From positions 163,220 to 227,219 of IMG/VR virus record IMGVR_UViG_3300045988_175328: DNA of 64,000 bases, one strand, 5' to 3'. The translations under genes and the position numbers were made by a program. Origin of the DNA: a virus. Shown here one piece after another: positions 1 through 64,000 of the stretch; position 1 is the first letter of the stretch; each line of letters starts with the position of its first letter. The notes under the pieces are model-generated. The model did no database searches, was not told the DNA's origin, and was given only the letters and a program-made list of their open reading frames with translations.

Positions 1-1
1 G

Positions 2-862
2 ATGAATTTAAATAATAAAGACGCTCAAAATAAAGAAATAATTAAGATACATGATTTTGTCGAAGAGAATGTCGTCCCAAAAATAGAATCTATTTCAAAT
101 ATCGATCGAATTAATAAATTTAAAAATGAATATGGTTCTGAAATTAAATTATTTAAATCAAAACTGCAACGTAAATTCTATGAATTTATCGATAGTTTAA
201 ATGTTAAATTAAAAAATATTTATACAAAAATTGAATCTGATAGACTTTTCATTAGAAAAGAAGATAAAGAAAATTTTGTTGACCGATCTACAAAGTGGAC
301 TACAAATAAAACACAATTATTTAAAGATGGTGCTTTTTTAAATATTTCAGATCGAACAGATACACTCATGCTTTTAAATGGCGTTAAGTTTGTTTTAGAC
401 GGAAACAAAATAAAATTTATTAATCCTGATGGAAGTGAAATATATTCTTACGATCCAGATACTGAAACACAATATGTTCATGGCAAAGAAGTTGTTTCTC
501 TTACCGAAAAAGTAGTTTCTGGTGGATTATGGAAAACAATTCCAAATTCTTCGGCTGATCAATTGAATCAGAAGATAATGTTACCTAGTTATTTTAATGA
601 TTTAATGATCGTTTATTATCGAGGTCAAAATAGTTGGTATTGGCCACCAAAAGGTCCTCTTTATGAACAACTTTGTCGACCAGAATTGCCAATAAAATTC
701 TATACAATTTATGGGAAGTTAGGAATTGAAGTGACAAAAGAACATGTTAAGATAACATCTAAAGGCCCAGGCATGTTTGCTTCTGCATGGCCAGAAAATA
801 TAGATGGAAACAAGTTAAGTAAAAAAGATGAAGTAAAAATCTTAAAGGTGCTTTATCGATGA
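2..862 (+). CDS. hypothetical tail/baseplate-module protein (true start may lie upstream of window)
   Basis: 286-aa ORF; stop overlaps next start (ATGA at 859-862); no diagnostic motif seen. Confidence 0.6.
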   Translation: MNLNNKDAQNKEIIKIHDFVEENVVPKIESISNIDRINKFKNEYGSEIKLFKSKLQRKFYEFIDSLNVKLKNIYTKIESDRLFIRKEDKENFVDRSTKWTTNKTQLFKDGAFLNISDRTDTLMLLNGVKFVLDGNKIKFINPDGSEIYSYDPDTETQYVHGKEVVSLTEKVVSGGLWKTIPNSSADQLNQKIMLPSYFNDLMIVYYRGQNSWYWPPKGPLYEQLCRPELPIKFYTIYGKLGIEVTKEHVKITSKGPGMFASAWPENIDGNKLSKKDEVKILKVLYR

Positions 863-1938
863 TTGATTTTTTAAAAACTACATTAGAACAAATAAGAGCC
901 TTACGGCGGCAAATCTTTTTGTTTAACAAACTAGAAAGTATTGTAAATGATCGCGGCTCTTTTAACGTTTTCAATGAAGCTGCAAAATATTTAGAAAAAT
1001 TACTTACCGATACTACTTCTGATTTTTCTGATCAAATCCAAAAACTTCGAGATAAGTTTAATAATGATATGCTCAATTATTATCAAACTTCTGAAGCTGA
1101 TGAAAGATATCTTCTCAAATCAGAAGGTGAAAATTATCTTAAATTTTCAAAACCATCGATGAATAATATTATAGAAATTAATTCAGGCGACTCTCCCGCT
1201 ATTGAATTCAAGTCTAGATCTAAACCATATTTTAAAATTAAAGAGATCGAAATTACAGGATTTCCTTTTAAAATTTTAAAAAATGGTGTGCCGATATTCG
1301 AACTTGACAATCTTGGAATTAAATCTAATAAGAAAACTATTGTTACTGAAGAAAATATGTCTTCTTTTATAAAAATGACAGATTGGAAAATAGCACAAGT
1401 AAAAGATGGTCATTTATTCGAAATTCCTTCTGATCAATTTAATGAATATTGGATGGCTCCAAAGAACAATAACTGGACTAACTCATTCTATGTTTATGTG
1501 AAAAATACTTTATCTATGGAAATGAATTCAACTGTTTTAGATGAAGATGTTACAAAAGAAGGAAATCTTCCAATGACAGGATCTCCATATTATGCATTCT
1601 GGTATCCTCAAAATAAAGTTCAATGGGGTTCTGTCTTAGTTAAATATGAAAAAGCATGGGACGAAATGGAATGGAAAACAAGAACTGGAGTTCCGGCAGA
1701 TTATGTTTTACAACCTGGCGAGCGATATGGAACCGAATGGAAAAGAAAACATAAATGGAAAGGATATCATCCATATGAACGAAGAGACTGGGTTGATTAT
1801 CAAGTATTAAAAGCTCATCATCCTGGAAAAATAACATTTGATATACGAGAGCTTTATTCTCAACGACGAAAACATCGGCATTCTAGAAATGAACAATGGG
1901 ATTATGCTGGCGGATATTATGATGTATATTGGAGATAA
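859..1938 (+). CDS. hypothetical tail-module protein
   Basis: 359-aa ORF translationally coupled to neighbours; fibre-like SEADERYLLKSEGENYL segment. Confidence 0.65.
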   Translation: MIDFLKTTLEQIRALRRQIFLFNKLESIVNDRGSFNVFNEAAKYLEKLLTDTTSDFSDQIQKLRDKFNNDMLNYYQTSEADERYLLKSEGENYLKFSKPSMNNIIEINSGDSPAIEFKSRSKPYFKIKEIEITGFPFKILKNGVPIFELDNLGIKSNKKTIVTEENMSSFIKMTDWKIAQVKDGHLFEIPSDQFNEYWMAPKNNNWTNSFYVYVKNTLSMEMNSTVLDEDVTKEGNLPMTGSPYYAFWYPQNKVQWGSVLVKYEKAWDEMEWKTRTGVPADYVLQPGERYGTEWKRKHKWKGYHPYERRDWVDYQVLKAHHPGKITFDIRELYSQRRKHRHSRNEQWDYAGGYYDVYWR

Positions 1939-1941
1939 TAA

Positions 1942-2454
1942 ATGGATTTAAAAACAATAAAAGAATATATCGATGAACTAAAACAATCGATACAAAAATT
2001 AAAAACAGAACAAATTACTTCTCCAACATATATTGCCACCGATACTGTTCGTGAAAAGCTATTTACTAAAAACCAAACTATTGAGTTTTTACGTTCCATT
2101 AAAGCGAAACTTTCAGAGATCTCAATTAACGATCTTTCGATTGCTGATAATTCTATTCGTAAGAGTAGATTCACTATTACGTTCGGTAAAGATCTTTTAG
2201 TTAATAACAATAAAGTTCTAACCGAGAATATGAGCCGCGTCAATAAATTTAAGTATTATAAGAAAGAAGAGCTTGAAAATGGTGAATATTATTTGCTATT
2301 TAATTTAAGTCCTTTCTATGAGCCATATTTACTGTTCTTTGCTGGCGATAATATCGAAACTAATTTATTTACAATCATTGACCGTAAAATAACTTCAAAA
2401 TATACATTCACTATTCAGAAACGGGAGAATACTACTATCGATGGAAATCAATAA
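1942..2454 (+). CDS. hypothetical tail-module protein
   Basis: 170-aa ORF; GGAGA about 6 nt upstream of ATG. Confidence 0.6.
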   Translation: MDLKTIKEYIDELKQSIQKLKTEQITSPTYIATDTVREKLFTKNQTIEFLRSIKAKLSEISINDLSIADNSIRKSRFTITFGKDLLVNNNKVLTENMSRVNKFKYYKKEELENGEYYLLFNLSPFYEPYLLFFAGDNIETNLFTIIDRKITSKYTFTIQKRENTTIDGNQ

Positions 2455-2953
2455 TCAATTATTCGACCTAGTTTCTCTAGACAAGGAAACTCGAGAACTT
2501 GAAAAAATATTAATCGATGATATCGATTTCCTTATGAGTGAATTGTCGAATAAATATAAACAAGAACACACATTTGATCAAGATACACTTCTTAAGCAAG
2601 AAGAAGATGCAATTTGTAATATCGATACATTAATGACAAATACGACAGAAGGAAATATCACTATTACTGATGATTCCTTAAGTATTGGTAGTAATGTATT
2701 ATCTTCAAAAACATATAATAATAATAAATTAGTGTTTGATACAACACCAATTTTTACGTGGACACAAGTTCCACTTAATAAAACGATTCCTTTAGGCGAG
2801 TATACCGAGATATTAATTAAAAGTGACTTTGGCGACATTTTCTTGTTAAATAAAGCTGGTCACTATAAAAAAGAAACTTTGTATCTTGAAATTCTTGGCA
2901 ACTACTTAATAATCGACAACCTATCTTTAATAAAAGGAGTCTATCTACGATAA
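2441..2953 (+). CDS. hypothetical tail-module protein
   Basis: 170-aa ORF overlapping previous gene by 14 nt. Confidence 0.6.
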   Translation: MEINNQLFDLVSLDKETRELEKILIDDIDFLMSELSNKYKQEHTFDQDTLLKQEEDAICNIDTLMTNTTEGNITITDDSLSIGSNVLSSKTYNNNKLVFDTTPIFTWTQVPLNKTIPLGEYTEILIKSDFGDIFLLNKAGHYKKETLYLEILGNYLIIDNLSLIKGVYLR

Positions 2954-2954
2954 T

Positions 2955-3485
2955 ATGAAAAAACTATCGATGGATTCATTATTTACTAGACTTCAAAAAT
3001 TAGCCGCCATCTTAGATGAAATTCCCGATAAAATCATTAGTAATGAAGACATTATTATCGGGAATGACGGCTTAAAGTCAAGTAATATAAACACGGACTA
3101 TGTTCCGAAAACAGCTTTCGTCGATATGATTTCGGCGTCAAAATTAAATGCAAAATCACTCGTCGTAAATCACTTCGATTTCTATGATGGTGATATACAT
3201 TTCGGTCCACACACATTACATATCGACGACGAACCTGTTATCGATGAAAAAAAAGTTGTCCTTGAGAATACTGTTAAAGAAACAACTCATTTACTTCATC
3301 AATCGATACTTAATTTAAAAGAAGAACTCATAATTCTTACGAATCATGGGTTTTTTATTTTACCAAAAAATGAAATCGTCGACAATGCAATTATCCCGAA
3401 TCTTGGTATTATCCGTCTCATAGATAATGTGATTTCGATTCGAACCGATCGCGATATCGAAATTAAAGGAGCTTTTACACGATGA
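2955..3485 (+). CDS. hypothetical tail-module protein
   Basis: 176-aa ORF starting 2 nt after previous stop. Confidence 0.6.
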   Translation: MKKLSMDSLFTRLQKLAAILDEIPDKIISNEDIIIGNDGLKSSNINTDYVPKTAFVDMISASKLNAKSLVVNHFDFYDGDIHFGPHTLHIDDEPVIDEKKVVLENTVKETTHLLHQSILNLKEELIILTNHGFFILPKNEIVDNAIIPNLGIIRLIDNVISIRTDRDIEIKGAFTR

Positions 3486-3901
3486 AACATTTTATTGATC
3501 AAGCTTCATTGAACGAAACAAGTATTGAATACTTAGTCTATAAGTTAAATGAAGTCATCCGAAATCTTAATAACAAACCCGATATTCATGATCTTGAGTA
3601 CTGGGAAGATTATTTCTCTAAAATAAAAGCCCGCGAAGAAAATCTTACGTATGAAGATATTCTCGAAGGGCTTAAAAATAAGCCTAGCTTTAGCGAAGTA
3701 CGCGAAGAAATTCGTGCCGAACTTACTAAGCTTATTGACGAAATTAACCAACGTATCTACCAGCCATCTCTCGAACAATTACTTCGAGTTATCGGCGATA
3801 GTTTACAGGAACATATTCAACGAATGGCGCAACAATATCTTGATCGTTCAATCAACGATATTAAAGAACAATTAAGCGCTGAAATTATTTACTGGTCCTA
3901 G
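3482..3901 (+). CDS. hypothetical tail-module protein
   Basis: 139-aa ORF, ATGA overlap with previous gene. Confidence 0.6.
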   Translation: MKHFIDQASLNETSIEYLVYKLNEVIRNLNNKPDIHDLEYWEDYFSKIKAREENLTYEDILEGLKNKPSFSEVREEIRAELTKLIDEINQRIYQPSLEQLLRVIGDSLQEHIQRMAQQYLDRSINDIKEQLSAEIIYWS

Positions 3902-3909
3902 GAGAACAA

Positions 3910-6900
3910 ATGCTTAAATCTAGAATCCATTTTGGCCTTTACGATCCTCGTAAAGATAGAGGTATTAATTTTAATGGTGGCAACGGTGGAAGTGTTACGC
4001 CATCTGCACCTACAACAGATTTAACTGACTTGTCTAATGCTGTTAAAGCTGCCGATCAAGCTGTTAAAGCTGCTGAACAAAAATTAGCAGAAACGAAAGC
4101 GACTGCTGATTCTAATAAAGAAAAAACGGCTGAAAATAACTCCTTAGCCAAAGCTGCTCAAGCTGCTGCTGATGTAGCAAAAGCTTCTGCAGAACTTGCG
4201 AAAGCTGAAGCAGCTGCGGCCAAGGCGAAAGGTGAAGAAGCTGTTGGTCTTGCAAATGCTGGCACAGCTAAAGCAAACGAAGTCGAAGCTAAAGCTCAAG
4301 AAGCTAAAGTTGCGGCCGATGCTGCTAAAGAAGCTGCTGATGCTGCTAAAGCTGCGATCGAAGAAGTCAAAGCATTAGCTCAAGAAGCTAAACAAAAAGC
4401 AGAACAAGCTGCTGCCGGTAATGCAACTCCAAGTGCTCCTGCATCTGATCCAGCTGCTGCTCGAAAAGCTGAAGAAGCGAAACAAGAAGCCGCTGCCGCT
4501 AAAGCTGCTGTTGAAGAAGCTAAACCAAAAGTTGAAGCTGCAAAACAAGCTGCCGATGAAGCAAAAGCAAAAGCTGAAGAATTAGGCCCTAAAATTGAAG
4601 AAGCCAAAACTCTTGCACGTAAAGCTCAAGAAGATGCTAACCTTGCAAAAGCTGGCCTCGAAGAAGTTAAACCTAAAATTGATGCAGCGAAACAAACTGC
4701 TGAAGATGCTAAAACTAAAGCTGATGAAGCTAAAGCTGCAATCGACGGTCTTAAAGAAAAGAACGACGAATTAAAACAAAAAGTTAACGAAGCATTAACA
4801 GCTGTTCAAGGTCAAAACGACGGCATCTCTGAAGCTAAAACTAAAGCTGCCGATGCTCTTGGAAAAGCTAACGAAACTCTTCAAAAATTCCCAGTTCTCG
4901 ATGCTAAAGTCGATACAGCAAAAGAAGTAGCGGAAGCTGCTAAAGCAAAAGCTAACGAAGTAGAAGCTATTGCTAATGCTGCGAACGAAGCTGCATTGGC
5001 AACTAATCGTGCTATCAGTGAATTAACTCCTAAAGTTGAAGAAGCTAAAACTCTTGCAACAGAAGCAAAAGAAAAAGCTAACGAAGTCGAAGGTAAGGCT
5101 ACTGAAGCTAAAACTGCAGCTGGTGAAGCTACAGCTAAAGCCGAAGCTGCCGACACTAAAGCACAAGGAGTTAAAGAAGCTGTCGACACTTTAAAACAAG
5201 AAATTGCAGCCGATAAAGAAAATATCAAAGCTACTTACTTACCTAAAACAGAAGCAGCTGCTATGTATCAACCTAAAGGTGAATACGTATCCTTAACAGA
5301 ACTTGCTGAAAAGATTCGTGAAGCTAATGACGGTGATCTAAAAGCAACTGATGCTGACGCTAAATATGCGACTAAAGCTGAGATCGAAGCTCTTAATAAA
5401 GCAATGACTCCTGAAGCAGTCGCTCAAATTAAAAAAGCAATCCAAGTTCTTCAAGACAATCCTGACTTGATGGAACAAATCGCTAAGAAAGCGAATGCTG
5501 ATACAGTTTATACTAAAGAACAAATGGATCACGATCTTCAAGAATTACGTAAATTAATTACTGATCTTGAAACTAAAGTTAAAGAACCAGGCGAAGCTCC
5601 TGATTTAACTCAATTCGTTAAACTTTCTGAATTAAGTGAAAAAGTATTAGCCCTTGTCGACTTAACTCCTTACTTAACAAAAGAAGAAGCTGAGCGTACA
5701 TATCTTAAAAAAGTTGATCTTCCAGATATCGAAGCTATCAAAACTCAACTTGCAACTAAACTTGACGAAAGTGCATTGCAAACAGTTACTCAAACTCTTG
5801 AGTTATTAGTGACTGATGTACAAGCTAATAAAGCTGACGTTCTTAAATATAAACAACAAATCACTGAAGCTAACGATAATGCAGCTGCTGCTAAAGCAAA
5901 AGCAGAAGGATTAGAACCTCGCGTAGCTGGTATCGAAGAAAAACAAGAATTTGTTAAACGTACCGTAATGGAAGCTTCTGCAAAAGCTGATGCCGCTGGA
6001 GGACAAATTCAATCTATTCGCGAGTTCATCGATAATTTACATGTTCCTGAAGTTAGCGGTTTCGCAACTAAAAAAGAAGTTGCAGGCAAGGCCGATAAAT
6101 CTCAATTAGAAGCTCTTGCTACTAAAGAAGAATTAGGTGCTAAAGCAAATGCAAGCGACTTAACTTCTTTGGCAACTAAAGAAGAAGTAGCAGCTAAAGC
6201 AAACGCTTCTGATTTAACTTCTTTAGCCACTAAAGAAGAAGTAGCGGCTAAAGCAAACGCAAGTGACTTGACTTCTTTGGCTACTAAAGAAGAATTACAA
6301 GCTAAAGCTAATGCAAGTGATTTAACTTCTCTTGCTACAAAAGAAGAGTTAGCTACTAAAGCTAATGCATCTGACTTAACACCTTTAGCGACAAAAGAAG
6401 AAGTTAATGCTGTCGATACTAAAGCTACTGGATTAACAACTCGCGTTGAAACTTTAGAAAATGCAACTCACTTCACAAAAGCTGAAGCTGATGAAGCATA
6501 TCAACCAAAAGGCGAATATGCTCTTAAATCTCAATTAGATGCAATTGCTGGTCTTGACTCTGCAACTGTTGAAAAATTAAAAGCTATGCTTACCGATTTA
6601 GAAGCGAACGGCAACGTTGCTGCTATTGTTGAAAAACTTGGTAAAGTATACACTAAAGAAGAAGCTAATGGCTTACTTGCAGCTCTTGCTACTAAAGAAG
6701 AAATTGCTGATGTTGTTAAATCTCCAGCTCTTGCGGCTTTAAAACAAGAGTTAGAAACAGCTATCGAAGCAAATGCTACGAAAGAAGAATTAGCAGCTAA
6801 GGCAAACGCTAGTGACTTGACTCCTCTTGCTACTAAAGAAGAGCTTACTGCTAAAGCTCAAGAGTTAACAACAGTTATCGAAGCTAAAGCTACTAAGGAA

Positions 6901-8922
6901 GAATTGGCTGCTAAAGCTAATGCAAGCGACTTAACTCCTTTAGCCACTAAAGAAGAAGTTAATACTAAAGCACAAGAATTAACGACAGCTATCGAAGCTA
7001 AAACAACTCTTGATGCAGTGAAAGCAGTATATGATCCTAAGATCGAAACTATTAATTCTAAAGATGCTGAGCAAGATGCTAAGATTCAAGCTAATACTAC
7101 AGCTCTTGAAGGTAAAGCTAATACATCTGCTTTAGAAACATTAGCAACAAAAGAAGAGGTTGCTGGCAAAGCCGACAAATCTCAATTGTTAGCTCTTGCT
7201 ACTAAAGAAGAATTAGCTCTTAAAGCAGATGCTGCTACATTATCTTCTTACTTAACTGGCGAACAAGCTACTGGCTTATATGCTCCAAAAGAAGCAACAG
7301 CTAATGCTATTGAAGAAGTTAAACGAGATGTTACTACAATTCGTGATACCACAATCGATGCAAAAGTAACAGCTAAACTTGGCGAAGAATTACCAAAATA
7401 CCAATTAAAAGGTAATTATGTAACTCGTGAAACTGCTGACGCTACATACCAACCTATCGGTCAATATGTAACGACAGAAAAAGCTAATGAACTTCATCAA
7501 GAAGCATTAGGTAAAGCAGCCGAAGCTAAATCTGCAGCCGATACTGTAACAAATACTGTAACGACTACTCTTCCAACTCTTGCAACTAAAGAAGAAGTTG
7601 GCACCGCTAAAACTGAAGTTCTTTCTTCTGTTGAAGCTGGATACGTTAAAAAAACTGCTCTTGCTGATTACGTTACAACTGCAAAACATACAGAAGACTT
7701 AACAACTAAAGAAACTGAGATTAAAGCCTTCGCCGAAGAAACTTATCTTAAAAAATCTGACGCTAAAAAAGTTGGTCTTACTGAACAAGATGTTGACAGC
7801 ATTGTCGATAATAAATTAGTTGATGTTAAAGAAGCTGTAAAAACAGTAACAGAAATCAAAGCTAATGTCGGTAAAAATCAATCTAGCGTAGAAGGCATTA
7901 TTGCTACTTTATCTGAAAAAGCATCGAAAGAAGAAACTAAAGATCTTGCATCTAAAGTTCTTTTAAATCAAACTAAAGAAGCATTAGAACAATCTATCCA
8001 AGCTCAAGTTCAAGCTTTAGCTGAAGCTAAACAAGCATTAGAACAAGCTATTTCTTCTCAACATGATTCTGATATCGCGGCATTCCAAACTAAAGCTGAT
8101 TTCGCGACATGGTTAACTGATACTTATACAGCAGCTATTAATCAAATCAAAACTGATATGATGACAGCTGAAAAAACTGGTACAGCTATCGACGAAAAAT
8201 TAAAAACTTTCCGCACAACATTAGATTCTGTATTCCAACCTATCGGTGATTACATTACTCGTGAAGAGTTTAATCGCAACACTCCTGGTTATATCACTAA
8301 AACAGAATCTGATCGTTTGTATCAAGGTATTGGTAACTATGCAACAGCTACTGATGTTGAATCTCAAATCAATGCTGTTAAACAAACTATTCAAGGTATT
8401 CAATCTGCAGCTAATAATGCATTAACTCTTGATGGAGCTAAAGCAGTATTCGCGTTGAAAGGTGATTATTTCACTCGTGCCGATCTTGAAACTATTGCTA
8501 AAGATTCTGCTTTTGCAACAGTTATCAATCAAGCGATTGCTTCTCAAAACTTCTTAGACTCTGCAACAGCAGAATCTCGTTACCAACGTAAAGGTAATTT
8601 TGCAACAAAAGAAGAAGTTCAACAATTAATCGATGGCGCAGGATTATCCTCTGATCAAAGTGCAGCTCTTGCTAAACTTGAAGGTTTCGATAAAGCAAAC
8701 TATGTTCTTAAAGAAACTTACGATACTAAAGTTCAAGCTCTTCAAGCTGAGATCGATGCTCTTAAATCTAAACCAGCAGTAGCACAATCTGGTGCAGCTG
8801 CTACTCGTCCATCTCAAAATCTAGTTGCTGGACAAATGTTCTTCAATACTGACACAAAAGCAATGGAATACTACGATGGCACTCAATGGGTATCTCCATT
8901 AACAGCTACTCGTATTTCTTAA
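3910..8922 (+). CDS. giant coiled-coil fibre protein (tail or head fibre)
   Basis: 1670-aa ORF with AGGAGA RBS; N-terminal several hundred aa of Ala/Lys/Glu low complexity; repeated Y-x-P-K-G-x-Y and LATKEE motifs; C-terminal GQMFFNTDTKAMEYYDGTQWV knob-like motif. Confidence 0.8.
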   Translation: MLKSRIHFGLYDPRKDRGINFNGGNGGSVTPSAPTTDLTDLSNAVKAADQAVKAAEQKLAETKATADSNKEKTAENNSLAKAAQAAADVAKASAELAKAEAAAAKAKGEEAVGLANAGTAKANEVEAKAQEAKVAADAAKEAADAAKAAIEEVKALAQEAKQKAEQAAAGNATPSAPASDPAAARKAEEAKQEAAAAKAAVEEAKPKVEAAKQAADEAKAKAEELGPKIEEAKTLARKAQEDANLAKAGLEEVKPKIDAAKQTAEDAKTKADEAKAAIDGLKEKNDELKQKVNEALTAVQGQNDGISEAKTKAADALGKANETLQKFPVLDAKVDTAKEVAEAAKAKANEVEAIANAANEAALATNRAISELTPKVEEAKTLATEAKEKANEVEGKATEAKTAAGEATAKAEAADTKAQGVKEAVDTLKQEIAADKENIKATYLPKTEAAAMYQPKGEYVSLTELAEKIREANDGDLKATDADAKYATKAEIEALNKAMTPEAVAQIKKAIQVLQDNPDLMEQIAKKANADTVYTKEQMDHDLQELRKLITDLETKVKEPGEAPDLTQFVKLSELSEKVLALVDLTPYLTKEEAERTYLKKVDLPDIEAIKTQLATKLDESALQTVTQTLELLVTDVQANKADVLKYKQQITEANDNAAAAKAKAEGLEPRVAGIEEKQEFVKRTVMEASAKADAAGGQIQSIREFIDNLHVPEVSGFATKKEVAGKADKSQLEALATKEELGAKANASDLTSLATKEEVAAKANASDLTSLATKEEVAAKANASDLTSLATKEELQAKANASDLTSLATKEELATKANASDLTPLATKEEVNAVDTKATGLTTRVETLENATHFTKAEADEAYQPKGEYALKSQLDAIAGLDSATVEKLKAMLTDLEANGNVAAIVEKLGKVYTKEEANGLLAALATKEEIADVVKSPALAALKQELETAIEANATKEELAAKANASDLTPLATKEELTAKAQELTTVIEAKATKEELAAKANASDLTPLATKEEVNTKAQELTTAIEAKTTLDAVKAVYDPKIETINSKDAEQDAKIQANTTALEGKANTSALETLATKEEVAGKADKSQLLALATKEELALKADAATLSSYLTGEQATGLYAPKEATANAIEEVKRDVTTIRDTTIDAKVTAKLGEELPKYQLKGNYVTRETADATYQPIGQYVTTEKANELHQEALGKAAEAKSAADTVTNTVTTTLPTLATKEEVGTAKTEVLSSVEAGYVKKTALADYVTTAKHTEDLTTKETEIKAFAEETYLKKSDAKKVGLTEQDVDSIVDNKLVDVKEAVKTVTEIKANVGKNQSSVEGIIATLSEKASKEETKDLASKVLLNQTKEALEQSIQAQVQALAEAKQALEQAISSQHDSDIAAFQTKADFATWLTDTYTAAINQIKTDMMTAEKTGTAIDEKLKTFRTTLDSVFQPIGDYITREEFNRNTPGYITKTESDRLYQGIGNYATATDVESQINAVKQTIQGIQSAANNALTLDGAKAVFALKGDYFTRADLETIAKDSAFATVINQAIASQNFLDSATAESRYQRKGNFATKEEVQQLIDGAGLSSDQSAALAKLEGFDKANYVLKETYDTKVQALQAEIDALKSKPAVAQSGAAATRPSQNLVAGQMFFNTDTKAMEYYDGTQWVSPLTATRIS
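6115..6384 (+). repeat. five tandem 54-nt (18-aa) units LATKEE[LV]xAKANASDLT[SP] inside the fibre gene
   Basis: unit starts at 6115, 6169, 6223, 6277, 6331; protein nearly identical, codons differ. Confidence 0.9.
6775..7002 (+). repeat. two tandem 114-nt (38-aa) units inside the fibre gene
   Basis: ATKEELAAKANASDLTPLATKEE..KAQELTT.IEAK read twice, second unit starts at 6889. Confidence 0.8.
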
Positions 8923-8937
8923 TCTAATTATTAATTA

Positions 8938-8966
8938 AGAGGCGGTTTAACTGCCGCCTCTTTTTT
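8938..8966 (+). terminator. intrinsic terminator after fibre gene
   Basis: 8-bp stem agaggcgg/ccgcctct, 8-nt loop, T6 run. Confidence 0.85.
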
Positions 8967-8985
8967 ACTTAAGAAAGGAAATTTT

Positions 8986-9906
8986 ATGTCAGAAAAAGAC
9001 GTTAAAAAAATTGCGTTCTGTTCTTTAGATGAATATAAAACAATTCAAAAAGAAGAAGGAACGGAATATATTATCGACGCTGCCGATATTTCTGAAGCGA
9101 TTACAAATAGTGACGCAATTGATCCTGGGCATTCATCAGAAAGCCATACGTCTAAAGAAGAGGTATGTAAATTTCCAGTTTTTGTTAGAAGATTTTTTGT
9201 CCGAAAAGAATCTGATGAAGAAGGCGCTAGTTATTTTTGTGTAGATGTTCATAAAACTTTTGGCGGGTATAAACAAGAATTAAAAAGTGATAATTATTTT
9301 TATTTATCAAAAAGTCATTTTTCTAATATTGATTTTTCTACTAATTCTCATTTTGAACATACTGTAAAAACAATTACATCTTATGGAAAAAAATATTATA
9401 TTCATTATTTTAAGATGATCCCACATTCTGGAGCAGAAAGCTCAGCCTTTACTATGGGAAGCTATAAGAGTAAATATAATATTTATTTGTCTACTTCTTT
9501 AAATGTTCCATCTGATTATATTAAAATTTATGAATCATATAATTTAGATAACATCAGTATTTATAATGAAGAACTTGATCTTGAGCCATATATTTATCTT
9601 GATGATATGAAGTATGGTTATACTCAACCGTTTATTATAGAAGCTACCTCTGAAGAAATTCCAGAACAGTATCGAGAAAAATTTGAAGAATATAAACATA
9701 AATTCATAGATCATTTCAATCAATCTAAAATGAAATTTTATGTTATACCAAAAGAATATGGTAAGTACATTAATATCGACGAGCGAGATTTTCAAGATTC
9801 AAAGTTATTCGAAAAAGATATTTTTTTTGATAATTACAATAACATTCCTGAAGATCAAGAGTATTTATTTTTAATGATGTATTTTCAAGAATTTAAATTA
9901 AATTAA
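8986..9906 (+). CDS. hypothetical fibre-associated protein, paralogue of next gene in N-terminal ~55 aa
   Basis: 306-aa ORF, GAAAGGA RBS; MSEKDVKKIAFCSLDEYKT...ITNSD aligns with 9916 product. Confidence 0.7.
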   Translation: MSEKDVKKIAFCSLDEYKTIQKEEGTEYIIDAADISEAITNSDAIDPGHSSESHTSKEEVCKFPVFVRRFFVRKESDEEGASYFCVDVHKTFGGYKQELKSDNYFYLSKSHFSNIDFSTNSHFEHTVKTITSYGKKYYIHYFKMIPHSGAESSAFTMGSYKSKYNIYLSTSLNVPSDYIKIYESYNLDNISIYNEELDLEPYIYLDDMKYGYTQPFIIEATSEEIPEQYREKFEEYKHKFIDHFNQSKMKFYVIPKEYGKYINIDERDFQDSKLFEKDIFFDNYNNIPEDQEYLFLMMYFQEFKLN

Positions 9907-9915
9907 TAGGTAAAG

Positions 9916-10860
9916 ATGTCTCAAGATAAAGTAAATAAAATTGTATTTTGTTCTTTAGATGAGTATAAAACTCTAAGTAAGGAAGAAAATACAGGATATA
10001 TAATCGATGCTAAAGATGTCTCTGAGGCTATTACAAACAGTGATACTATAGAATCTGGTGGACATAGTTCTGAAGGTCATTCTGTCGATCCGAATCAAGA
10101 ACCTGATTTTATCTGGCTGCCACATCTTTATAAAAAGTTTGATTTACAAAATGTAAAAGAGCCAGCATCTTTAGAATATGAAACGAATAATCCAAGTAGA
10201 ATTGGGTATGCGAAACCAGTTATTTTTCAAGGGACATTAAAAAATAAGCAAATACAATTACTCGATAATGTAATTAATTACGATGCTTTAACTGAAGTTA
10301 ATATCGGCAATATTTCAATCGACAAATTTAATAATTTGTCTCTTTTGAGGATTCCACTAAATAAAGAGAAGTTGCCCTTTTTCTTTAAAGGCAATACTCA
10401 AGAGAAAATTTTTCCTGTGTTATCTACACTTTCTGAGTCTACTTCTTCTTCTGAATTTCCAATTCCTTTTGTTTATTATTCTGTAGGAGAATCTAGTTCA
10501 TTTTCCTTTTCTGCTAATGATCGGGACTATTATTTTAGCAATCCTATATATAATTCTACCGATAAAACATCTGAATGGAGTTTTTATCTTGATGAAGAAA
10601 GAAATTATTACATTCAAAGTTCTTTTATCGAAACAAAAGAAATAAAAGAAATGCAAGATGGACCAGAAAAAGAAGCAGCTAAAAAAGAAAGAAAAACAAA
10701 GCTAGTTGAAAAGCTAAAGAATCAGAATAATTTATTTTACTTCTGTGGAGTCGATTATTTCCAATTTAGTAATATTCAAGAGCCTCCTGATGCTGAAAAT
10801 TTTAATTGGTTTAACATTGGAGATTTAAAAGTACGATTCAAAAAACTTCACCGTTCCTAA
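9916..10860 (+). CDS. hypothetical fibre-associated protein, paralogue of previous gene in N-terminal ~55 aa
   Basis: 314-aa ORF; MSQDKVNKIVFCSLDEYKT...ITNSD. Confidence 0.7.
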   Translation: MSQDKVNKIVFCSLDEYKTLSKEENTGYIIDAKDVSEAITNSDTIESGGHSSEGHSVDPNQEPDFIWLPHLYKKFDLQNVKEPASLEYETNNPSRIGYAKPVIFQGTLKNKQIQLLDNVINYDALTEVNIGNISIDKFNNLSLLRIPLNKEKLPFFFKGNTQEKIFPVLSTLSESTSSSEFPIPFVYYSVGESSSFSFSANDRDYYFSNPIYNSTDKTSEWSFYLDEERNYYIQSSFIETKEIKEMQDGPEKEAAKKERKTKLVEKLKNQNNLFYFCGVDYFQFSNIQEPPDAENFNWFNIGDLKVRFKKLHRS

Positions 10861-10879
10861 TTAATAGAAAGAGATACCG

Positions 10880-11233
10880 TTGAGCTTACTTAGTTTTACC
10901 TTCGCAGAGATTCTATCCCTCGTCATTGGTTGTATCACTATTTGCGGTACAATCATTGGGGCCTACGACAAACGGATCTCTGTCTTACGAGACAATGAAA
11001 TACTTAAACTTCGTCTCGAATTAGAATCAGTTTATAAAGACAATCGACATACCGTCGAAATGAATACTGACGCTATCAATACATTAGCTCTCAGTATTAA
11101 TAAGCTTAATGAAGCCGTTGACTTAATGCAAGAAAAAATGGTTAATTTAACGGCTGAGCAAAGCGCAGTCAAAGAGTCTCTTAAAATTGCGCATAAACGT
11201 ATCACAGAGCTCCACGACTATCACCATCAATAA
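10880..11233 (+). CDS. membrane-anchored coiled-coil protein
   Basis: 117-aa ORF with TTG start and weak RBS; N-terminal hydrophobic helix followed by heptad-rich region. Confidence 0.5.
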   Translation: MSLLSFTFAEILSLVIGCITICGTIIGAYDKRISVLRDNEILKLRLELESVYKDNRHTVEMNTDAINTLALSINKLNEAVDLMQEKMVNLTAEQSAVKESLKIAHKRITELHDYHHQ

Positions 11234-11239
11234 TATTTC

Positions 11240-11273
11240 GGGCGGGATATTATCATATATCTCGCCCCTTTTT
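11240..11273 (+). terminator. intrinsic terminator
   Basis: stem gggcgggatat/atatctcgccc (one mismatch) followed by T run. Confidence 0.75.
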
Positions 11274-11293
11274 ACTAACAAAAAGGATTGTTA

Positions 11294-13666
11294 ATGTCAG
11301 AAAATATTAAAGATATTCGATTAGTTACTGCCGAAAAATATAAAGAGTTTACGACAGATAATATATCTGACGATAACATTGCATATCTTATCAATTCTGG
11401 TGAACTTCTTCTTAAAACAGAATTTGATACGTTCAAAGAAACAGTTCCGACAAAAGAACAAGTTTCTTCGACATATGCAGAAAAAACATCTTTAGCTCCT
11501 TACGAAACTAAAGAGAATGCCGAAGCTCTTTATTTAAAAAAGAGTGACGCAGAAACTACGTATTTGCAACCAAAAGATTTAGAAAATATTCCTAAAAAAT
11601 CTGACTTAAATCTATATCTTACAAAAGAATCGGCTTCTTCTGCTTACGCGACAAAAGAAGAAATAGGTACTTTTATTACGACAGAAACTGCAGAGAGAGC
11701 TTTTCTAAAAAAAGAAACTGCCGATTCTACGTATGCAGCAAAATCTGAAATTCCAGATGTAAGCTCTTTTCTTACAAGTAAAACGGCAGAAGAAACATAC
11801 GCTAAAAAAGATCAGCTCAATAATTTATTAACGACAGATGTCGCTGACTCTACGTATTTAAAACAAGACACTGCGTCTTCTACATATGCATTAAAATCAG
11901 AGATTCCGGCTTTAGATCCGTATGTAACAAAAGATTCAGCGAACTCTACATATGCCTTAAAAACAGATCTTAACAATATACCGACAGAAGCATCTATTTC
12001 TGAAACATACGTAAAGAAAACAGATCTTAACCTCGATACATATGTAACGAAAGATACAGCGTCTTCTACTTACGCGACAAAAGAAGAGTTAACTCCTCTT
12101 TTAAGATCTGCTTCTGCCGAAGAAACGTACCTTAAAAAAGCTGACCTTAATCTTGATCCATACTTAACTAAAGATACGGCTTCTTCCTCTTATGCGACTA
12201 AAAATGAAATCGCTAATTTCTTAACGGAAACATCTGCCGATTCTTCTTATGCTAAGAAAGAAGAGTTAACTCCTCTTTTAACAACAGCCGCTGCCGAAGA
12301 AACATATCTTAAGAAGAATGATGTTCATCTCGATACATATCTTACAAAAGATACAGCATCTTCAACTTATGCATTAAAAACAGATCTTACTCCATTTGTG
12401 ACAACTGAATCTATTGAAGCTACTTATTTAAAGAAATCTGATAGCGAAAATTTCTTAACTAAGAATATTGCTTCTTCTACATACTTAAGTAAAACTGATG
12501 CTGAGTCTCTTTACATTCCTAAAACAGAAGAACAATCTTTCTTAAAAACAGAAACTGCAGATTCTGTATATTTAACTAAAAATGATGCAGAGTCTACTTA
12601 TATGAAAAAAGGATCGGCGCTAACTGAAGAAGAAGCGAATTCTCTTTTCGCCAAAAAATCAGAAATCCCGACTGGTTATGCTGCGCAATCAGAAGTAGAA
12701 TCGACATACTTAAAAAAATCTGATGCAGAGTCCACGTATTTAAAGACAGCAACGGCTGCTTCTACGTACGCATTAAAATCTCAGATTCCTTCTGCCGATA
12801 CGTTCGTAACGAAAGAATCGGCTGAAAAAACATATTTAAAATCTGCTGATGCTGATACTAAGTATGCTTTAAAATCTGAGGTTGGTTCTTCTACAGCAAG
12901 CGGTTCTTTTACAAAAGAAATAGCCGATAACACATATTTATCGAAAGAGACTGCAGAATCTACATACTTAAAAACAGCAACAGCTGCTTCTACGTATGCG
13001 TTAAAATCTAGTATCCCTTCCTTATCTGATTATTTAACAAAAGATTCGGCGGCATCTACATATTTAACGACCGCAAAGGCCGATGAAGTTTATCAAAAAA
13101 AATCAGAATTAATTACTGCTCTTGATAACTATGTTACAAAAAAACTTGCGAACGAAACTTTTGTTACACAAGATTCTTTAAATAAACAAAAAGTTCTACT
13201 TCATTCTATAAAAGAAATTACTCCGCAAGGCGTTAAAGGTACTGCTAAGATTTCTTTTAATCGTACTGATAATATTGTTCAAGTAACATTTGGCGGTCTT
13301 TCTTGGGGCATGTTCAATGTTCTTCCATTTGATCAACTCAAGAAAACTCGTGAAGTAAATGGATATAAATGGTTCATGTTCACGAAAACAAGCAACAACC
13401 GAGATTACACTCATACTCATGTTGTTCCTGAAGGATATCGATCTGAAGGTTCCGTCATTACAACAATCTGTCTCGATAGCGGCGAACCGATCGGAACTAT
13501 GTATCTCGGCGGCAAAGATGATATGAATATTATTGTACTTCGTATTGCTAACGATAAAGTACAAAGTGCTCTTGACAAAGGATTCCGAGTATCCCCAGCA
13601 TTCTATCTTACTACCGATGCTCTTCCTCAAGAAACACGCGGTAATAAAATTCAGGTACCACAATAA
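11294..13666 (+). CDS. repeat-rich tail fibre protein
   Basis: 790 aa from ATG 11294 (track ORF starts at TTG 11288); many copies of a ~14-aa motif [ST]AxSTYAxK[ST][ED]L; non-repetitive C-terminal domain. Confidence 0.8.
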   Translation: MSENIKDIRLVTAEKYKEFTTDNISDDNIAYLINSGELLLKTEFDTFKETVPTKEQVSSTYAEKTSLAPYETKENAEALYLKKSDAETTYLQPKDLENIPKKSDLNLYLTKESASSAYATKEEIGTFITTETAERAFLKKETADSTYAAKSEIPDVSSFLTSKTAEETYAKKDQLNNLLTTDVADSTYLKQDTASSTYALKSEIPALDPYVTKDSANSTYALKTDLNNIPTEASISETYVKKTDLNLDTYVTKDTASSTYATKEELTPLLRSASAEETYLKKADLNLDPYLTKDTASSSYATKNEIANFLTETSADSSYAKKEELTPLLTTAAAEETYLKKNDVHLDTYLTKDTASSTYALKTDLTPFVTTESIEATYLKKSDSENFLTKNIASSTYLSKTDAESLYIPKTEEQSFLKTETADSVYLTKNDAESTYMKKGSALTEEEANSLFAKKSEIPTGYAAQSEVESTYLKKSDAESTYLKTATAASTYALKSQIPSADTFVTKESAEKTYLKSADADTKYALKSEVGSSTASGSFTKEIADNTYLSKETAESTYLKTATAASTYALKSSIPSLSDYLTKDSAASTYLTTAKADEVYQKKSELITALDNYVTKKLANETFVTQDSLNKQKVLLHSIKEITPQGVKGTAKISFNRTDNIVQVTFGGLSWGMFNVLPFDQLKKTREVNGYKWFMFTKTSNNRDYTHTHVVPEGYRSEGSVITTICLDSGEPIGTMYLGGKDDMNIIVLRIANDKVQSALDKGFRVSPAFYLTTDALPQETRGNKIQVPQ

Positions 13667-13926
13667 TGAAAAATCTTTTTAAAATGATGCTCTATGAAAA
13701 CGATCAGTTAAGCTACACACGAATCATTTCGTTCACTTTACTTTTACTGCTTGTATTCGTAACACTTTATCTTGTAATTTCTGATACGGCTTGGCAGCAT
13801 TATGAGACACTTGCCGGCATTGCTGGCGGCGGATCAACAGCTACACAAGTCGCGAATAAATTAATTAACAGTAAATACAATTCGGCAGTTGGATCTTACG
13901 AACAAAAAAGCGATCGAGAAATATGA
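13666..13926 (+). CDS. small membrane protein, possible holin
   Basis: 86-aa ORF with one strongly hydrophobic helix (FTLLLLLVFVTLYLVI); near amidase gene; function is inference. Confidence 0.5.
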   Translation: MKNLFKMMLYENDQLSYTRIISFTLLLLLVFVTLYLVISDTAWQHYETLAGIAGGGSTATQVANKLINSKYNSAVGSYEQKSDREI

Positions 13927-15131
13927 GAAAAATAAAAGCACCAAAATTAAAAATTAATGTGCTTTCCTCTGAAGACTTTAAGAGAGCGTCGACAAACGCT
14001 CTCTTTAAAGATAGCGAAGTATATATCCTCTCGAAGGACTCCATACTGGATCTTTACCGAGATTTAACTTCGCTCTCTCAAGGAAAGCAAACTAAATTAC
14101 ATCCGAAAAATACTTCGATTCTTTTATCGCCGAACGGCGAGATCGAAGCTAATATAGATTTATCTCCGTACTACACACGATCCGAAGCGTTAAAACAATT
14201 CGTATCACGTAGCGAACAGCCCGATAATAGCTACTATTCTAATTTAGTACGGGATTTCTTTAAAGCCGATAAGATTAAAGGCGCCGGTCTTATTAATGTG
14301 ACTCGGAATGAAGATGTTTACACCGTATCGTCTTCAATGCCGTTCTCGTTTGATAATAACCGCATCCATATTGGCGACGGTACTGGCGGTAATGCCGGTA
14401 CAACAATTGGCCATAACTCTTCGGCACAGCATTCTAATTCTGTAGCTCTTGGCTCCGATTCGGTTGCTACGCTTCCGAATGAAGTATCGGTTGGCAACTC
14501 TCAAACTAAACGTAAAATTACGAATGTCGATAAAGGTGTTGAACCAACTGATGTCGTAACGGTAGCTCAATTACAAGAAGCAATTAATACTGTTAAAAAT
14601 AATCTTACGAATATTGCTTCTCAGCTTTATCCGATCGGGGCTGTTTACATTACAGTACTTACTCATAACCCGACCGATCTTTTCGGTGGTCAGTGGGTTA
14701 AGCTTCCGGCCGGCAAAATGCTTATTAATGAAGGCGACGGATTTAATCTTAATGAAATCGGCGGCGAGAAAGAGCATGTATTAACTGAAGCCGAGATGCC
14801 AGGGCATGCACATGTATTAGATGGCAAAGGAAGAATTCAAACAAATACTGTTGAACTAAAGGGGAATATCTCTTATTCTCAATCTGGTGACAATGGAGGT
14901 GGCTTAGCTAAATATAGATCATCTAATGGTATTGTTAAAGTTGAATCTTATTACGGAGAACAGACAAGAAAAGGTGATAGTGGAGATTCTGCTATTAATC
15001 TTAATATTGATGCTTCTCACTCTCATATATTAGATTTGTCTTCTCTATCAATGCAACGAGCCGGCTCCTCTGTGGCTCATAACAATATGCCACCATATCT
15101 TGTCGTTAATATGTGGAAACGTGTCGGTTAA
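13923..15131 (+). CDS. tail fibre tip protein with tail-collar-like domain and HxH motifs
   Basis: 402 aa; YadA-like SVALGSDSVA...ITNV..G...TDVVTVAQL neck, then GGEKEHVLTEAEMPGHAHVL, SHSHIL, HNNMPPYLVVNMWKR typical of phage tail-collar/MdpB-like domains. Confidence 0.7.
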   Translation: MRKIKAPKLKINVLSSEDFKRASTNALFKDSEVYILSKDSILDLYRDLTSLSQGKQTKLHPKNTSILLSPNGEIEANIDLSPYYTRSEALKQFVSRSEQPDNSYYSNLVRDFFKADKIKGAGLINVTRNEDVYTVSSSMPFSFDNNRIHIGDGTGGNAGTTIGHNSSAQHSNSVALGSDSVATLPNEVSVGNSQTKRKITNVDKGVEPTDVVTVAQLQEAINTVKNNLTNIASQLYPIGAVYITVLTHNPTDLFGGQWVKLPAGKMLINEGDGFNLNEIGGEKEHVLTEAEMPGHAHVLDGKGRIQTNTVELKGNISYSQSGDNGGGLAKYRSSNGIVKVESYYGEQTRKGDSGDSAINLNIDASHSHILDLSSLSMQRAGSSVAHNNMPPYLVVNMWKRVG

Positions 15132-15148
15132 TACGAAAGGATTTCTTA

Positions 15149-15706
15149 ATGCAATTAACTAAAGATCAATTACTTAATACATGCGAAGAACAAGGCTATA
15201 ATAATACAAAGATTACTCTTCATTGGTCAGCCGGCCATTATGATCAGTTATTCGATGACTATCATCTTTGTATCGATGGTAATGGTAACTTCCATCAGAT
15301 GAAAGATTTTAGTGAAGTCGGCGCCCATTGCTATCGTGAGAATACGAATAACTTCGGCATCTCGGTATGCTCGAACTACAATTCCGGCCTCTACGAAAAC
15401 TCTCCGGGATATTTTACGTACGAACCAGGACCAGAACCTGTTAATTATAATCAACTCGAATCGCTTGCACATGCTGTAGCCGTATGCTGCGTTACTTGGG
15501 GATTACCGTTATCGCAAGTATTTACTCACGGCGAACGTTGTTTAATTCGTCAAGACCTCTACGACTACGAAACAGAACGTTGGGATCTCGATATCCTCGT
15601 TCCAGAATGTCACGTACGCAAGACATCGCCAACGACAACATCTGGTGGCGACTGGATTCGTAACCGAGCACGAGAACTTGCTAAGAGCTGGGGGACGGAG
15701 CTCTAA
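15149..15706 (+). CDS. N-acetylmuramoyl-L-alanine amidase, T7-lysozyme/PGRP (Amidase_2) type
   Basis: 185 aa from ATG 15149 (GAAAGGA RBS); ITLHWSAGHY, VGAHCYRENTNNFGISV and FTHGE align with T7 lysozyme IFVHCSAT, VGSHAKGYNHNSIGV, AHHEV. Confidence 0.75.
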   Translation: MQLTKDQLLNTCEEQGYNNTKITLHWSAGHYDQLFDDYHLCIDGNGNFHQMKDFSEVGAHCYRENTNNFGISVCSNYNSGLYENSPGYFTYEPGPEPVNYNQLESLAHAVAVCCVTWGLPLSQVFTHGERCLIRQDLYDYETERWDLDILVPECHVRKTSPTTTSGGDWIRNRARELAKSWGTEL

Positions 15707-16671
15707 TGGCTCTTAACGATTACGAGTTCTCGGTACGAGAAACCGAGCCAAAACGTGCCGAGATGCTCAATCGTCTTAAAAACGAAATCGGAGAATTAAC
15801 AAAAGATACAATTATTAATACTAATGAAGATACTCCCGATACTCAGTTTAATGACGATAAGGCATTATCGGCGGCGCTGGCCTTCTCGAAATTCCCGACA
15901 AAAGAAAAATTAAACAATGAATACTATAATAAGCCGGCGGTCGATAATTTAATTAATCAGATCCTTGCAAATAAACTCCCAGAATTAAAGGCTCTTTTTA
16001 TGGAGGAGCTAAATAAGCATCGACATGCCGACCCGATCGATCATCCCGATATCCCGGGATCGAAGATCATCGATCATTCGATCACGCGTGATAAGCTTGC
16101 ATTCCAAATCTCGTTCGAGAATTCATGGCCTATCGGATCGATCTATATGACGACGGTCGATACTAACCCAGCAACTCTCTTCGGATTCGGTACGTGGACG
16201 AAAATCCCAGCCGGCAAAGTTCTCCTTTCCGAAGGTAATGATATGGGTACGATTTACACTAACGGTGAAACCGGCGGATCTAAAGAGATCTCGATCGACA
16301 AATCTTTCGTTCCGTATCACACGCACACAATGCAAGATGGAAGTGGAGCTCATACGCACACCGGTAAGGTATCGAATAACGGCGATCATTTCCACGGATT
16401 CCAAGGCGAACATTGGGAATCATATGCGCGTTTTGGAACATATGATAATAGTGAACGTGGCTATGGGTCTGCCGGAGGTATTGATAACGACAATCTTGTC
16501 TACAAAACAACAACAGATGGCGCCCATACTCATACCCTTCAAATCGACCCGTCGACAGGATCTCATATCCACACAATTAATCCGGCCGGAACTCAAACAC
16601 AAGACGTAGTCGAAAAACACTCAATAATACAACCATATATCGTTTGCTATATGTGGAAACGCACTGCATAG
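15706..16671 (+). CDS. tail fibre tip protein with tail-collar-like domain and multiple HxH motifs
   Basis: 321 aa; GGSKEISIDKSFVPYHTHT, AHTHT, DHFHG, AHTHTL, SHIHT, C-terminal IIQPYIVCYMWKR; paralogue of 13923 product C-terminus. Confidence 0.7.
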   Translation: MALNDYEFSVRETEPKRAEMLNRLKNEIGELTKDTIINTNEDTPDTQFNDDKALSAALAFSKFPTKEKLNNEYYNKPAVDNLINQILANKLPELKALFMEELNKHRHADPIDHPDIPGSKIIDHSITRDKLAFQISFENSWPIGSIYMTTVDTNPATLFGFGTWTKIPAGKVLLSEGNDMGTIYTNGETGGSKEISIDKSFVPYHTHTMQDGSGAHTHTGKVSNNGDHFHGFQGEHWESYARFGTYDNSERGYGSAGGIDNDNLVYKTTTDGAHTHTLQIDPSTGSHIHTINPAGTQTQDVVEKHSIIQPYIVCYMWKRTA

Positions 16672-16682
16672 TATATCTTAAT

Positions 16683-16724
16683 CCTCCCTTACTTCTTAAC
16701 TGGAGTAAGGGAGGTATTTTTTTT
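16683..16724 (+). terminator. strong intrinsic terminator ending the virion module
   Basis: 11-bp stem cctcccttact/agtaagggagg then T8. Confidence 0.9.
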
Positions 16725-16983
16725 ATTAGTGTTAGGTGGGGTCTAGTGACGGTTCTTTTAATAAGGAAAGAAAATGAGTATAAATATATATAAGATGGAG
16801 AGTACAGGCTGGCCGACATTTATGTCGATCAGTTAAGTGGAAGTGTAGTTAGAATGGGGGTTGTTGGGTCTTAAAATGGAAATAATAAAATAAAGAGAAA
16901 AATAGCAAAACATATTCTGACTGAAATTTAGGAATAGTAATAAGAGTAATTTGTTTTGGTCGAAGTATTGTTTGCGAGACGGA

Positions 16984-17185
16984 AATAAATAAATGAATTT
17001 TGATGACATAGGTCGAGTTAGCTGTGTAGGTCGATAGACGTGTTTTATACGTAAGCCAGATTTTGTGAAAAATTTAAAAATAAATAAGAAAATAAATAAA
17101 TGCTGATTTGTTGTGGTAGGTCAAGTTAGATGCGTAGGTTGACAGGCGTGTTCTGTAAGTGAACTAGAATTTTGTAGAGAATTTG
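16984..17185 (+). repeat. two ~90-nt direct repeats upstream of the RNAP gene
   Basis: aaataaataaatg..taggtcgagttagctgtgtaggtcgatagacgtgtt (16984-17075) vs aaataaataaatg..taggtcaagttagatgcgtaggttgacaggcgtgtt (17091-17185). Confidence 0.7.
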
Positions 17186-17310
17186 GAGGGGGAAGTGTTT
17201 TATGAAGATATTAGAGTGCTGAGAAATCATGCCCCCGGGTGCTTGATTCTCGGAACTCTCACTACTTTTGCGCCATATAGTAGCCAGGCGCATTTCTAAA
17301 TGTGGTTACG

Positions 17311-17347
17311 ACGAGCCTTTCTGACTGGAGCTCGTTTCAATCCAGTC
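17311..17347 (+). promoter_or_regulatory. possible H-type pseudoknot in RNAP 5' leader
   Basis: stem acgagc(17311-16)/gctcgt(17330-35); loop gactgga(17323-29) complementary to tccagtc(17341-47), about 15 nt before the RBS. Confidence 0.3.
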
Positions 17348-17375
17348 GAATTTGTTCAGAAAAGGAGAAATTATC

Positions 17376-20300
17376 ATGAACAAACAAAACATTCAAAACA
17401 ACAAAAATTTAAAAGCTGTCGTATTGGCAGCAGTAGATGCAGCAGTAGCTGCTGATGTGCGCGTGGTTAATACCACTGCGGCGGTAACAACCGCAGAAGC
17501 AGTAGTTACTGAAACTGCAGAAACACTTGCGCGCGCAGCGGTACAGTTTCAAACATTTATCAACAATTTTGTAGTAGAAGGAGGCGAGTATCGTAGCTTC
17601 ATGGGCATTCTATCTGATGTAGGATTTACACATCCAGATCTTGTTAAATGGGTGCGTAAACAAAAATGGACAGAAGCAATGTCTATTTGGAGAGAGGGTC
17701 AAGGATACACACGTAATTCTTTCCTTTGTGATGAAGACTGGAATACATTCCTCGAATTACGGGAAGCCCTCCTTCAAGCGCGCAATGCGTACAAAAACGC
17801 AAAACGTAAATTAGCTAGAAAAGAAGTCGCATTAAAAGCAGCAAAAAAAGAGGCAGCAAAAGCCTTATTAGCAGAGAAATCTGCAAACAAACAATGGAAA
17901 AAGGCGAGAAAGGATGCGAAAGAAGCAAGAGCTACTGAAGCAGCAGTAGCAGTCGAAGAGGCTCGATTAGAAAAAGCACGAAAACGTGCTGAAAAAGTGG
18001 GTCCGAAGGAACCGCCAAAACAAAGAGTGGCCGTAGCTGTTGCTGGTCTTGAGTCCATGTTAGAATGGATCGAATCTAGAAAGGTAGCTGTTACTAAAAC
18101 AGTTGTATTAGAAAATACAGCTAAATTAGTAACAGAAGCTAACGCAGCTGTTGAGTACGGTTATATGGATGCTAGAACTGGAGAATTTGTTTCTACAGAA
18201 GGAACAAAAGAGTTCTCTGGTGCTAGATTCAAAACTGGTGCTATCAACATTGCCGATAAAAATACTGCTAAAGCAACAGCAAAAGCCAACGCTACTGCTA
18301 ATGGTAAAGATTTAGATGGAGACGTCATAAATCGCTTCGTTAAACCTAGAAATATCCTTGATGGATTCAAACTTAAATTGCAAATGTTTGGATCTAAAGT
18401 ACGTGTGCGTAACGTACTTAAAGGTAATCGTAAAGGTTTTAAAGCTGTAATGGGACCAAAAGCACAAGTTGCTATTAAGTCCATTATCGTTGACGGTAGC
18501 GACGTAATGGCTAATGGTGAAGGTGTAAAAGCTATGGCAGTAGCAACTACATCCTCCATTAGCTATATTGTACGTACAGCAATTCGTCTTGGCGAAGAAA
18601 AAGGATGGGCTGAAGAGCTTGTTCTTAGAAATTCTTCTATTAAGACTGGCTATATGGATGGCAACATCGGTATCAACTCTCATAGAGAGATGACATCGAT
18701 GGAAGCCGATTTAACATATATGACTGCAGAAGTATCTGCTAATTATGTGTTGAATGGCTTAATCTCCATTCATATCGATAAAGAGGATGAGGAAGGCGTA
18801 TCCTTCACAAAGGGCATTCGTCAAGCAGAATTCATTATCGTTGATGGAATTAAATACATTCCGTTAATGGTTGAGTCTGTTGCGAAGACTCGTCTATACG
18901 ATACAGTATGGACAGCTGAGCATCTGGCTAACCAATGGCGCGAAGTGCTTCGTGTAGCGACAGGAGGAATCTCTGACAGTATTACTCTAATGAAAGAGTT
19001 AACTAAAGCTCTTAAATTGAGAAGCCGTTTGGGAATGGGGTTCTCTCCTAGCTATGAGTTCGAAATCGATCTTGCACGTTGGGGCGTTGTGTATCTTGAC
19101 GCTTCTATCGATGCAATCGACGGACAAGCTTACGGAAGCAGAGCTATGATGGAAGAGCTTCTTGAACTAGCTGGCGTGAACTCATGGCAAGTTCGCACGA
19201 ATACAGGTAAAGGACAACTCGTTCCAATGAAAAGAATGAAACGTCTACTTGCTGTATTGTGCGAACAATACGGTCTTGAACTCGTTTACGTTTCTGACGT
19301 TGACGAAGTTCAAGCAGCTATTGATGCAGCAAGAGCTGAAGGTAAAAGAGTAGCCGTTGTTGTTGGTAACGCCGAACATATTGGCATGATCGGCGATATG
19401 AATTTCTTTAAAGGAATTCCGACTATCAATGATGGTGGCATTGTTCGTCTAAGCGTCTTGAGAAATCTTGCACCAACAGGCAACGGCTCTCACTTCGCTT
19501 ACCAGGCAGCAGTGGGTGCTTTATGCTCTTACGAATGGGATAATAAAGACCGTTTCGTAAAAGCATTGGCTATGCAAGCCGTTGAAAAATTCACAGAAGC
19601 TTTCAATGGCTGTGCTGTTAATAAATCTGTAACTGATTTGTTTGCAGCATTAGTTGGAGTAAAAGGATTGGCTGGCGAAGCTGATATCATCAGCGAATTA
19701 GCCAACGGTGCATTTACTCCAGCTATGTATGGCATTAAAGAGCTTTCCTATGCGTTAAGAAACGAGCAACAAGTTGTTCGTGGTAGTGCATGGAAAGTTT
19801 CTTGCCCAGGCATGAAGGACGAGCTATTTAACGAAGCTATTCTTGAAGGAGCTGGCCTACTTGTTGTAGAAGGAATTGTTTCTAATAACAATCCTTTACT
19901 AAAACAAGGCGATTGGGTGATGGCATTGAGATACCCACATTCCAATGGGTTCTCTTTCGTTAAAATCAGACTTGTAACAGTATCTGAAGCTATCGAAAGA
20001 GTGAACAACTCTTCCGCGTTTGCGGCTCAAAAAGCTGTCATGATCGATGAGCTATTATCCCTTGGTGATAATAACATCATGGTAGACAGCAGCCGTGAGG
20101 TATTGGAAGCATTAGCTGGTATGGATTTTGATGGAGACGTGATCTCTGTCTTAAATCCAGAAGAAGCAGAGTTGCTTTTGCCAATGGATGAGCTACGTAC
20201 AGTCATTGCTCCGATCGTAACGAAAGCTCAAGAAAAAGAGCTTGTTGTTACAGGAAACTTTGAAGATACAATGCAACATCTTCAAAGCGAGATGGCAGCT

Positions 20301-22178
20301 AATGAAACTAAGTACGTTGGCGAAATCTCCAATGGAGTAATGAAAGCAACTGAGTTCTTGGGTCTTCCTAAAGATGAACAAAGAAAAATTGTGGCAGAAA
20401 TTGTCCGCAATGGAAATCTAAGCCACAATGGCTTATTGCCTACGTTCAACTGGGAGGAACAAGTAACTTGGGTTGAAGGAAAAGAAGGATTCGTACTTAG
20501 CGATGAGTCTACAACTCCTCAAGCTTTAGTTGCTATGAAAAATGCGTTCTTCGATAAAGTTGATGAACGAAACTACTCTGTAGAAAGTTTCATCAACTTC
20601 GCAGAATACGTTGTCATCATGTCTGGTCCAACGCAAGGATTCGTAATTGATGCGGCGAAAAAATTCTGTCCAATCGTAGACTTAGCAGAAGATATCTTCT
20701 CCAACTTAAGTCTTGGATGGAAAAGATTCGCTCCAACAATGGTGCTTACATGCAATGAGTATGGAGAGTTCTCCAAAGGTATGTCTTATAACTTTGGCGA
20801 AGAGAACTCTAGCATTACTCTTACAGTAGGCGCATGTATTCAGGTAGAAGCTTTCAAAGCGTTTGCGGTGGAAGCTTCTAAAGCTATCTTAAATGCATTT
20901 GCTGGAGAGGATGCATCTAAAGCTAACTGGAAAGCATTTGAAGACGCATTGAAAAAAGAGTCTTTAATGTCTTTGGTTGGTGGTAAGATGAACTCTGCTA
21001 GAAAGAACTGCAGAAACATTGCTGCTGGAGCTGCAGCTGCGATTAAAGTTATCGACAACCAAATCGCAGAAGCTTGCGGCGAAGAAAACATTCCTAGTAA
21101 AACAATGAAGGAATGGAGCGACGCTATCGGCTGCATGTTTGCTGCATCTGGTACAATCAATCCTCTTGGATTACGTGCTTATGCATCCAGCAAAACATTA
21201 CGTCCAGCAATCTTGAAAGCAATGCTTGACGCTGCTGAAGTAAAATCCATTCCTGTAGAAATTGGATTTACTTCTATGGCAAGAGTTGCTTTTGCGAAAG
21301 CGAATGTTGGAGAAAAAGTATTCTTCGAAAACTCTAAAGCTGCTGATGCTAACGGAGTAATTCTTCTACACTCTGGTTTAACAGGTTACTACAAAGTATC
21401 TGTTAAAACAGAAGAAGTAGAAGAAAACGGAGAAACAATCTCTGTAGAGACATACTTCGTAGAAGTGCCTGTGTCCGAAGTATTAGGCATCGAACCGATG
21501 AAAACAAATCGTTTCGTTGCTCACTTAGGATACGAAGGTGCCGATGCTGAAGTCGCTAGAAAGTTTAATGCTGAATTAACTAAGTTCGACTTCTGCGCGG
21601 AAGGTACGTTCGCTTTCTATGGCACGATGAAAGAACTAAACAATCTTATGATTGAAAAGTTTGGCGAAGGTGTCTTAAGAGACGTATTGGTATCAACAAT
21701 AACTGGGCTAAAAAACGGTGAAGACGTTTATAGCCAACAGTTTGTTGATTTCATCGCTCTTGCTAATGGTCACGCTACTGATCCGAAGTATGCAGCTGAT
21801 GACAAACATGACCGCGTATTCTTTGTTCGCAAAGATGAGAATGGTCGGGTTGTGGTTATGAGATCATTGCCTAACCAAGCAATGGCTTATGGCCATGAAG
21901 CGTTTAAGCTAAGAGGCATGTTCGCTGGAGAACTAAGATTAGTTAGTTACATCTTAGAAGGAAAAGCTAAGTCTGACAAAAAGGGCTATGTTAATAGCTA
22001 CTTATTGTTAGAGCACAAAACTTTAGCTCCTAAGCAAGAAATCAGTGCGTATATCAATGGTTTAATTACTAAATATGCGGCTGATTTCAAAGCAGCTGTC
22101 TTAAATAAAAAGTTCGAATTAGGTTGCCTTGGTAGCCTAGTTCAAACTGTATTATCTGATGAAGAAATCATTGGATAA
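17376..22178 (+). CDS. putative single-chain two-barrel (DPBB) RNA polymerase, YonO / crAss-gp66-like
   Basis: 1600 aa from ATG 17376 (AAAGGAG RBS; track ORF starts at TTG 17352); RTNTGKG (19194-19214), RYPH (19929-19940), DFDGD (20124-20138) in beta-then-beta-prime order. Confidence 0.6.
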   Translation: MNKQNIQNNKNLKAVVLAAVDAAVAADVRVVNTTAAVTTAEAVVTETAETLARAAVQFQTFINNFVVEGGEYRSFMGILSDVGFTHPDLVKWVRKQKWTEAMSIWREGQGYTRNSFLCDEDWNTFLELREALLQARNAYKNAKRKLARKEVALKAAKKEAAKALLAEKSANKQWKKARKDAKEARATEAAVAVEEARLEKARKRAEKVGPKEPPKQRVAVAVAGLESMLEWIESRKVAVTKTVVLENTAKLVTEANAAVEYGYMDARTGEFVSTEGTKEFSGARFKTGAINIADKNTAKATAKANATANGKDLDGDVINRFVKPRNILDGFKLKLQMFGSKVRVRNVLKGNRKGFKAVMGPKAQVAIKSIIVDGSDVMANGEGVKAMAVATTSSISYIVRTAIRLGEEKGWAEELVLRNSSIKTGYMDGNIGINSHREMTSMEADLTYMTAEVSANYVLNGLISIHIDKEDEEGVSFTKGIRQAEFIIVDGIKYIPLMVESVAKTRLYDTVWTAEHLANQWREVLRVATGGISDSITLMKELTKALKLRSRLGMGFSPSYEFEIDLARWGVVYLDASIDAIDGQAYGSRAMMEELLELAGVNSWQVRTNTGKGQLVPMKRMKRLLAVLCEQYGLELVYVSDVDEVQAAIDAARAEGKRVAVVVGNAEHIGMIGDMNFFKGIPTINDGGIVRLSVLRNLAPTGNGSHFAYQAAVGALCSYEWDNKDRFVKALAMQAVEKFTEAFNGCAVNKSVTDLFAALVGVKGLAGEADIISELANGAFTPAMYGIKELSYALRNEQQVVRGSAWKVSCPGMKDELFNEAILEGAGLLVVEGIVSNNNPLLKQGDWVMALRYPHSNGFSFVKIRLVTVSEAIERVNNSSAFAAQKAVMIDELLSLGDNNIMVDSSREVLEALAGMDFDGDVISVLNPEEAELLLPMDELRTVIAPIVTKAQEKELVVTGNFEDTMQHLQSEMAANETKYVGEISNGVMKATEFLGLPKDEQRKIVAEIVRNGNLSHNGLLPTFNWEEQVTWVEGKEGFVLSDESTTPQALVAMKNAFFDKVDERNYSVESFINFAEYVVIMSGPTQGFVIDAAKKFCPIVDLAEDIFSNLSLGWKRFAPTMVLTCNEYGEFSKGMSYNFGEENSSITLTVGACIQVEAFKAFAVEASKAILNAFAGEDASKANWKAFEDALKKESLMSLVGGKMNSARKNCRNIAAGAAAAIKVIDNQIAEACGEENIPSKTMKEWSDAIGCMFAASGTINPLGLRAYASSKTLRPAILKAMLDAAEVKSIPVEIGFTSMARVAFAKANVGEKVFFENSKAADANGVILLHSGLTGYYKVSVKTEEVEENGETISVETYFVEVPVSEVLGIEPMKTNRFVAHLGYEGADAEVARKFNAELTKFDFCAEGTFAFYGTMKELNNLMIEKFGEGVLRDVLVSTITGLKNGEDVYSQQFVDFIALANGHATDPKYAADDKHDRVFFVRKDENGRVVVMRSLPNQAMAYGHEAFKLRGMFAGELRLVSYILEGKAKSDKKGYVNSYLLLEHKTLAPKQEISAYINGLITKYAADFKAAVLNKKFELGCLGSLVQTVLSDEEIIG

Positions 22179-22192
22179 CAAATAATAATAAA

Positions 22193-22227
22193 GAGAGACC
22201 TCTATATGGGGTCTCCTCTTTTTTTTT
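22193..22227 (+). terminator. intrinsic terminator after RNAP gene
   Basis: stem gagacc/ggtctc then T9. Confidence 0.8.
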
Positions 22228-22422
22228 ATTTTCTGGGATCCCCTCCGGGATCAGGATTCCTCCGCTACGGCTCAGCCTGCGCTCCGGAATAGGCCAGCCT
22301 ATGGCTGTCCGTTAGGAGCGTTATCATTAGGTAGAGGTATAACGATAGAGGAAATAAAAATCCTCATTTATGAGGGTTTATCCTTAGTAAGGAGGAAGAT
22401 AGAAAGTAAAAATGTTTTTCTT

Positions 22423-22450
22423 CTTAAGGGGCAAGCCCCTTAACAACCCC
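22423..22450 (+). repeat. H5 28-nt element cttaaggggcaagccccttaacaacccc, copy 1
   Basis: identical 28-mer also at 30995, 31998, 34950; variant at 38690. Confidence 0.9.
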
Positions 22451-22543
22451 GCCACCCCTGCGGGATGGACCGAACTGGCGGTGGATGAGGTCGTCCGAAA
22501 CGACGTCAAACTAAAGGAAAAATCCTCACTTGTGAGGAAACTT

Positions 22544-22567
22544 GCTCCTGAGTACGAGCTAAAACTG
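22544..22567 (+). promoter_or_regulatory. H1 element (covarying hairpin + TAAACTG), representative copy
   Basis: gctc-ctgagtac-gagc then taaaactg; one of 13 copies between 22490 and 26150. Confidence 0.6.
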
Positions 22568-22723
22568 CTTGCGAGGAAAAATCCTCGTTGTTGAGAGCAC
22601 TTGCTCTTCGAAGGCCCTGGCGGTGTCGGAGAGAGGAGTAGGTGCTGTGGTCCTGAATAAGACATTAAACTGTTTCAGAGGAGAAAATCCTCTGTTGTGA
22701 GAGAGCTCATTTAACTCTCTGTT

Positions 22724-22745
22724 TTAATTAAGCCAGTGTAGAAAT
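22724..22745 (+). promoter_or_regulatory. H3 hairpin with conserved GTAGAAATATTT loop in 5' UTR
   Basis: ccagt/gctgg stem; same loop at 25012, 32852, 35320 with different stems. Confidence 0.6.
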
Positions 22746-22785
22746 ATTTGCTGGTGTTTTCGGGCGCATGCCCAAGGAGGTTATC

Positions 22786-23250
22786 ATGTTAACTTTAGAA
22801 TTAAATCGAAAAATGGCCTATGGTTTTTTCCCAGAATTAATTCGCGATGAAGAGAAAATTGCGAATTTGAATGACTTATTTCAAGAAGTTATTATGAAAA
22901 ATAATCCTAACGGAGTTAAGCTCCAATTGGATTTTAAGCACAATGTAATTGTGCATAAAACCAATGTAGGCGAAGTAACTCTAGTAGAAGAGTACTTCCC
23001 TAATGGTACTGAAAAACTTTGGGTAAATCGTTTCCGTAACAGGAAACAACTATTACCTAAAGTTCCTGCAGAATTAATTCCTGTCGCAAAAGAATGCGAC
23101 GAAAGAAATTTATACAAATTTAATTATTTAAGAGAAGGAAACATTACGTTTTATCTCGCAAATAATAGAAAGGTTCTCGTAAGAGAAACTAAAATGGAGG
23201 ATGGAAGTCTTTCAATCGATTTATTCTACCTAGCTGATTTGTTGGCCTAA
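22786..23250 (+). CDS. hypothetical early-region protein
   Basis: 154 aa from ATG 22786, AAGGAGG RBS (track ORF starts at 22768). Confidence 0.7.
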   Translation: MLTLELNRKMAYGFFPELIRDEEKIANLNDLFQEVIMKNNPNGVKLQLDFKHNVIVHKTNVGEVTLVEEYFPNGTEKLWVNRFRNRKQLLPKVPAELIPVAKECDERNLYKFNYLREGNITFYLANNRKVLVRETKMEDGSLSIDLFYLADLLA

Positions 23251-23296
23251 GTAGAATAATCTCCTAAGCATGAGAATAAACTGCTTATTTGTAACG

Positions 23297-23321
23297 GCTC
23301 CTGAATATGAGCATTAAACTG
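23297..23321 (+). promoter_or_regulatory. H1 element, representative copy
   Basis: gctc-ctgaatat-gagc then attaaactg. Confidence 0.6.
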
Positions 23322-23421
23322 TTCTAGAAGAAAATCCTCTATTATGAGTTTTGTCCGTAATGACGATAAACTAATTATTATAATTTAATTTGGCGGCAAA
23401 TCGCCAGAAAGGAGGCATATT

Positions 23422-23577
23422 ATGTCTCAATTAGAATTAACAAACCACTTAGCGTGGGTAGAAGAAATGGTTGCATTCGCGGAGACTGAAGAGTCCAACT
23501 ACCGTGACTTCGAAGGATATCTTGCGGAGTCATTTATCGGAGGCCTGGACCTCTGGCTAGGAGACGATGAATTTTAG
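23422..23577 (+). CDS. small acidic hypothetical protein (51 aa, below ORF-track cutoff)
   Basis: AAAGGAGG RBS 7 nt before ATG; MSQLELTNHLAWVEEMVAFAETEE...; same hairpin-RBS leader as neighbouring genes. Confidence 0.6.
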   Translation: MSQLELTNHLAWVEEMVAFAETEESNYRDFEGYLAESFIGGLDLWLGDDEF

Positions 23578-23715
23578 ACTCTAGTTTCCTGACCAAGACC
23601 TAGGTATGTCTTTAAACTGCCTAAATCCTCCCCATTGCGGGGACTGAATTGTCTGAGATGACGTTAAACTATTTAATTTAATTCATGGCGGCAAATCGCC
23701 AGAAAGGAGATAAGT

Positions 23716-24006
23716 ATGCATACTTATACTCTTGAAAACACTGAGGCACTAGTTGCCTTAGTGCGTGACCTTTGTTTTAGCAATGGTCATTGTCCCAAAG
23801 AAATCTTCTCTTGGGATGAAAAACATTACATTGTAGCCGGCAACCTAGCTAGTTACGATGGACCATGGGACGGTCCTGAAGATGTCGCTCATATCTACGT
23901 TGATGGTGTAGGCGTGGGAGAAATAGATATCTTCGGCGCCGACCAAATTGCATTCGCCGTTGCTAACTGGAACGGCGAAGAATTGAACAGAAAGGTGGTG
24001 GCTTAA
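23716..24006 (+). CDS. hypothetical early-region protein
   Basis: 96-aa ORF; AAAGGAG RBS preceded by ggcggcaaatcgcc hairpin. Confidence 0.7.
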   Translation: MHTYTLENTEALVALVRDLCFSNGHCPKEIFSWDEKHYIVAGNLASYDGPWDGPEDVAHIYVDGVGVGEIDIFGADQIAFAVANWNGEELNRKVVA

Positions 24007-24036
24007 CTGCTTTTCTGTAATCTCGTCGACCACTCG

Positions 24037-24420
24037 GTGGATGTTTACGATTTAGTAGGAAATCTAATCGTGAGCATCCCTAAGAGTGGTCGTGTAGCTC
24101 GTGTTCGGACAAGTAGCGAAAGAGTGGGCGCTATTTGTTCTAAGGATTTTAGCTATCGAAAATACAATGAAGACGGTAGCTATGAAGATACACCACTTAA
24201 AGGGAACCCACAATCTGGGCACCTGAATATATTCAAATCTGAGTATTCAGATGTCGAAGGGTTCCCTGAAACTATAGAACAGGGTGTGTATTATATTGTC
24301 AGTTCTATGGTGGCGTCTCGTATACAGAGTCATCAGGTTATTGCGCCTGGTCAGATTATGCGGGACGCCTCCGGCAAAGCCGTAGGATGCTGCGGTCTTA
24401 GTTATACTGCCGGAAGATAA
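24037..24420 (+). CDS. hypothetical protein
   Basis: 127-aa ORF with GTG start and no clear RBS. Confidence 0.5.
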   Translation: MDVYDLVGNLIVSIPKSGRVARVRTSSERVGAICSKDFSYRKYNEDGSYEDTPLKGNPQSGHLNIFKSEYSDVEGFPETIEQGVYYIVSSMVASRIQSHQVIAPGQIMRDASGKAVGCCGLSYTAGR

Positions 24421-24460
24421 ATTAATTAATTTAAATAGGGCCCGGATGCTCGAGGAGGTA

Positions 24461-24637
24461 ATGATGAAGAATATAATTATCGTATGCATGCTATCACTAA
24501 TCTGCACTATAGCAATAGTGGAATTTTCAGTAGGCTTGTTCCCAGCATTAGCTGGGTATCCAGAAGCATTGGCTACAGCAGGAGCTATTTCTGTTGCAAC
24601 TATTTCCTTCATGTTGTTTGACATGATAGGAGACTGA
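24461..24637 (+). CDS. small hydrophobic membrane peptide
   Basis: 58 aa from ATG 24461 after GAGGAGG; two predicted TM segments. Confidence 0.6.
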   Translation: MMKNIIIVCMLSLICTIAIVEFSVGLFPALAGYPEALATAGAISVATISFMLFDMIGD

Positions 24638-24656
24638 AAAATCCTCGTTTATGAGG
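24637..24656 (+). promoter_or_regulatory. H2 element AAAAATCCTC-N-TGAGG, representative copy
   Basis: aaaaatcctcgtttatgagg; one of at least 19 copies in the window. Confidence 0.6.
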
Positions 24657-24732
24657 AGAAGTCCGTAATGACTGTAAACTATTCTAATATATTTAATTAA
24701 TTAAAGGGCGCAAATGCCCGGAGGAGGTTTCT

Positions 24733-24903
24733 ATGAGAGACGAAATCATTTTATTAATTTCCAGCATTGCAGTAGGAGTGGGAATTTCTACTCTTATTAA
24801 TGAGGTTTTCCCTATATTAGTGGATTATCCATTAGTAATGTCTATCTTCGGAGGAATCATCTCAGGAGCGATATATTATTTTATTCACTTGTTATCATAC
24901 TAG
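24733..24903 (+). CDS. small hydrophobic membrane peptide (56 aa, below ORF-track cutoff)
   Basis: GGAGGAGG RBS; MRDEIILLISSIAVGVGISTLINEVFPILVDYPLVMSIFGGIISGAIYYFIHLLSY; resembles 24461 product. Confidence 0.6.
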   Translation: MRDEIILLISSIAVGVGISTLINEVFPILVDYPLVMSIFGGIISGAIYYFIHLLSY

Positions 24904-25076
24904 TAGAATAAAATCCTCAGACCTCAGCAAGTCTTTAAACTACTCTTTCCTGACAGTTCCTAAGTATGAACATAAAACTGCTTATCTTTTAAAAATCCTC
25001 GCTTGTGAGGTGCTTGCGTAGAAATAGCAAGCTATATTATTTTAATTAGGCCTTAGGCCAGAAATGGAGTTTTATC

Positions 25077-25547
25077 ATGAAAACACAAAAATCTACAGAA
25101 CGCAAATTAGTTAATTTTTCTAGCTACTTTAAACAAAAAGACGACAAAGTCTTTGGTGCTGCTGTATTGCACTGCGGCAAGGAAGTGCAAGTTGCTGCTT
25201 ACAATGGCGGCAAAGCCCTTCATTCTATTGAAGGAGCTGTGTGTGCAGCAGCATGCGCAGCTACAGTAAATATGAAGAAGGGAGACCTCTTCACCATGAT
25301 TGTTGACTTGAAGACATTACGCCAATTATGGTCTGCTATTAAAACTGGCAATGTAACTGATGACTTCGCAGGCAATGAGGCGGAACGCAATGCCGTTATC
25401 AAAATGGCCGAACGCGTTCCAGCCCTTCGGGCTCGCGGCATTATTGTGAACATTCGTGCTCATAAAGATGTCTATGCAAGTGGAGGATACTTAGCAGGGC
25501 AACTCCCAATTTGGAGCCGTATGGCTACCAAAGCTATGAACATCTAA
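25077..25547 (+). CDS. hypothetical protein
   Basis: 156-aa ORF; leader carries H2, H3 and a ggcc-tta-ggcc hairpin. Confidence 0.7.
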   Translation: MKTQKSTERKLVNFSSYFKQKDDKVFGAAVLHCGKEVQVAAYNGGKALHSIEGAVCAAACAATVNMKKGDLFTMIVDLKTLRQLWSAIKTGNVTDDFAGNEAERNAVIKMAERVPALRARGIIVNIRAHKDVYASGGYLAGQLPIWSRMATKAMNI

Positions 25548-25604
25548 ATCCTCTGACCTGAGCATGTCGGTAAACTGCTCAATTATTTAATTTAATTTAA
25601 TTAA

Positions 25605-25620
25605 GGGCGGCAAATCGCCC
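25605..25620 (+). promoter_or_regulatory. H4 GC hairpin abutting the RBS, representative copy
   Basis: gggcggcaaatcgccc followed directly by gaggagg; similar at 22753, 23391, 23686, 24706, 25049, 48760. Confidence 0.6.
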
Positions 25621-25632
25621 GAGGAGGTTTAT

Positions 25633-26118
25633 ATGCAAACTTTGAAAATTAACAATCCTACAAGAAACTTAATTGAGATGACTTTAGAGGTCACAAAATT
25701 AAACGGCACTATTGAACAAGACGGCAATGCTGTTATCATTAATTTGCCAGAAGAACAGGTGTCTGCCTTTGTAGAATGGTACGGTGGTACTGGACTTAAG
25801 GAGACTGCCCTTGCCATCGCAAAGAAAGCAGGAGCATTAACTGCCAAAGCAGGAGACCTTACGAAAGTAGGGACTGTTGCTTTAGGAAAATTATCTTTCA
25901 AGACAGCCTTCGGTATGACTCGCAGAGCCATTGAGGCGACCGCGGGGATCACAGCTGCGGCCGTTAATGGCGCCAAAGAAGCTTATAGCGAAATGGTAAG
26001 TTCTGACGAGTTCAGAGCTGTTAAAGAATCTTTTAGTTCTGGACGCGGCAACGGCATTGAATTTGTCGAAATGACACCGGTTGTTCAAGCTGAAGTAGCA
26101 GAAGTTGTAGAAGGATAG
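25633..26118 (+). CDS. hypothetical protein, family E (paralogue of 47362..47877)
   Basis: 161 aa; ...LSFKTAFGMTRRAIEATAG...SDEFRAVKESF aligns with ...LAFKTTFGVGRRCVETVAG...SEEFNDLRNQF. Confidence 0.75.
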   Translation: MQTLKINNPTRNLIEMTLEVTKLNGTIEQDGNAVIINLPEEQVSAFVEWYGGTGLKETALAIAKKAGALTAKAGDLTKVGTVALGKLSFKTAFGMTRRAIEATAGITAAAVNGAKEAYSEMVSSDEFRAVKESFSSGRGNGIEFVEMTPVVQAEVAEVVEG

Positions 26119-26127
26119 AAATCCTCA

Positions 26128-26150
26128 GACCTGAGCAAGTCGTTAAACTG
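26128..26150 (+). promoter_or_regulatory. H1 element fused to an H2 AAATCCTC box
   Basis: aaatcctca-gac-ctgagcaa-gtc-gttaaactg. Confidence 0.6.
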
Positions 26151-26190
26151 CTTAATTTAAATTGAATTATATTTTATGGAGGGAACTGTC

Positions 26191-26304
26191 ATGAATAAAG
26201 AAGTTAAACAAATTATTGCATCTATCGGAGTATTAGGATTGTGTTACGCAGTCGGATACGCTATTGGCTATTTCGGATTTAATCTTGTTAAGAAAATTAA
26301 ATAA
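26191..26304 (+). CDS. small hydrophobic peptide (37 aa, below ORF-track cutoff)
   Basis: GGAGGG RBS; MNKEVKQIIASIGVLGLCYAVGYAIGYFGFNLVKKIK. Confidence 0.5.
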   Translation: MNKEVKQIIASIGVLGLCYAVGYAIGYFGFNLVKKIK

Positions 26305-26314
26305 AGGAGGCTAC

Positions 26315-26575
26315 ATGACTATTTCTGAACTTGAGGGCGCCATTAAAATGATGTTCATCATTTACGGCGAGCCGACCGCAACGAATATTGGCTACGGTGT
26401 TTTCAGAGTCACCGCTAGTGATGCTGAAATCCTTATTGAGAGGATTGATACTACTGGTGGATCTAGTATTAAACTGACTGGTCCGTCTGGTTCTATTGAA
26501 AAAGACGAGCCGTCTTTAGAATTTAGATTGTTGGTTGACCGTCTAGAGCGAGTTGTAGACGGTTATAATTATTAG
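26315..26575 (+). CDS. family D small protein (N-half type)
   Basis: 86 aa from ATG 26315 after AAAGGAGG (track ORF starts at 26264). Confidence 0.7.
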   Translation: MTISELEGAIKMMFIIYGEPTATNIGYGVFRVTASDAEILIERIDTTGGSSIKLTGPSGSIEKDEPSLEFRLLVDRLERVVDGYNY

Positions 26576-26597
26576 TTTATCTGTAAGGAGAAACATT

Positions 26598-27083
26598 ATG
26601 GAATTACAAGTAATTAAAGGTATGGTTATTGCGGCAAAATTAGCAAACAAATTTATGGGCGGCGCCTTGGAAAACAATCGTGCCGAGCTCCAAATCGGTG
26701 ACGTGAATTTAGTTATTTACAGCGCTGGCGGAAACGAGGTAGTAATTGCTCCAACTTCTATGGAGATGTGGTATGACCCAATCCATGTTGAAGGAACTTT
26801 GGAAACTGTCTTCGATACCATCGGAGAGATGCTAAAAGAAGCTGTCGAAGATGACGAAGACTCTCCATATCGTTACGAGTTTCCTAACTTAGAGCGCCTT
26901 GTCGAGTATATCGAGAAAGAAACAGGTGTCGTAGCTAACGAACATCCTAAATGCTATACTAAAGAATGGGACGGTATTATGGAATTCGACGAGTTCAAAA
27001 TCGTTTTCTTTGGGCCATACCATGGTACTGTATATGTGCCGGAAGATTACAAACTTAACTTTGTGTTGAAAGAGTTACCATAA
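26598..27083 (+). CDS. family D two-domain protein
   Basis: 161 aa; about half of residues identical by eye to 27363 product (…SPYR..F.NL..LVEYI.KETG...EHPK.Y...FGPYHGTVY.PEDY.LNFVL.ELP). Confidence 0.8.
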   Translation: MELQVIKGMVIAAKLANKFMGGALENNRAELQIGDVNLVIYSAGGNEVVIAPTSMEMWYDPIHVEGTLETVFDTIGEMLKEAVEDDEDSPYRYEFPNLERLVEYIEKETGVVANEHPKCYTKEWDGIMEFDEFKIVFFGPYHGTVYVPEDYKLNFVLKELP

Positions 27084-27094
27084 GGAGAAATATT

Positions 27095-27349
27095 ATGGAA
27101 TTAATTAAAGGATTATTCATTGGCGCCGCCTTACTAGGCAAACCAGTTCTCGTTAAGAAAGAACGGAAGGGCGTATACAATTTTATTATCGGGCCGATCA
27201 CAGTTTTTATCTATGATTGGGATGACAGTCGCACTATCGTCGGTATTGATGGACCAGAAGGTTCATACGAATCTTACAAAATCGACGGGGATGTGAGAAC
27301 AGTATTACACTACCTTGTAGATGTCAACAATAATATCGAGATTAAATAG
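27095..27349 (+). CDS. family D small protein (N-half type)
   Basis: 84 aa; MELIKGLFIGAALLGK... matches N-terminal half of 26598 product. Confidence 0.7.
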   Translation: MELIKGLFIGAALLGKPVLVKKERKGVYNFIIGPITVFIYDWDDSRTIVGIDGPEGSYESYKIDGDVRTVLHYLVDVNNNIEIK

Positions 27350-27362
27350 GAGTATTATTGCT

Positions 27363-27842
27363 ATGAAAATTATTGAAGGTTTAATTATGGCTGCAAGATT
27401 AGCAAATAAAGATATAACATATCGACTAGAAATTAATTATGCCGAATTTAAGATTGGAGATATTACTTTAGATATCTACATAAAAGATAAAAATATAGTT
27501 ATGATTACTCCGACTTGTGAGAACATGTGGGGACAGCCACTCTATATCGAAGGAACAGTCGGGTCTGTTTTCTCTGATATCTTAGACATGGTAAACGAAT
27601 CAGATGTCGATTCTGAGAATTCTCCGTATCGTCAGCGCTTTTCAAATTTAAAATCTTTGGTTGAGTACATCGTAAAAGAAACGGGAGCTATTGCAGGAGA
27701 ACATCCCAAACGTTATATCGAAGAGTGCGCTGACGTTATCGAATTCATTGAATTTAAAGTTGTATTATTCGGGCCATATCATGGAACAGTGTATGCTCCC
27801 GAAGATTACCAACTGAACTTTGTTTTAGACGAATTACCGTAA
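27363..27842 (+). CDS. family D two-domain protein
   Basis: 159 aa from ATG 27363 (track ORF starts at 27321). Confidence 0.8.
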   Translation: MKIIEGLIMAARLANKDITYRLEINYAEFKIGDITLDIYIKDKNIVMITPTCENMWGQPLYIEGTVGSVFSDILDMVNESDVDSENSPYRQRFSNLKSLVEYIVKETGAIAGEHPKRYIEECADVIEFIEFKVVLFGPYHGTVYAPEDYQLNFVLDELP

Positions 27843-27851
27843 GGAGAATTT

Positions 27852-28076
27852 ATGATGGTATTATATTTCGATACAGTTGAGGAGCTTATCGAATATTTTA
27901 AAAAGAAATCTGGATTCGAGCCGGGGCCTGTGAAAATTATTCGTTATTCTGATGGCGCATTCGATATTGTATATGGAGATATCGAGCTAGAATTCGAGAA
28001 TAAGATTAAAGGTTCCGTCTTGTTCTGTGGCGACTTTATGGTTCGCTTCGAACTTGGCACTCCCGTCGTAATCTAA
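27852..28076 (+). CDS. family D small protein (C-half type)
   Basis: 74 aa; VEELIEYFKKKSGFEPGP... resembles C-terminal half of 26598 product. Confidence 0.7.
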   Translation: MMVLYFDTVEELIEYFKKKSGFEPGPVKIIRYSDGAFDIVYGDIELEFENKIKGSVLFCGDFMVRFELGTPVVI

Positions 28077-28128
28077 AAAATCCTCGTTGGCGAGGTCGTA
28101 TTTAAAATTTAATTAAGGAGGAATTATT

Positions 28129-28392
28129 ATGAACATGTCTTATTACGGAAGCTTATTTGATTTGGTAGAAGATATTAAAAAAGACTGCGGCGGATGGGAA
28201 ACGTACAGTTATAAAGCCAAAGGCAATCAGTTAGACATTGAATTCTTTTTGGGCGACGATATCGTATGTAAGGCTGTCTTCGTGTTCGAGAAAAACTTAA
28301 TCGAAGGATCTTATGTTGTCGACGAAGATATTTATGACTTCTCGGTTAAAACGGATGAAGTATTACACCATTTGTTTGCACGTTTAGGTTAG
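28129..28392 (+). CDS. family D-like small protein
   Basis: 87-aa ORF, AAGGAGG RBS. Confidence 0.7.
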   Translation: MNMSYYGSLFDLVEDIKKDCGGWETYSYKAKGNQLDIEFFLGDDIVCKAVFVFEKNLIEGSYVVDEDIYDFSVKTDEVLHHLFARLG

Positions 28393-28438
28393 TTGCTTGG
28401 GTCCTTCGGGACCCTTATTCTTTTATCTGGAGGTTACT

Positions 28439-28672
28439 ATGTCTATTGAATGGATTAAAGATATGTTTATTAAATTAAAAGATGAGGCCGGAGCTATTGT
28501 CGGCATTGGTAATATGCATGACTATGATTTCGGGAAGATGTCTTTTAATTTTATCGACATGGACTTTGGAGTTGTCGGCGTCTCTTTCTGGGAAGGAGAT
28601 GACGTATTTAATTTTGACGTATGCGCCGACTATGAAGAATTAATTAATGAACTTAATAGTATTCTAGGATAA
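28439..28672 (+). CDS. family D-like small protein
   Basis: 77 aa from ATG 28439 after GGAGG (track ORF starts at 28397). Confidence 0.65.
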   Translation: MSIEWIKDMFIKLKDEAGAIVGIGNMHDYDFGKMSFNFIDMDFGVVGVSFWEGDDVFNFDVCADYEELINELNSILG

Positions 28673-28682
28673 GGAGAACTAT

Positions 28683-28916
28683 ATGGAAAACTTGTGCGAA
28701 TTATTAATGGAAGAAAAAGAAATAGGATTAGTTCAGTCTGTCGAGATTGAAGACGACTTATATCTATATGAATATCCAAGCGGCCGAGCACTCGTTAAAG
28801 AAATAGACGGGTACGCTACTTGTGACGTAGAGGTGGACGGAAGAAGATTCTTTTCAGATATCCATCTGCCATATAAAGATGTGGTGCGAGAATTAAACAG
28901 AGTCGTAGAATTATAA
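28683..28916 (+). CDS. family D-like small protein
   Basis: 77-aa ORF, AAGGAG RBS. Confidence 0.7.
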   Translation: MENLCELLMEEKEIGLVQSVEIEDDLYLYEYPSGRALVKEIDGYATCDVEVDGRRFFSDIHLPYKDVVRELNRVVEL

Positions 28917-28920
28917 TAAT

Positions 28921-28968
28921 AAGGGGTGCCCGAGCGAAGCGAGGGGTTAACGCCCCTTTTATTTTTTT
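28921..28968 (+). terminator. intrinsic terminator whose loop holds the first GA/GAA hairpin unit
   Basis: aaggggtg...cgcccctt stem then tttatttttttc. Confidence 0.7.
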
Positions 28969-29475
28969 CTAATAACCGTCTCCAACGGATCTAGCGAGCG
29001 AAGCGAGCGATTAACGAACCTACTATGTTTAAAGGGCGAGCGAATGCGAGCCCTTGTTAATGGACTTGTTTATATGAGGCGAGCGAAGCGAGCCGTTAAT
29101 GTACCTATCTTAAGTTTAGTAAGGGCGAGCGAAGCGAGCCCATTAAAGAACTAACTTAAAGATAGTAGCGATGCGAACGAAGTGAGCCGAGCTGTTGGTC
29201 CTTACTATAGTATAGTCGGCGAGTGAAACGAGCCGTTATAGTATAGTACTTATATATAGTATTAATAGAAAGAACCCGAAGGGTTATTATGTATAATAGT
29301 ATATATAAGCGAAAAAGGGAGCGTGAGCGACAGAAGGAGAGGCGGCGAACGAAGTGAGCCGTTGTTTGTTTCTTTGTTCCTGTATATATAAGAAAAGACA
29401 AGACAATTTGTTTTCGTCTTTTTGTTATATATAGTATAAAGAAAAAGAATAAATGGGCGCGAGCGGCAGCGAGCG
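28929..29475 (+). repeat. array of about 10 GGC-GA-GC-GAA-GC-GA-GCC hairpin units, each followed by GTTAA-like sequence
   Basis: units at 28929, 28993, 29034, 29078, 29123, 29173, 29217, 29318, 29341, 29455; outer stems covary (ccc/ggg vs ggc/gcc), inner gc/gc vs gt/ac. Confidence 0.8.
28974..28989 (+). repeat. 16-nt direct repeat aaccgtctccaacgga, left copy
   Basis: exact second copy at 43141-43156; both follow a terminator plus T-rich run. Confidence 0.85.
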
Positions 29476-29608
29476 ATTGTTTGTTCTTGTATACTATATA
29501 ATAGTATAAGAAAGACAAGAATTTTTTTGTTTGTCTTATAGTACTATATAGTATTAATAGTAAAAGAAATAAAAAAAAGAATGCCGGAAGTGGTCTTGAA
29601 GAGATTTA

Positions 29609-29636
29609 TGGTAATATAAGTCATGGTACATGACTT
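29609..29636 (+). promoter_or_regulatory. extended -10 (TGgTAATAT) followed by GTA-triloop hairpin, unit 1
   Basis: tggtaatat then aagtcatg-gta-catgactt then aac. Confidence 0.5.
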
Positions 29637-29786
29637 AACCCGTGGGAATTGTGGACGACCCTTCCTTCCGGTGCATGTACCTTTTTTATTTTTTGTCGCT
29701 GGCTCTTATTTAATTTTTGTTCTTGTTATATACTATATATATAATAATAAAAGAAATTAAAATAAGAATCGGCGCCGAGAAAATTT

Positions 29787-29813
29787 TGAGTAATATAAGT
29801 CTCGAAGAGACTT
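29787..29813 (+). promoter_or_regulatory. TGagTAATAT followed by GAA-triloop hairpin, unit 2
   Basis: aagtctc-gaa-gagactt then aac. Confidence 0.5.
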
Positions 29814-30036
29814 AACCGTGAGGTAGAATGGCCGGATGAATTGCTATTGTCTTATACTATATATATAGTAAGACACATAACATATCGCCGCCCGAACCCT
29901 TTAAAAAATTTTATTATTAAATTAATTTATATTTTTTAATTTTTTCGCCCCTGGTATTTTATTATAGTACTATATAGTAATAATATATAAACATAACAAC
30001 ATAATAATAATCGCCCGGGCTTCCTGAAAAAATTTT

Positions 30037-30062
30037 TGGTAATATAAGTCTCGAAGAGACTT
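30037..30062 (+). promoter_or_regulatory. extended -10 (TGgTAATAT) followed by GAA-triloop hairpin, unit 3
   Basis: identical hairpin aagtctc-gaa-gagactt. Confidence 0.5.
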
Positions 30063-30238
30063 AACTCCTTACCCCCGGTATCTTGATCCCGTAGGGGTCT
30101 TATTGTACTGTATCTACACTATAGTACTTACCGAACAAAATGTTTCTTATCTTACTTTTTATTCGGTTGTACATAGGGTTAGACACTTCGGTACATTAAA
30201 AAATTTTTTTTCTAAAAAAATGACTAACGTAACTTTTA

Positions 30239-30262
30239 TGAGTAATATAACTAACGTTAGTT
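30239..30262 (+). promoter_or_regulatory. TGagTAATAT followed by palindrome aactaacgttagtt, unit 4
   Basis: same TAATAT box, different but still palindromic downstream sequence. Confidence 0.45.
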
Positions 30263-30329
30263 TTCTTCGAAGAGAAGTAAGCTGAAACTGCAAGGCTGCC
30301 TGCTCTACGACTGCCCGTACGGTTTTTTA

Positions 30330-30930
30330 TAGAAGAATGGTAGTGTATTAATACTGTACTGTTAGTACTACTAGTACTGTACTACTCGACCCACACCTTT
30401 TGTGGCTGTGCCCTAAAAGGACGGGCCACTCTAATAGTTTTTTTACAGAAATTGTAGTTAATTTGTACTATTTCTAATGCAATATTAATAGTAAAACTGC
30501 ATTGGTTTTTCTGTACTTATAGATATACTAATTGCATTAGTTTTACAGATACAATTGTATTGGTTTTACAGTACCAACAGTTAACTAACACTACAGTACT
30601 TACAGTACTAATAAGACCGTACCAATGGTTTTAATGGTACTATAGTAAGATTGTACCATTGCCAATACAGCACTGCAAATAAAACCGTACTGTTTTGCAG
30701 TACTAAATGGTAATTAAATTGGTATGTTAATACAGTACTAACAAAACTGAACCAATGCTATTAATAGTACTACAGTTAAACTGTATCAACAAGACAGTAC
30801 CTATAGTACTATCAGAACTATAGTTAGATTGTATCAATAAGACAGAACCAATAGAACTATTGAAGCTATAGAAAGACTGTACTAATTAAACTGTACTAAT
30901 AGTATTAACAGTACATATAGTAAAGTAGTA
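30330..30930. repeat. GTAC-rich iteron field (possible origin or protein-binding array)
   Basis: I count 21 GTAC tetramers, mostly as CAGTAC(T/C) or CTGTACT, interleaved with about 10 copies of ACTGTAYCAATGGTTTTA-like repeats. Confidence 0.7.
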
Positions 30931-30994
30931 TTATATTAATAATTGTAATAGTAGTATTAATAATAAGAAGAATAAAGAAAAGAAAAATTTTTTT

Positions 30995-31022
30995 CTTAAG
31001 GGGCAAGCCCCTTAACAACCCC
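30995..31022 (+). repeat. H5 28-nt element, copy 2
   Basis: cttaaggggcaagccccttaacaacccc preceded by A5T7. Confidence 0.9.
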
Positions 31023-31025
31023 AAG

Positions 31026-31053
31026 TTGGTGAAGTTTAAAACAGCAGTAATAT
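31026..31053 (+). promoter_or_regulatory. candidate sigma-A-type promoter
   Basis: TTGGTG, 16-nt spacer, TAATAT. Confidence 0.4.
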
Positions 31054-31059
31054 AAAGAC

Positions 31060-31268
31060 TGTGTTTTTTGTATCACCTCCAATACCGAAACACACATCAT
31101 AATGTTTCCTCCTTTCTAAAATGATGAGAACTGAGAGCTCGGTTGAAACTTAGACCGAGCCTTGGTCTTATCGCGTTTACGCGTAATATACGAGTCCTGT
31201 AAGGACTCGATAACTGGAAACGATGTTAATTTATAGGAATATAGCCGCCCGTTTGGGCGGCTTTTTTT
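31060..31268 (+). ncRNA. candidate small RNA or structured leader (three hairpins + terminator)
   Basis: gctcggt/accgagc, cgcgt/acgcg, cgagtcc/ggactcg stems, then agccgccc-gttt-gggcggct T7 (31243-31268); no ORF. Confidence 0.4.
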
Positions 31269-31289
31269 GTTTTATTTGAGGTGTTATTT

Positions 31290-32018
31290 ATGGGATTTGA
31301 TGGAAACTATAAAGACGAAAAATGGATTGTTTCGATAAACCGAGAGAAGAATCTTATTATCGAAGAACGAGGTGAGTTGTATGAAGTTCAATGTATCGGA
31401 ATGAATGGCAATGTGTTAGTCGACAGAGTATTCTTTATGGGCCCGATTAGCGAAGAAGAAGTTTGGGAACTTATCTGGAGACTGAGATTGGAAGGTATAG
31501 ACGGAGAACTAACGATAGAAGAAAGTGGTTTGAACTATAAGGATTGGTTTGACGGGTTCGGTTTATACGAAAGCGATTTGTTATTTGGAGGATCCTGTTT
31601 ATGGAGAAGAACTGTCGGAGATGTTATTATCGATATCGGTATATCAGGTAACGGTAGAAATATTATGTACGAGAGAAAAGAAGATAGTTTCTTTGAAGTT
31701 TTAGTATATAGTGGTAACAGTAAAATTAGAAGTGAAATTAGTCAAAGTAAGAGCTTTGGTATTGGTAGTCCTTATAATAATAGTGATATTCTTAGTAATA
31801 GTATAGATAGTGTTATTATTGATAATAGTAATAGTAGTAATAATAGTGGAGATGGTAATAATGGTATATATAGTTATAACTATAGTGGATTACCTTGTTA
31901 TTATAGAGGATATATTAGTTACTATATAGTATTAGAGATTATAGATATGTTTATTAGAGAGTATGGAGGAGTTAAAGAGAAAAGAAAAATTTTTTTTCTT
32001 AAGGGGCAAGCCCCTTAA
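31290..32018 (+). CDS. family C two-domain paralogue with Ser/Asn low-complexity insert
   Basis: 242 aa from ATG 31290 (GAGGTG RBS); C-terminus runs into H5 copy 3. Confidence 0.7.
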   Translation: MGFDGNYKDEKWIVSINREKNLIIEERGELYEVQCIGMNGNVLVDRVFFMGPISEEEVWELIWRLRLEGIDGELTIEESGLNYKDWFDGFGLYESDLLFGGSCLWRRTVGDVIIDIGISGNGRNIMYERKEDSFFEVLVYSGNSKIRSEISQSKSFGIGSPYNNSDILSNSIDSVIIDNSNSSNNSGDGNNGIYSYNYSGLPCYYRGYISYYIVLEIIDMFIREYGGVKEKRKIFFLKGQAP

Positions 32019-32025
32019 CAACCCC
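31998..32025 (+). repeat. H5 28-nt element, copy 3
   Basis: identical 28-mer; contains stop codon of 31290 gene. Confidence 0.9.
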
Positions 32026-32134
32026 AAGTTGACGTAGGTTTAAAGTGCTACGTTAGCAAATAAAATCCTCATTAGTGAGGCACATTTAATGCTATCTATA
32101 GAACATACGTTCTTATTAATAAGGAGGTGATCTT

Positions 32135-32446
32135 ATAAGATATCAAAGCTGTGAAGAATTTGAAAGCTACTTCGACGGTCGATTTTATCTATTAAAAGAT
32201 CTTATTCGTGGAAATAAATTATTATGGGAAGTTGAAATAGATAAGTATACTGTTATAAATATATTAACTGAAGGAGACAGGTATGGAATAATATATCCCG
32301 AGAAAGAACGGAACTATTTTGAAGTAGGTATAATGTATGAGTCAGAAGGAAGCAATGATATTACACATCAAACTATATTAAATGTTCCTTATTATGTGGC
32401 GCTTGAAATAATAAAGAGCTTAAAAGAAGATACTTTAAAGGAGTAG
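32135..32446 (+). CDS. family B paralogue lacking a canonical start codon (possible ATA/CTT start or pseudogene)
   Basis: open frame from 32126; AGGAGGT RBS 5-7 nt before ATA 32135; product ...FESYFDGRFYLLKDLIRGNKLLWEVEID...VPYYVALEIIKSL closely matches 37213 product; absent from ORF track. Confidence 0.5.
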   Translation: MRYQSCEEFESYFDGRFYLLKDLIRGNKLLWEVEIDKYTVINILTEGDRYGIIYPEKERNYFEVGIMYESEGSNDITHQTILNVPYYVALEIIKSLKEDTLKE

Positions 32447-32450
32447 TTTA

Positions 32451-32786
32451 ATGAATGCAGAAGAGATATTTGATAAATATTCAAAATGGTTCGACGGAGA
32501 TTTCTCTATACGTTCAAATGTTATCGAAGGACATTTTATTATAGAAGGATATAATTATATATGGAACGTCAGAATCGGCAAGGACCTTATTATGGAAATC
32601 ATGACTAATGGTAAAAGTTTAGGAAGAATTTATTCTAAAAAAGAAGATAGCAGCTTTGAACTAAAGATTATTAATATTCAAAAGAAAGAAGATGAAGAAT
32701 ATCCATCTCAAACAATTGAAGATTTTTATAGCTATGTTCCTTACCATGTAGTGCTTGAATTAATTTATGCCTACCGTAATAATTAA
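32451..32786 (+). CDS. family B paralogue (WFDG...VPY.VVLE.I small protein)
   Basis: 111-aa ORF, AAGGAG RBS. Confidence 0.75.
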   Translation: MNAEEIFDKYSKWFDGDFSIRSNVIEGHFIIEGYNYIWNVRIGKDLIMEIMTNGKSLGRIYSKKEDSSFELKIINIQKKEDEEYPSQTIEDFYSYVPYHVVLELIYAYRNN

Positions 32787-32851
32787 TATTCATTAATTTG
32801 CGTATTTATGTATCGGCAAAAATCCTCATTTGTGAGTTATTTTTATGTTCT

Positions 32852-32875
32852 GCCAGTGTAGAAATATTTGCTGGC
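32852..32875 (+). promoter_or_regulatory. H3 hairpin with GTAGAAATATTT loop
   Basis: gccagt/gctggc stem, 22 nt before ATG 32898. Confidence 0.6.
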
Positions 32876-32897
32876 TGTGTTATTATAGGAGGTACTT

Positions 32898-33155
32898 ATG
32901 TATTATCGTGATTGGTTTAAAGATTCTTATTTTGAAGAACCATTTGATGGTGGTTTGCGCTGGCATATTGAAGGTAAAAAGTATACTATTAGTATCGTTA
33001 CCGGCGCATTCGTAATGGGTAAGAAGTCTTTTTGTCGTGAAACAAGTACTTATGAAGTTGCTCTATTACGAAAAGATGGTACTGTTATTTATGACAGTAT
33101 TGAAGGTTATTTAGATTATAATGAAGTATTAGGATTTATTGAAAAATATGTATAA
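32898..33155 (+). CDS. divergent family B paralogue
   Basis: 85-aa ORF, AGGAGG RBS. Confidence 0.7.
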   Translation: MYYRDWFKDSYFEEPFDGGLRWHIEGKKYTISIVTGAFVMGKKSFCRETSTYEVALLRKDGTVIYDSIEGYLDYNEVLGFIEKYV

Positions 33156-33468
33156 TACTGAATTTTTTAATATAAATGATTATGAAGATTGGTTTTTCGG
33201 CGCCGATATTTATTTCGATAATTTTATCGGCGGCGACAAACTAAGATGGATTGTCTTTTACAGAAAAGGCTTTTATTTAAATATTAGTATTCTTATTGAA
33301 GATATTTTAAAGAATAAAGAATCTAATATATTTGATCTTAGTATGAACAAATTAAATGAATACAAGGGCGAATTATTATTTGATAGTATTGATGATGTTC
33401 CTTATTATTTAGTCCTCGAAATAATAAAAGCTTTAGAGAATTTTAATGAAAGAATGCGATTGGGTTGA
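33148..33468 (+). CDS. family B paralogue
   Basis: 106 aa from ATG 33148 (track ORF starts at TTG 33139); ...DDVPYYLVLEIIKALENF. Confidence 0.65.
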   Translation: MYNTEFFNINDYEDWFFGADIYFDNFIGGDKLRWIVFYRKGFYLNISILIEDILKNKESNIFDLSMNKLNEYKGELLFDSIDDVPYYLVLEIIKALENFNERMRLG

Positions 33469-33479
33469 AGAAGGTTTTT

Positions 33480-33815
33480 ATGGATAAGAAAGATTGGTTT
33501 GATAATTGTTATTTCTATAGCTGGGAAAAAATAATGTGTTGTGAAGACGAACATATATGGAGAATCAGAATGGGTGATGGAACATATATTGAAATACAAG
33601 TCGGCGGCTATTCTGAGAGATCTTATTTAGGCGATAGCCGAGAAGAGAGTTGTTTCGACATGAGTCTTTATAATGATGATCAATATGATTTTGTGAATAG
33701 AGTAAGAAGCTTTATTCCTAAGGGTATTTTTGATAATGGCCCATTAGAGGATGTTCCTTATGATGATTGTATTAAAATCATAGAAAAACAAAAAAAAGAA
33801 TGCGGCTTTATTTAA
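33480..33815 (+). CDS. family B paralogue
   Basis: 111 aa from ATG 33480 (track ORF starts at 33465). Confidence 0.65.
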   Translation: MDKKDWFDNCYFYSWEKIMCCEDEHIWRIRMGDGTYIEIQVGGYSERSYLGDSREESCFDMSLYNDDQYDFVNRVRSFIPKGIFDNGPLEDVPYDDCIKIIEKQKKECGFI

Positions 33816-33837
33816 TTTCTTTTTTTGTGGAGGCACT

Positions 33838-34446
33838 ATGATATTTAATGGAACTGAATATGAAGGAGAAGCTAAGATTAGGATATCCGATGATCATTAT
33901 CTTTTAGTTCGAGAAGAAGATGGTCTATATGATGTCTCATCTACTTCTGAAAATAACAGAATAATTGCAGATAAAACATATAATCTTGGTCTGATTGAAG
34001 AAGACGAAGTACTTGAATTAATATGGACATTGCGGCAAGAAAAGATCCGTAGTGATATTTGTCTCAAAGAAAGATTTAAAATATATTCTAAATGGTTCCC
34101 TGGCTTTGAAATGTATAAAGAAGATTATATTTACGAAGGATATTATACATGGATGAAATTAATTAGTGGCCCCGAAGGATTAAATATTGTTATTAATATG
34201 TGCGGCAAAACTGGCAGCTTAATATATGAACGTAAAGAAGATAGTTTCTTTCAAGTTAGTCTATGTTGTCATAATGACAAAATGAAAGAACCTATTTATA
34301 AATTATTTAATATCGATAATAATAAAAAAAATAGTATTGGTGGCAATAATTTTTATGAAACCTATGGCATTTATTCTTGTAATTATGTCAATTACTATAT
34401 AGTTCTAGAAATAATAAAAGTAATAAAGAGGTTATATGATATTTAA
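33838..34446 (+). CDS. family C two-domain paralogue
   Basis: 202 aa; MIFNGTEYEG...LYDV...KIYSKWFPGFE...NYYIVLEIIKVIK. Confidence 0.75.
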   Translation: MIFNGTEYEGEAKIRISDDHYLLVREEDGLYDVSSTSENNRIIADKTYNLGLIEEDEVLELIWTLRQEKIRSDICLKERFKIYSKWFPGFEMYKEDYIYEGYYTWMKLISGPEGLNIVINMCGKTGSLIYERKEDSFFQVSLCCHNDKMKEPIYKLFNIDNNKKNSIGGNNFYETYGIYSCNYVNYYIVLEIIKVIKRLYDI

Positions 34447-34954
34447 CGGAGTTTTATATAAAAGAAATAAAATTAAAAAAAGAATATCTGATGACAAATA
34501 TCTTTCGATTCAAGAAAAAGACGGTCTATATGATGTAACTTGTATTTCTGATACAGGAAATGTATTTGTAAATAGATCCAAATACTTTAATTTATTGGAA
34601 GAAGATGAAATGCTCGATTTATTATGGGACTTGCGGATTGAAGAAGCTCGTAACAGTATTCGCATTAAAAAAAGATTTAAAATATACTCTAAATGGTTTT
34701 CTGGTTTTAAGTTAGATGTTGATGACTATATATATGAAGGTTTCTATATGTGGCAAAAAACTATTGGAGATTATTCTATTCTTATTAATACTTTAAGAGA
34801 TACTAGTAGTATTATGTATGAAGATAAAGAGATTAGTTTCTTTGATGTTGATATACATTATTGTAGTAAAGATAATAGTATTTCTTATTATTATAGAGGT
34901 GTTAATTATTATATAGTAAGAGAAATAATAAGAGAAATAAAAAAGTTTTCTTAA
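34436..34954 (+). CDS. family C two-domain paralogue
   Basis: 172 aa; MIFNGVLYKR...LYDV...KIYSKWFSGFK...NYYIVREIIREIK; stop lies inside H5 copy 4. Confidence 0.75.
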   Translation: MIFNGVLYKRNKIKKRISDDKYLSIQEKDGLYDVTCISDTGNVFVNRSKYFNLLEEDEMLDLLWDLRIEEARNSIRIKKRFKIYSKWFSGFKLDVDDYIYEGFYMWQKTIGDYSILINTLRDTSSIMYEDKEISFFDVDIHYCSKDNSISYYYRGVNYYIVREIIREIKKFS

Positions 34955-34977
34955 GGGGCAAGCCCCTTAACAACCCC
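34950..34977 (+). repeat. H5 28-nt element, copy 4
   Basis: identical 28-mer. Confidence 0.9.
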
Positions 34978-34995
34978 TTGGAGAGGAATGATTGA

Positions 34996-35307
34996 ATGGA
35001 CGTGCTAGGCGTGTTCAAAGAATATGCAGAATGGTTTGGAGGCGATTTTACTTATAACACTAACAGTATGAAAGGAGACAGGTATATATGGCGGATTAGA
35101 GTTCGTATGAGTACTTTCGTCGAAGTCATAACATATGGCAATCGATTTAAAGACAGGTATCCTGAGAAAAAAACTTGTACCTTTGAAATAAAAGTTATTA
35201 ATATTATGAAAGATGGCGAACGTACTGGTAAAATAATTGAAAAAGAATATACTGGTGTCCCTTATTATTTAGTGCTTGAACTTATTCGTGCTTATCATAA
35301 TAGTTAG
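34996..35307 (+). CDS. family B paralogue
   Basis: 103 aa; ...YAEWFGGDF...GVPYYLVLELIRAYHNS. Confidence 0.75.
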   Translation: MDVLGVFKEYAEWFGGDFTYNTNSMKGDRYIWRIRVRMSTFVEVITYGNRFKDRYPEKKTCTFEIKVINIMKDGERTGKIIEKEYTGVPYYLVLELIRAYHNS

Positions 35308-35319
35308 TTTTTAAGTGCA

Positions 35320-35343
35320 GCCGGTATAGAAATATTTGCCGGC
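35320..35343 (+). promoter_or_regulatory. H3 hairpin with ATAGAAATATTT loop
   Basis: gccggt/gccggc stem (compensatory change relative to gccagt/gctggc). Confidence 0.6.
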
Positions 35344-35360
35344 TATAAAGAGGTGAAGGT

Positions 35361-35933
35361 GTGATTAGTAGTATAACCGCCACTAGACTCGTTAGTATGA
35401 TGAGTCGTGGTGACGTTTTTTATTTTGTCAGATACATGAATGGCGAATATGAGATTATAGCTCAAATTGTTAAAGGTGTCGCTAACTCTTTATATACACG
35501 CACTGAACATTTTTATTTTAAAGGCGCCAAAATATATTATTGGGAGTTTATGTCTTGGACAAAAGAAAATAAAAGAAGAGTCGGCAATTTGTATGAGATA
35601 AACATAGATGATGATATTATTACAGATATATTTTATCAAATGCACGATGAATTAAAGGACAAAGTTGGCGCCAAATATTCTAATGCATTTATGACAAGAG
35701 CTGATACTTTACTTGGTAAATTTATTAATCAGGATGATGATTATGATTACTCTTATAATAAAAAAGATTTTTATGGTTTAGAATATATTGATGAAGTAAA
35801 ATCAGATACTATACCTAATAGTATTAAAAGAACTAAAATTAAAACTATTAGTAGTATGTTCTTAGATGTTTTATGCGGCGAATGGTACTATAATATAGAT
35901 CCTAAATTAATAGATATTAAGAAAGTAAAGTAA
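35361..35933 (+). CDS. family A paralogue (KYMNG.YEI...HFYFK...IYYWE...KRTKIKTI)
   Basis: 190-aa ORF, GTG start after GAGGTGAAGG. Confidence 0.7.
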   Translation: MISSITATRLVSMMSRGDVFYFVRYMNGEYEIIAQIVKGVANSLYTRTEHFYFKGAKIYYWEFMSWTKENKRRVGNLYEINIDDDIITDIFYQMHDELKDKVGAKYSNAFMTRADTLLGKFINQDDDYDYSYNKKDFYGLEYIDEVKSDTIPNSIKRTKIKTISSMFLDVLCGEWYYNIDPKLIDIKKVK

Positions 35934-35947
35934 GAAAGGAGTAATCG

Positions 35948-36547
35948 ATGGAAGATATTAATAGATTCTATAAACATTTTGACGGCACTTTAAAGAACGG
36001 CCTTAAATTTGTCGATCTTGCTTTATTCGTATCTTTAATTAACAATAAAGATTATACTACAATATATTTCTATGAGAATAGCGATATTGAAATTAAAACT
36101 TTTAGATACGTTGTTTCAGGAGAGCGGTTATATTCTTATGAAGACATGTATATTGTTAAAGATAACTTATATTGTATAGAAAGAGTAAGAAGCAGCAATC
36201 ATTCTAATGATGATACTGTTCTTATTTCGAAACGTGTGTTTAAATATAATATATCTAATAATGATATTATTAGCGCCTATTTAGAATATAGTAGAGAATA
36301 TGACCCTAAATTAATTAAAGAATCGGCTCGAAATATAGCAAGAGCTCTTAGCTTAAAAGGAAGTATCTTTGCTTTTGAAGAAGACACATTGTCTATTGAA
36401 ATATGTCCTGGAATTGAAAGATGCAAGAAAATTGTACGAAGTACTCCATCTATTATTTCAGATATTCCGGATGTATTAATAAATAAAGAATACTTTAAGC
36501 CTGAACTTATATGGAGCGACGAAAGAGCATCAACGTTTGGCAAATAA
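35948..36547 (+). CDS. hypothetical protein, distant family A-like
   Basis: 199-aa ORF, AAGGAG RBS. Confidence 0.7.
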   Translation: MEDINRFYKHFDGTLKNGLKFVDLALFVSLINNKDYTTIYFYENSDIEIKTFRYVVSGERLYSYEDMYIVKDNLYCIERVRSSNHSNDDTVLISKRVFKYNISNNDIISAYLEYSREYDPKLIKESARNIARALSLKGSIFAFEEDTLSIEICPGIERCKKIVRSTPSIISDIPDVLINKEYFKPELIWSDERASTFGK

Positions 36548-36586
36548 AAATCCTCATTTGTGAGGCGTATTTAAAGAGCATATATT
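36546..36586 (+). promoter_or_regulatory. H2 element that coincides with a plausible sigma-A promoter
   Basis: AAAAAT A-tract, TTGTGA (36558-63), 17-nt spacer, TATATT (36581-86), 27 nt before ATG 36614. Confidence 0.5.
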
Positions 36587-36613
36587 TGTATTAATTCATA
36601 AGGAGAAATAATT

Positions 36614-37198
36614 ATGAGAACAGAAGAAGCGTTAGCTATGTTAATTGCTATGGTTAGTCATATGTATAGTGCTAAACGTTATGATTATGAATTTAGCAAA
36701 GAAATTGTATTAAATAAAAGAGTCGGCGATACTATTATTGAAGATCACTTTTTAATTGAAGGCGAAAGTGATGTATATTATTGGCGCGAAAGTAAAGATA
36801 TTGTTGACGTAGAGAACGGCTTCTTTATTTATGGAAATATTGAATATAGTAAGATCACTTCCTTTGGAAAAGATATTAATGTATTTATTTCTGAATTTAA
36901 TGAATTATGCTTAGGTGGCGATAAAGAATTATTAATGGTGCGTTACAATGCAATTAAAGAATTATTATCTGAACGCCGCAGCTCTAGAATTTATTATTTA
37001 TCTGGCGATCCGTTCGAAGATTTAGGCGGACGCAATCTCCCAAATGGTATTTCTAGATATGGATGCCGATATGGTGTTTTAGAGAAATATGCATATTTCG
37101 AAACTAAAGGCAATTCTATCGATAAAGTATATGATTTTAAATATATTGTACCTAAAGTTGTCAATAAAAATACTAATTATGTATTTATTCTTAAGTAA
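36614..37198 (+). CDS. hypothetical protein, distant family A-like (VYYWRE)
   Basis: 194-aa ORF, AAGGAG RBS. Confidence 0.7.
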   Translation: MRTEEALAMLIAMVSHMYSAKRYDYEFSKEIVLNKRVGDTIIEDHFLIEGESDVYYWRESKDIVDVENGFFIYGNIEYSKITSFGKDINVFISEFNELCLGGDKELLMVRYNAIKELLSERRSSRIYYLSGDPFEDLGGRNLPNGISRYGCRYGVLEKYAYFETKGNSIDKVYDFKYIVPKVVNKNTNYVFILK

Positions 37199-37212
37199 AA
37201 AGAAGGTTTTAT

Positions 37213-37515
37213 ATGATCAGCAAAGCTTGGCAGAAATATATATATTGGTTTGATGGTCGATTTTATGTATTAGAAGACCCTATTCGTGGAAATAAAGGAT
37301 TCTGGGAAATTGAAATCGATGAAGATACTTTTGTAAATATATTAACTGATGGATATAGATGTCAAAAATTATATTCCAAAAAAGAACATAATTATTTTGA
37401 AGTTAGCGTCTCTTATGAAACAGAAGATAGCGATAATTTTGTAACTCATACCTTATTATATGTTCCTTACTACGTAGTTTTAGAGATAATAGAAGGATTG
37501 AAGGAATCATTATGA
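37213..37515 (+). CDS. family B paralogue
   Basis: 100 aa; ...YIYWFDGRFYVLEDPIRGNKGFWEIEID...VPYYVVLEIIEGL. Confidence 0.75.
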   Translation: MISKAWQKYIYWFDGRFYVLEDPIRGNKGFWEIEIDEDTFVNILTDGYRCQKLYSKKEHNYFEVSVSYETEDSDNFVTHTLLYVPYYVVLEIIEGLKESL

Positions 37516-38072
37516 TTAATATAATGCCCGCAATGAATCTTGTTAGTATGATGACAGATGCTGAATATTATATTTTAGTTAAATATATGAATAGTGATTT
37601 TGAAATCATATCTGGAATAAATAAATATATATCTGATTCAATGTATGGTTATGATAAACATTTTTACTTTAAAGATAATACTATATACTATTGGGAAACT
37701 AATATTTTTACATCTAAAGCAAAAACCAATATAAATGTCAGTGATTTATATGAAATAGATATCGATGAAAAACAAATTAATAAATTGTTTAAAAATATGT
37801 ATCATGAATTATCAGATAAATTAGGCTCTAAATATTCAGATGCTTTTGTTGAAAGAAGAAATAGATTGTATAATAAATTTACTTCTAAGGAATCAGTTCC
37901 TATTTCTTGTCCAGAAAATAGATTAGAAATTCTTGAGATTGGAGAGAGAACTATTCCTAATAAAATAAAAAGAACTGAAATAGAAACTGTTTATAGTATT
38001 GTCTTAGAAATATTAGATACTAGATGGAATTATACTATTGATTATAATTTAATAGATATGATTAAAGCCTAA
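37512..38072 (+). CDS. family A paralogue
   Basis: 186 aa; ATGA overlap with previous gene. Confidence 0.75.
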   Translation: MINIMPAMNLVSMMTDAEYYILVKYMNSDFEIISGINKYISDSMYGYDKHFYFKDNTIYYWETNIFTSKAKTNINVSDLYEIDIDEKQINKLFKNMYHELSDKLGSKYSDAFVERRNRLYNKFTSKESVPISCPENRLEILEIGERTIPNKIKRTEIETVYSIVLEILDTRWNYTIDYNLIDMIKA

Positions 38073-38101
38073 TAATTATTTCGTATAAAAGGAGGTTTTT
38101 T

Positions 38102-38683
38102 ATGCTAAGAGAAATGGAACTTATTAGACTTGTAAGTCTTATGAGTAATGCTAATTTTTATATCTTTATTAAATATATGAATGGCAATTATGAGATTGTG
38201 GCAGAAACTTCTATTACTATGTCTGCTCATATTTATTTACATAATAAACATTTTTATTTAAAAAATGGGCAATTATATTATTGGGAAACTAAAATTAATT
38301 CAAATACTGAAACAGGAGTAGAATATAAAGAGGTTTACAATCTATATGAAATAAATATAAATAAAGATCGAATTAATCAATTATATGAGATGATGCATAA
38401 CAATTTATTAGAAAAACTTGGTTCTGATTATTCACATCAATTTGTTAAAAGAACTGATCGTTTATTCGACAGATTTACTTCTAATGAATTATATGGTCTT
38501 TATATTTATAATCATAAAAATGGAGACATGGGAAAAATGCCTTTAGAAATTAGTAATGGAACTATTCCCAGTAAACTAAAAAGAACTAAGATTAAAATTA
38601 TTAACAGTATATTATTATCTTATTCTAGTAACATATGGAAGTATTGTATAGATTACAAGTTAATTAATATGAATAAAATATAA
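38102..38683 (+). CDS. family A paralogue
   Basis: 193 aa; AAGGAGG RBS. Confidence 0.75.
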   Translation: MLREMELIRLVSLMSNANFYIFIKYMNGNYEIVAETSITMSAHIYLHNKHFYLKNGQLYYWETKINSNTETGVEYKEVYNLYEININKDRINQLYEMMHNNLLEKLGSDYSHQFVKRTDRLFDRFTSNELYGLYIYNHKNGDMGKMPLEISNGTIPSKLKRTKIKIINSILLSYSSNIWKYCIDYKLINMNKI

Positions 38684-38689
38684 GTTTTT

Positions 38690-38714
38690 TTAAGGGGCTC
38701 CGCCCCTTAACAAC
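38690..38714 (+). repeat. H5 element, divergent copy 5
   Basis: ttaaggggctccgccccttaacaac; stem kept, loop changed. Confidence 0.7.
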
Positions 38715-38748
38715 TTCGATATTTGTATTTGATATAAGGAGAAATATT

Positions 38749-39162
38749 ATGGACATCAAACAAATCTCACGATTAATTTGTATGACAAGTCAAGGAAATA
38801 GTGTTAAAACATCTTTTTTTGAAAATGCTATTTTCATGACAGTAGTTAAAAATAAAATTCTTTGTGGCACTGAATGTATTCATCAATATCATTATAAAAT
38901 TAAAGATAATGAACTTGAGTTTTTTGAAAATTTTATAGGGCCAAATGAATTTGAATTAAAATCTCCATCTTTAAAACTAAAATATAGTTTAAACGATTGG
39001 ATGGAATACTCTGAAATTATTGGTGAAGGATATGCTGAATATCGATCTGAAGAGATTGAATCAATTCTTCTAGAATATAAGAATGATCAAGAGATATTTA
39101 ATCGATCTGATTCTATTGCAGATACTGATTTCTCAATGAACATTCCTTACCATAAAAAGTAA
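38749..39162 (+). CDS. hypothetical protein, distant family A-like
   Basis: 137-aa ORF, AAGGAG RBS. Confidence 0.7.
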   Translation: MDIKQISRLICMTSQGNSVKTSFFENAIFMTVVKNKILCGTECIHQYHYKIKDNELEFFENFIGPNEFELKSPSLKLKYSLNDWMEYSEIIGEGYAEYRSEEIESILLEYKNDQEIFNRSDSIADTDFSMNIPYHKK

Positions 39163-39163
39163 C

Positions 39164-39192
39164 TTGACAGAGAATATAGTATTTGTTACAAT
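39164..39192 (+). promoter_or_regulatory. near-consensus sigma-A promoter
   Basis: TTGACA (39164-69), 17-nt spacer, TACAAT (39187-92); leader then has agctggc/gccagct hairpin. Confidence 0.7.
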
Positions 39193-39283
39193 TTAATTGT
39201 CCAATACAATAACACATTGTTTTTCTCCTGTAATTTTGCGTAAGCTGGCTTTATGCCAGCTTTTATGTTTTAGAAGGTGAGTT

Positions 39284-39787
39284 ATGTTACATGAACATTG
39301 GAAGCGATTGCAAGAACCTGTTGATGAGTTAATGCAAGAAGAATTATTGAAACACATAAAAGAATATTGTAAAGAAAATAAATCTTTAGAAGCTCAATGT
39401 TTAAATGACATACTTAATAATACTTCTAAAGAAAATATATTAGATTATTATACTTCTTTTGCTGGAGAAGACTTTAAAGAAACGAATTTAATATTTAAAT
39501 CAGTTAATGGCGCGATAGCTGCTATGATTCGATATAAAATAACTAATAACACACTAGTAACAGTTGGTATTATTGTTGCTGATAAATATAATAATAGTTC
39601 TTTCATTTATAATCTAATTAAATCTTTAAATATTCTTTTAATTAATAGATATAAATTAGATTTTACTTATGTTTTAAAAATAATCAAACAAGATCTTATC
39701 AAAGAATTTGAAAATATCAAAGATTTTAGAAATGCGTCGATTAATAAAAAAGAATTTGCTTTGTTTTTATGTTATCTTGACATGTAA
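39284..39787 (+). CDS. hypothetical protein unrelated to flanking families (moron-like insert)
   Basis: 167-aa ORF with its own promoter; interrupts run of family A genes. Confidence 0.7.
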   Translation: MLHEHWKRLQEPVDELMQEELLKHIKEYCKENKSLEAQCLNDILNNTSKENILDYYTSFAGEDFKETNLIFKSVNGAIAAMIRYKITNNTLVTVGIIVADKYNNSSFIYNLIKSLNILLINRYKLDFTYVLKIIKQDLIKEFENIKDFRNASINKKEFALFLCYLDM

Positions 39788-39805
39788 AATATTATATGTT
39801 ATTAT
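39777..39805 (+). promoter_or_regulatory. near-consensus sigma-A promoter
   Basis: TTGACA (39777-82), 17-nt spacer, TATTAT (39800-05); followed by long hairpin aaacagccccatgcag...ctgtatggggctgttt. Confidence 0.65.
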
Positions 39806-39902
39806 AATAGTGTAAGCACGCAACACTCTATTCAAAAGAAACAGCCCCATGCAGTATAATTCTGTATGGGGCTGTTTCTTATTTATGAAAGAAGGTGAGA
39901 TT

Positions 39903-40469
39903 ATGATTGATTTCATGTATATAGCTAAACTTATTAGTATTATGACTTCTAGTGATTTTTATTATGTCATTAAATATGTAAATAAAGATTATGAAGTTAT
40001 ATCTCAAACAGGAAATGAAGTAGGAGATTCAGTCTATACATATAATAAACATTTTTATTTTAAAAAGAATAAAATATACTATTGGGAATCTAAAATATTT
40101 CATTTAAATAAAGCGACAGAAACAAAAATAGAAGTTAATGATTTATATGAGATTAAAAATAATGCTCATGGAATTAATAAACGATATGAAATGATGTATG
40201 ATGATTTATTAGAAGAACTAGGTCCTGAATATTCAGAGCTCTTAGAAAAAAGAACGGATAAATTATTTGAACATCTTGTTTCTAAAGAGCCTATAGGGCT
40301 TTATTGTTATTATATCGAATCTGCTCCTGAAATTGAAAATAATATGATTCCTCCTAAATTAAAAAGAACTAAAATTAAAACTATTAATAGTTTGTTCTTA
40401 GGATTTTCTGATATTAAATATGATTATTGTATTACTTATGGATTATTAGATATAATTAAAGTTAACTAA
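39903..40469 (+). CDS. family A paralogue
   Basis: 188 aa from ATG 39903 after GAAGGTGAG (track ORF starts at 39849). Confidence 0.75.
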   Translation: MIDFMYIAKLISIMTSSDFYYVIKYVNKDYEVISQTGNEVGDSVYTYNKHFYFKKNKIYYWESKIFHLNKATETKIEVNDLYEIKNNAHGINKRYEMMYDDLLEELGPEYSELLEKRTDKLFEHLVSKEPIGLYCYYIESAPEIENNMIPPKLKRTKIKTINSLFLGFSDIKYDYCITYGLLDIIKVN

Positions 40470-40495
40470 TAATTATACATTAAGGGGGTGCGACT

Positions 40496-40960
40496 ATGCT
40501 TAGTAATCATTATATTTCAATGCTTGTTGCATTATTATCAATAGGCGATAAAATTAATGTTCAAGAACATGAAGATTGTCTTCTTGTTTCAGTCGTAAAG
40601 ACTGAAAAAGTTCAAGATAAAACATGGAAAGACATATATACTTTTGAATTTAGAGACGATATTATTTTTTTAGCAACTCATAGTACGTATAATGATAAAG
40701 ATACGTCTTTAAAAATAACTAAAGATAAAGTAATTCATTCTATTAAAATAGAGCCAAAAGAAATAGAAAACTTATATGATGAAATGTTCGATAAGTTATT
40801 TCATTTTAATAAGAAAGAGGCTCAAAAATTCATGGCGAGACGAATACAAATATGCAATTTCTTGCGACGCAAAGACTATTTAGATGGGTCTATCCAATTA
40901 AAATATCCTGAATTTAATTATGTTATGTTAAGAGAAATGTTTAACATGGAAAGATTATAG
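40496..40960 (+). CDS. hypothetical protein, distant family A-like
   Basis: 154-aa ORF, AAGGGGG RBS. Confidence 0.7.
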   Translation: MLSNHYISMLVALLSIGDKINVQEHEDCLLVSVVKTEKVQDKTWKDIYTFEFRDDIIFLATHSTYNDKDTSLKITKDKVIHSIKIEPKEIENLYDEMFDKLFHFNKKEAQKFMARRIQICNFLRRKDYLDGSIQLKYPEFNYVMLREMFNMERL

Positions 40961-40968
40961 GCAATTAA

Positions 40969-41607
40969 ATGAGCAAAGAACCAAAAAAACTAAAAATAAA
41001 TACAGAGCGCGCTTTTGATAATATGTTTAAAAATAATTTTAATAATACCATGTTAAATAATGGCATGGAATTATCGTATGCCATGGCTTTGTTTACTATT
41101 GTGAATACTACGAATATAATCAATATCTATACTTATAATAACGGAGATATTGAATTAATTGGTGAGAATAAGCATATTTTTAATTCTAGAACAAGAATAT
41201 TTAAAATTCATTTATATTTTGGCGATAAAATTTATTACTGGAAGGATTCTAGTTTAAAAGAATCTAAAGATGAAAATACTGTTCAAAAATATGCCGATGA
41301 ATACTATGAAATCTGTTTAGATAAAGAAGGAATACTTAAATTATTTAAAGAAGTTCTTAATGAATATAGCAAAGCAGAGCTCATTGAAGAAAGTATTTCA
41401 TTCTTGTATCGTTTTCAAGAAGGATTAAATAAAATAACTTATGCTAATAAATATGGCGAAGTCAGAAAACATAATGTCGATCCAAATTCCAAGATTAAAA
41501 TTAGACGAGGTTCCACATATACTTCTGTCCGAGCATTTTTTAATGATCCAAATAGACGAGAAACATCTTCTATTAATGAATCGTTTTTAAATCTACGAAT
41601 TGTTTAA
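40969..41607 (+). CDS. hypothetical protein, distant family A-like (IYYWKD)
   Basis: 212-aa ORF. Confidence 0.65.
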   Translation: MSKEPKKLKINTERAFDNMFKNNFNNTMLNNGMELSYAMALFTIVNTTNIINIYTYNNGDIELIGENKHIFNSRTRIFKIHLYFGDKIYYWKDSSLKESKDENTVQKYADEYYEICLDKEGILKLFKEVLNEYSKAELIEESISFLYRFQEGLNKITYANKYGEVRKHNVDPNSKIKIRRGSTYTSVRAFFNDPNRRETSSINESFLNLRIV

Positions 41608-41678
41608 TTTTATATTTCCATTAATATCTCATGTAATGATATAATAAAGTGATAAATACTTTTTTAAAGGAGACATAA

Positions 41679-42119
41679 ATGGAAACATATTATTCTACAC
41701 GCGATTTTTGTGAAGAAGTATTGCGAAGCTTACCATTAGAAGAATCCACTAAAATTAATTTTGGAAAAGGCAAGGGAAATTTTGGTGGATTTGAATTTAG
41801 AAATAAAGACAATCGAATTGGATATTTAACGATTGAAAATTTAGAAAATCGTACTTATTTCTATTGTCTTTTTTTCTTTATGTTTGAAGATCAATATGTG
41901 TATAGAAAAATAAAAGTCGATAAAAAGCCAAATGAAATTCTTAAAACTAAAAATCCTCCAATGCATGAAGATCCATTAGATAGAATTTTGTATGTAATGG
42001 AGAAAACTCTTTTAGATTTTAAAAGAAAGAAAACAATCATGTATACTTTAGAAGAATTAAATGGTTTATTATTCGACGCGAGTAATTATCCAAATGGGGG
42101 GGGATTTTATGAAAATTAA
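41679..42119 (+). CDS. hypothetical protein
   Basis: 146-aa ORF, AAAGGAG RBS; 3' end contains a G8 tract (42096-42103). Confidence 0.7.
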   Translation: METYYSTRDFCEEVLRSLPLEESTKINFGKGKGNFGGFEFRNKDNRIGYLTIENLENRTYFYCLFFFMFEDQYVYRKIKVDKKPNEILKTKNPPMHEDPLDRILYVMEKTLLDFKRKKTIMYTLEELNGLLFDASNYPNGGGFYEN

Positions 42120-42456
42120 ATACGAAACAATAGATGAGTTAAGTCTATCTTTAAATATATTGCTTAAATATCACTATTTAGAACCTGATAATATTAATGT
42201 TTCTAAAGGAAAAAATAAGTTTAAATTTAATTTTGAAAAAGACAAACTTAGCTTAATGCAACTTGAAATGAAGATTTTAAATAAGAAAGCATCAGGCGAA
42301 TTTTTCTTTCAAGGATGCAAAGGAACTTATTATTTTACTGTGGATCAAGAAATAGATTCATTCTATCCATTCATTGAGTATTTTGCTAAATACTATAAAT
42401 TAAATGGTCATGATAAATTATCTTTAAAATTGGAGCCAGAAAATGCAAGATTTTGA
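42109..42456 (+). CDS. hypothetical protein
   Basis: 115 aa from ATG 42109 using the G8 tract as RBS (track ORF starts at 42061). Confidence 0.65.
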   Translation: MKIKYETIDELSLSLNILLKYHYLEPDNINVSKGKNKFKFNFEKDKLSLMQLEMKILNKKASGEFFFQGCKGTYYFTVDQEIDSFYPFIEYFAKYYKLNGHDKLSLKLEPENARF

Positions 42457-42757
42457 TTTTTTAGAAATCGATTATGCTGTCGATGAAGAAGATCCTAGAT
42501 GGATAAATATTAAAAAATTAAATTTCAATAAGAATTTAAGTTGGCATAAATTTCCTGAAGATTGCCGATACAATAGTTATATTCATTTTTATAATAACGA
42601 AATAGCTATTGCTATGTACACCGAAGATGACGCTCATACTTGTATGTATATAGAAGAAGGAAAGGACGTTAACATCGTTTTGTTCGATGAGTTTAAAAAG
42701 GTTTTAAATCAACAATCTGAAGAAATAAGAAAGGTGGCATTTAATTCAAATGATTGA
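42443..42757 (+). CDS. hypothetical protein
   Basis: 104-aa ORF overlapping previous gene by 14 nt. Confidence 0.65.
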   Translation: MQDFDFLEIDYAVDEEDPRWINIKKLNFNKNLSWHKFPEDCRYNSYIHFYNNEIAIAMYTEDDAHTCMYIEEGKDVNIVLFDEFKKVLNQQSEEIRKVAFNSND

Positions 42758-43106
42758 CGATGAAATATTCCAAAAGATGCTTGTTCGATATAGAAATTAC
42801 ACTGACTTAAGTCAAGATTTCATCGAAAAAATTGAAGAATCTAACAAACAAAAAGTAATTGAACTAGAAGTTGTTGGTGTTCAAGAACCTGGAGTTTTTC
42901 ATTTACAGTTCTTCGGAGAAAGAAGTAATGTAATTGGCGAAGCCAGTATCGTATATCATCAAGGATTAATTACCGGAATTTTAGATTTCGGAAGAAAAAA
43001 CGAAGAAGTGTTTCCTTTCGAAGTATCTAATAAAAGTTTAAAGATTAATAATTTAATCCAAGAATTTGAAAAATACATTCAAGTTGATTTTATTAATGAA
43101 ATTTAG
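42750..43106 (+). CDS. hypothetical protein
   Basis: 118-aa ORF overlapping previous gene by 8 nt. Confidence 0.65.
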   Translation: MIDDEIFQKMLVRYRNYTDLSQDFIEKIEESNKQKVIELEVVGVQEPGVFHLQFFGERSNVIGEASIVYHQGLITGILDFGRKNEEVFPFEVSNKSLKINNLIQEFEKYIQVDFINEI

Positions 43107-43107
43107 C

Positions 43108-43139
43108 AGCCGCCCTTCGGGGCGGCTTATTTTTATTTT
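43108..43139 (+). terminator. intrinsic terminator with UUCG loop
   Basis: agccgccc-ttcg-gggcggct then tatttttatttt. Confidence 0.9.
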
Positions 43140-43140
43140 C

Positions 43141-43156
43141 AACCGTCTCCAACGGA
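43141..43156 (+). repeat. 16-nt direct repeat aaccgtctccaacgga, right copy
   Basis: exact match to 28974-28989. Confidence 0.85.
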
Positions 43157-43168
43157 ACAAGATGAATT

Positions 43169-43615
43169 ATGCAGAACGAAAAAAGAGCGTATCTGATCTT
43201 AGAGATGTTCTATCAAACAGGGAATGAAATTGTTTTCAGTGCCTTCAATAGAACCAATCAAGTGTCTTCCAGATATACAAATTGCTATTATCGAAATGGT
43301 TTTTGTCAAAGACAAATTTTATTTGACGGAGGCAAGGTTTATCGATACGAAGTAGTCGAAGATTTAGATACAAAAATTAATCATGTGGCTCATCAATCTT
43401 GTATTAGATATAAAGACTATGACCACATTAAACCTATTATGGAAAAAGAATTGATCGCTCGATATGGTATAACTAAATATGAGCGATATCTTAATTTAAT
43501 TGACAGAGCCTGCAATGAAACATACGGCTCATTTACAACAGAATTTTATTCCTTTTCAATTCCTCCAATTGGAGAATATGACGATACATTAGAAGACATA
43601 GAGGTGATATTTTGA
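43169..43615 (+). CDS. hypothetical protein
   Basis: 148-aa ORF. Confidence 0.65.
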   Translation: MQNEKRAYLILEMFYQTGNEIVFSAFNRTNQVSSRYTNCYYRNGFCQRQILFDGGKVYRYEVVEDLDTKINHVAHQSCIRYKDYDHIKPIMEKELIARYGITKYERYLNLIDRACNETYGSFTTEFYSFSIPPIGEYDDTLEDIEVIF

Positions 43616-43707
43616 GTCCGGCATTTGTTGTTTTTGGATATATTTTAGTATTATTATTAATTGCGGCCATTTTATGGGCGCTAGAAATACTATTATTTAA
43701 CAAGTAA
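43612..43707 (+). CDS. possible 31-aa hydrophobic peptide
   Basis: TTG start 5 nt after GAGGTG, overlaps previous stop; SPAFVVFGYILVLLLIAAILWALEILLFNK. Confidence 0.35.
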   Translation: MSPAFVVFGYILVLLLIAAILWALEILLFNK

Positions 43708-43733
43708 TTTATTCTTTAAAAAGGAGAACTCTC

Positions 43734-44189
43734 ATGAACTTAGTAACTAAAGAAATAATCTTAACTCGACTCGATAAAAAAGGTGCACTAAGTGCACTTG
43801 AATCAACTATTGAAAAATTTCATGAAGAATATCATAATAATAAATATAATTTTAAAGATGTCGATAATCATATTGAAGAATTTAAATTATATAATGGAGA
43901 GTTATTCTATCGCTCTACTAACGATATTAATATTGACTTAAATACATTAAAAAATAGTAACGATGAGTATGTAATTAATGATTTAATGCGATTAAAATCT
44001 TCAGTAAATCTAGCTCTTCTATTAAAAGAAAAGAATTTTAATATGATTCCAGTACCAGAAGATCTTTTAGATAATCTATATCTTAATATAAAACTATTCT
44101 TAAAAACAATTGAACGAATCGAGTTAGCATTAGAAGCTCTCAATCGAGCCGATACTATTCTTAATGGAGAGGATGGCTTCCGAGTCTAA
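43734..44189 (+). CDS. hypothetical protein
   Basis: 151-aa ORF, AAAGGAG RBS. Confidence 0.7.
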   Translation: MNLVTKEIILTRLDKKGALSALESTIEKFHEEYHNNKYNFKDVDNHIEEFKLYNGELFYRSTNDINIDLNTLKNSNDEYVINDLMRLKSSVNLALLLKEKNFNMIPVPEDLLDNLYLNIKLFLKTIERIELALEALNRADTILNGEDGFRV

Positions 44190-44411
44190 TGAAATACCGT
44201 CAAATTGTTAAAACGGTAGCACATGCTTGTATTAACTATAAATTAAGTCTTCCTATAGACTTTAAATTAATTTTAACAAGAACTTCGTGCATGTTGTATG
44301 CTAAAGGAGAGAATGATGCTACATTTAAAGGTCGACTAATTTTATTGAAATTCAGAACTAACACTCGTGATTTTAATCATGAGATACAGTTTTGGAAATT
44401 AGTAAGCCTGT
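44189..44411 (+). CDS. exon 1 of a small gene interrupted by an IStron
   Basis: ORF 44189..44413; its TAG stop is created by the intron, since the predicted 5' splice site follows T44411. Confidence 0.6.
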
Positions 44412-44815
44412 AGGGAAACTTGCAGGTAGAAATAGCTTTTAGCTATTCAACGAAGAAACTGAATTGCTGGGAACCCCTAAAGCTCAATTAACTACAATAT
44501 AGATTTGAAATATAATCAAGTATGAATGTGGCGAAAGCAGAAAAAATAATTGAGATAAGATATGGTTAAACCCTAAGTCTTAAGATAATGGGCAATCAGC
44601 AGCGAAGCTCCGAATAGGAGAACGTTCAACGACTATTCCTCGTGAGGGAAGTACACCGTAAGCGATTGACGGTGGAAGTGGTGTCGCCTAAGTCGCAATA
44701 GCGATATGGATAAGATATAGTCTGTGCTTATGCGAAAGTATAAGATGCGCGTAATGGCGCTGGTTAGGAATAGCGATCCTGATTGAACGAGACCTCACAA
44801 AACATGGTTCTAAAA
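44412..44815 (+). ncRNA. group I intron catalytic core
   Basis: P1 hairpin 44407-44426 with GAAA loop and U44411-G44422 wobble; P aattgctgggaa 44462-73; Q aatcagcagc 44594-603; R gttcaacgacta 44624-35; S aagatatagtct 44712-23; several GNRA hairpins. Confidence 0.8.
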
Positions 44816-44908
44816 TGTCCTGTAAAAGTTTTACTGAAAAGTTGTTTTTTAGTAAAAGTATGTTATAATAATCTCGTAATATAGTAATTAGAAAGCGAGG
44901 TGATAATA

Positions 44909-46159
44909 ATGTATGTAAATATGAAGCAACAGGTAAAACATCTAACAAAAGAAAAATACAATATCCTAAGAGAATTATGTAGGACTGCTAAGAATTTAAA
45001 AAATGAAGCAATTTATAATATTCGACAACATTATTTTCAAGAAAAACAATACTTGAGATATGAGTCGAATTATCATGAACTAAAGTATTCTGAAAATTAT
45101 AAGCTTTTAAATTCTAATATGGCACAACAAACTCTCAAGGAAGTTGATACAATGTTTAAATCATTCTTTGCTTTGATTAAAATGGCAAAGCAAGGAAAGT
45201 ACAGTTTTAAGCATATACGATTACCTAAGTATCTGCCTAAAAATGGATATTCAAATTTAATCATTGCACAATTTAAAATTAAAGATGGTATTTTAACTAT
45301 TCCAGTTTCTAATGCTTTTAAGGAAAAGCATGATATGAAAATTCAGATCAAAATTCCCAAAGCATTAGAAGGTAAAAAGATTAAACAGATTCAAATTATA
45401 CCTAAATTTAATGCTAGGTTCTTCGAGATTCAATATATATATGAAGTTCAAGAAGAAGATTTAAAATTAGATACCAACAATGCACTGGCTATTGATTTGG
45501 GAGTTAATAATTTGTGTACTTGCGTTACAAACGCTGGTAGATCTTTTATTATCGACGGAAGGAAGTTAAAATCTGTTAATCAATTCTTTAACAAGAATTA
45601 TGCTAAACTACAATCTATTAAAGACAAACAGCGTATCAAAAGACAGACGAAACAACAATATTTAATTTCTCTTAAGAGAAAGAATAGGGTTAACGATTAT
45701 ATCAATAAAACATGTCGATATATCATAAACTATTGCTTATCTAATAATATCGGAACTTTAGTTATTGGTTATAATCAGTCATTTCAATGTAAAACTAATT
45801 TAGGTAGGAGAAACAATCAAATTTTTACTCAATTGCCATTTGGTAAGATTCGAGAAAAATTAGAATATTCGTGCAAACGATATGGTATTAATTATATCTT
45901 ACAAGAAGAATCTTACACTTCTAAAGCTAGTTTTTTTGATAATGATGAGTTACCTATTTATAATGCTGACAATCCACAGGAATATGAGTTCAGTGGAAAG
46001 CGTGTTAAAAGAGGATTATACCAGACTAAAGATGGTTATCTTTTTAATGCAGATTGTAACGGCGCATTAAATATTCTTCGTAAAAGTAGCGTTGTAGACC
46101 TTAGTGTCTTATACAGTAGGGGCGATCTGGACACGCCTAAAAGAATAAGGATCTTTTAA
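44909..46159 (+). CDS. tnpB: TnpB-like RNA-guided endonuclease (IS200/IS605 OrfB family)
   Basis: 416 aa from ATG 44909 (GAGGTG RBS); RuvC triad contexts AIDLGVNN, LQEESYTSK, FNADCNGALNILR; no CxxC zinc-finger pairs. Confidence 0.9.
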   Translation: MYVNMKQQVKHLTKEKYNILRELCRTAKNLKNEAIYNIRQHYFQEKQYLRYESNYHELKYSENYKLLNSNMAQQTLKEVDTMFKSFFALIKMAKQGKYSFKHIRLPKYLPKNGYSNLIIAQFKIKDGILTIPVSNAFKEKHDMKIQIKIPKALEGKKIKQIQIIPKFNARFFEIQYIYEVQEEDLKLDTNNALAIDLGVNNLCTCVTNAGRSFIIDGRKLKSVNQFFNKNYAKLQSIKDKQRIKRQTKQQYLISLKRKNRVNDYINKTCRYIINYCLSNNIGTLVIGYNQSFQCKTNLGRRNNQIFTQLPFGKIREKLEYSCKRYGINYILQEESYTSKASFFDNDELPIYNADNPQEYEFSGKRVKRGLYQTKDGYLFNADCNGALNILRKSSVVDLSVLYSRGDLDTPKRIRIF

Positions 46160-46230
46160 GATCAAACTTCTTAATAAAATAACTTTAAGTTATTTTTAGA
46201 ACCATGTGATTTTAATCATGTGAGGTTCAG
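46040..46230 (+). ncRNA. predicted omega-RNA scaffold / intron 3' segment (5' boundary approximate)
   Basis: by analogy with TnpB systems; agaaccatg (46198-206) and tgtgagg (46219-25) pair with catggttct (44803-11) and cctcaca (44793-99). Confidence 0.4.
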
Positions 46231-46373
46231 TGAATCGAGATATTGATCTTAATGAATATAGCGCTTACGACCAAATTGTGTATAAAACAGTAGAATCATA
46301 TTTAATTAAAAATCAGGAGGCATTCTCTAAGTTTAATACATTAGTCGGCACTATTGAATCTGAAGTAGAATAA
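46231..46373 (+). CDS. exon 2 of the IStron-interrupted gene
   Basis: T44411 + TG46231-32 gives Leu, then NRDIDLNEYSAYDQIVYKTVESYLIKNQEAFSKFNTLVGTIESEVE stop; splice after G46224 would also be in frame. Confidence 0.55.
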
Positions 46374-46416
46374 AAAAGATGACCCTGTATTTTTAAATTA
46401 CAGAGTCATCTTTTTA
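46371..46416. terminator. bidirectional intrinsic terminator
   Basis: A-run, gaccctgta...tacagagtc stem, T-run; serves the split gene (+) and the HU gene (-). Confidence 0.8.
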
Positions 46417-46451
46417 GTCTATAGTAACGAGCTGATATTTGTATGTCAGGA

Positions 46452-46730
46452 TTATTTATTTAAAGCTTCTTTTAAAGCTTTAGCTGGTTTGAAAGCTACA
46501 GCTTTTTTTGCAGCGACTTTCATTTTTTCGCCAGTTTGTGGATTACGGCATTCGCGAGCTTTACGTTCACGAGATTCGAAAATGCCGAAACCATGTAAGC
46601 TAACTTTATCTCCTTTTACAAGAGATGTAGTTACTGTTGCTAATACATCTTCAACTAAAGCTGTAATAGCTTTTAAAGTTAATTCAGGATGTTTAGCAGC
46701 AACTGCTTTAATTAATTCTTGTTTATTCAT
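46452..46730 (-). CDS. hup: HU-family histone-like DNA-binding protein
   Basis: 92 aa; MNKQELIKAVA...GDKVSLHGFGIFESRERKARECRNPQTGEKMKVAAKKAVAFKPAKALKEAL aligns along its whole length with bacterial HU and SPO1 TF1. Confidence 0.9.
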   Translation of the reverse strand: MNKQELIKAVAAKHPELTLKAITALVEDVLATVTTSLVKGDKVSLHGFGIFESRERKARECRNPQTGEKMKVAAKKAVAFKPAKALKEALNK

Positions 46731-46776
46731 TTGTATCTCCTTTCTTATAAGTCAATAAGTAGCATGAGAAATACCT

Positions 46777-46805
46777 ATTATAGATTAAAATGTTTCTTGC
46801 AAGAA
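46777..46805 (-). promoter_or_regulatory. candidate promoter of the HU gene
   Basis: minus strand TTCTTG, 17-nt spacer, TATAAT. Confidence 0.5.
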
Positions 46806-46903
46806 GAGTAGCACATAGGCACTAAACATACTACTTATTGCTTATATATTGTATTACAACGCTATTATATATCATTTAATTAGCTTTGTAAATAGCTAAA
46901 TTT

Positions 46904-46946
46904 AAAAATCCTCTTTTTTGAGGCTATCATTTGCTATTCATTTAAT
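46904..46946 (+). promoter_or_regulatory. H2 element coinciding with a plausible promoter
   Basis: AAAAATCCTC, TTGAGG (46918-23), 17-nt spacer, TTTAAT (46941-46); second H2 box at 46957. Confidence 0.4.
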
Positions 46947-47023
46947 ATGTTAGCAAAATAAATCCTCATTTATGACGTATTCGTCAATGTACGGCTTAGT
47001 ATTATTTATCATGGAGGTTTTAT

Positions 47024-47362
47024 ATGATTGAAAAGGAAATATTAGTCCCAAGACTTGCAGCACTCACTTTCGACAATAAAAATGATTTCGAAATTGAAGT
47101 AACTCAATGGGATGAAGTGCTTGTCAAAATTGAAGGCAAGACGGGAAATAAAGATGAATTCGCCCAGACTATTTTTAATTTAGAAACTGGTATAGTTATT
47201 TATGAAGTAGATGGTGAAGAAATAGATTCACAACTTATTGAGCCACAGTCTTTTGAAGAATGGGACTACGAGAATTGGCAATGTGCCCATGACGATTATT
47301 CTAAATGGGTAGATTATATTAAAGAACAAGTTAATTATTTGTATACAGAAAGGGAATTTTAA
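47024..47362 (+). CDS. hypothetical acidic protein
   Basis: 112-aa ORF, GGAGG RBS. Confidence 0.7.
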   Translation: MIEKEILVPRLAALTFDNKNDFEIEVTQWDEVLVKIEGKTGNKDEFAQTIFNLETGIVIYEVDGEEIDSQLIEPQSFEEWDYENWQCAHDDYSKWVDYIKEQVNYLYTEREF

Positions 47363-47877
47363 TGTTAAACGTAACAGTAAATAAAGAAATTTTAGGACAA
47401 GAAAATTTAATGAATATTATGGCTCAAACAGGAGCCACTATCGTTTCTCAAGAAGGAGACGATATTGTATTAGGCGTTAATCCTGAACAAAAAGAAAATT
47501 TTGTAAAATTGTATGATGACGCCACTAAATTTAGTGGCGTTTATAAAGCTTCTAAGTTTGCAGGCTCTCTTATCGGGAAGACAGCTGACTTAGGAAAGAA
47601 AGCTTTAGTTGGTACCGGCCAACTAGCCTTTAAAACTACTTTTGGTGTAGGTCGTCGCTGTGTTGAAACAGTGGCTGGTCTTGGTGCTAAAATGGTTAAA
47701 GAAGGGAAAGAAAGCTATGGTCAAATGATGGACTCTGAAGAGTTTAATGATTTACGAAATCAATTTGGTGGCTCTTCTGATAATGGATTATCATGGAATT
47801 CTGTAGAACAGAAAGAAACTCCTACTCAAGAAGAAATTTTAGAAGAAGCCACAAGACTCAATGAGGAGCAAGGTTAA
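47362..47877 (+). CDS. hypothetical protein, family E (paralogue of 25633..26118)
   Basis: 171 aa; alignable over full length with 25633 product. Confidence 0.75.
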   Translation: MLNVTVNKEILGQENLMNIMAQTGATIVSQEGDDIVLGVNPEQKENFVKLYDDATKFSGVYKASKFAGSLIGKTADLGKKALVGTGQLAFKTTFGVGRRCVETVAGLGAKMVKEGKESYGQMMDSEEFNDLRNQFGGSSDNGLSWNSVEQKETPTQEEILEEATRLNEEQG

Positions 47878-48497
47878 TGAAATACCTATTAACTATTCTC
47901 GAAAATGAGTCTAATGAAGGAGAAGTAGCACTCCATTGTCTTAATGACAATGGAGTCTATCTTCCATTTCTTAGAAGAGAAAAATATCAATCTCTCGATC
48001 ATTTAAATATATTAGTTGGCAATTTTCTTAAAAATGTAACTTCTATAGAAAATTATGTCGGCATTTTTCTGAGCGAGAATTTAATTCGATTAGATTTCAA
48101 TGAAAAAATCTATAAAAAAGAAATTGAAAAATTTCTTAAATTAAATCCTCAATATGTTAATGAGCACTATACTGTCCAAACTGGACAACATGGTAGCGTT
48201 ATTACCAATGTATTCATTGACAAAAGAAGATTTCTAAAATTAGCAAAAAGCAAAGTAGGCAAAACATGGGCTTCTAAAGATTTTAAGGTCAAAAATATAG
48301 TTAGCTACAATTTGCTTTTGGCCAGCGAAGCTGAAAAAGAAATCATTAAAATAAACCCTCTATTGTCTAGAAATGATATCAATCATTTAATTCTTTGCCA
48401 TGCAATAGTAAAGACTGAATTTGGCGATAAGGCATTTGAAGAGCTTGTAAGAAATTCTTCTCTTAATAATCACTCTTCATCATCATTAATGCACTAA
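47877..48497 (+). CDS. hypothetical protein
   Basis: 206-aa ORF, TAATG overlap with previous gene. Confidence 0.7.
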   Translation: MKYLLTILENESNEGEVALHCLNDNGVYLPFLRREKYQSLDHLNILVGNFLKNVTSIENYVGIFLSENLIRLDFNEKIYKKEIEKFLKLNPQYVNEHYTVQTGQHGSVITNVFIDKRRFLKLAKSKVGKTWASKDFKVKNIVSYNLLLASEAEKEIIKINPLLSRNDINHLILCHAIVKTEFGDKAFEELVRNSSLNNHSSSSLMH

Positions 48498-48513
48498 GTA
48501 TATTTAGCAAATT

Positions 48514-48555
48514 AAAATCCTCACATTTGACATTTTCATAATATTAGCATATAAT
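48514..48555 (+). promoter_or_regulatory. consensus sigma-A promoter preceded by an H2 AAAATCCTC box
   Basis: TTGACA (48527-32), exactly 17-nt spacer, TATAAT (48550-55). Confidence 0.8.
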
Positions 48556-48561
48556 ATATTT

Positions 48562-48741
48562 ATTAAATGTTGGCATTAGTAATACGGTTTGGTTAATTTC
48601 CCCTTTAACCTTACCGTATTATTAATTTTACAGGATGCTCCTGTAGTGAGTCTATCAAATTACGCACCCCTCGGTTTACATGTTCTCTCTCATGTGTAAT
48701 TTTACAGATAGGCTTACTAGAGGAGCATCCTCTTTTTTTTT
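48562..48741 (+). ncRNA. about 180-nt structured leader or small RNA ending in a terminator
   Basis: hairpin 48580-48621 (taatacggt/accgtatta with inner ggttaa/ttaacc); about 100-nt hairpin 48632-48731 (aggatgctcct/aggagcatcct) followed by T9; no ORF. Confidence 0.55.
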
Positions 48742-48789
48742 ATTATTTTTTTATTTTAATGAGGCGAGGCCTCAGAAAAGGAGACTACT

Positions 48790-49443
48790 ATGTTAGTACA
48801 AGTAAATTATGTAACAAAAGAATTAGAAGGTAAAACACAATTCGCACGTGCCGTACAAATCGGTGACAAAGTGAAAGCAACCGCTCTCGATGTTCACAAC
48901 AATAAGTTTGAAGGCATTATGACTGAATGTGCAAATATGTTAAAAGCAGTTGATTCTTTAAAAATGAATCCATCTGCTAAAAACATTTTGTCGGTAACAT
49001 TACCTGATTTCTATATGGCAAAAGTATTACGCGGCTATTCTTTAGCTAAAAATGGTACTGCCATTAATAAAGAAACGGCTATGTTTAAAGGCGAAATTGA
49101 TTTAGCACCGACTGTAGCTTTTGTACAAGAATTAACAGCTATTCTTAAAAAAGGATGGAGCGTACGCTTCCAATCTTATAGCTCTTTACAATATTTTGTA
49201 GTAGATGCTCAAGGATATGCTGGTCAAACAGAAGCTACTTTTGAAAACGGTGTTTCTAAAGAAGGTTTCGCATTAGCTGGCGGCAATAAAGCATCTGGTA
49301 CTTATGTATTGAAAGAAGAAAAAGGACAAGTATTAGCTGTTCGCCCAGATAGTAAAACACAAAAAGAAAGCCGTGCTCGCTTTGCAGCAGCAATGGGAAC
49401 ACTTAATAAATTTGATGCGAATATTTTACTTAATGCATTCTAA
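48790..49443 (+). CDS. hypothetical protein
   Basis: 217-aa ORF, AAAAGGAG RBS preceded by gaggc-gag-gcctc hairpin. Confidence 0.75.
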   Translation: MLVQVNYVTKELEGKTQFARAVQIGDKVKATALDVHNNKFEGIMTECANMLKAVDSLKMNPSAKNILSVTLPDFYMAKVLRGYSLAKNGTAINKETAMFKGEIDLAPTVAFVQELTAILKKGWSVRFQSYSSLQYFVVDAQGYAGQTEATFENGVSKEGFALAGGNKASGTYVLKEEKGQVLAVRPDSKTQKESRARFAAAMGTLNKFDANILLNAF

Positions 49444-49464
49444 TTTAGTTTAATTGGTATAAAG

Positions 49465-49498
49465 CCTGCTGACATTAGTCAGCAGGTATTTATTTTTT
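49465..49498 (+). terminator. intrinsic terminator
   Basis: cctgctgac-atta-gtcagcagg then tatttatttttt. Confidence 0.9.
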
Positions 49499-49515
49499 AA
49501 GAAAGGATTATTTAA

Positions 49516-49923
49516 ATGGGAAACAGAGCTGTAATTACCTGGAGCGACACGAAACAACCTAAAGTTAGTAATGATTTAGGAATCTATTTACATTGGAATG
49601 GAGGTATTGAATCTGTTCAAGCATTTTTAGAATATGCAAAAGAGAATGGATTACCTAATCCTAGTGATGATGAACAATATGGACTTGCTCGCATGGTTCA
49701 AATGATTGGTAACTTTTTAGGTGATTATTCCGGTATTGGAATTGGCCCATTAAAAGAGTTAGATCTCGACAATTGGGACAATGGTACATATTTCTGTAAA
49801 GATTTTAATATTGTTCGTCGAATGTATTGCGATGATCGCGAACATGTTTTGTCGACTGATAAAGATCTTGAAGATATGAAAGATCAAATCTATCGCAAAC
49901 AACCTGAATCTTACAAAAAATAG
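49516..49923 (+). CDS. hypothetical protein
   Basis: 135-aa ORF, GAAAGGA RBS. Confidence 0.7.
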   Translation: MGNRAVITWSDTKQPKVSNDLGIYLHWNGGIESVQAFLEYAKENGLPNPSDDEQYGLARMVQMIGNFLGDYSGIGIGPLKELDLDNWDNGTYFCKDFNIVRRMYCDDREHVLSTDKDLEDMKDQIYRKQPESYKK

Positions 49924-49931
49924 GTGAGATT

Positions 49932-50174
49932 ATGAGCCCGTTATTCGGACTCGATTATTTGATGGATACTCTCGACGACCGTTCTTTAATTCTTTTATAT
50001 AATGAATGGCGCCGAGAGTATAATCTATCTAATCGAGGATTCTTTAGACAATGTGAAGGTATAATTGTACATAGAAATAATACATATTATACAAGCTTAA
50101 ACAAAAAATTAATTCCATTAAAAGATTTAAGAAAGTATATTAAAGATAATGTACTCCAAGTACATTCTTGGTAG
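49932..50174 (+). CDS. hypothetical protein
   Basis: 80-aa ORF immediately upstream of the MqsA-like gene. Confidence 0.6.
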   Translation: MSPLFGLDYLMDTLDDRSLILLYNEWRREYNLSNRGFFRQCEGIIVHRNNTYYTSLNKKLIPLKDLRKYIKDNVLQVHSW

Positions 50175-50182
50175 GTGATACA

Positions 50183-50653
50183 ATGATCAGATACTGTGAT
50201 AAGTGCAAGAAAGAAATTGAAACAGAAGTAATTTTTAGAAAAGAAATATACGAAGTTCTTGGAGAAGACATTGAAGTTGATTCTCAAATACTTGTTTGTT
50301 CTAAATGCGGCAATAATTTTTACTACGAAGATTTTGATAAAGTTACACTAATAGTTGCCTATAATAAATATAGAAAAAAACATAATTTACTTTTTCCTAT
50401 AGAAATAGAGTCAATTAGAAGAATGTATTGTCTTAGTCAAATAAACTTCGCTAAACTTCTTAATTGGAGCGATAAAGCTATTCGAAAATATGAAAGCGGT
50501 ACAATTCAAAGCAAAGAGCACAATGATTTATTAGTATATTTAAAAGATCCAAGAAATATGAAATCTTATCTATCAAAAAATAAAGTTAATTTAGATGAAA
50601 AAACTTTAGATAAATTAACATATTTAGTAGATAGATTAATTTTAAAACTATGA
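50183..50653 (+). CDS. MqsA-like zinc-finger + HTH (XRE) protein
   Basis: 156 aa from ATG 50183; CDKCKK...CSKCGN zinc ribbon then IRRMYCLSQINFAKLLNWSDKAIRKYESG helix-turn-helix. Confidence 0.55.
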   Translation: MIRYCDKCKKEIETEVIFRKEIYEVLGEDIEVDSQILVCSKCGNNFYYEDFDKVTLIVAYNKYRKKHNLLFPIEIESIRRMYCLSQINFAKLLNWSDKAIRKYESGTIQSKEHNDLLVYLKDPRNMKSYLSKNKVNLDEKTLDKLTYLVDRLILKL

Positions 50654-50682
50654 GTAGTAGTTTAAAATGAAAGGCCAAAAAT

Positions 50683-51006
50683 ATGCCAGATATATATGTT
50701 CCTGATTTAACAATATTTGATATTATTAAAGAAAAAGATAAAATTAAAACAAGAGATGAATTTATTGAATCTTTGTCAACAGCTCAATCTGCTTATATTC
50801 TAGGATTAAAAATTCAAGCAGTTGATTCCGCTAGTTATTGGCTTGATAAATATAAAGAAACAAAAGATAAGAAATATTTAACGAAAGTAAATAAATATTT
50901 AATTCAAGCCAACACTGTAGAATTTTTCACAAATTTAGATGTACTTTCAGAAGAATATGAAGACATAAAAAAAGAATATAATAAAGTAATTAAGGATGTG
51001 ATTTAA
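50683..51006 (+). CDS. hypothetical protein
   Basis: 107-aa ORF. Confidence 0.65.
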   Translation: MPDIYVPDLTIFDIIKEKDKIKTRDEFIESLSTAQSAYILGLKIQAVDSASYWLDKYKETKDKKYLTKVNKYLIQANTVEFFTNLDVLSEEYEDIKKEYNKVIKDVI

Positions 51007-51299
51007 TGCCGAATAATTATAATGATTGGGGCGAGTTCGCCGCAAGTTTAGGATTAAGACAAGAAGGATTTCTTGAAGACTTAATTAAAGGACACATTGA
51101 AGAATGTAATTGTTTTCTTAAAGAATATAGCGAAAGTAATGATGTTTATTTATTTTATTTAGTGCAAGACTCTTTAGTTCAAATGCGATTATTATATTGT
51201 TTGTTGAATAAAAATGCTGATGAGGAATATAAAAGAATCTATTTATCATACAAAAATATTAAAGAACACCTTATAGAAGGAGGAAGATTAAATGGCTAA
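51006..51299 (+). CDS. hypothetical protein
   Basis: 97-aa ORF, TAATG overlap. Confidence 0.65.
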   Translation: MPNNYNDWGEFAASLGLRQEGFLEDLIKGHIEECNCFLKEYSESNDVYLFYLVQDSLVQMRLLYCLLNKNADEEYKRIYLSYKNIKEHLIEGGRLNG

Positions 51300-51981
51300 C
51301 TGTTGTATGAATACATTAATCTTCTATTGTAATAAAGAAGATGATAAATCAAAAAGATCTTTAAAAAAATTGTTTAATTCTTTTGTTAAATTAAGAGAAA
51401 AATATAATTCTAATTTACATAAAATGATGTGTGACCAATTTAATAAACAATATGTAATTCCATCCTTTAAAAGAGCTGAACTCGATTATATTTCAGAAAA
51501 CATTTCTGTATTAGAAGAAAGTGATAATGCTTCTTTTATTATGGAAGTTGTTTCAGCATGGATTCCTATTATTAGAAATATGGAACATATTGTAAATATG
51601 TGGAATCAGAATAATACTAATTCTTTGATCAAAGTTGTAGGCATGGCCGAAGAAACTGGCTGTGATGTTTATGTAAACACAGATAAAGAAGGAGATTTTT
51701 TCATTGATCGATACAAATTTGTATTTGTAAAAGAAAATGAAGATGAAGATATTTATTCTGACAGCTTTGCTGCATCTAAAAGAGTTATTTCTAAAAAACT
51801 AAGAGAGTATGGTTATCATTTTTCAGAAGAAATTATTTTTAATACAGACAATGAAGAAAAGCTACAGACTATTGTAAATAGTATTATTGAAAAAGAAGAT
51901 TTAGAATTAATTAGATTCTTTTGTTTTAAATATGAAGAAGAAGATGACTGTCCAGTTACATGGATAAGTCCAAAGGAATAA
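51292..51981 (+). CDS. hypothetical protein
   Basis: 229-aa ORF; N-terminus MANCCMNTLIFYC loosely resembles the MxNWCxNxL start of DUF1281-type proteins (weak). Confidence 0.6.
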   Translation: MANCCMNTLIFYCNKEDDKSKRSLKKLFNSFVKLREKYNSNLHKMMCDQFNKQYVIPSFKRAELDYISENISVLEESDNASFIMEVVSAWIPIIRNMEHIVNMWNQNNTNSLIKVVGMAEETGCDVYVNTDKEGDFFIDRYKFVFVKENEDEDIYSDSFAASKRVISKKLREYGYHFSEEIIFNTDNEEKLQTIVNSIIEKEDLELIRFFCFKYEEEDDCPVTWISPKE

Positions 51982-51983
51982 TC

Positions 51984-52856
51984 ATGAATGTAGGATTTTT
52001 TATATTTGCAGATAATCATAATCGCAAAGAACGAGTTCCTGTCTATAAAGTCTGGAACTTATTAAATAAAGCATATTCTGAGGCTTCCAATAACTGTCAA
52101 GATTTAACATTAAAAGATGCATATCGTGCCATGTTTCCTATTGATAACTGGCACGATATTCTTGTATCCCAAGGAGTCATTGAAACAATTGGAAATGTAA
52201 ATGAAGATTTAGTCGGTTTCGAAATTGTAGTTGAAAGCGACAGTACTGATATTCTAAAAGAATTTGAATTGGCTATGAATCGATATTTTAATATGGCCGG
52301 ACTTAATTTAGAAATTGTTGGTCGAGCTGTTGATTACGATAAAAGAATATCGATGAGTACAGATTACCATCATGTTTATTACAAAGAAGCTTTAATTATT
52401 TCTGGCGAAATAGAAGGAAGTGACTTTTATTGTGACTATGATAATTTGGAACAGGTTCAAAGACTTTTAGTCGATTTTTTAGAATCGGATACTAGATTAA
52501 ATGAAGAAGAAATAGTTACTCATGTAGAAGCTACTGGGTATGATTTAAATGATATGGAAGGTTTAGAAAAAGCCTTCAAAGTTGCTATGAAACATTTTAA
52601 TGTTAATGGTGATTTTAAAATTGAAAAAATTAAAATTGATGAAAGGAAAAAATATACAATGAATTATAAAGCGAAATTTTTAATTGACACTTTAAGTCAA
52701 TCTATCAAAACACTAGAAATGCACGAAGAAAGAAACGGACGAGATTATCTTATTGGTTCCGTTCTTGCAAATTTATATTTGGTACGAAACGATTTTGAAG
52801 ACTATCTTCATGAGGAACATGAAGTTAATCTAATATCTGAAGAAATTCCATTTTAA
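51984..52856 (+). CDS. hypothetical protein
   Basis: 290 aa from ATG 51984 (track ORF starts at 51960). Confidence 0.65.
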   Translation: MNVGFFIFADNHNRKERVPVYKVWNLLNKAYSEASNNCQDLTLKDAYRAMFPIDNWHDILVSQGVIETIGNVNEDLVGFEIVVESDSTDILKEFELAMNRYFNMAGLNLEIVGRAVDYDKRISMSTDYHHVYYKEALIISGEIEGSDFYCDYDNLEQVQRLLVDFLESDTRLNEEEIVTHVEATGYDLNDMEGLEKAFKVAMKHFNVNGDFKIEKIKIDERKKYTMNYKAKFLIDTLSQSIKTLEMHEERNGRDYLIGSVLANLYLVRNDFEDYLHEEHEVNLISEEIPF

Positions 52857-52868
52857 GGGAAATTTATT

Positions 52869-53309
52869 ATGGCTACAGCATCAAGAATTGCAAAATATAT
52901 AGTTAAAGAGGCATTAAAAAGAAAAATGCCAGTTACTAATTTAAAATTACAAAAATTATTATATTTTGTTCAAGGCGTCCATTTGTTTATGCATGAAAAA
53001 GTCGCATTCCTAGATGAAATTATTGCTTGGCAATATGGACCTGTAGTAAAAGATGTTTACTATGAATATTCTATTTATGGAGCAAATGACATTATTCCAA
53101 TCGATAAGAATGAAAAAATAATTTTATCTATGCGATTAAAGAAACTTGTAAGTTTCGTATTAGATGATTTGTTAAGATATTCAGATATTGCATTAGTCAA
53201 AGAAACAAAAAAGGAAGGCTCTCCATGGAGCCAAGTATCTTTAAATGAAGTAATCGACGAAAAAGATATATATGAATATTTCTTAAAGAACTATATACAT
53301 TTTAAATAA
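52869..53309 (+). CDS. Panacea/DUF4065 (SocA/GepA-like) antitoxin-type domain protein
   Basis: 146 aa; TNLKLQKLLYFVQGVHLFMHEKVAFLDEIIAWQYGPVVKDVYYEY matches the KLqKLlYfaq...f.AW.yGPV..~vY signature. Confidence 0.75.
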   Translation: MATASRIAKYIVKEALKRKMPVTNLKLQKLLYFVQGVHLFMHEKVAFLDEIIAWQYGPVVKDVYYEYSIYGANDIIPIDKNEKIILSMRLKKLVSFVLDDLLRYSDIALVKETKKEGSPWSQVSLNEVIDEKDIYEYFLKNYIHFK

Positions 53310-53334
53310 TAATTAATTAAATGAGGGAACAACT

Positions 53335-53658
53335 ATGAGAATGATTAAAATGAAAAAAGAAGTTTTTGAAGCTAAAAAAAGATGTCTTATCACTAAAACT
53401 ATTATCCTAACAAGCGTTTTCTGGCTTTTAATTACACTTACATTTGAATTTTTAAATACTCCAAAATATCATGAGGCATATAAGATTCATACCATTCAAA
53501 ACAATGAAACTGTTTGGGATGTCGCCGATAAATATAGTCATAATTTAGTCGACAAACGAATCTTAGTTAACGAAATCATTCAAGATAATGATCTCGGAAA
53601 AGATGCGATTACGTATAATGGTATGAAACTAATTGTTCGTGAACGTATCTCTAAATAG
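53335..53658 (+). CDS. membrane-anchored LysM-like protein
   Basis: 107 aa; N-terminal TM helix, then YKIHTIQNNETVWDVADKYS...NGMKLIV LysM-like segment. Confidence 0.5.
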   Translation: MRMIKMKKEVFEAKKRCLITKTIILTSVFWLLITLTFEFLNTPKYHEAYKIHTIQNNETVWDVADKYSHNLVDKRILVNEIIQDNDLGKDAITYNGMKLIVRERISK

Positions 53659-53668
53659 AGGTGATATT

Positions 53669-53944
53669 ATGATTATCGAAACAGAAACTAATTTAATTGT
53701 GCCGCCAGGCGAAACAATTAAAGAACAAATGAAGCAAAAGAATATTTCTTTAAAAGAATTAGCTAAAGCTATTGATGAAGATGAAGAACGAACTCAAGAA
53801 TTACTTGAAGGTGATATTCGCATGCAGCGAAAACATATGGAAGGACTAGAGCAAATTCTAGGAATACCATTTAGATTTTGGCGCAATCTTGAAGACAACT
53901 ATCGTAACGAACTAGATGAATGGGAAGATGAGGCCTGGTCATGA
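53669..53944 (+). CDS. HigA/VapI-like XRE-family HTH protein
   Basis: 91 aa from ATG 53669 (GAGGTG RBS); PPGETIKEQMKQKNISLKELAKAI...ILGIPFRFWRNLEDNY. Confidence 0.65.
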   Translation: MIIETETNLIVPPGETIKEQMKQKNISLKELAKAIDEDEERTQELLEGDIRMQRKHMEGLEQILGIPFRFWRNLEDNYRNELDEWEDEAWS

Positions 53945-54396
53945 GTCTTGAAGAAGAATTAAATGCATACAAACTAGATCTTTTAGAGAATACTAAATAC
54001 TTCACGATAGAAGAATTAGCTGATTTGTATGAGAATGGTCAGCTAGATGTCCACTACAATGCAGACAAAACTGAACATTGGACTAATAAAAAACAAGATA
54101 AATTAATTAAAAATATTCTCTTAGGATTTCCGATTCCTACAATCTTCTTACAAGAGAAAGATGGAGAATATCTTGTTATAGATGGGTATAATAGACTTTT
54201 TACTATTTTAAGATTTTTGAATGTAATCGTAGCATGGAATGCACATGTATATAGATTCCCATACAAAGTTGAAATGTATCATCCAAAATTGCCATCTTTT
54301 AAAGAGACAACTTGGGATAATGGCGGCAAAAGACTTTCGAAAAAATTAAAAGAAAAGTTTTTAAATTATCGAATACCAGTATATTTTATAAAATAA
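53941..54396 (+). CDS. short DUF262-like (ParB/Srx-fold) protein without a nuclease domain
   Basis: 151 aa, ATGA overlap with HTH gene; KQDKLIKNILLGFPIPTIFLQEKDGEYLVIDGYNRLFTILRFL resembles the DUF262 DGQQR core. Confidence 0.5.
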   Translation: MSLEEELNAYKLDLLENTKYFTIEELADLYENGQLDVHYNADKTEHWTNKKQDKLIKNILLGFPIPTIFLQEKDGEYLVIDGYNRLFTILRFLNVIVAWNAHVYRFPYKVEMYHPKLPSFKETTWDNGGKRLSKKLKEKFLNYRIPVYFIK

Positions 54397-54423
54397 TTTT
54401 TGTTATTTTTCATTTATTTACTC

Positions 54424-54452
54424 TTGTATTTTTTGTAATATAGGAGTATAAT
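54424..54452 (+). promoter_or_regulatory. candidate sigma-A promoter at the start of the ORF-free region
   Basis: TTGTAT (54424-29), 17-nt spacer, TATAAT (54447-52). Confidence 0.55.
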
Positions 54453-54459
54453 ATTTGTT

Positions 54460-55733
54460 GAATAAATATTGTTTGTAGTTTTATATTATTTTTTTAATTT
54501 TTAGATGTCCCATACGTCTTAAAATCATATTTTATATAATAAAAGACAGTAGTTTAACTATTGTTTCTGTGATTTACAATGAAGAAATACCCCTATGTTT
54601 CTTCTCAATGCAAAACTACAATCCCATCTAAGTTAGGTTAGGATAACGTGACCTAACAGTTCGCTCCAAAATCCTTACACCAGGATGGCTTAGTCTCTAC
54701 AAGAGCTTGCGACTCTTGAATAGTGGACAGGCATGGGAGGGTGTCCTTGTACTTTAATTTTAATTTGTTTTTAGTATTTTAATACTGATTATGTAACAAA
54801 AACGATTTTTATAACAAAAAAACGAATCATTAACACTTTAAAGTACATGTAGGCTATATGTAAGACCTAAAGGGAATACCTGGCTACCTTCTGTAACCGT
54901 ATCTGAAAGCCGGAGAAAGCATTGCTACGGATTCGTCATGTAGTAGCGTTTGCAGTCCTTACCTGGACTTTAAATAGCGGGTGTTGCGAGCCCATGTAAG
55001 CGAAATCAGCAAAGGTACCCGTACTTAGTCTTCCTGAGTACGGATCCTACAAACGGGATGAAGGAACTACTGAATCCCTTATAGTATTACACTGTAATGG
55101 TAATTAGTAAGGTAAACATAAGAAATAGTGTCTCGCAAGCATGAGTTACCGAACGTTGCATTAATATAGCTATATTAGCTGTGAATTGGATCTTTCGCCA
55201 CAGTTTACACTGTAAATGTAGATCTGGAGCTAATATATAGGCGGCCTGTGTTAATGAGTAGTAGCTATGATTAAATGAGTTCGGGGGTATCAACTGGACG
55301 AGCTAATGAAGACGTAAGTCTTTGTTAGTATGTTGAGGTTGGCTTCCGTATGGACGATATCGGAGCCGGATTCCGTTCGATAGGCAAGGTGCGAGAGATC
55401 GTGAACCCTACCTAGCATGTAGAAGTAGAACCTAGACGCATGGTAAGAACGGTTATTATTTTTCTAGCTGTTGTATCTGAATATGTCGTAAGACATTGGA
55501 AGGATATATGCAAAAGCAGTACAGTTGTTAAATAAAACTGGAAGTAGAGATCTAATAAAGTATAGGAAGACGCCTTAGGGCAAAACTTAATTTTTTAATC
55601 CAGTAGGATTAGTCTGCCCAAAAGGAGTTAACTTACCCCCGTACGAAGAATATAAGCTGTTATCTTAAGATAGCTGGCGTAAACTGATTAGATCGGTTTG
55701 TCAGAACTGTCTTAGGATAACAGCTATTTTTTT
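54460..55733 (+). ncRNA. candidate large structured non-coding RNA (one or two transcripts; 5' end uncertain)
   Basis: no + strand ORF of 60 aa or more between 54397 and 55979; many hairpins incl. GNRA loops at 55309-22 (GTAA), 55392-401 (GAGA), 55483-96 (GTAA); terminator at 3' end. Confidence 0.55.
55655..55733 (+). terminator. long-stem intrinsic terminator closing the ORF-free region
   Basis: agctgttatcttaaga (55655-70) pairs with tcttaggataacagct (55710-25), then T7. Confidence 0.7.
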
Positions 55734-55979
55734 ATACTGAAATTGATACTGTAGAACTGATACTTATTATCTGACTTAACTCTAATGGTAACTGCGTCCT
55801 ATTTATATTTAATAAGGCTTTAGATAGGGGGCGTGAAAATAGAGCTGAATCTTTATCAAAAGCAGAGTAATCTCTGCGCGTTGATAATCAGTTAGTATCG
55901 GTAATACAGAATTAAGATAGAATTAGTGCTATGTTTGTAGCTTCGGTAATTTGCAGATACAGAAAGGACAGGACGAGAA

Positions 55980-56414
55980 TTGAGTAAGGCTAAAGAACAA
56001 GAATTAGAACGAGTAATTACAGAGTTATTAGAATGTTATGATTTCGAGGCTAATACCGATCTATTGATTCGAGCCATGAATACAGAATTAGTAGGATTAT
56101 ATGATGATAATGGTGACTCTTTTACTATCGGCAATCTTACAAGAGGTGCTATGCGAGTACTGTTATCTAACTGGGACAAATGGAGAATTACAGAAGAACA
56201 GCCTGAAATTGTAGGGATGTTTGTCATATCAGTTATTAAGAACTATATCGGAATGAGAGCATATGATCCTAGAGCGGCCGAACGAATCAACTTATACATG
56301 CAAATGTTTCTAGCAGAAGATGAAGCAGATGTTTATCAATTACACTTAGATTTCATACTAGGAGTAGACGATTGCGACTGTGAGGAACTAGACGAAGTAG
56401 AGGTGTTACATTAA
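55980..56414 (+). CDS. hypothetical protein, paralogue of next gene
   Basis: 144-aa ORF, TTG start, weak RBS; FTIGNLTRGAMRVL...GMFVISV aligns with LTLGNLIEGALKLA...GMYFLGV. Confidence 0.55.
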   Translation: MSKAKEQELERVITELLECYDFEANTDLLIRAMNTELVGLYDDNGDSFTIGNLTRGAMRVLLSNWDKWRITEEQPEIVGMFVISVIKNYIGMRAYDPRAAERINLYMQMFLAEDEADVYQLHLDFILGVDDCDCEELDEVEVLH

Positions 56415-56491
56415 GATATCATGGCTGCCTCTAGTTCTGAAAGGGAGGAGTCTGCCCAAAATTAAGTATTATTAAAATAGGAGTATTTAAA

Positions 56492-56944
56492 ATGAGTGCC
56501 GATAAAGAGTTAAATATACTCAAGCTAATAAAAGATATCAGTAAAAATGATTTTAGTATTTTACAAGATAAAGATAAAATGGCTCGTTATATGAAAATAA
56601 AATTGCTTGATACAGATGAAGGTGAATCACTTACGCTTGGCAATTTAATAGAAGGAGCCTTAAAACTTGCAAAACGAGATCATAATATCCATCGTCTTAT
56701 GAAACAAGATATGAAAACAGCTGGAATGTATTTTTTAGGTGTCCTTAGCGTTCATGCTAAATTGTATGTTAAAAGAGATCCAGAAACAGATGAAAGATTC
56801 TTCTCTTATATTCATGCATATAAAGCTAAGACTAATGAAGAAATTGATTTCATGAGAGATAATTTTATATTAGGACAAATTAGTGATATTAGTGATGATG
56901 AAATTTTAAATAGAGATGAAATTTTTAATTTAATCAATAGCTAA
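56492..56944 (+). CDS. hypothetical protein, paralogue of previous gene
   Basis: 150-aa ORF, TAGGAG RBS. Confidence 0.7.
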   Translation: MSADKELNILKLIKDISKNDFSILQDKDKMARYMKIKLLDTDEGESLTLGNLIEGALKLAKRDHNIHRLMKQDMKTAGMYFLGVLSVHAKLYVKRDPETDERFFSYIHAYKAKTNEEIDFMRDNFILGQISDISDDEILNRDEIFNLINS

Positions 56945-57020
56945 TATTAAATCTTAGTTCTCGATAATTAAAGCTAATTGTGATATAATAGGATCAGATT
57001 CTTAAAGAAAGGAGGTCAGT

Positions 57021-57617
57021 ATGAATAGGAAATTTAGAGTGCCATTTAACCCTAAGAAGTTATTACGGGAGCTTCAACAAGAGCGACAACGAACTATTGA
57101 AGCAGCGCGGATTAAGATTACGATTCCTGAAGAAAAACCGAAGGTCGTCGATATTGAGCCTAAGGTTACTGTCTTTGATGAAGAAATGAAACAGACTTCT
57201 CAAGTAGCTGATGACAAGCTTAAGAAGATTAGCTGTCCAGAGCATAACGAGAAATACACTAAAGAAGAGCTTATCGAAATGTTAGTTCGCGGCAAGGAAG
57301 CTTTAGTATATATTCACAACAATTATAATAATTGGGGCGAAATCGTTAACGAATCTGATCAAGCCATTGGCGATATTAGACATTATGTCGAGCTTAATTA
57401 TCCAGAAGATGCTGAGTCGCAACAATTAGTCTGTGAGTTAATACGAGATTATTCAAAGCGCCGCCGCATGTATAAAGACATGCAATGCATCTTTGAATCA
57501 GTTCTCGATATCAACAAGGATATCTATGAGAAGATTAACAAAGTTAAAACAGTATCTTTTAGACAAGAATCTGGACGAGTCTATCGTCCACGAGTATTAA
57601 GCGAGCTCTTTGAATGA
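57021..57617 (+). CDS. hypothetical protein
   Basis: 198-aa ORF, AAAGGAGG RBS. Confidence 0.75.
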   Translation: MNRKFRVPFNPKKLLRELQQERQRTIEAARIKITIPEEKPKVVDIEPKVTVFDEEMKQTSQVADDKLKKISCPEHNEKYTKEELIEMLVRGKEALVYIHNNYNNWGEIVNESDQAIGDIRHYVELNYPEDAESQQLVCELIRDYSKRRRMYKDMQCIFESVLDINKDIYEKINKVKTVSFRQESGRVYRPRVLSELFE

Positions 57618-57825
57618 GGTGATGGTTGTGAGCTTACTAAAAAGAAATGATTCTGATACTGTCGTCGATTATGTAAAAGAAGATAATCAGCGGCGCATGT
57701 GTCAGAAAGCCGGAGTTGTCTTCGGATCGGTACTTAATGTGTCGATTATCACAGGGAAAGCGTTTCTTAAGGCTGCCGGAGAAGAGCTTAAGAAACTTCC
57801 TTATGAACTATCCAAGATCCGGTAA
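57610..57825 (+). CDS. hypothetical small protein (start uncertain)
   Basis: 71-aa ORF overlapping previous stop; alternative GTG start after GAGGTGA. Confidence 0.5.
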   Translation: MNEVMVVSLLKRNDSDTVVDYVKEDNQRRMCQKAGVVFGSVLNVSIITGKAFLKAAGEELKKLPYELSKIR

Positions 57826-57867
57826 TATTAGAGCAGTAAATTTGTTCTAATAAAGGAAATTAGTATT

Positions 57868-58197
57868 ATGTTTGAACATGCTACGATTATAAAACTCGAT
57901 GGCGCGATTCAAATACGTCCGAATGATAAGACAGAAGAACTTAATCTGTATATCGAGACGCTATTTAATTTAGTTCGCCGAAAGAAAGGCGCTGCACAAG
58001 GCCCGTTCTTACAGAATAATTTAATTAAACTATTCTGGCACGGCAATGCGATTGAAGCTTATATCGGCGAAACTCATATCGAAGTTTTTAAAAATCTAAT
58101 CAAACTCTATGTCGACGTCGAATCGAAAGACCATCGCCATATTGTTAACACATTTAAATCAGTGTTTGTATTCTTAAAGAACGCACTGATTAGTTAA
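57868..58197 (+). CDS. hypothetical protein
   Basis: 109-aa ORF, AAAGGA RBS. Confidence 0.7.
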   Translation: MFEHATIIKLDGAIQIRPNDKTEELNLYIETLFNLVRRKKGAAQGPFLQNNLIKLFWHGNAIEAYIGETHIEVFKNLIKLYVDVESKDHRHIVNTFKSVFVFLKNALIS

Positions 58198-58203
58198 AGG
58201 TAA

Positions 58204-58228
58204 GCTCCGGGTAATACCGGGGCTTTTT
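58204..58228 (+). terminator. intrinsic terminator
   Basis: gctccgg-gtaata-ccggggc then T5. Confidence 0.65.
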
Positions 58229-58246
58229 CTATTTCTGGAGGTCTGA

Positions 58247-58360
58247 ATGCGAGAAATAAAAATTCGTTTAAATCCCACTAGAATGATTCTTTTAGACATT
58301 CTGATTGCGGTCGGATGGTTTGTCGTAGGATATTATACTGCTAAAGCGGGGTTATTATAA
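58247..58360 (+). CDS. 37-aa hydrophobic peptide (below ORF-track cutoff)
   Basis: GGAGG RBS; MREIKIRLNPTRMILLDILIAVGWFVVGYYTAKAGLL; stop overlaps next ATG (TAATG). Confidence 0.5.
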   Translation: MREIKIRLNPTRMILLDILIAVGWFVVGYYTAKAGLL

Positions 58361-58812
58361 TGGAACTTGTGTATCAAATAACTACATCAGGATTATTGTT
58401 TGCCTTAGTGTTTGTTGTAGCTTATTCTATTAAAACTTTTTACGAGCTATTCCAAGAGAATACTAAATTACGCAAAATTATTGATCGTCAGAACGCTGCC
58501 GTTAATGCTTTTTCACTCGTTAAAGCTAGAGAACGATATGAATCAATTTATGGTCCGACTAATTATACTAATATTATCCATCTAGCATCAGAATACAAAC
58601 ATGGTTTTAAAATCCCAGAAGAAATGCAAGCTTTAGCTTGGCAAATTAAAACAGGATTTTTATATACGACATATGTATTTGAAGACGATGAATATAAAAT
58701 TAAGATGTATTTTTTAACAGATGTCGAAGACTATAAAAATACAGATTTCTATCGTGAATATGAAGCATTAACAGCTTCTGTTGTTATCGGTAAGAACATT
58801 GAAAAAGATTAA
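58360..58812 (+). CDS. hypothetical protein with N-terminal TM helix
   Basis: 150-aa ORF. Confidence 0.7.
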   Translation: MELVYQITTSGLLFALVFVVAYSIKTFYELFQENTKLRKIIDRQNAAVNAFSLVKARERYESIYGPTNYTNIIHLASEYKHGFKIPEEMQALAWQIKTGFLYTTYVFEDDEYKIKMYFLTDVEDYKNTDFYREYEALTASVVIGKNIEKD

Positions 58813-59272
58813 TCTTTACTGGGTCGGTAATATTACAGTATTAAAATTCCTCGGGGAATTTGATTCGAGCAAGAAAGCACTTGCTAGTATTGATGATTAT
58901 CTCGATAATTGTTTAAATAGCCGCTTTCATGCGAACAGATTGTATCGATTTATCGGTGATGAATCAGATGGAGAAATTACGATAGATTACGGTCCATATA
59001 CTTGTTTCTATCATATGTTCTTCAACGAAGATAGACCGAAACGATACTGGATCCAAGCATCTCATAATCCTCATACCGATACATTTATTTTACGATGTAT
59101 TTATCTCGATGATCAATTCAAGTATTTTTACGACGGAAATAAAAATTGTATCACTATCGAAGGTTTTAAGATATACTATGATCGAGAGTATTCAATTAAA
59201 TTTTATAATAAATTAATTAATCATCTCGAAAGGTATTATCAAAAATACTGGCCTGAATTTGCTAAAAAGTAG
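58781..59272 (+). CDS. hypothetical protein (TTG start, uncertain)
   Basis: 163-aa ORF overlapping previous gene by 32 nt; no early ATG. Confidence 0.55.
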   Translation: MLSVRTLKKINLYWVGNITVLKFLGEFDSSKKALASIDDYLDNCLNSRFHANRLYRFIGDESDGEITIDYGPYTCFYHMFFNEDRPKRYWIQASHNPHTDTFILRCIYLDDQFKYFYDGNKNCITIEGFKIYYDREYSIKFYNKLINHLERYYQKYWPEFAKK

Positions 59273-59376
59273 ATTTTAAGGTATAATCTAATTGTAACGA
59301 AATATTTAGTTTAAAGAGTATAGGCAAGCTTTTGAACTAACAGAGTATAATCTAATCCCGAAAGGAGTATTCTACT

Positions 59377-59703
59377 ATGTTTACTAAAATTGTTTCTGCA
59401 TTAAGTCTTTCTGTCCTGTGCCTTCTTGGCACAGTTACTACAGCACACGCATCACAAATCATGAATGTAAGTGCTTATGTTGCGACTGGTAATCCAATGG
59501 CTAACGGCGAATATCCTTATGAAGGCGCTGTAGCCAGTGATGATTTGCCATTCGGAACGCGGCTACTTATCGCTGGACGAGAATATGTCGTTAAGGACCG
59601 TTTTGGCGGCGGTTACACCGATAGAATTGATATCTTCATGGATTCCTATGATGATGCAATTAATTTCGGACGCCAATATTTACCTGTCGAAATTATTAGT
59701 TAG
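59377..59703 (+). CDS. secreted 3D-domain (MltA/RlpA-like barrel) cell-wall protein
   Basis: 108 aa; signal peptide ...TTAHA, then VSAYVATGNPMANGEYPYEGAVASDDLPFGTRLLIAGREYVVKDRFGGGYTDRIDIFM typical of 3D domains. Confidence 0.8.
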   Translation: MFTKIVSALSLSVLCLLGTVTTAHASQIMNVSAYVATGNPMANGEYPYEGAVASDDLPFGTRLLIAGREYVVKDRFGGGYTDRIDIFMDSYDDAINFGRQYLPVEIIS

Positions 59704-59726
59704 AATAAAGGAGGCCTGAGATCCAA

Positions 59727-60146
59727 TTGGATCACCTCGAGGATTTTAAAACAAAATTATCATTTGGCTCGCTAATATTAGCAGTCATATCTCCATTAAC
59801 AGTATTCGGACATATCGATTACTTAATTGGATTTGCAATTGTGGCTTCATTAATGCTACCATTGTTTTTAATAGTAGCTTTTATGCTAACACTATTAATC
59901 TATATCGTTCTTCGGAAACAAGATATTGATCCTGAGAAGAAACGATATGTGCTTTACAAGCCAGTTATCCTGGCTATTGTTTCAGGAATAGGTTTAATCG
60001 TTAATTTTATAATGGCACTACGAATTTACGAGCCAGCAATCGATATTTATATCATGATGGCGATTGTCGTATATTCTATCTGCTTTAATATTGTTAATAG
60101 TATTAGCCTATTTCGATCTATTGTTAAAGTCTCGTTTAGAGAATAA
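59727..60146 (+). CDS. polytopic membrane protein
   Basis: 139-aa ORF, TTG start; four hydrophobic segments. Confidence 0.55.
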   Translation: MDHLEDFKTKLSFGSLILAVISPLTVFGHIDYLIGFAIVASLMLPLFLIVAFMLTLLIYIVLRKQDIDPEKKRYVLYKPVILAIVSGIGLIVNFIMALRIYEPAIDIYIMMAIVVYSICFNIVNSISLFRSIVKVSFRE

Positions 60147-60151
60147 TTAAA

Positions 60152-60526
60152 ATGGATTACGACATATACTTTAAGAGGCCGACTTCATCTAAAAAAGAGA
60201 TGAGAGTTTCAGTGCCTCATACGTTACAGGAACCAAAGTTTTCCGATAAATGGAAAGCTTTTTGTGAGGGCCGCAAACTAGAATTTTTAAATTATCTTGA
60301 ACTCGAAGAATTGTATCGTTACGTTACATTCCATGGAGTAAGAATTACACTTATCGGGCTCGATATACTACTTCTTGATCACAAGAAATTTACGTTAATC
60401 GATGCCTACAAATTCCTATCAGAATATTTTAAGATTGATGAGTATCAGCCCGGTAAGATTTACGAAGATGATTACATTAAAAACGATAGTTGCGGAAAGG
60501 GGTGCAATCGATGCAAACCGATGTGA
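60152..60526 (+). CDS. hypothetical protein
   Basis: 124-aa ORF. Confidence 0.65.
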   Translation: MDYDIYFKRPTSSKKEMRVSVPHTLQEPKFSDKWKAFCEGRKLEFLNYLELEELYRYVTFHGVRITLIGLDILLLDHKKFTLIDAYKFLSEYFKIDEYQPGKIYEDDYIKNDSCGKGCNRCKPM

Positions 60527-60900
60527 TGTACAACAACATACTCACAACTCACAACATCATCGTTAAGCTGAATAATTCAGGTTATGATTACGATGAAAAA
60601 ACAATCGATCTCTTAAAAGAGATTATCCTTCTTCATGTGATGAGTTATACTAGTTATAGTATTATTAACAGAGATAGCCCACTTGAAGAAGAATCGAGTA
60701 GTTTGATTGCTACGATGAAACAGATTATCGATAAGGAGTATAATAAACCCGTGTTCGATAAAGATATGTTAGATCGTATTATGAAAGGACTGCAGGCTCG
60801 TGTTAAATATTTAAATAATCACGGCCAAGATATCGAGATATTTAATGAACCTATGGTGCCTGGCATCGAGTCTATTAAATATTTGAAACATATGTTATAA
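60511..60900 (+). CDS. hypothetical protein
   Basis: 129 aa from ATG 60511 after AAAGGGG (track ORF starts at TTG 60490). Confidence 0.65.
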   Translation: MQTDVMYNNILTTHNIIVKLNNSGYDYDEKTIDLLKEIILLHVMSYTSYSIINRDSPLEEESSSLIATMKQIIDKEYNKPVFDKDMLDRIMKGLQARVKYLNNHGQDIEIFNEPMVPGIESIKYLKHML

Positions 60901-60902
60901 TA

Positions 60903-60936
60903 AAACCGCCCCGATAACGGGCGGTTTATTTTTTTT
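60903..60936 (+). terminator. intrinsic terminator
   Basis: aaaccgccc-cgataac-gggcggttt then T8. Confidence 0.9.
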
Positions 60937-60949
60937 GAAAGGATTCATA

Positions 60950-61375
60950 ATGAAACATGTACAAATAATGTTGAAACCTATCTATGGAGACTATGAATTT
61001 AAGTGCGAATATAATGAATCTAATCAATATGGATGGTATGTAGAACAAGTTTTAACGAGTCCTTTTGCTGCCGGATTTAAATCTAAAGATAAAGATAAAC
61101 GATCTTCTTGGATTGAAATTAAAAACAATAAGGTTTTAGTTTATGATTCTGCTATGGCAAAGCATCCAATTTCGATATCACATGGCGATTATATTTCGCC
61201 CGATATCATTCATTTAATTCGAAATGCATTATCGGTAGAGAATATTGAAATTGAAAAGTATGCTTACAAAAAGTTTGTAGCTTACAACAAGCAAGAATAT
61301 GACTTTCTTCAAGAGAAAGAATTAAAAGCTAAAATCAATTGGGAATGGCAAAAGAAAGCTGTTATTATGTTATGA
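60950..61375 (+). CDS. hypothetical protein
   Basis: 141 aa from ATG 60950 after AAAGGA. Confidence 0.7.
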   Translation: MKHVQIMLKPIYGDYEFKCEYNESNQYGWYVEQVLTSPFAAGFKSKDKDKRSSWIEIKNNKVLVYDSAMAKHPISISHGDYISPDIIHLIRNALSVENIEIEKYAYKKFVAYNKQEYDFLQEKELKAKINWEWQKKAVIML

Positions 61376-61385
61376 GGTGAGAAAT

Positions 61386-61772
61386 ATGCCGTTATTATTA
61401 CAGATTGAGGCTAAGCCAATATCAAGAGAAGAGTATGAGCTATGTCCTAGACGAGATGATAAGCCATATGATGATTTCGTAGATCCTTATATTATAACCA
61501 AGGTTAAGATCGATAAAGATATTGCTATTGATTATAAGATTCCTAATTCTTATGACAACATTAGGATTTATCGTGATGATATGTGGGTATGGCCCGCTAT
61601 TCTTCGCCGAGGAGAAGTACTATCGTTAGAAGAACTTACCGAAGCTAAGAATAAGCTTAATTCTATTCGTAAGAGAATATACGATCAAAAGTTTATGGTT
61701 TATGATGAATATCGTAGAAAAAAAGAACTTCGTGCTTCTAATAAGCCAAATCTTGAAGTCATATATTTTTGA
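61386..61772 (+). CDS. hypothetical protein
   Basis: 128 aa from ATG 61386 after GAGGTGAG. Confidence 0.7.
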   Translation: MPLLLQIEAKPISREEYELCPRRDDKPYDDFVDPYIITKVKIDKDIAIDYKIPNSYDNIRIYRDDMWVWPAILRRGEVLSLEELTEAKNKLNSIRKRIYDQKFMVYDEYRRKKELRASNKPNLEVIYF

Positions 61773-61868
61773 TTTCAATAGCTGATATCTTCATTAGGTG
61801 CGGCTAAGTACATTATCATCATCAAAAATCCTCTTTCTTGAGATCTTTGACAGAAAGGAAGTGACCCC

Positions 61869-62180
61869 ATGGAAAGAGCTGATCTCATTCGTATGTATAA
61901 TGAGTTAAAGCCTATTATTAAATTTTTTAATTCGGGCAAGACTAACAAATTCTTTAGTTACGCCACGAATCTTCGGTACGGAGCTAAAAATCCAGAAGAA
62001 TGTCCAAATGCTTTAGCATCAGAATTAAGAGATTTTATCAATAAAAACTGTATGACAGAAGAGCAGGTAGATTTGTTTATCCAAATTATCTATTCCATCA
62101 AAGATACAGTAAAAATTGCCGATATTAATCTCGTTAAAATTCCTCTTGAAGAATTAAAAGTAATTAAGGCGCAGTTATGA
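61869..62180 (+). CDS. hypothetical protein
   Basis: 103-aa ORF, AAAGGAAG RBS; H2 box at 61824 upstream. Confidence 0.7.
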   Translation: MERADLIRMYNELKPIIKFFNSGKTNKFFSYATNLRYGAKNPEECPNALASELRDFINKNCMTEEQVDLFIQIIYSIKDTVKIADINLVKIPLEELKVIKAQL

Positions 62181-62491
62181 GAATATTAACCTATCAAGAG
62201 CTTCTTAGTTTACCGGATCCATATCTATATATACGTGATGTTATCTTTGCGATTTCGATTAATTCGAAGACAAAGGCTCACGATTTTACAGATTTATGTA
62301 AGCTATTTGAAGTTGTTAATACTTATATCGGACGACACGATAAGATGCTCGAAGAATTTCGAGATATTGCTGTGACTCATTTTAATTTAACGAATAATTA
62401 TCAAGGTACTTGGGATTTAATTTCAGAACTCTGCGACGAAAGGGTGAAGCCGTTATATGATAAGTTCAATAAAAGAGATACTCAAGCATGA
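62177..62491 (+). CDS. hypothetical protein
   Basis: 104-aa ORF, ATGA overlap. Confidence 0.7.
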   Translation: MRILTYQELLSLPDPYLYIRDVIFAISINSKTKAHDFTDLCKLFEVVNTYIGRHDKMLEEFRDIAVTHFNLTNNYQGTWDLISELCDERVKPLYDKFNKRDTQA

Positions 62492-62939
62492 GAACTCATT
62501 AATTGAAATCGCCGGACATACTGAAATGAATAAATCTAAAATAGCGCAAGCATTATGCTCTAAAGTAAGGCCATCATTATATGTCAATACTTCGAGAAAT
62601 AAAGTATATGACGATGTCGATTACTACATCGAGACAAATTCTCTCGATGATATCGGGCCGCTTACGAAATATATGAAGCTTGTCGTCATTGACGATATAT
62701 TTTTTATTAACGCTAAGTACAAGAAAATAGTATACGCTATTAAAGAATGGCTTTATAATAATCCAGAACTTAATGTCGTCATTATCAATCAGTTACGGCA
62801 TAAGATAGGACTAAACGATACCAACGAATTTGTTCCTTACATGGATTATTTATTGCGCTCATATTCAGATGTAAGATATATCGCATCGCTTCAAATTAAA
62901 GGAAATAAATTCAAGTATGGATTGGACAGGATTAAGTAG
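62457..62939 (+). CDS. hypothetical protein with Walker-B-like hhhhDD segment
   Basis: 160-aa ORF overlapping previous gene by 35 nt; KLVVIDDIFF; no intact P-loop seen. Confidence 0.55.
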   Translation: MISSIKEILKHENSLIEIAGHTEMNKSKIAQALCSKVRPSLYVNTSRNKVYDDVDYYIETNSLDDIGPLTKYMKLVVIDDIFFINAKYKKIVYAIKEWLYNNPELNVVIINQLRHKIGLNDTNEFVPYMDYLLRSYSDVRYIASLQIKGNKFKYGLDRIK

Positions 62940-62987
62940 TTAGTGCTATAATATACTTAAAATAGCATTAATGAAAGGATTACTGGT

Positions 62988-63587
62988 ATGATTATCTGCA
63001 TTACTGGGCCTTCTGGTTCCAGCAAAACTACTATTTCTGCGTTACTCGAAGTAAAAGGGTTCTTTAGAATTGTAACTTCGACAACACGCAAACCTCGTAA
63101 GAATGAGCCACTCGATGCATATAATTTTGTCGAAGAAATCACAGAAGATGATTATCTTTGCATTACTGAATATGCCGATGAAATCTATGGCATCGACAAG
63201 AAACAAATCGAAGAATTGAATCCAGAGTTAAACTATGTTGTTGTCCTCGATGAATTAGGATACGAAGAGATTCGAGAACTTTACAAGGGGAAAGTATATG
63301 GATTCTATTTGAATATCTTAGAAGATACAGCGTTGAAACGATTAAAACAACGCGGAGATCTTCCGACAGATATTGCTCTTCGATTACAAGCTGATCGTGA
63401 ATTACATCGATACGATAAACGTCTTGATGATAATTCTACATACGATCTAGCTATCTTTGGAGATTTAGATCCATATGTTATTATTCGTCAAATCATCGAT
63501 TTTATCAATGAGCAAACTGAATCGAATATCGATGAAGGCGAAATGATTTTAGCGGCGATGAAAGCAAAACAAAATGGATCAAACTAA
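62988..63587 (+). CDS. guanylate-kinase-like nucleotide kinase
   Basis: 199 aa; ITGPSGSSKTT P-loop, TSTTRKPRKNE, EYADEIYG match the Gmk signatures GPSGxGK, TTRxPRxGE, EYxxxxYG. Confidence 0.75.
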   Translation: MIICITGPSGSSKTTISALLEVKGFFRIVTSTTRKPRKNEPLDAYNFVEEITEDDYLCITEYADEIYGIDKKQIEELNPELNYVVVLDELGYEEIRELYKGKVYGFYLNILEDTALKRLKQRGDLPTDIALRLQADRELHRYDKRLDDNSTYDLAIFGDLDPYVIIRQIIDFINEQTESNIDEGEMILAAMKAKQNGSN

Positions 63588-63873
63588 TTTTGAAGAAGTA
63601 TTCTCAGAGATAACGGAGTTGTTTAAATCTAAGAATACAAATGGATATGGTTCTAAGCATATATTTCAGAACTTTATTCTAGCAGCTGAACGCCATTTCG
63701 GATCAGCTTCTAAAGAGAATATTTTTAAAGTAGCTGAAATATACAAGGATAAACATATGGTTACTATTTCACAAAATGGTATCCATACTTCTGAACTTGA
63801 AGAAAGACTGAAAGATATTATAGTATATAGTATCTTACAGATTCTGATGGTTCGAGACAAAGATCTTCCTTAA
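63574..63873 (+). CDS. hypothetical protein, possibly all-alpha MazG/DUF1599-like
   Basis: 99-aa ORF; KSKNTNGYGS ... LEERLKDIIVYSIL pattern only; weak. Confidence 0.55.
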   Translation: MDQTNFEEVFSEITELFKSKNTNGYGSKHIFQNFILAAERHFGSASKENIFKVAEIYKDKHMVTISQNGIHTSELEERLKDIIVYSILQILMVRDKDLP

Positions 63874-63892
63874 CGGAAGGTCTTTTTTTTTT
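63861..63892 (+). terminator. intrinsic terminator
   Basis: agatcttcc-ttaac-ggaaggtct then T10. Confidence 0.85.
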
Positions 63893-63909
63893 ATTATATG
63901 GAGGATATT

Positions 63910-64000
63910 ATGGTTGATTTTAAAGCATATTTACTTAATTATATTGTAAATGCTGACGTAAGTTTCCTTGAGAAGATTAAGTTGTATAATAATGCTGTTA
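63910..64000 (+). CDS. hypothetical protein, 3' end beyond the window
   Basis: ATG 63910 after TGGAGGA; open to the end of the window. Confidence 0.5.
   Translation, partial: MVDFKAYLLNYIVNADVSFLEKIKLYNNAV

Follow-up and report, generated by a model that had tools for sequence, protein, structure and literature searches.

The + strand of the viral DNA analysed here (a stretch of 64,000 nucleotides, referred to as the window) contains no ORF of 60 amino acids or more between positions 54397 and 55979, as a first-pass annotation had stated; the longest ORF in any frame, on the - strand, has 68 amino acids. This raises the question of what the interval encodes. The reading preferred here, to which a probability of roughly three in four is given, is that one gene, at ~54459-55733 (+), encodes a highly structured non-coding RNA of ~1.27 kb in an uncultured clade of ~220-kb phages.

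Genomic context and coding capacity

The putative RNA gene lies in the genome of an uncultured phage of ~225 kb. Related phage-like contigs of ~220 kb possess tail, ClpP and MCM-type genes, and thirteen sequence variants of the locus, 86-97% identical, were obtained from them. The annotation had described the genome as having almost no spacers, which is overstated for the window: ten other + strand ORF-free gaps of at least 250 nt were counted, and a repeat-rich gap of 2.4 kb lies at 28917-31280. The elevated GC content that it described is present, with values of 0.34-0.45 across 54500-55800 against 0.19-0.20 just upstream (neighbouring genes, 0.24-0.36; whole window, 0.337).

The sequence of the RNA locus is non-coding. 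Among the related contigs there are no gene calls within the RNA gap, and no ATG-initiated ORF longer than 51 amino acids occurs in any variant of the locus. Variable sites are distributed over the codon phases as 66/53/50, without 3-base periodicity, and changes in the sole shared ORF (31 amino acids) are mostly non-synonymous. A coding or pseudogene reading was dropped, there being no frame-related substitution pattern and no coding signal; nor do the homologous variants support a short ORF or degraded gene, which the annotation had named as a competing explanation of the region.

Upstream of the RNA is a GmrSD_N-type ORF (53941-54396) with its own stop codon, and downstream an ORF (55980-56414) with its own start, which a paralogue adjoins; both flanking ORFs are called complete in all contigs. 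The HTH/DUF262 pair noted beside the region does consist of neighbouring genes, one for an Xre-type HTH protein and one for a protein with a GmrSD_N/DUF262 N-terminal domain, but the suggested functional link is unsupported. In several variants this pair is separated from the RNA by insertions, namely a 132-aa ORF and transposon remnants that lack an ORF. No tandem repeats, iterons, CRISPR-like or ToxI-like arrays were identified in the RNA region, and no paralogues of the RNA elsewhere in the window (blastn, nhmmer). ARAGORN detected neither tRNA nor tmRNA genes in the 64 kb.

Consensus fold and compensatory changes

The consensus fold obtained with RNAalifold from nine full-length variants comprises 367 pairs, with 98.6% of cells paired. 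Two-sided changes affect 22 pairs (50 cells) against 7.6±1.9 pairs (15±4 cells) in shuffles, a comparison that favours the consensus over the controls because RNAalifold derived the structure from the same alignments that were used for pair counting. A count of 22 was reached in 0 of 500 shuffles, register-slid controls gave 0-4 pairs, and the outcome was similar with a 6-sequence alignment; these compensatory changes back the annotation's central idea of a large structured RNA. All thirteen variants stem from a single, narrow phage clade (identity of 86% or more) and are mosaics produced by recombination. There are few independent substitution events, and several of the compensatory cells were inherited together. 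Three pairs scored as compensatory in H1 are due to a hairpin that is shortened and shifted in register in L026/L063, not to point substitutions, and with 6-9 sequences the noise of an all-against-all covariation screen was too high for use alone. Taken as a whole, the alignments show that extensive + strand secondary structure has been kept through compensatory changes.

The + strand of 54820-55735 folds better than chance (z = -5.4). Folding energy alone does not pick the strand, as the z-score of the - strand is similar (-6.2); it is the pattern of G-U pairs that fixes the + strand, with 261 G-U cells and standard pairs falling from 98.4% to 87.6% when the alignment is read as the - strand. 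Three GNRA loops are present and, as previously noted, are readable on the + strand only. Most of the hairpins listed in the first-pass annotation were recovered: gttaggt/acctaac at 54632-57, ccgtact/agtacgg at 55019-43, aagac-GTAA-gtctt at 55309-22, cga-GAGA-tcg at 55392-401, atgtc-GTAA-gacat at 55483-96 and the nested hairpin gggca..aatcc-agta-ggatt..tgccc at 55579-619. The gaagaaa/tttcttc hairpin also exists, but at 54582-54604 and not at 54561-84. The resulting model describes a three-part RNA made up of a cross-linked 5′ domain, a middle hairpin and a nearly invariant 3′ core, the domains being contiguous with linkers of just a few nucleotides.

The 5′ domain

The 5′ domain of the RNAalifold consensus (~600 nt; 54473-55078, +) is found in all thirteen variants. 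Over 11 variants, 98.1% of its cells are paired and 15 compensatory pairs were counted against 6.1±1.7 in shuffles, none of 500 shuffles reaching this count and slid controls giving 0-4. Helix P1 (15 bp; 54473-54487 with 54607-54621, +; inverted repeat I2) encloses a leader hairpin (54503-19), an indel-prone hairpin (54541-69) and the hairpin at 54582-54604. In alignment A7, 99% of P1 cells are paired and three pairs show two-sided changes in L026 (G-C to A-U, U-A to G-C and U-A to A-U); the P1 leader and partner sequences of L063 are unchanged relative to L026. Long-range helices of the + strand join 54609-24 with 54929-42, 54659-67 with 54912-20, 54687-91 with 54907-11 and, with covariation, 54730-45 with 54882-98. 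A further one of 11 bp (helix 11; 54746-57 with 54838-49, +) is invariant in all nine full-length variants. Amid this variable domain is a near-invariant 34-nt stretch, GTAACCGTATCTGAAAGCCGGAGAAAGCATTGCT (54893-54926, +), which is identical in 11 of 11 variants of alignment A11 and has a single change in L060.

Inside helix 11 is an AT-rich, indel-prone loop (54758-54837, +), in which variants have lost 18-23 nt or gained 3-5 nt. It is here, at 54760-90, that a weak internal terminator had been proposed to split the region into transcripts of 0.3 and 0.9 kb. This proposal could not be maintained: the sequences flanking the site, 54746-57 and 54838-49, pair with each other, and 54882-98 forms covarying pairs with the loop of the terminator hairpin that had been proposed. 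Within the one fold, the AT-rich segment behaves as an indel-prone loop. One RNA of ~1.27 kb, not two transcripts, is indicated: the covarying helix P1 includes the leader, and the AT-rich segment is spanned by helices 10 and 11, with pair 162-324 seen as A-U, G-C and G-U.

Middle domain and 3′ core

The middle domain (55079-55270, +) is a long irregular hairpin closed by 55079-90/55258-70. Its hypervariable tip (55159-55256, +) carries a 15-nt insertion in four variants; tip sequences are almost wholly different among variants, with pairing retained, and helices 22-29 of the domain include eight pairs with two-sided changes.

The 3′ core (about 365-375 nt; 55279-55644, +) is closed by GUUCGGGGGUA at 55279-89 and UACCCCCGUAC at 55634-44 (a G5:C5 helix). 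It possesses the GNRA hairpins GUAA (55314-17, on a 12-bp stem), GAGA/GGGA (55395-98) and GUAA (55488-91), together with a hairpin at 55337-55367 bearing the AUGGACGAUAU motif. The share of variable sites is 7.5% for the core, against 23.6% (5′ domain) and 30.8% (middle domain). There are zero fully compensatory changes in the core; in its helices 30-46, 11 of the 13 variable paired positions stay paired via G-U wobble (binomial p about 0.01 against 50%, by hand calculation). Instead of strong selection, a sweep by recombination in the recent past could explain the low diversity of the core.

Predicted transcript boundaries

A promoter-like site at 54424-54452 (+) matches the TTGTAT-17-TATAAT pattern exactly as previously described, and it is conserved in L001, L026, L033 and L063. 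Its -35 hexamer agrees with TTGACA at only 3 of 6 positions, which is why the consensus scan omits the site. Transcription is predicted to start at ~54459; the start must lie upstream of 54473, as helix P1 begins there. The long-stem terminator with T7 that had been reported at the other end is present, consisting of a 34-bp inverted repeat (I1; 55655-88/55692-725) and then T7 at 55727-33. This terminal hairpin (32-34 bp plus T7; 55655-55733, +) is a putative intrinsic terminator, and its helix (helix 48) has 32 pairs in the consensus, 100% of them paired, with four wobble-compatible changes. Transcription would be expected to proceed from TTGTAT-17-TATAAT and to end at the long hairpin with U7. 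The consensus scan gave no + strand promoter-like site at 54488-55742 and no internal terminator-like site.

Natural variants and mobile elements

The RNA locus is conserved at least as well as neighbouring genes; one adjacent gene falls to 61% amino-acid identity, and the flanks show 64-80% nucleotide identity. Four of the thirteen variants, lineage B, are without the 3′ half. Their retained part ends at 55163 (55163/55164 in a breakpoint comparison), after which there is an AT-rich hairpin with T5, and they keep an AT-rich homologue of the terminal hairpin, with a T8 run. Lineage B, with the 5′ part alone, demonstrates that the 5′ domain can occur where the 3′ core is missing.

A TnpB (IS200/IS605-type) insertion of 1.43 kb was mapped from blastn breakpoints and junctions to 55065-55070, after ..GGAACTAC, in L027/L028/L029 and L060; the inserted TnpB possesses the Pfam domains OrfB_IS605 and Cas12f1-like_TNB. 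ORF-less TnpB 3′ ends (omega-RNA region, RAGATH-18) were identified at the promoter in L012 and L034 and in the RNA leader of L033 and L061, and the replacement sequence of lineage B also holds a solo TnpB 3′ end (RAGATH-18 match). This shows IS200/IS605 (TnpB/IStron) elements repeatedly targeting a highly structured RNA gene. Loss of the 3′ half in 4/13 variants, and an insertion sequence inside the RNA in two, suggest that the gene is accessory rather than essential.

Neither the region nor the 24 kb around it matched the DNA of any GenBank phage, the only similarity being a remote one among tail proteins. A search of IMG/VR via flanking proteins found nothing, and protein searches with three neighbouring genes returned the same clade only. 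Scans of IMG/VR, JGI metagenomes and GTDB genomes with conserved 16-23-mers gave no homologue outside the clade, although distant relatives could have been missed, these DNA scans being exact-seed. The seed matches covered the seed alone, in unrelated, mostly coding, GC-rich DNA, and the highest-scoring nhmmer extension (11.6 bits, in L046) falls within an ORF of 464 aa.

Comparison with known RNA families

The RNA matches no Rfam family. A whole-window scan at the gathering score gave no match in the RNA region, GOLLD and ROOL included, in a run whose speed filters caused it to miss a real group I intron. With permissive filters (E<=10), scans of 54300-56000, 54560-55290 and 55255-55740 gave only chance matches, with a best E of 2 (RT-16, MIR8742, Tombus_IRE, GAIT, rliB and IS009, all E>=2). 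As positive controls, the same library detected a group I intron in the window at 44402-44744 (55.9 bits), and in related loci group I introns of 67-86 bits (L033, L027, L012) as well as RAGATH-18. No tmRNA, RNase P, 6S, SRP or other housekeeping RNA was identified in the region (ARAGORN, Rfam).

The annotation had likened the region to GOLLD and ROOL; membership of either is not supported, as neither model matched at E<=10 in the region-level scans. It has been described that GOLLD RNAs are phage-borne, with a conserved 3′ part and a more variable 5′ part, and that many exceed 800 nt (PMC12286853). The RNA described here resembles GOLLD (RF01998) in being phage-encoded, in its very large, multi-domain ornate fold without an associated ORF and in its conserved 3′ and less conserved 5′ regions, a likeness of layout only and not of homology. 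It differs in being longer, in giving no covariance-model match and in having been found in one uncultured phage clade only; moreover, GOLLD often lies beside tRNA genes or arrays, whereas the 64-kb window has none. ROOL (RF03087) is likewise a large structured RNA of phages or prophages without a known protein partner, but at ~580 nt it is roughly half as long, its model gave no match and no tRNA island adjoins the RNA here. ROOL has been reported to be non-essential (PMC12286853), and the present RNA is dispensable in some variants.

Group I introns and IStrons (RF00028 with TnpB) share a large catalytic-type fold with this RNA and are present in the same phage genomes, the window's intron at 44402-44744 being located upstream of a TnpB gene (44900-46159). 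In contrast, the RNA has no RF00028 signal and no similarity to that intron. A group I or II intron was rejected as the RNA interrupts no gene, the complete flanking genes indicating that it is not a gene-splitting intron. TnpB omega RNAs (RAGATH-18, RF03064), of ~150-250 nt, are also structured non-coding RNAs of these genomes, with solo copies at the locus, but they abut a TnpB gene or its remnant. An omega RNA was rejected as well: 54300-56000 has no RAGATH-18 match and the RNA is dissimilar to both omega-RNA types, RAGATH-18 matches being confined to TnpB 3′ ends and the lineage-B replacement of other variants.

Alternative explanations

The locus might instead produce two or more separate RNAs, or an RNA and a long 5′ leader, for example a 5′-domain RNA of ~600 nt with a 3′ RNA of ~650 nt, or the 0.3/0.9-kb pair. 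Processing into two RNAs is conceivable because no covarying helix of the consensus fold connects the middle or 3′ domain with the 5′ domain; the early end of lineage B, at 55163 with its hairpin and T5, would agree with this, as would GGACA..UGUCC with a U-rich tract at 54723-70, which resembles a weak terminator. The pairing of 54730-57 with 54838-98 through helices 10 and 11 nevertheless contradicts the 0.3/0.9-kb split, and the contiguity of the domains and the lack of + strand promoter-like sites at 54488-55742 or internal terminator-like sites speak against this explanation, which is considered unlikely overall.

The three other explanations are less probable again. Decayed DNA without a function of its own, either a degraded protein gene or IS200/IS605 (TnpB/IStron) remnants at a recombination hotspot, would account for a GC content unlike the rest of the genome, for the ORF-less TnpB 3′ ends in L012, L034, L033, L061 and lineage B and for the full element inside the RNA in L027 and L060. 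It is judged highly improbable: junk would not keep 98.6% pairing, 22 compensatory pairs and conservation above that of adjacent genes, the variants have in common no ORF remnant or frame-related substitutions, and the RNA resembles neither TnpB element, nor its ends or intron, and matches neither RAGATH-18 nor an intron model. There is equally little chance that the RNA is a very divergent GOLLD, ROOL, OLE, group I/II intron, RNase P or HEARO/omega RNA missed by covariance models. The permissive scans of 1.7-, 0.73- and 0.49-kb pieces (E<=10) yielded chance matches to unrelated small families, no tRNA gene is nearby, ~1.27 kb is larger than GOLLD and the flanking genes are complete; such an origin is suggested by the Rfam gathering run having demonstrably missed a real group I intron, and by the phage origin, size, GNRA-rich ornate fold and conserved 3′/variable 5′ layout that recall GOLLD (PMC12286853). 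Least credible of all is a DNA-level element (replication origin, packaging or recombination site) with hairpins acting in DNA. A phage region of this size that is non-coding and rich in inverted repeats could be so interpreted, and the - strand also folds better than shuffles, but the 261 G-U cells are tolerated on the + strand only (98.4% pairing, against 87.6% on the other), and the GNRA loops, promoter-like site and hairpin with T-run all have one orientation. Iterons and tandem repeats are absent, and the repeat-rich 28.9-31.3 kb looks far more origin-like.

Proposed role and implications

Under the single-gene reading, the product would act as a folded RNA particle and not as an antisense RNA, leader or mRNA. 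The invariant 3′ core may form the functional surface, through its tertiary fold or by binding a partner, and the 5′ domain may be a structural scaffold able to persist alone. GOLLD and ROOL build RNA-only nanocages, and by analogy with them the RNA might be an abundant architectural RNA during infection, as an RNA-only or RNP scaffold; this is the favoured mode of action, though offered as a tentative suggestion. It is also possible, though doubtful, that the RNA is the first known example of a separate class of giant ornate phage RNAs, unrelated to GOLLD, ROOL and OLE, whose invariant 3′ core builds a higher-order RNA-only assembly or a catalytic centre.

The natural variants, in which the 3′ half is lost or replaced, the RNA is split by TnpB or the tip is hypervariable, make the function of the RNA directly testable. 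The repeated TnpB/IStron insertion at the locus bears on how such elements choose their sites. To our knowledge, very few non-coding RNAs longer than 500 nt have been described from bacteria or phages, and since the nanocage finding for GOLLD and ROOL each new large class is a valuable test case; an RNA of ~1.27 kb with three domains, a 365-nt core that hardly varies and no database relative would widen the range of sizes covered by these RNAs. If it does represent a new class, no larger structured non-ribosomal RNA would be known from a bacterial virus, and its 3′ core would provide an assembly or catalytic centre with which the infecting phage might, for instance, counter host defence or translation.

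An ORF-free region conserved within a phage clade

The + strand carries no ORF of 60 aa or more between the stop codon of a GmrSD_N-type gene (54396) and the next gene start (55980), as the first-pass annotation had stated, and the longest ORF in any frame of this gap is 68 aa, on the - strand. That annotation also held that spacers are almost absent from the genome, which is wrong, as there are ten further + strand ORF-free gaps of at least 250 nt. The GC enrichment it reported was confirmed (0.34-0.45 across 54500-55800 versus 0.19-0.20 immediately upstream and 0.337 window-wide), as were a promoter-like TTGTAT-17-TATAAT pattern (54424-52) and a closing inverted repeat with T7 (55655-55733; 34-nt arms, 3 nt apart). 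Its hairpins were all found where it had placed them, except for the gaagaaa hairpin, which lies at 54582-54604.

Exact look-up of two flanking proteins gave matches in metagenome-assembled contigs of 222-227 kb, and homologues of three neighbouring proteins are confined to the same phage clade. No relatives were found among GenBank phages and IMG/VR, nor any RNA homologues by exact-seed searches. Thirteen distinct locus versions were gathered via neighbouring-protein homologues. Nine are full length (the window and contigs L001, L012, L030, L026, L034, L062, L061 and L060), with 86-97% identity to the window; four, termed lineage B (L031, L033, L027 and L063), have only 54397-55163 in common with it. 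The RNA is at least as conserved between variants as the neighbouring genes, one of which shows as little as 61% amino-acid identity. Gene calling left the gap empty in every related contig, variable sites lack 3-base periodicity and no ATG ORF in the RNA locus exceeds 51 aa in any variant. The sole ORF common to the variants is 31 aa (55440-55535), inside the invariant core, and its changes are mostly non-synonymous.

Covariation and architecture of the fold

Compared with shuffles, 54820-55735 folds better by 5.4 sd on the + strand and by 6.2 sd on the - strand, so the strand cannot be chosen from folding energy alone. The consensus fold of the nine full-length variants (RNAalifold) has 367 pairs in 48 helices, with standard pairs in 98.6% of cells. 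Read on the - strand, pairs that are 98.4% standard on the + strand would be only 87.6% standard because 261 G-U cells turn into A·C, and the three GNRA loops are readable on the + strand only. Both sides have changed in 22 pairs (50 cells), against 7.6±1.9 (15±4) in column shuffles, 0/500 of which reach the observed value; these counts come from a fold derived from and tested on the same alignments of close relatives and recombinants, and three 'compensatory' pairs in hairpin 54582-604 reflect a register shift in L026 and L063. Controls slid by 1-3 columns gave 0-4 both-side-changed pairs and 36-43% pairing. A six-sequence alignment agrees with this picture, and the 5' domain alone, in 11 sequences, has 15 such pairs versus 6.1±1.7. 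Compensatory changes are also visible by eye: CCCGTACT/AGTACGG to CCCATACT/AGTATGG, GGGAT/ATCCC to GAGAC/GTCTC, and the series TTGC/GCAA, TTGT/ACAA, TTAC/GTAA. The locus is shown to form a conserved, non-coding, + strand-specific, multi-domain fold.

On the + strand, the 5' domain (54473-55078) contains five long-range cross-linking helices and a near-invariant 34-nt stretch (54893-54926), with 23.6% variable sites. The middle hairpin (55079-55270; 30.8% variable sites) keeps its pairing at the tip (55159-55256) despite near-total sequence difference and a 15-nt insertion in four variants. The 3' core (55279-55644), closed by GUUCGGGGGUA/UACCCCCGUAC, has only 7.5% variable sites; it bears GUAA, GAGA/GGGA and GUAA tetraloops, and wobble preserves pairing at 11 of 13 variable paired positions. 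The terminal hairpin with U7 (55655-55733) follows.

Extent of the transcript

The leader (54473-87) pairs with 54607-21 in a 15-bp helix, both strands of which differ at several positions in L026 and L063 with all 15 bp kept; three of its pairs have both bases changed, and pairing holds in 99% of cells. This conservation with compensation argues for a transcript start upstream of 54473, and a start so predicted fits the promoter-like site at 54424-52. An internal terminator at 54760-54790, proposed to split the region, did not hold up: the AT-rich stretch there is enclosed by an invariant 11-bp helix (54746-57/54838-49), and 54882-98 is the pairing partner of the loop in the putative terminator hairpin. 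One pair of this helix takes the forms A-U, G-C and G-U, and L027 adds another compensatory change. This stretch, with indels of 3-23 nt among variants, is best read from the alignment as a variable loop within one fold, not an intergenic gap. A + strand consensus scan identified no promoter-like or terminator-like sites inside the region.

Directly after the terminator, a promoter-like TTGATA-16-TATTAT (10/12; within 55743-55979) is followed by a conserved leader of ~200 nt with hairpins (e.g. GCAGAGTAATCTCTGC, 55862-77), which precedes a 144-aa gene and occurs only in variants retaining the 3' core. Lineage B has its terminal hairpin directly against the ribosome-binding site.

Transposon insertions at the RNA locus

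The RNA locus is accessory and a transposon hotspot. L060 carries a 1.43-kb TnpB element after ..GGAACTAC (window 55070), its RNA gene being otherwise full length; L027 combines this insertion with the lineage-B 3' replacement. After 55163 this replacement begins with an AT-rich hairpin with T5 and a promoter-like site. A hairpin retaining the AUGGACGAUAU motif comes next, then a solo omega-RNA region of TnpB (RAGATH-18), then hairpin 55579-619 as an inverted copy, and lastly the terminal hairpin in an AT-rich form. ORF-less TnpB 3' ends (omega-RNA regions) are of two types, one recognised as RAGATH-18, and sit at the RNA's promoter, within the leader, or where the 3' half would otherwise be (L012 10472-10680, L034 6925-7105, L033 6990-7150 and 7955-8160, L031 2740-2945, L063 3600-3810). 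The second type is similar to the 3' end of the TnpB in the window itself. In L012 and L034 it sits directly downstream of the -10 box, where an inverted promoter-region copy flanks it; in L033 it lies in the leader. The TnpB insertions and the 3' replacement mean that part of the clade can dispense with the RNA; the 5' domain remains even where the 3' core is lost, and still shows compensated changes.

The window's TnpB belongs to an IStron-like element (44402-46250), in which a group I intron (44402-44744; RF00028, 55.9 bits where the gathering score is 50; E 6e-13) directly precedes the TnpB ORF (44900-46159), and the 3' end (~46090-46245) is omega-RNA-like. The same arrangement (RF00028, 67-86 bits) occurs in L033 (3002-4573), L027 (3003-4574) and L012 (6726-8300), adjoining a homologue of gene 51960-52856 whose length of 133-227 aa instead of 290 aa suggests that it is interrupted. 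Elsewhere, a 2.4-kb non-coding, repeat-rich region without Rfam match (28917-31280) comprises at least eight copies of hairpin GCGAGCGAAGCGAGC (28931-29490), three ~40-nt 'GGTAATATAAGTC..GACTTAAC' units (about 29594, 29777 and 30026) and an iteron-like array of 48-nt period (30586-30914); it could be a replication origin or regulatory array.

Relation to known RNAs and possible function

Rfam 15 gave no match in the RNA region at gathering scores, and permissive scans of three sub-regions reached at best E = 2; whole-window Rfam negatives need care, since the whole-window gathering scan missed the intron at 44402-44744, found in a 2.3-kb E-value scan. As positive controls, the same library detected this intron and, in related loci, further group I introns as well as RAGATH-18. 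Membership of GOLLD or ROOL, which the first-pass annotation had brought up, is accordingly not borne out. ARAGORN detects no tRNA or tmRNA in the window, and the region has no tandem or dispersed repeat arrays. GOLLD and ROOL are large phage-borne RNAs of unknown function that form RNA-only nanocages, and GOLLD combines a conserved 3' part with a variable 5' part (PMC12286853), a likeness of layout only to the 3' core and 5' domain here (7.5% and 23.6% variable sites).

The locus would produce a single ~1.27-kb transcript acting via its structure, and the frozen 3' core is probably the functional centre. On the analogy of GOLLD and ROOL, the leading candidate for its mode of action is an abundant architectural RNA particle made during infection, with a probability of about 25-30% at most; it may instead serve as an RNP scaffold, as a decoy for a host factor or as a ribozyme. 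The neighbours (a Panacea-domain protein, an Xre-type HTH, a protein with the GmrSD_N/DUF262 N-terminal domain and two acidic paralogues) provide no functional lead. The upstream block (51960-54396) encodes a 298-aa protein, the SocA/Panacea antitoxin-domain protein, a LysM-like membrane protein, the Xre-type HTH and a 151-aa protein with an N-terminal DUF262/GmrSD_N domain only (best PADLOC match NsnA), and looks like a toxin-antitoxin or defence-type accessory island. Downstream (55980-56944), the 144-aa and 150-aa paralogues with acidic C-termini have no Pfam, PHROG or PADLOC match and evolve much more rapidly than the neighbouring RNA, with 61% amino-acid identity across variants.

The RNA is of the large ornate phage ncRNA kind but fits none of the families of that kind. 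At its predicted length of ~1.27 kb, read from the sequences of one narrow clade, it would surpass them all in size.
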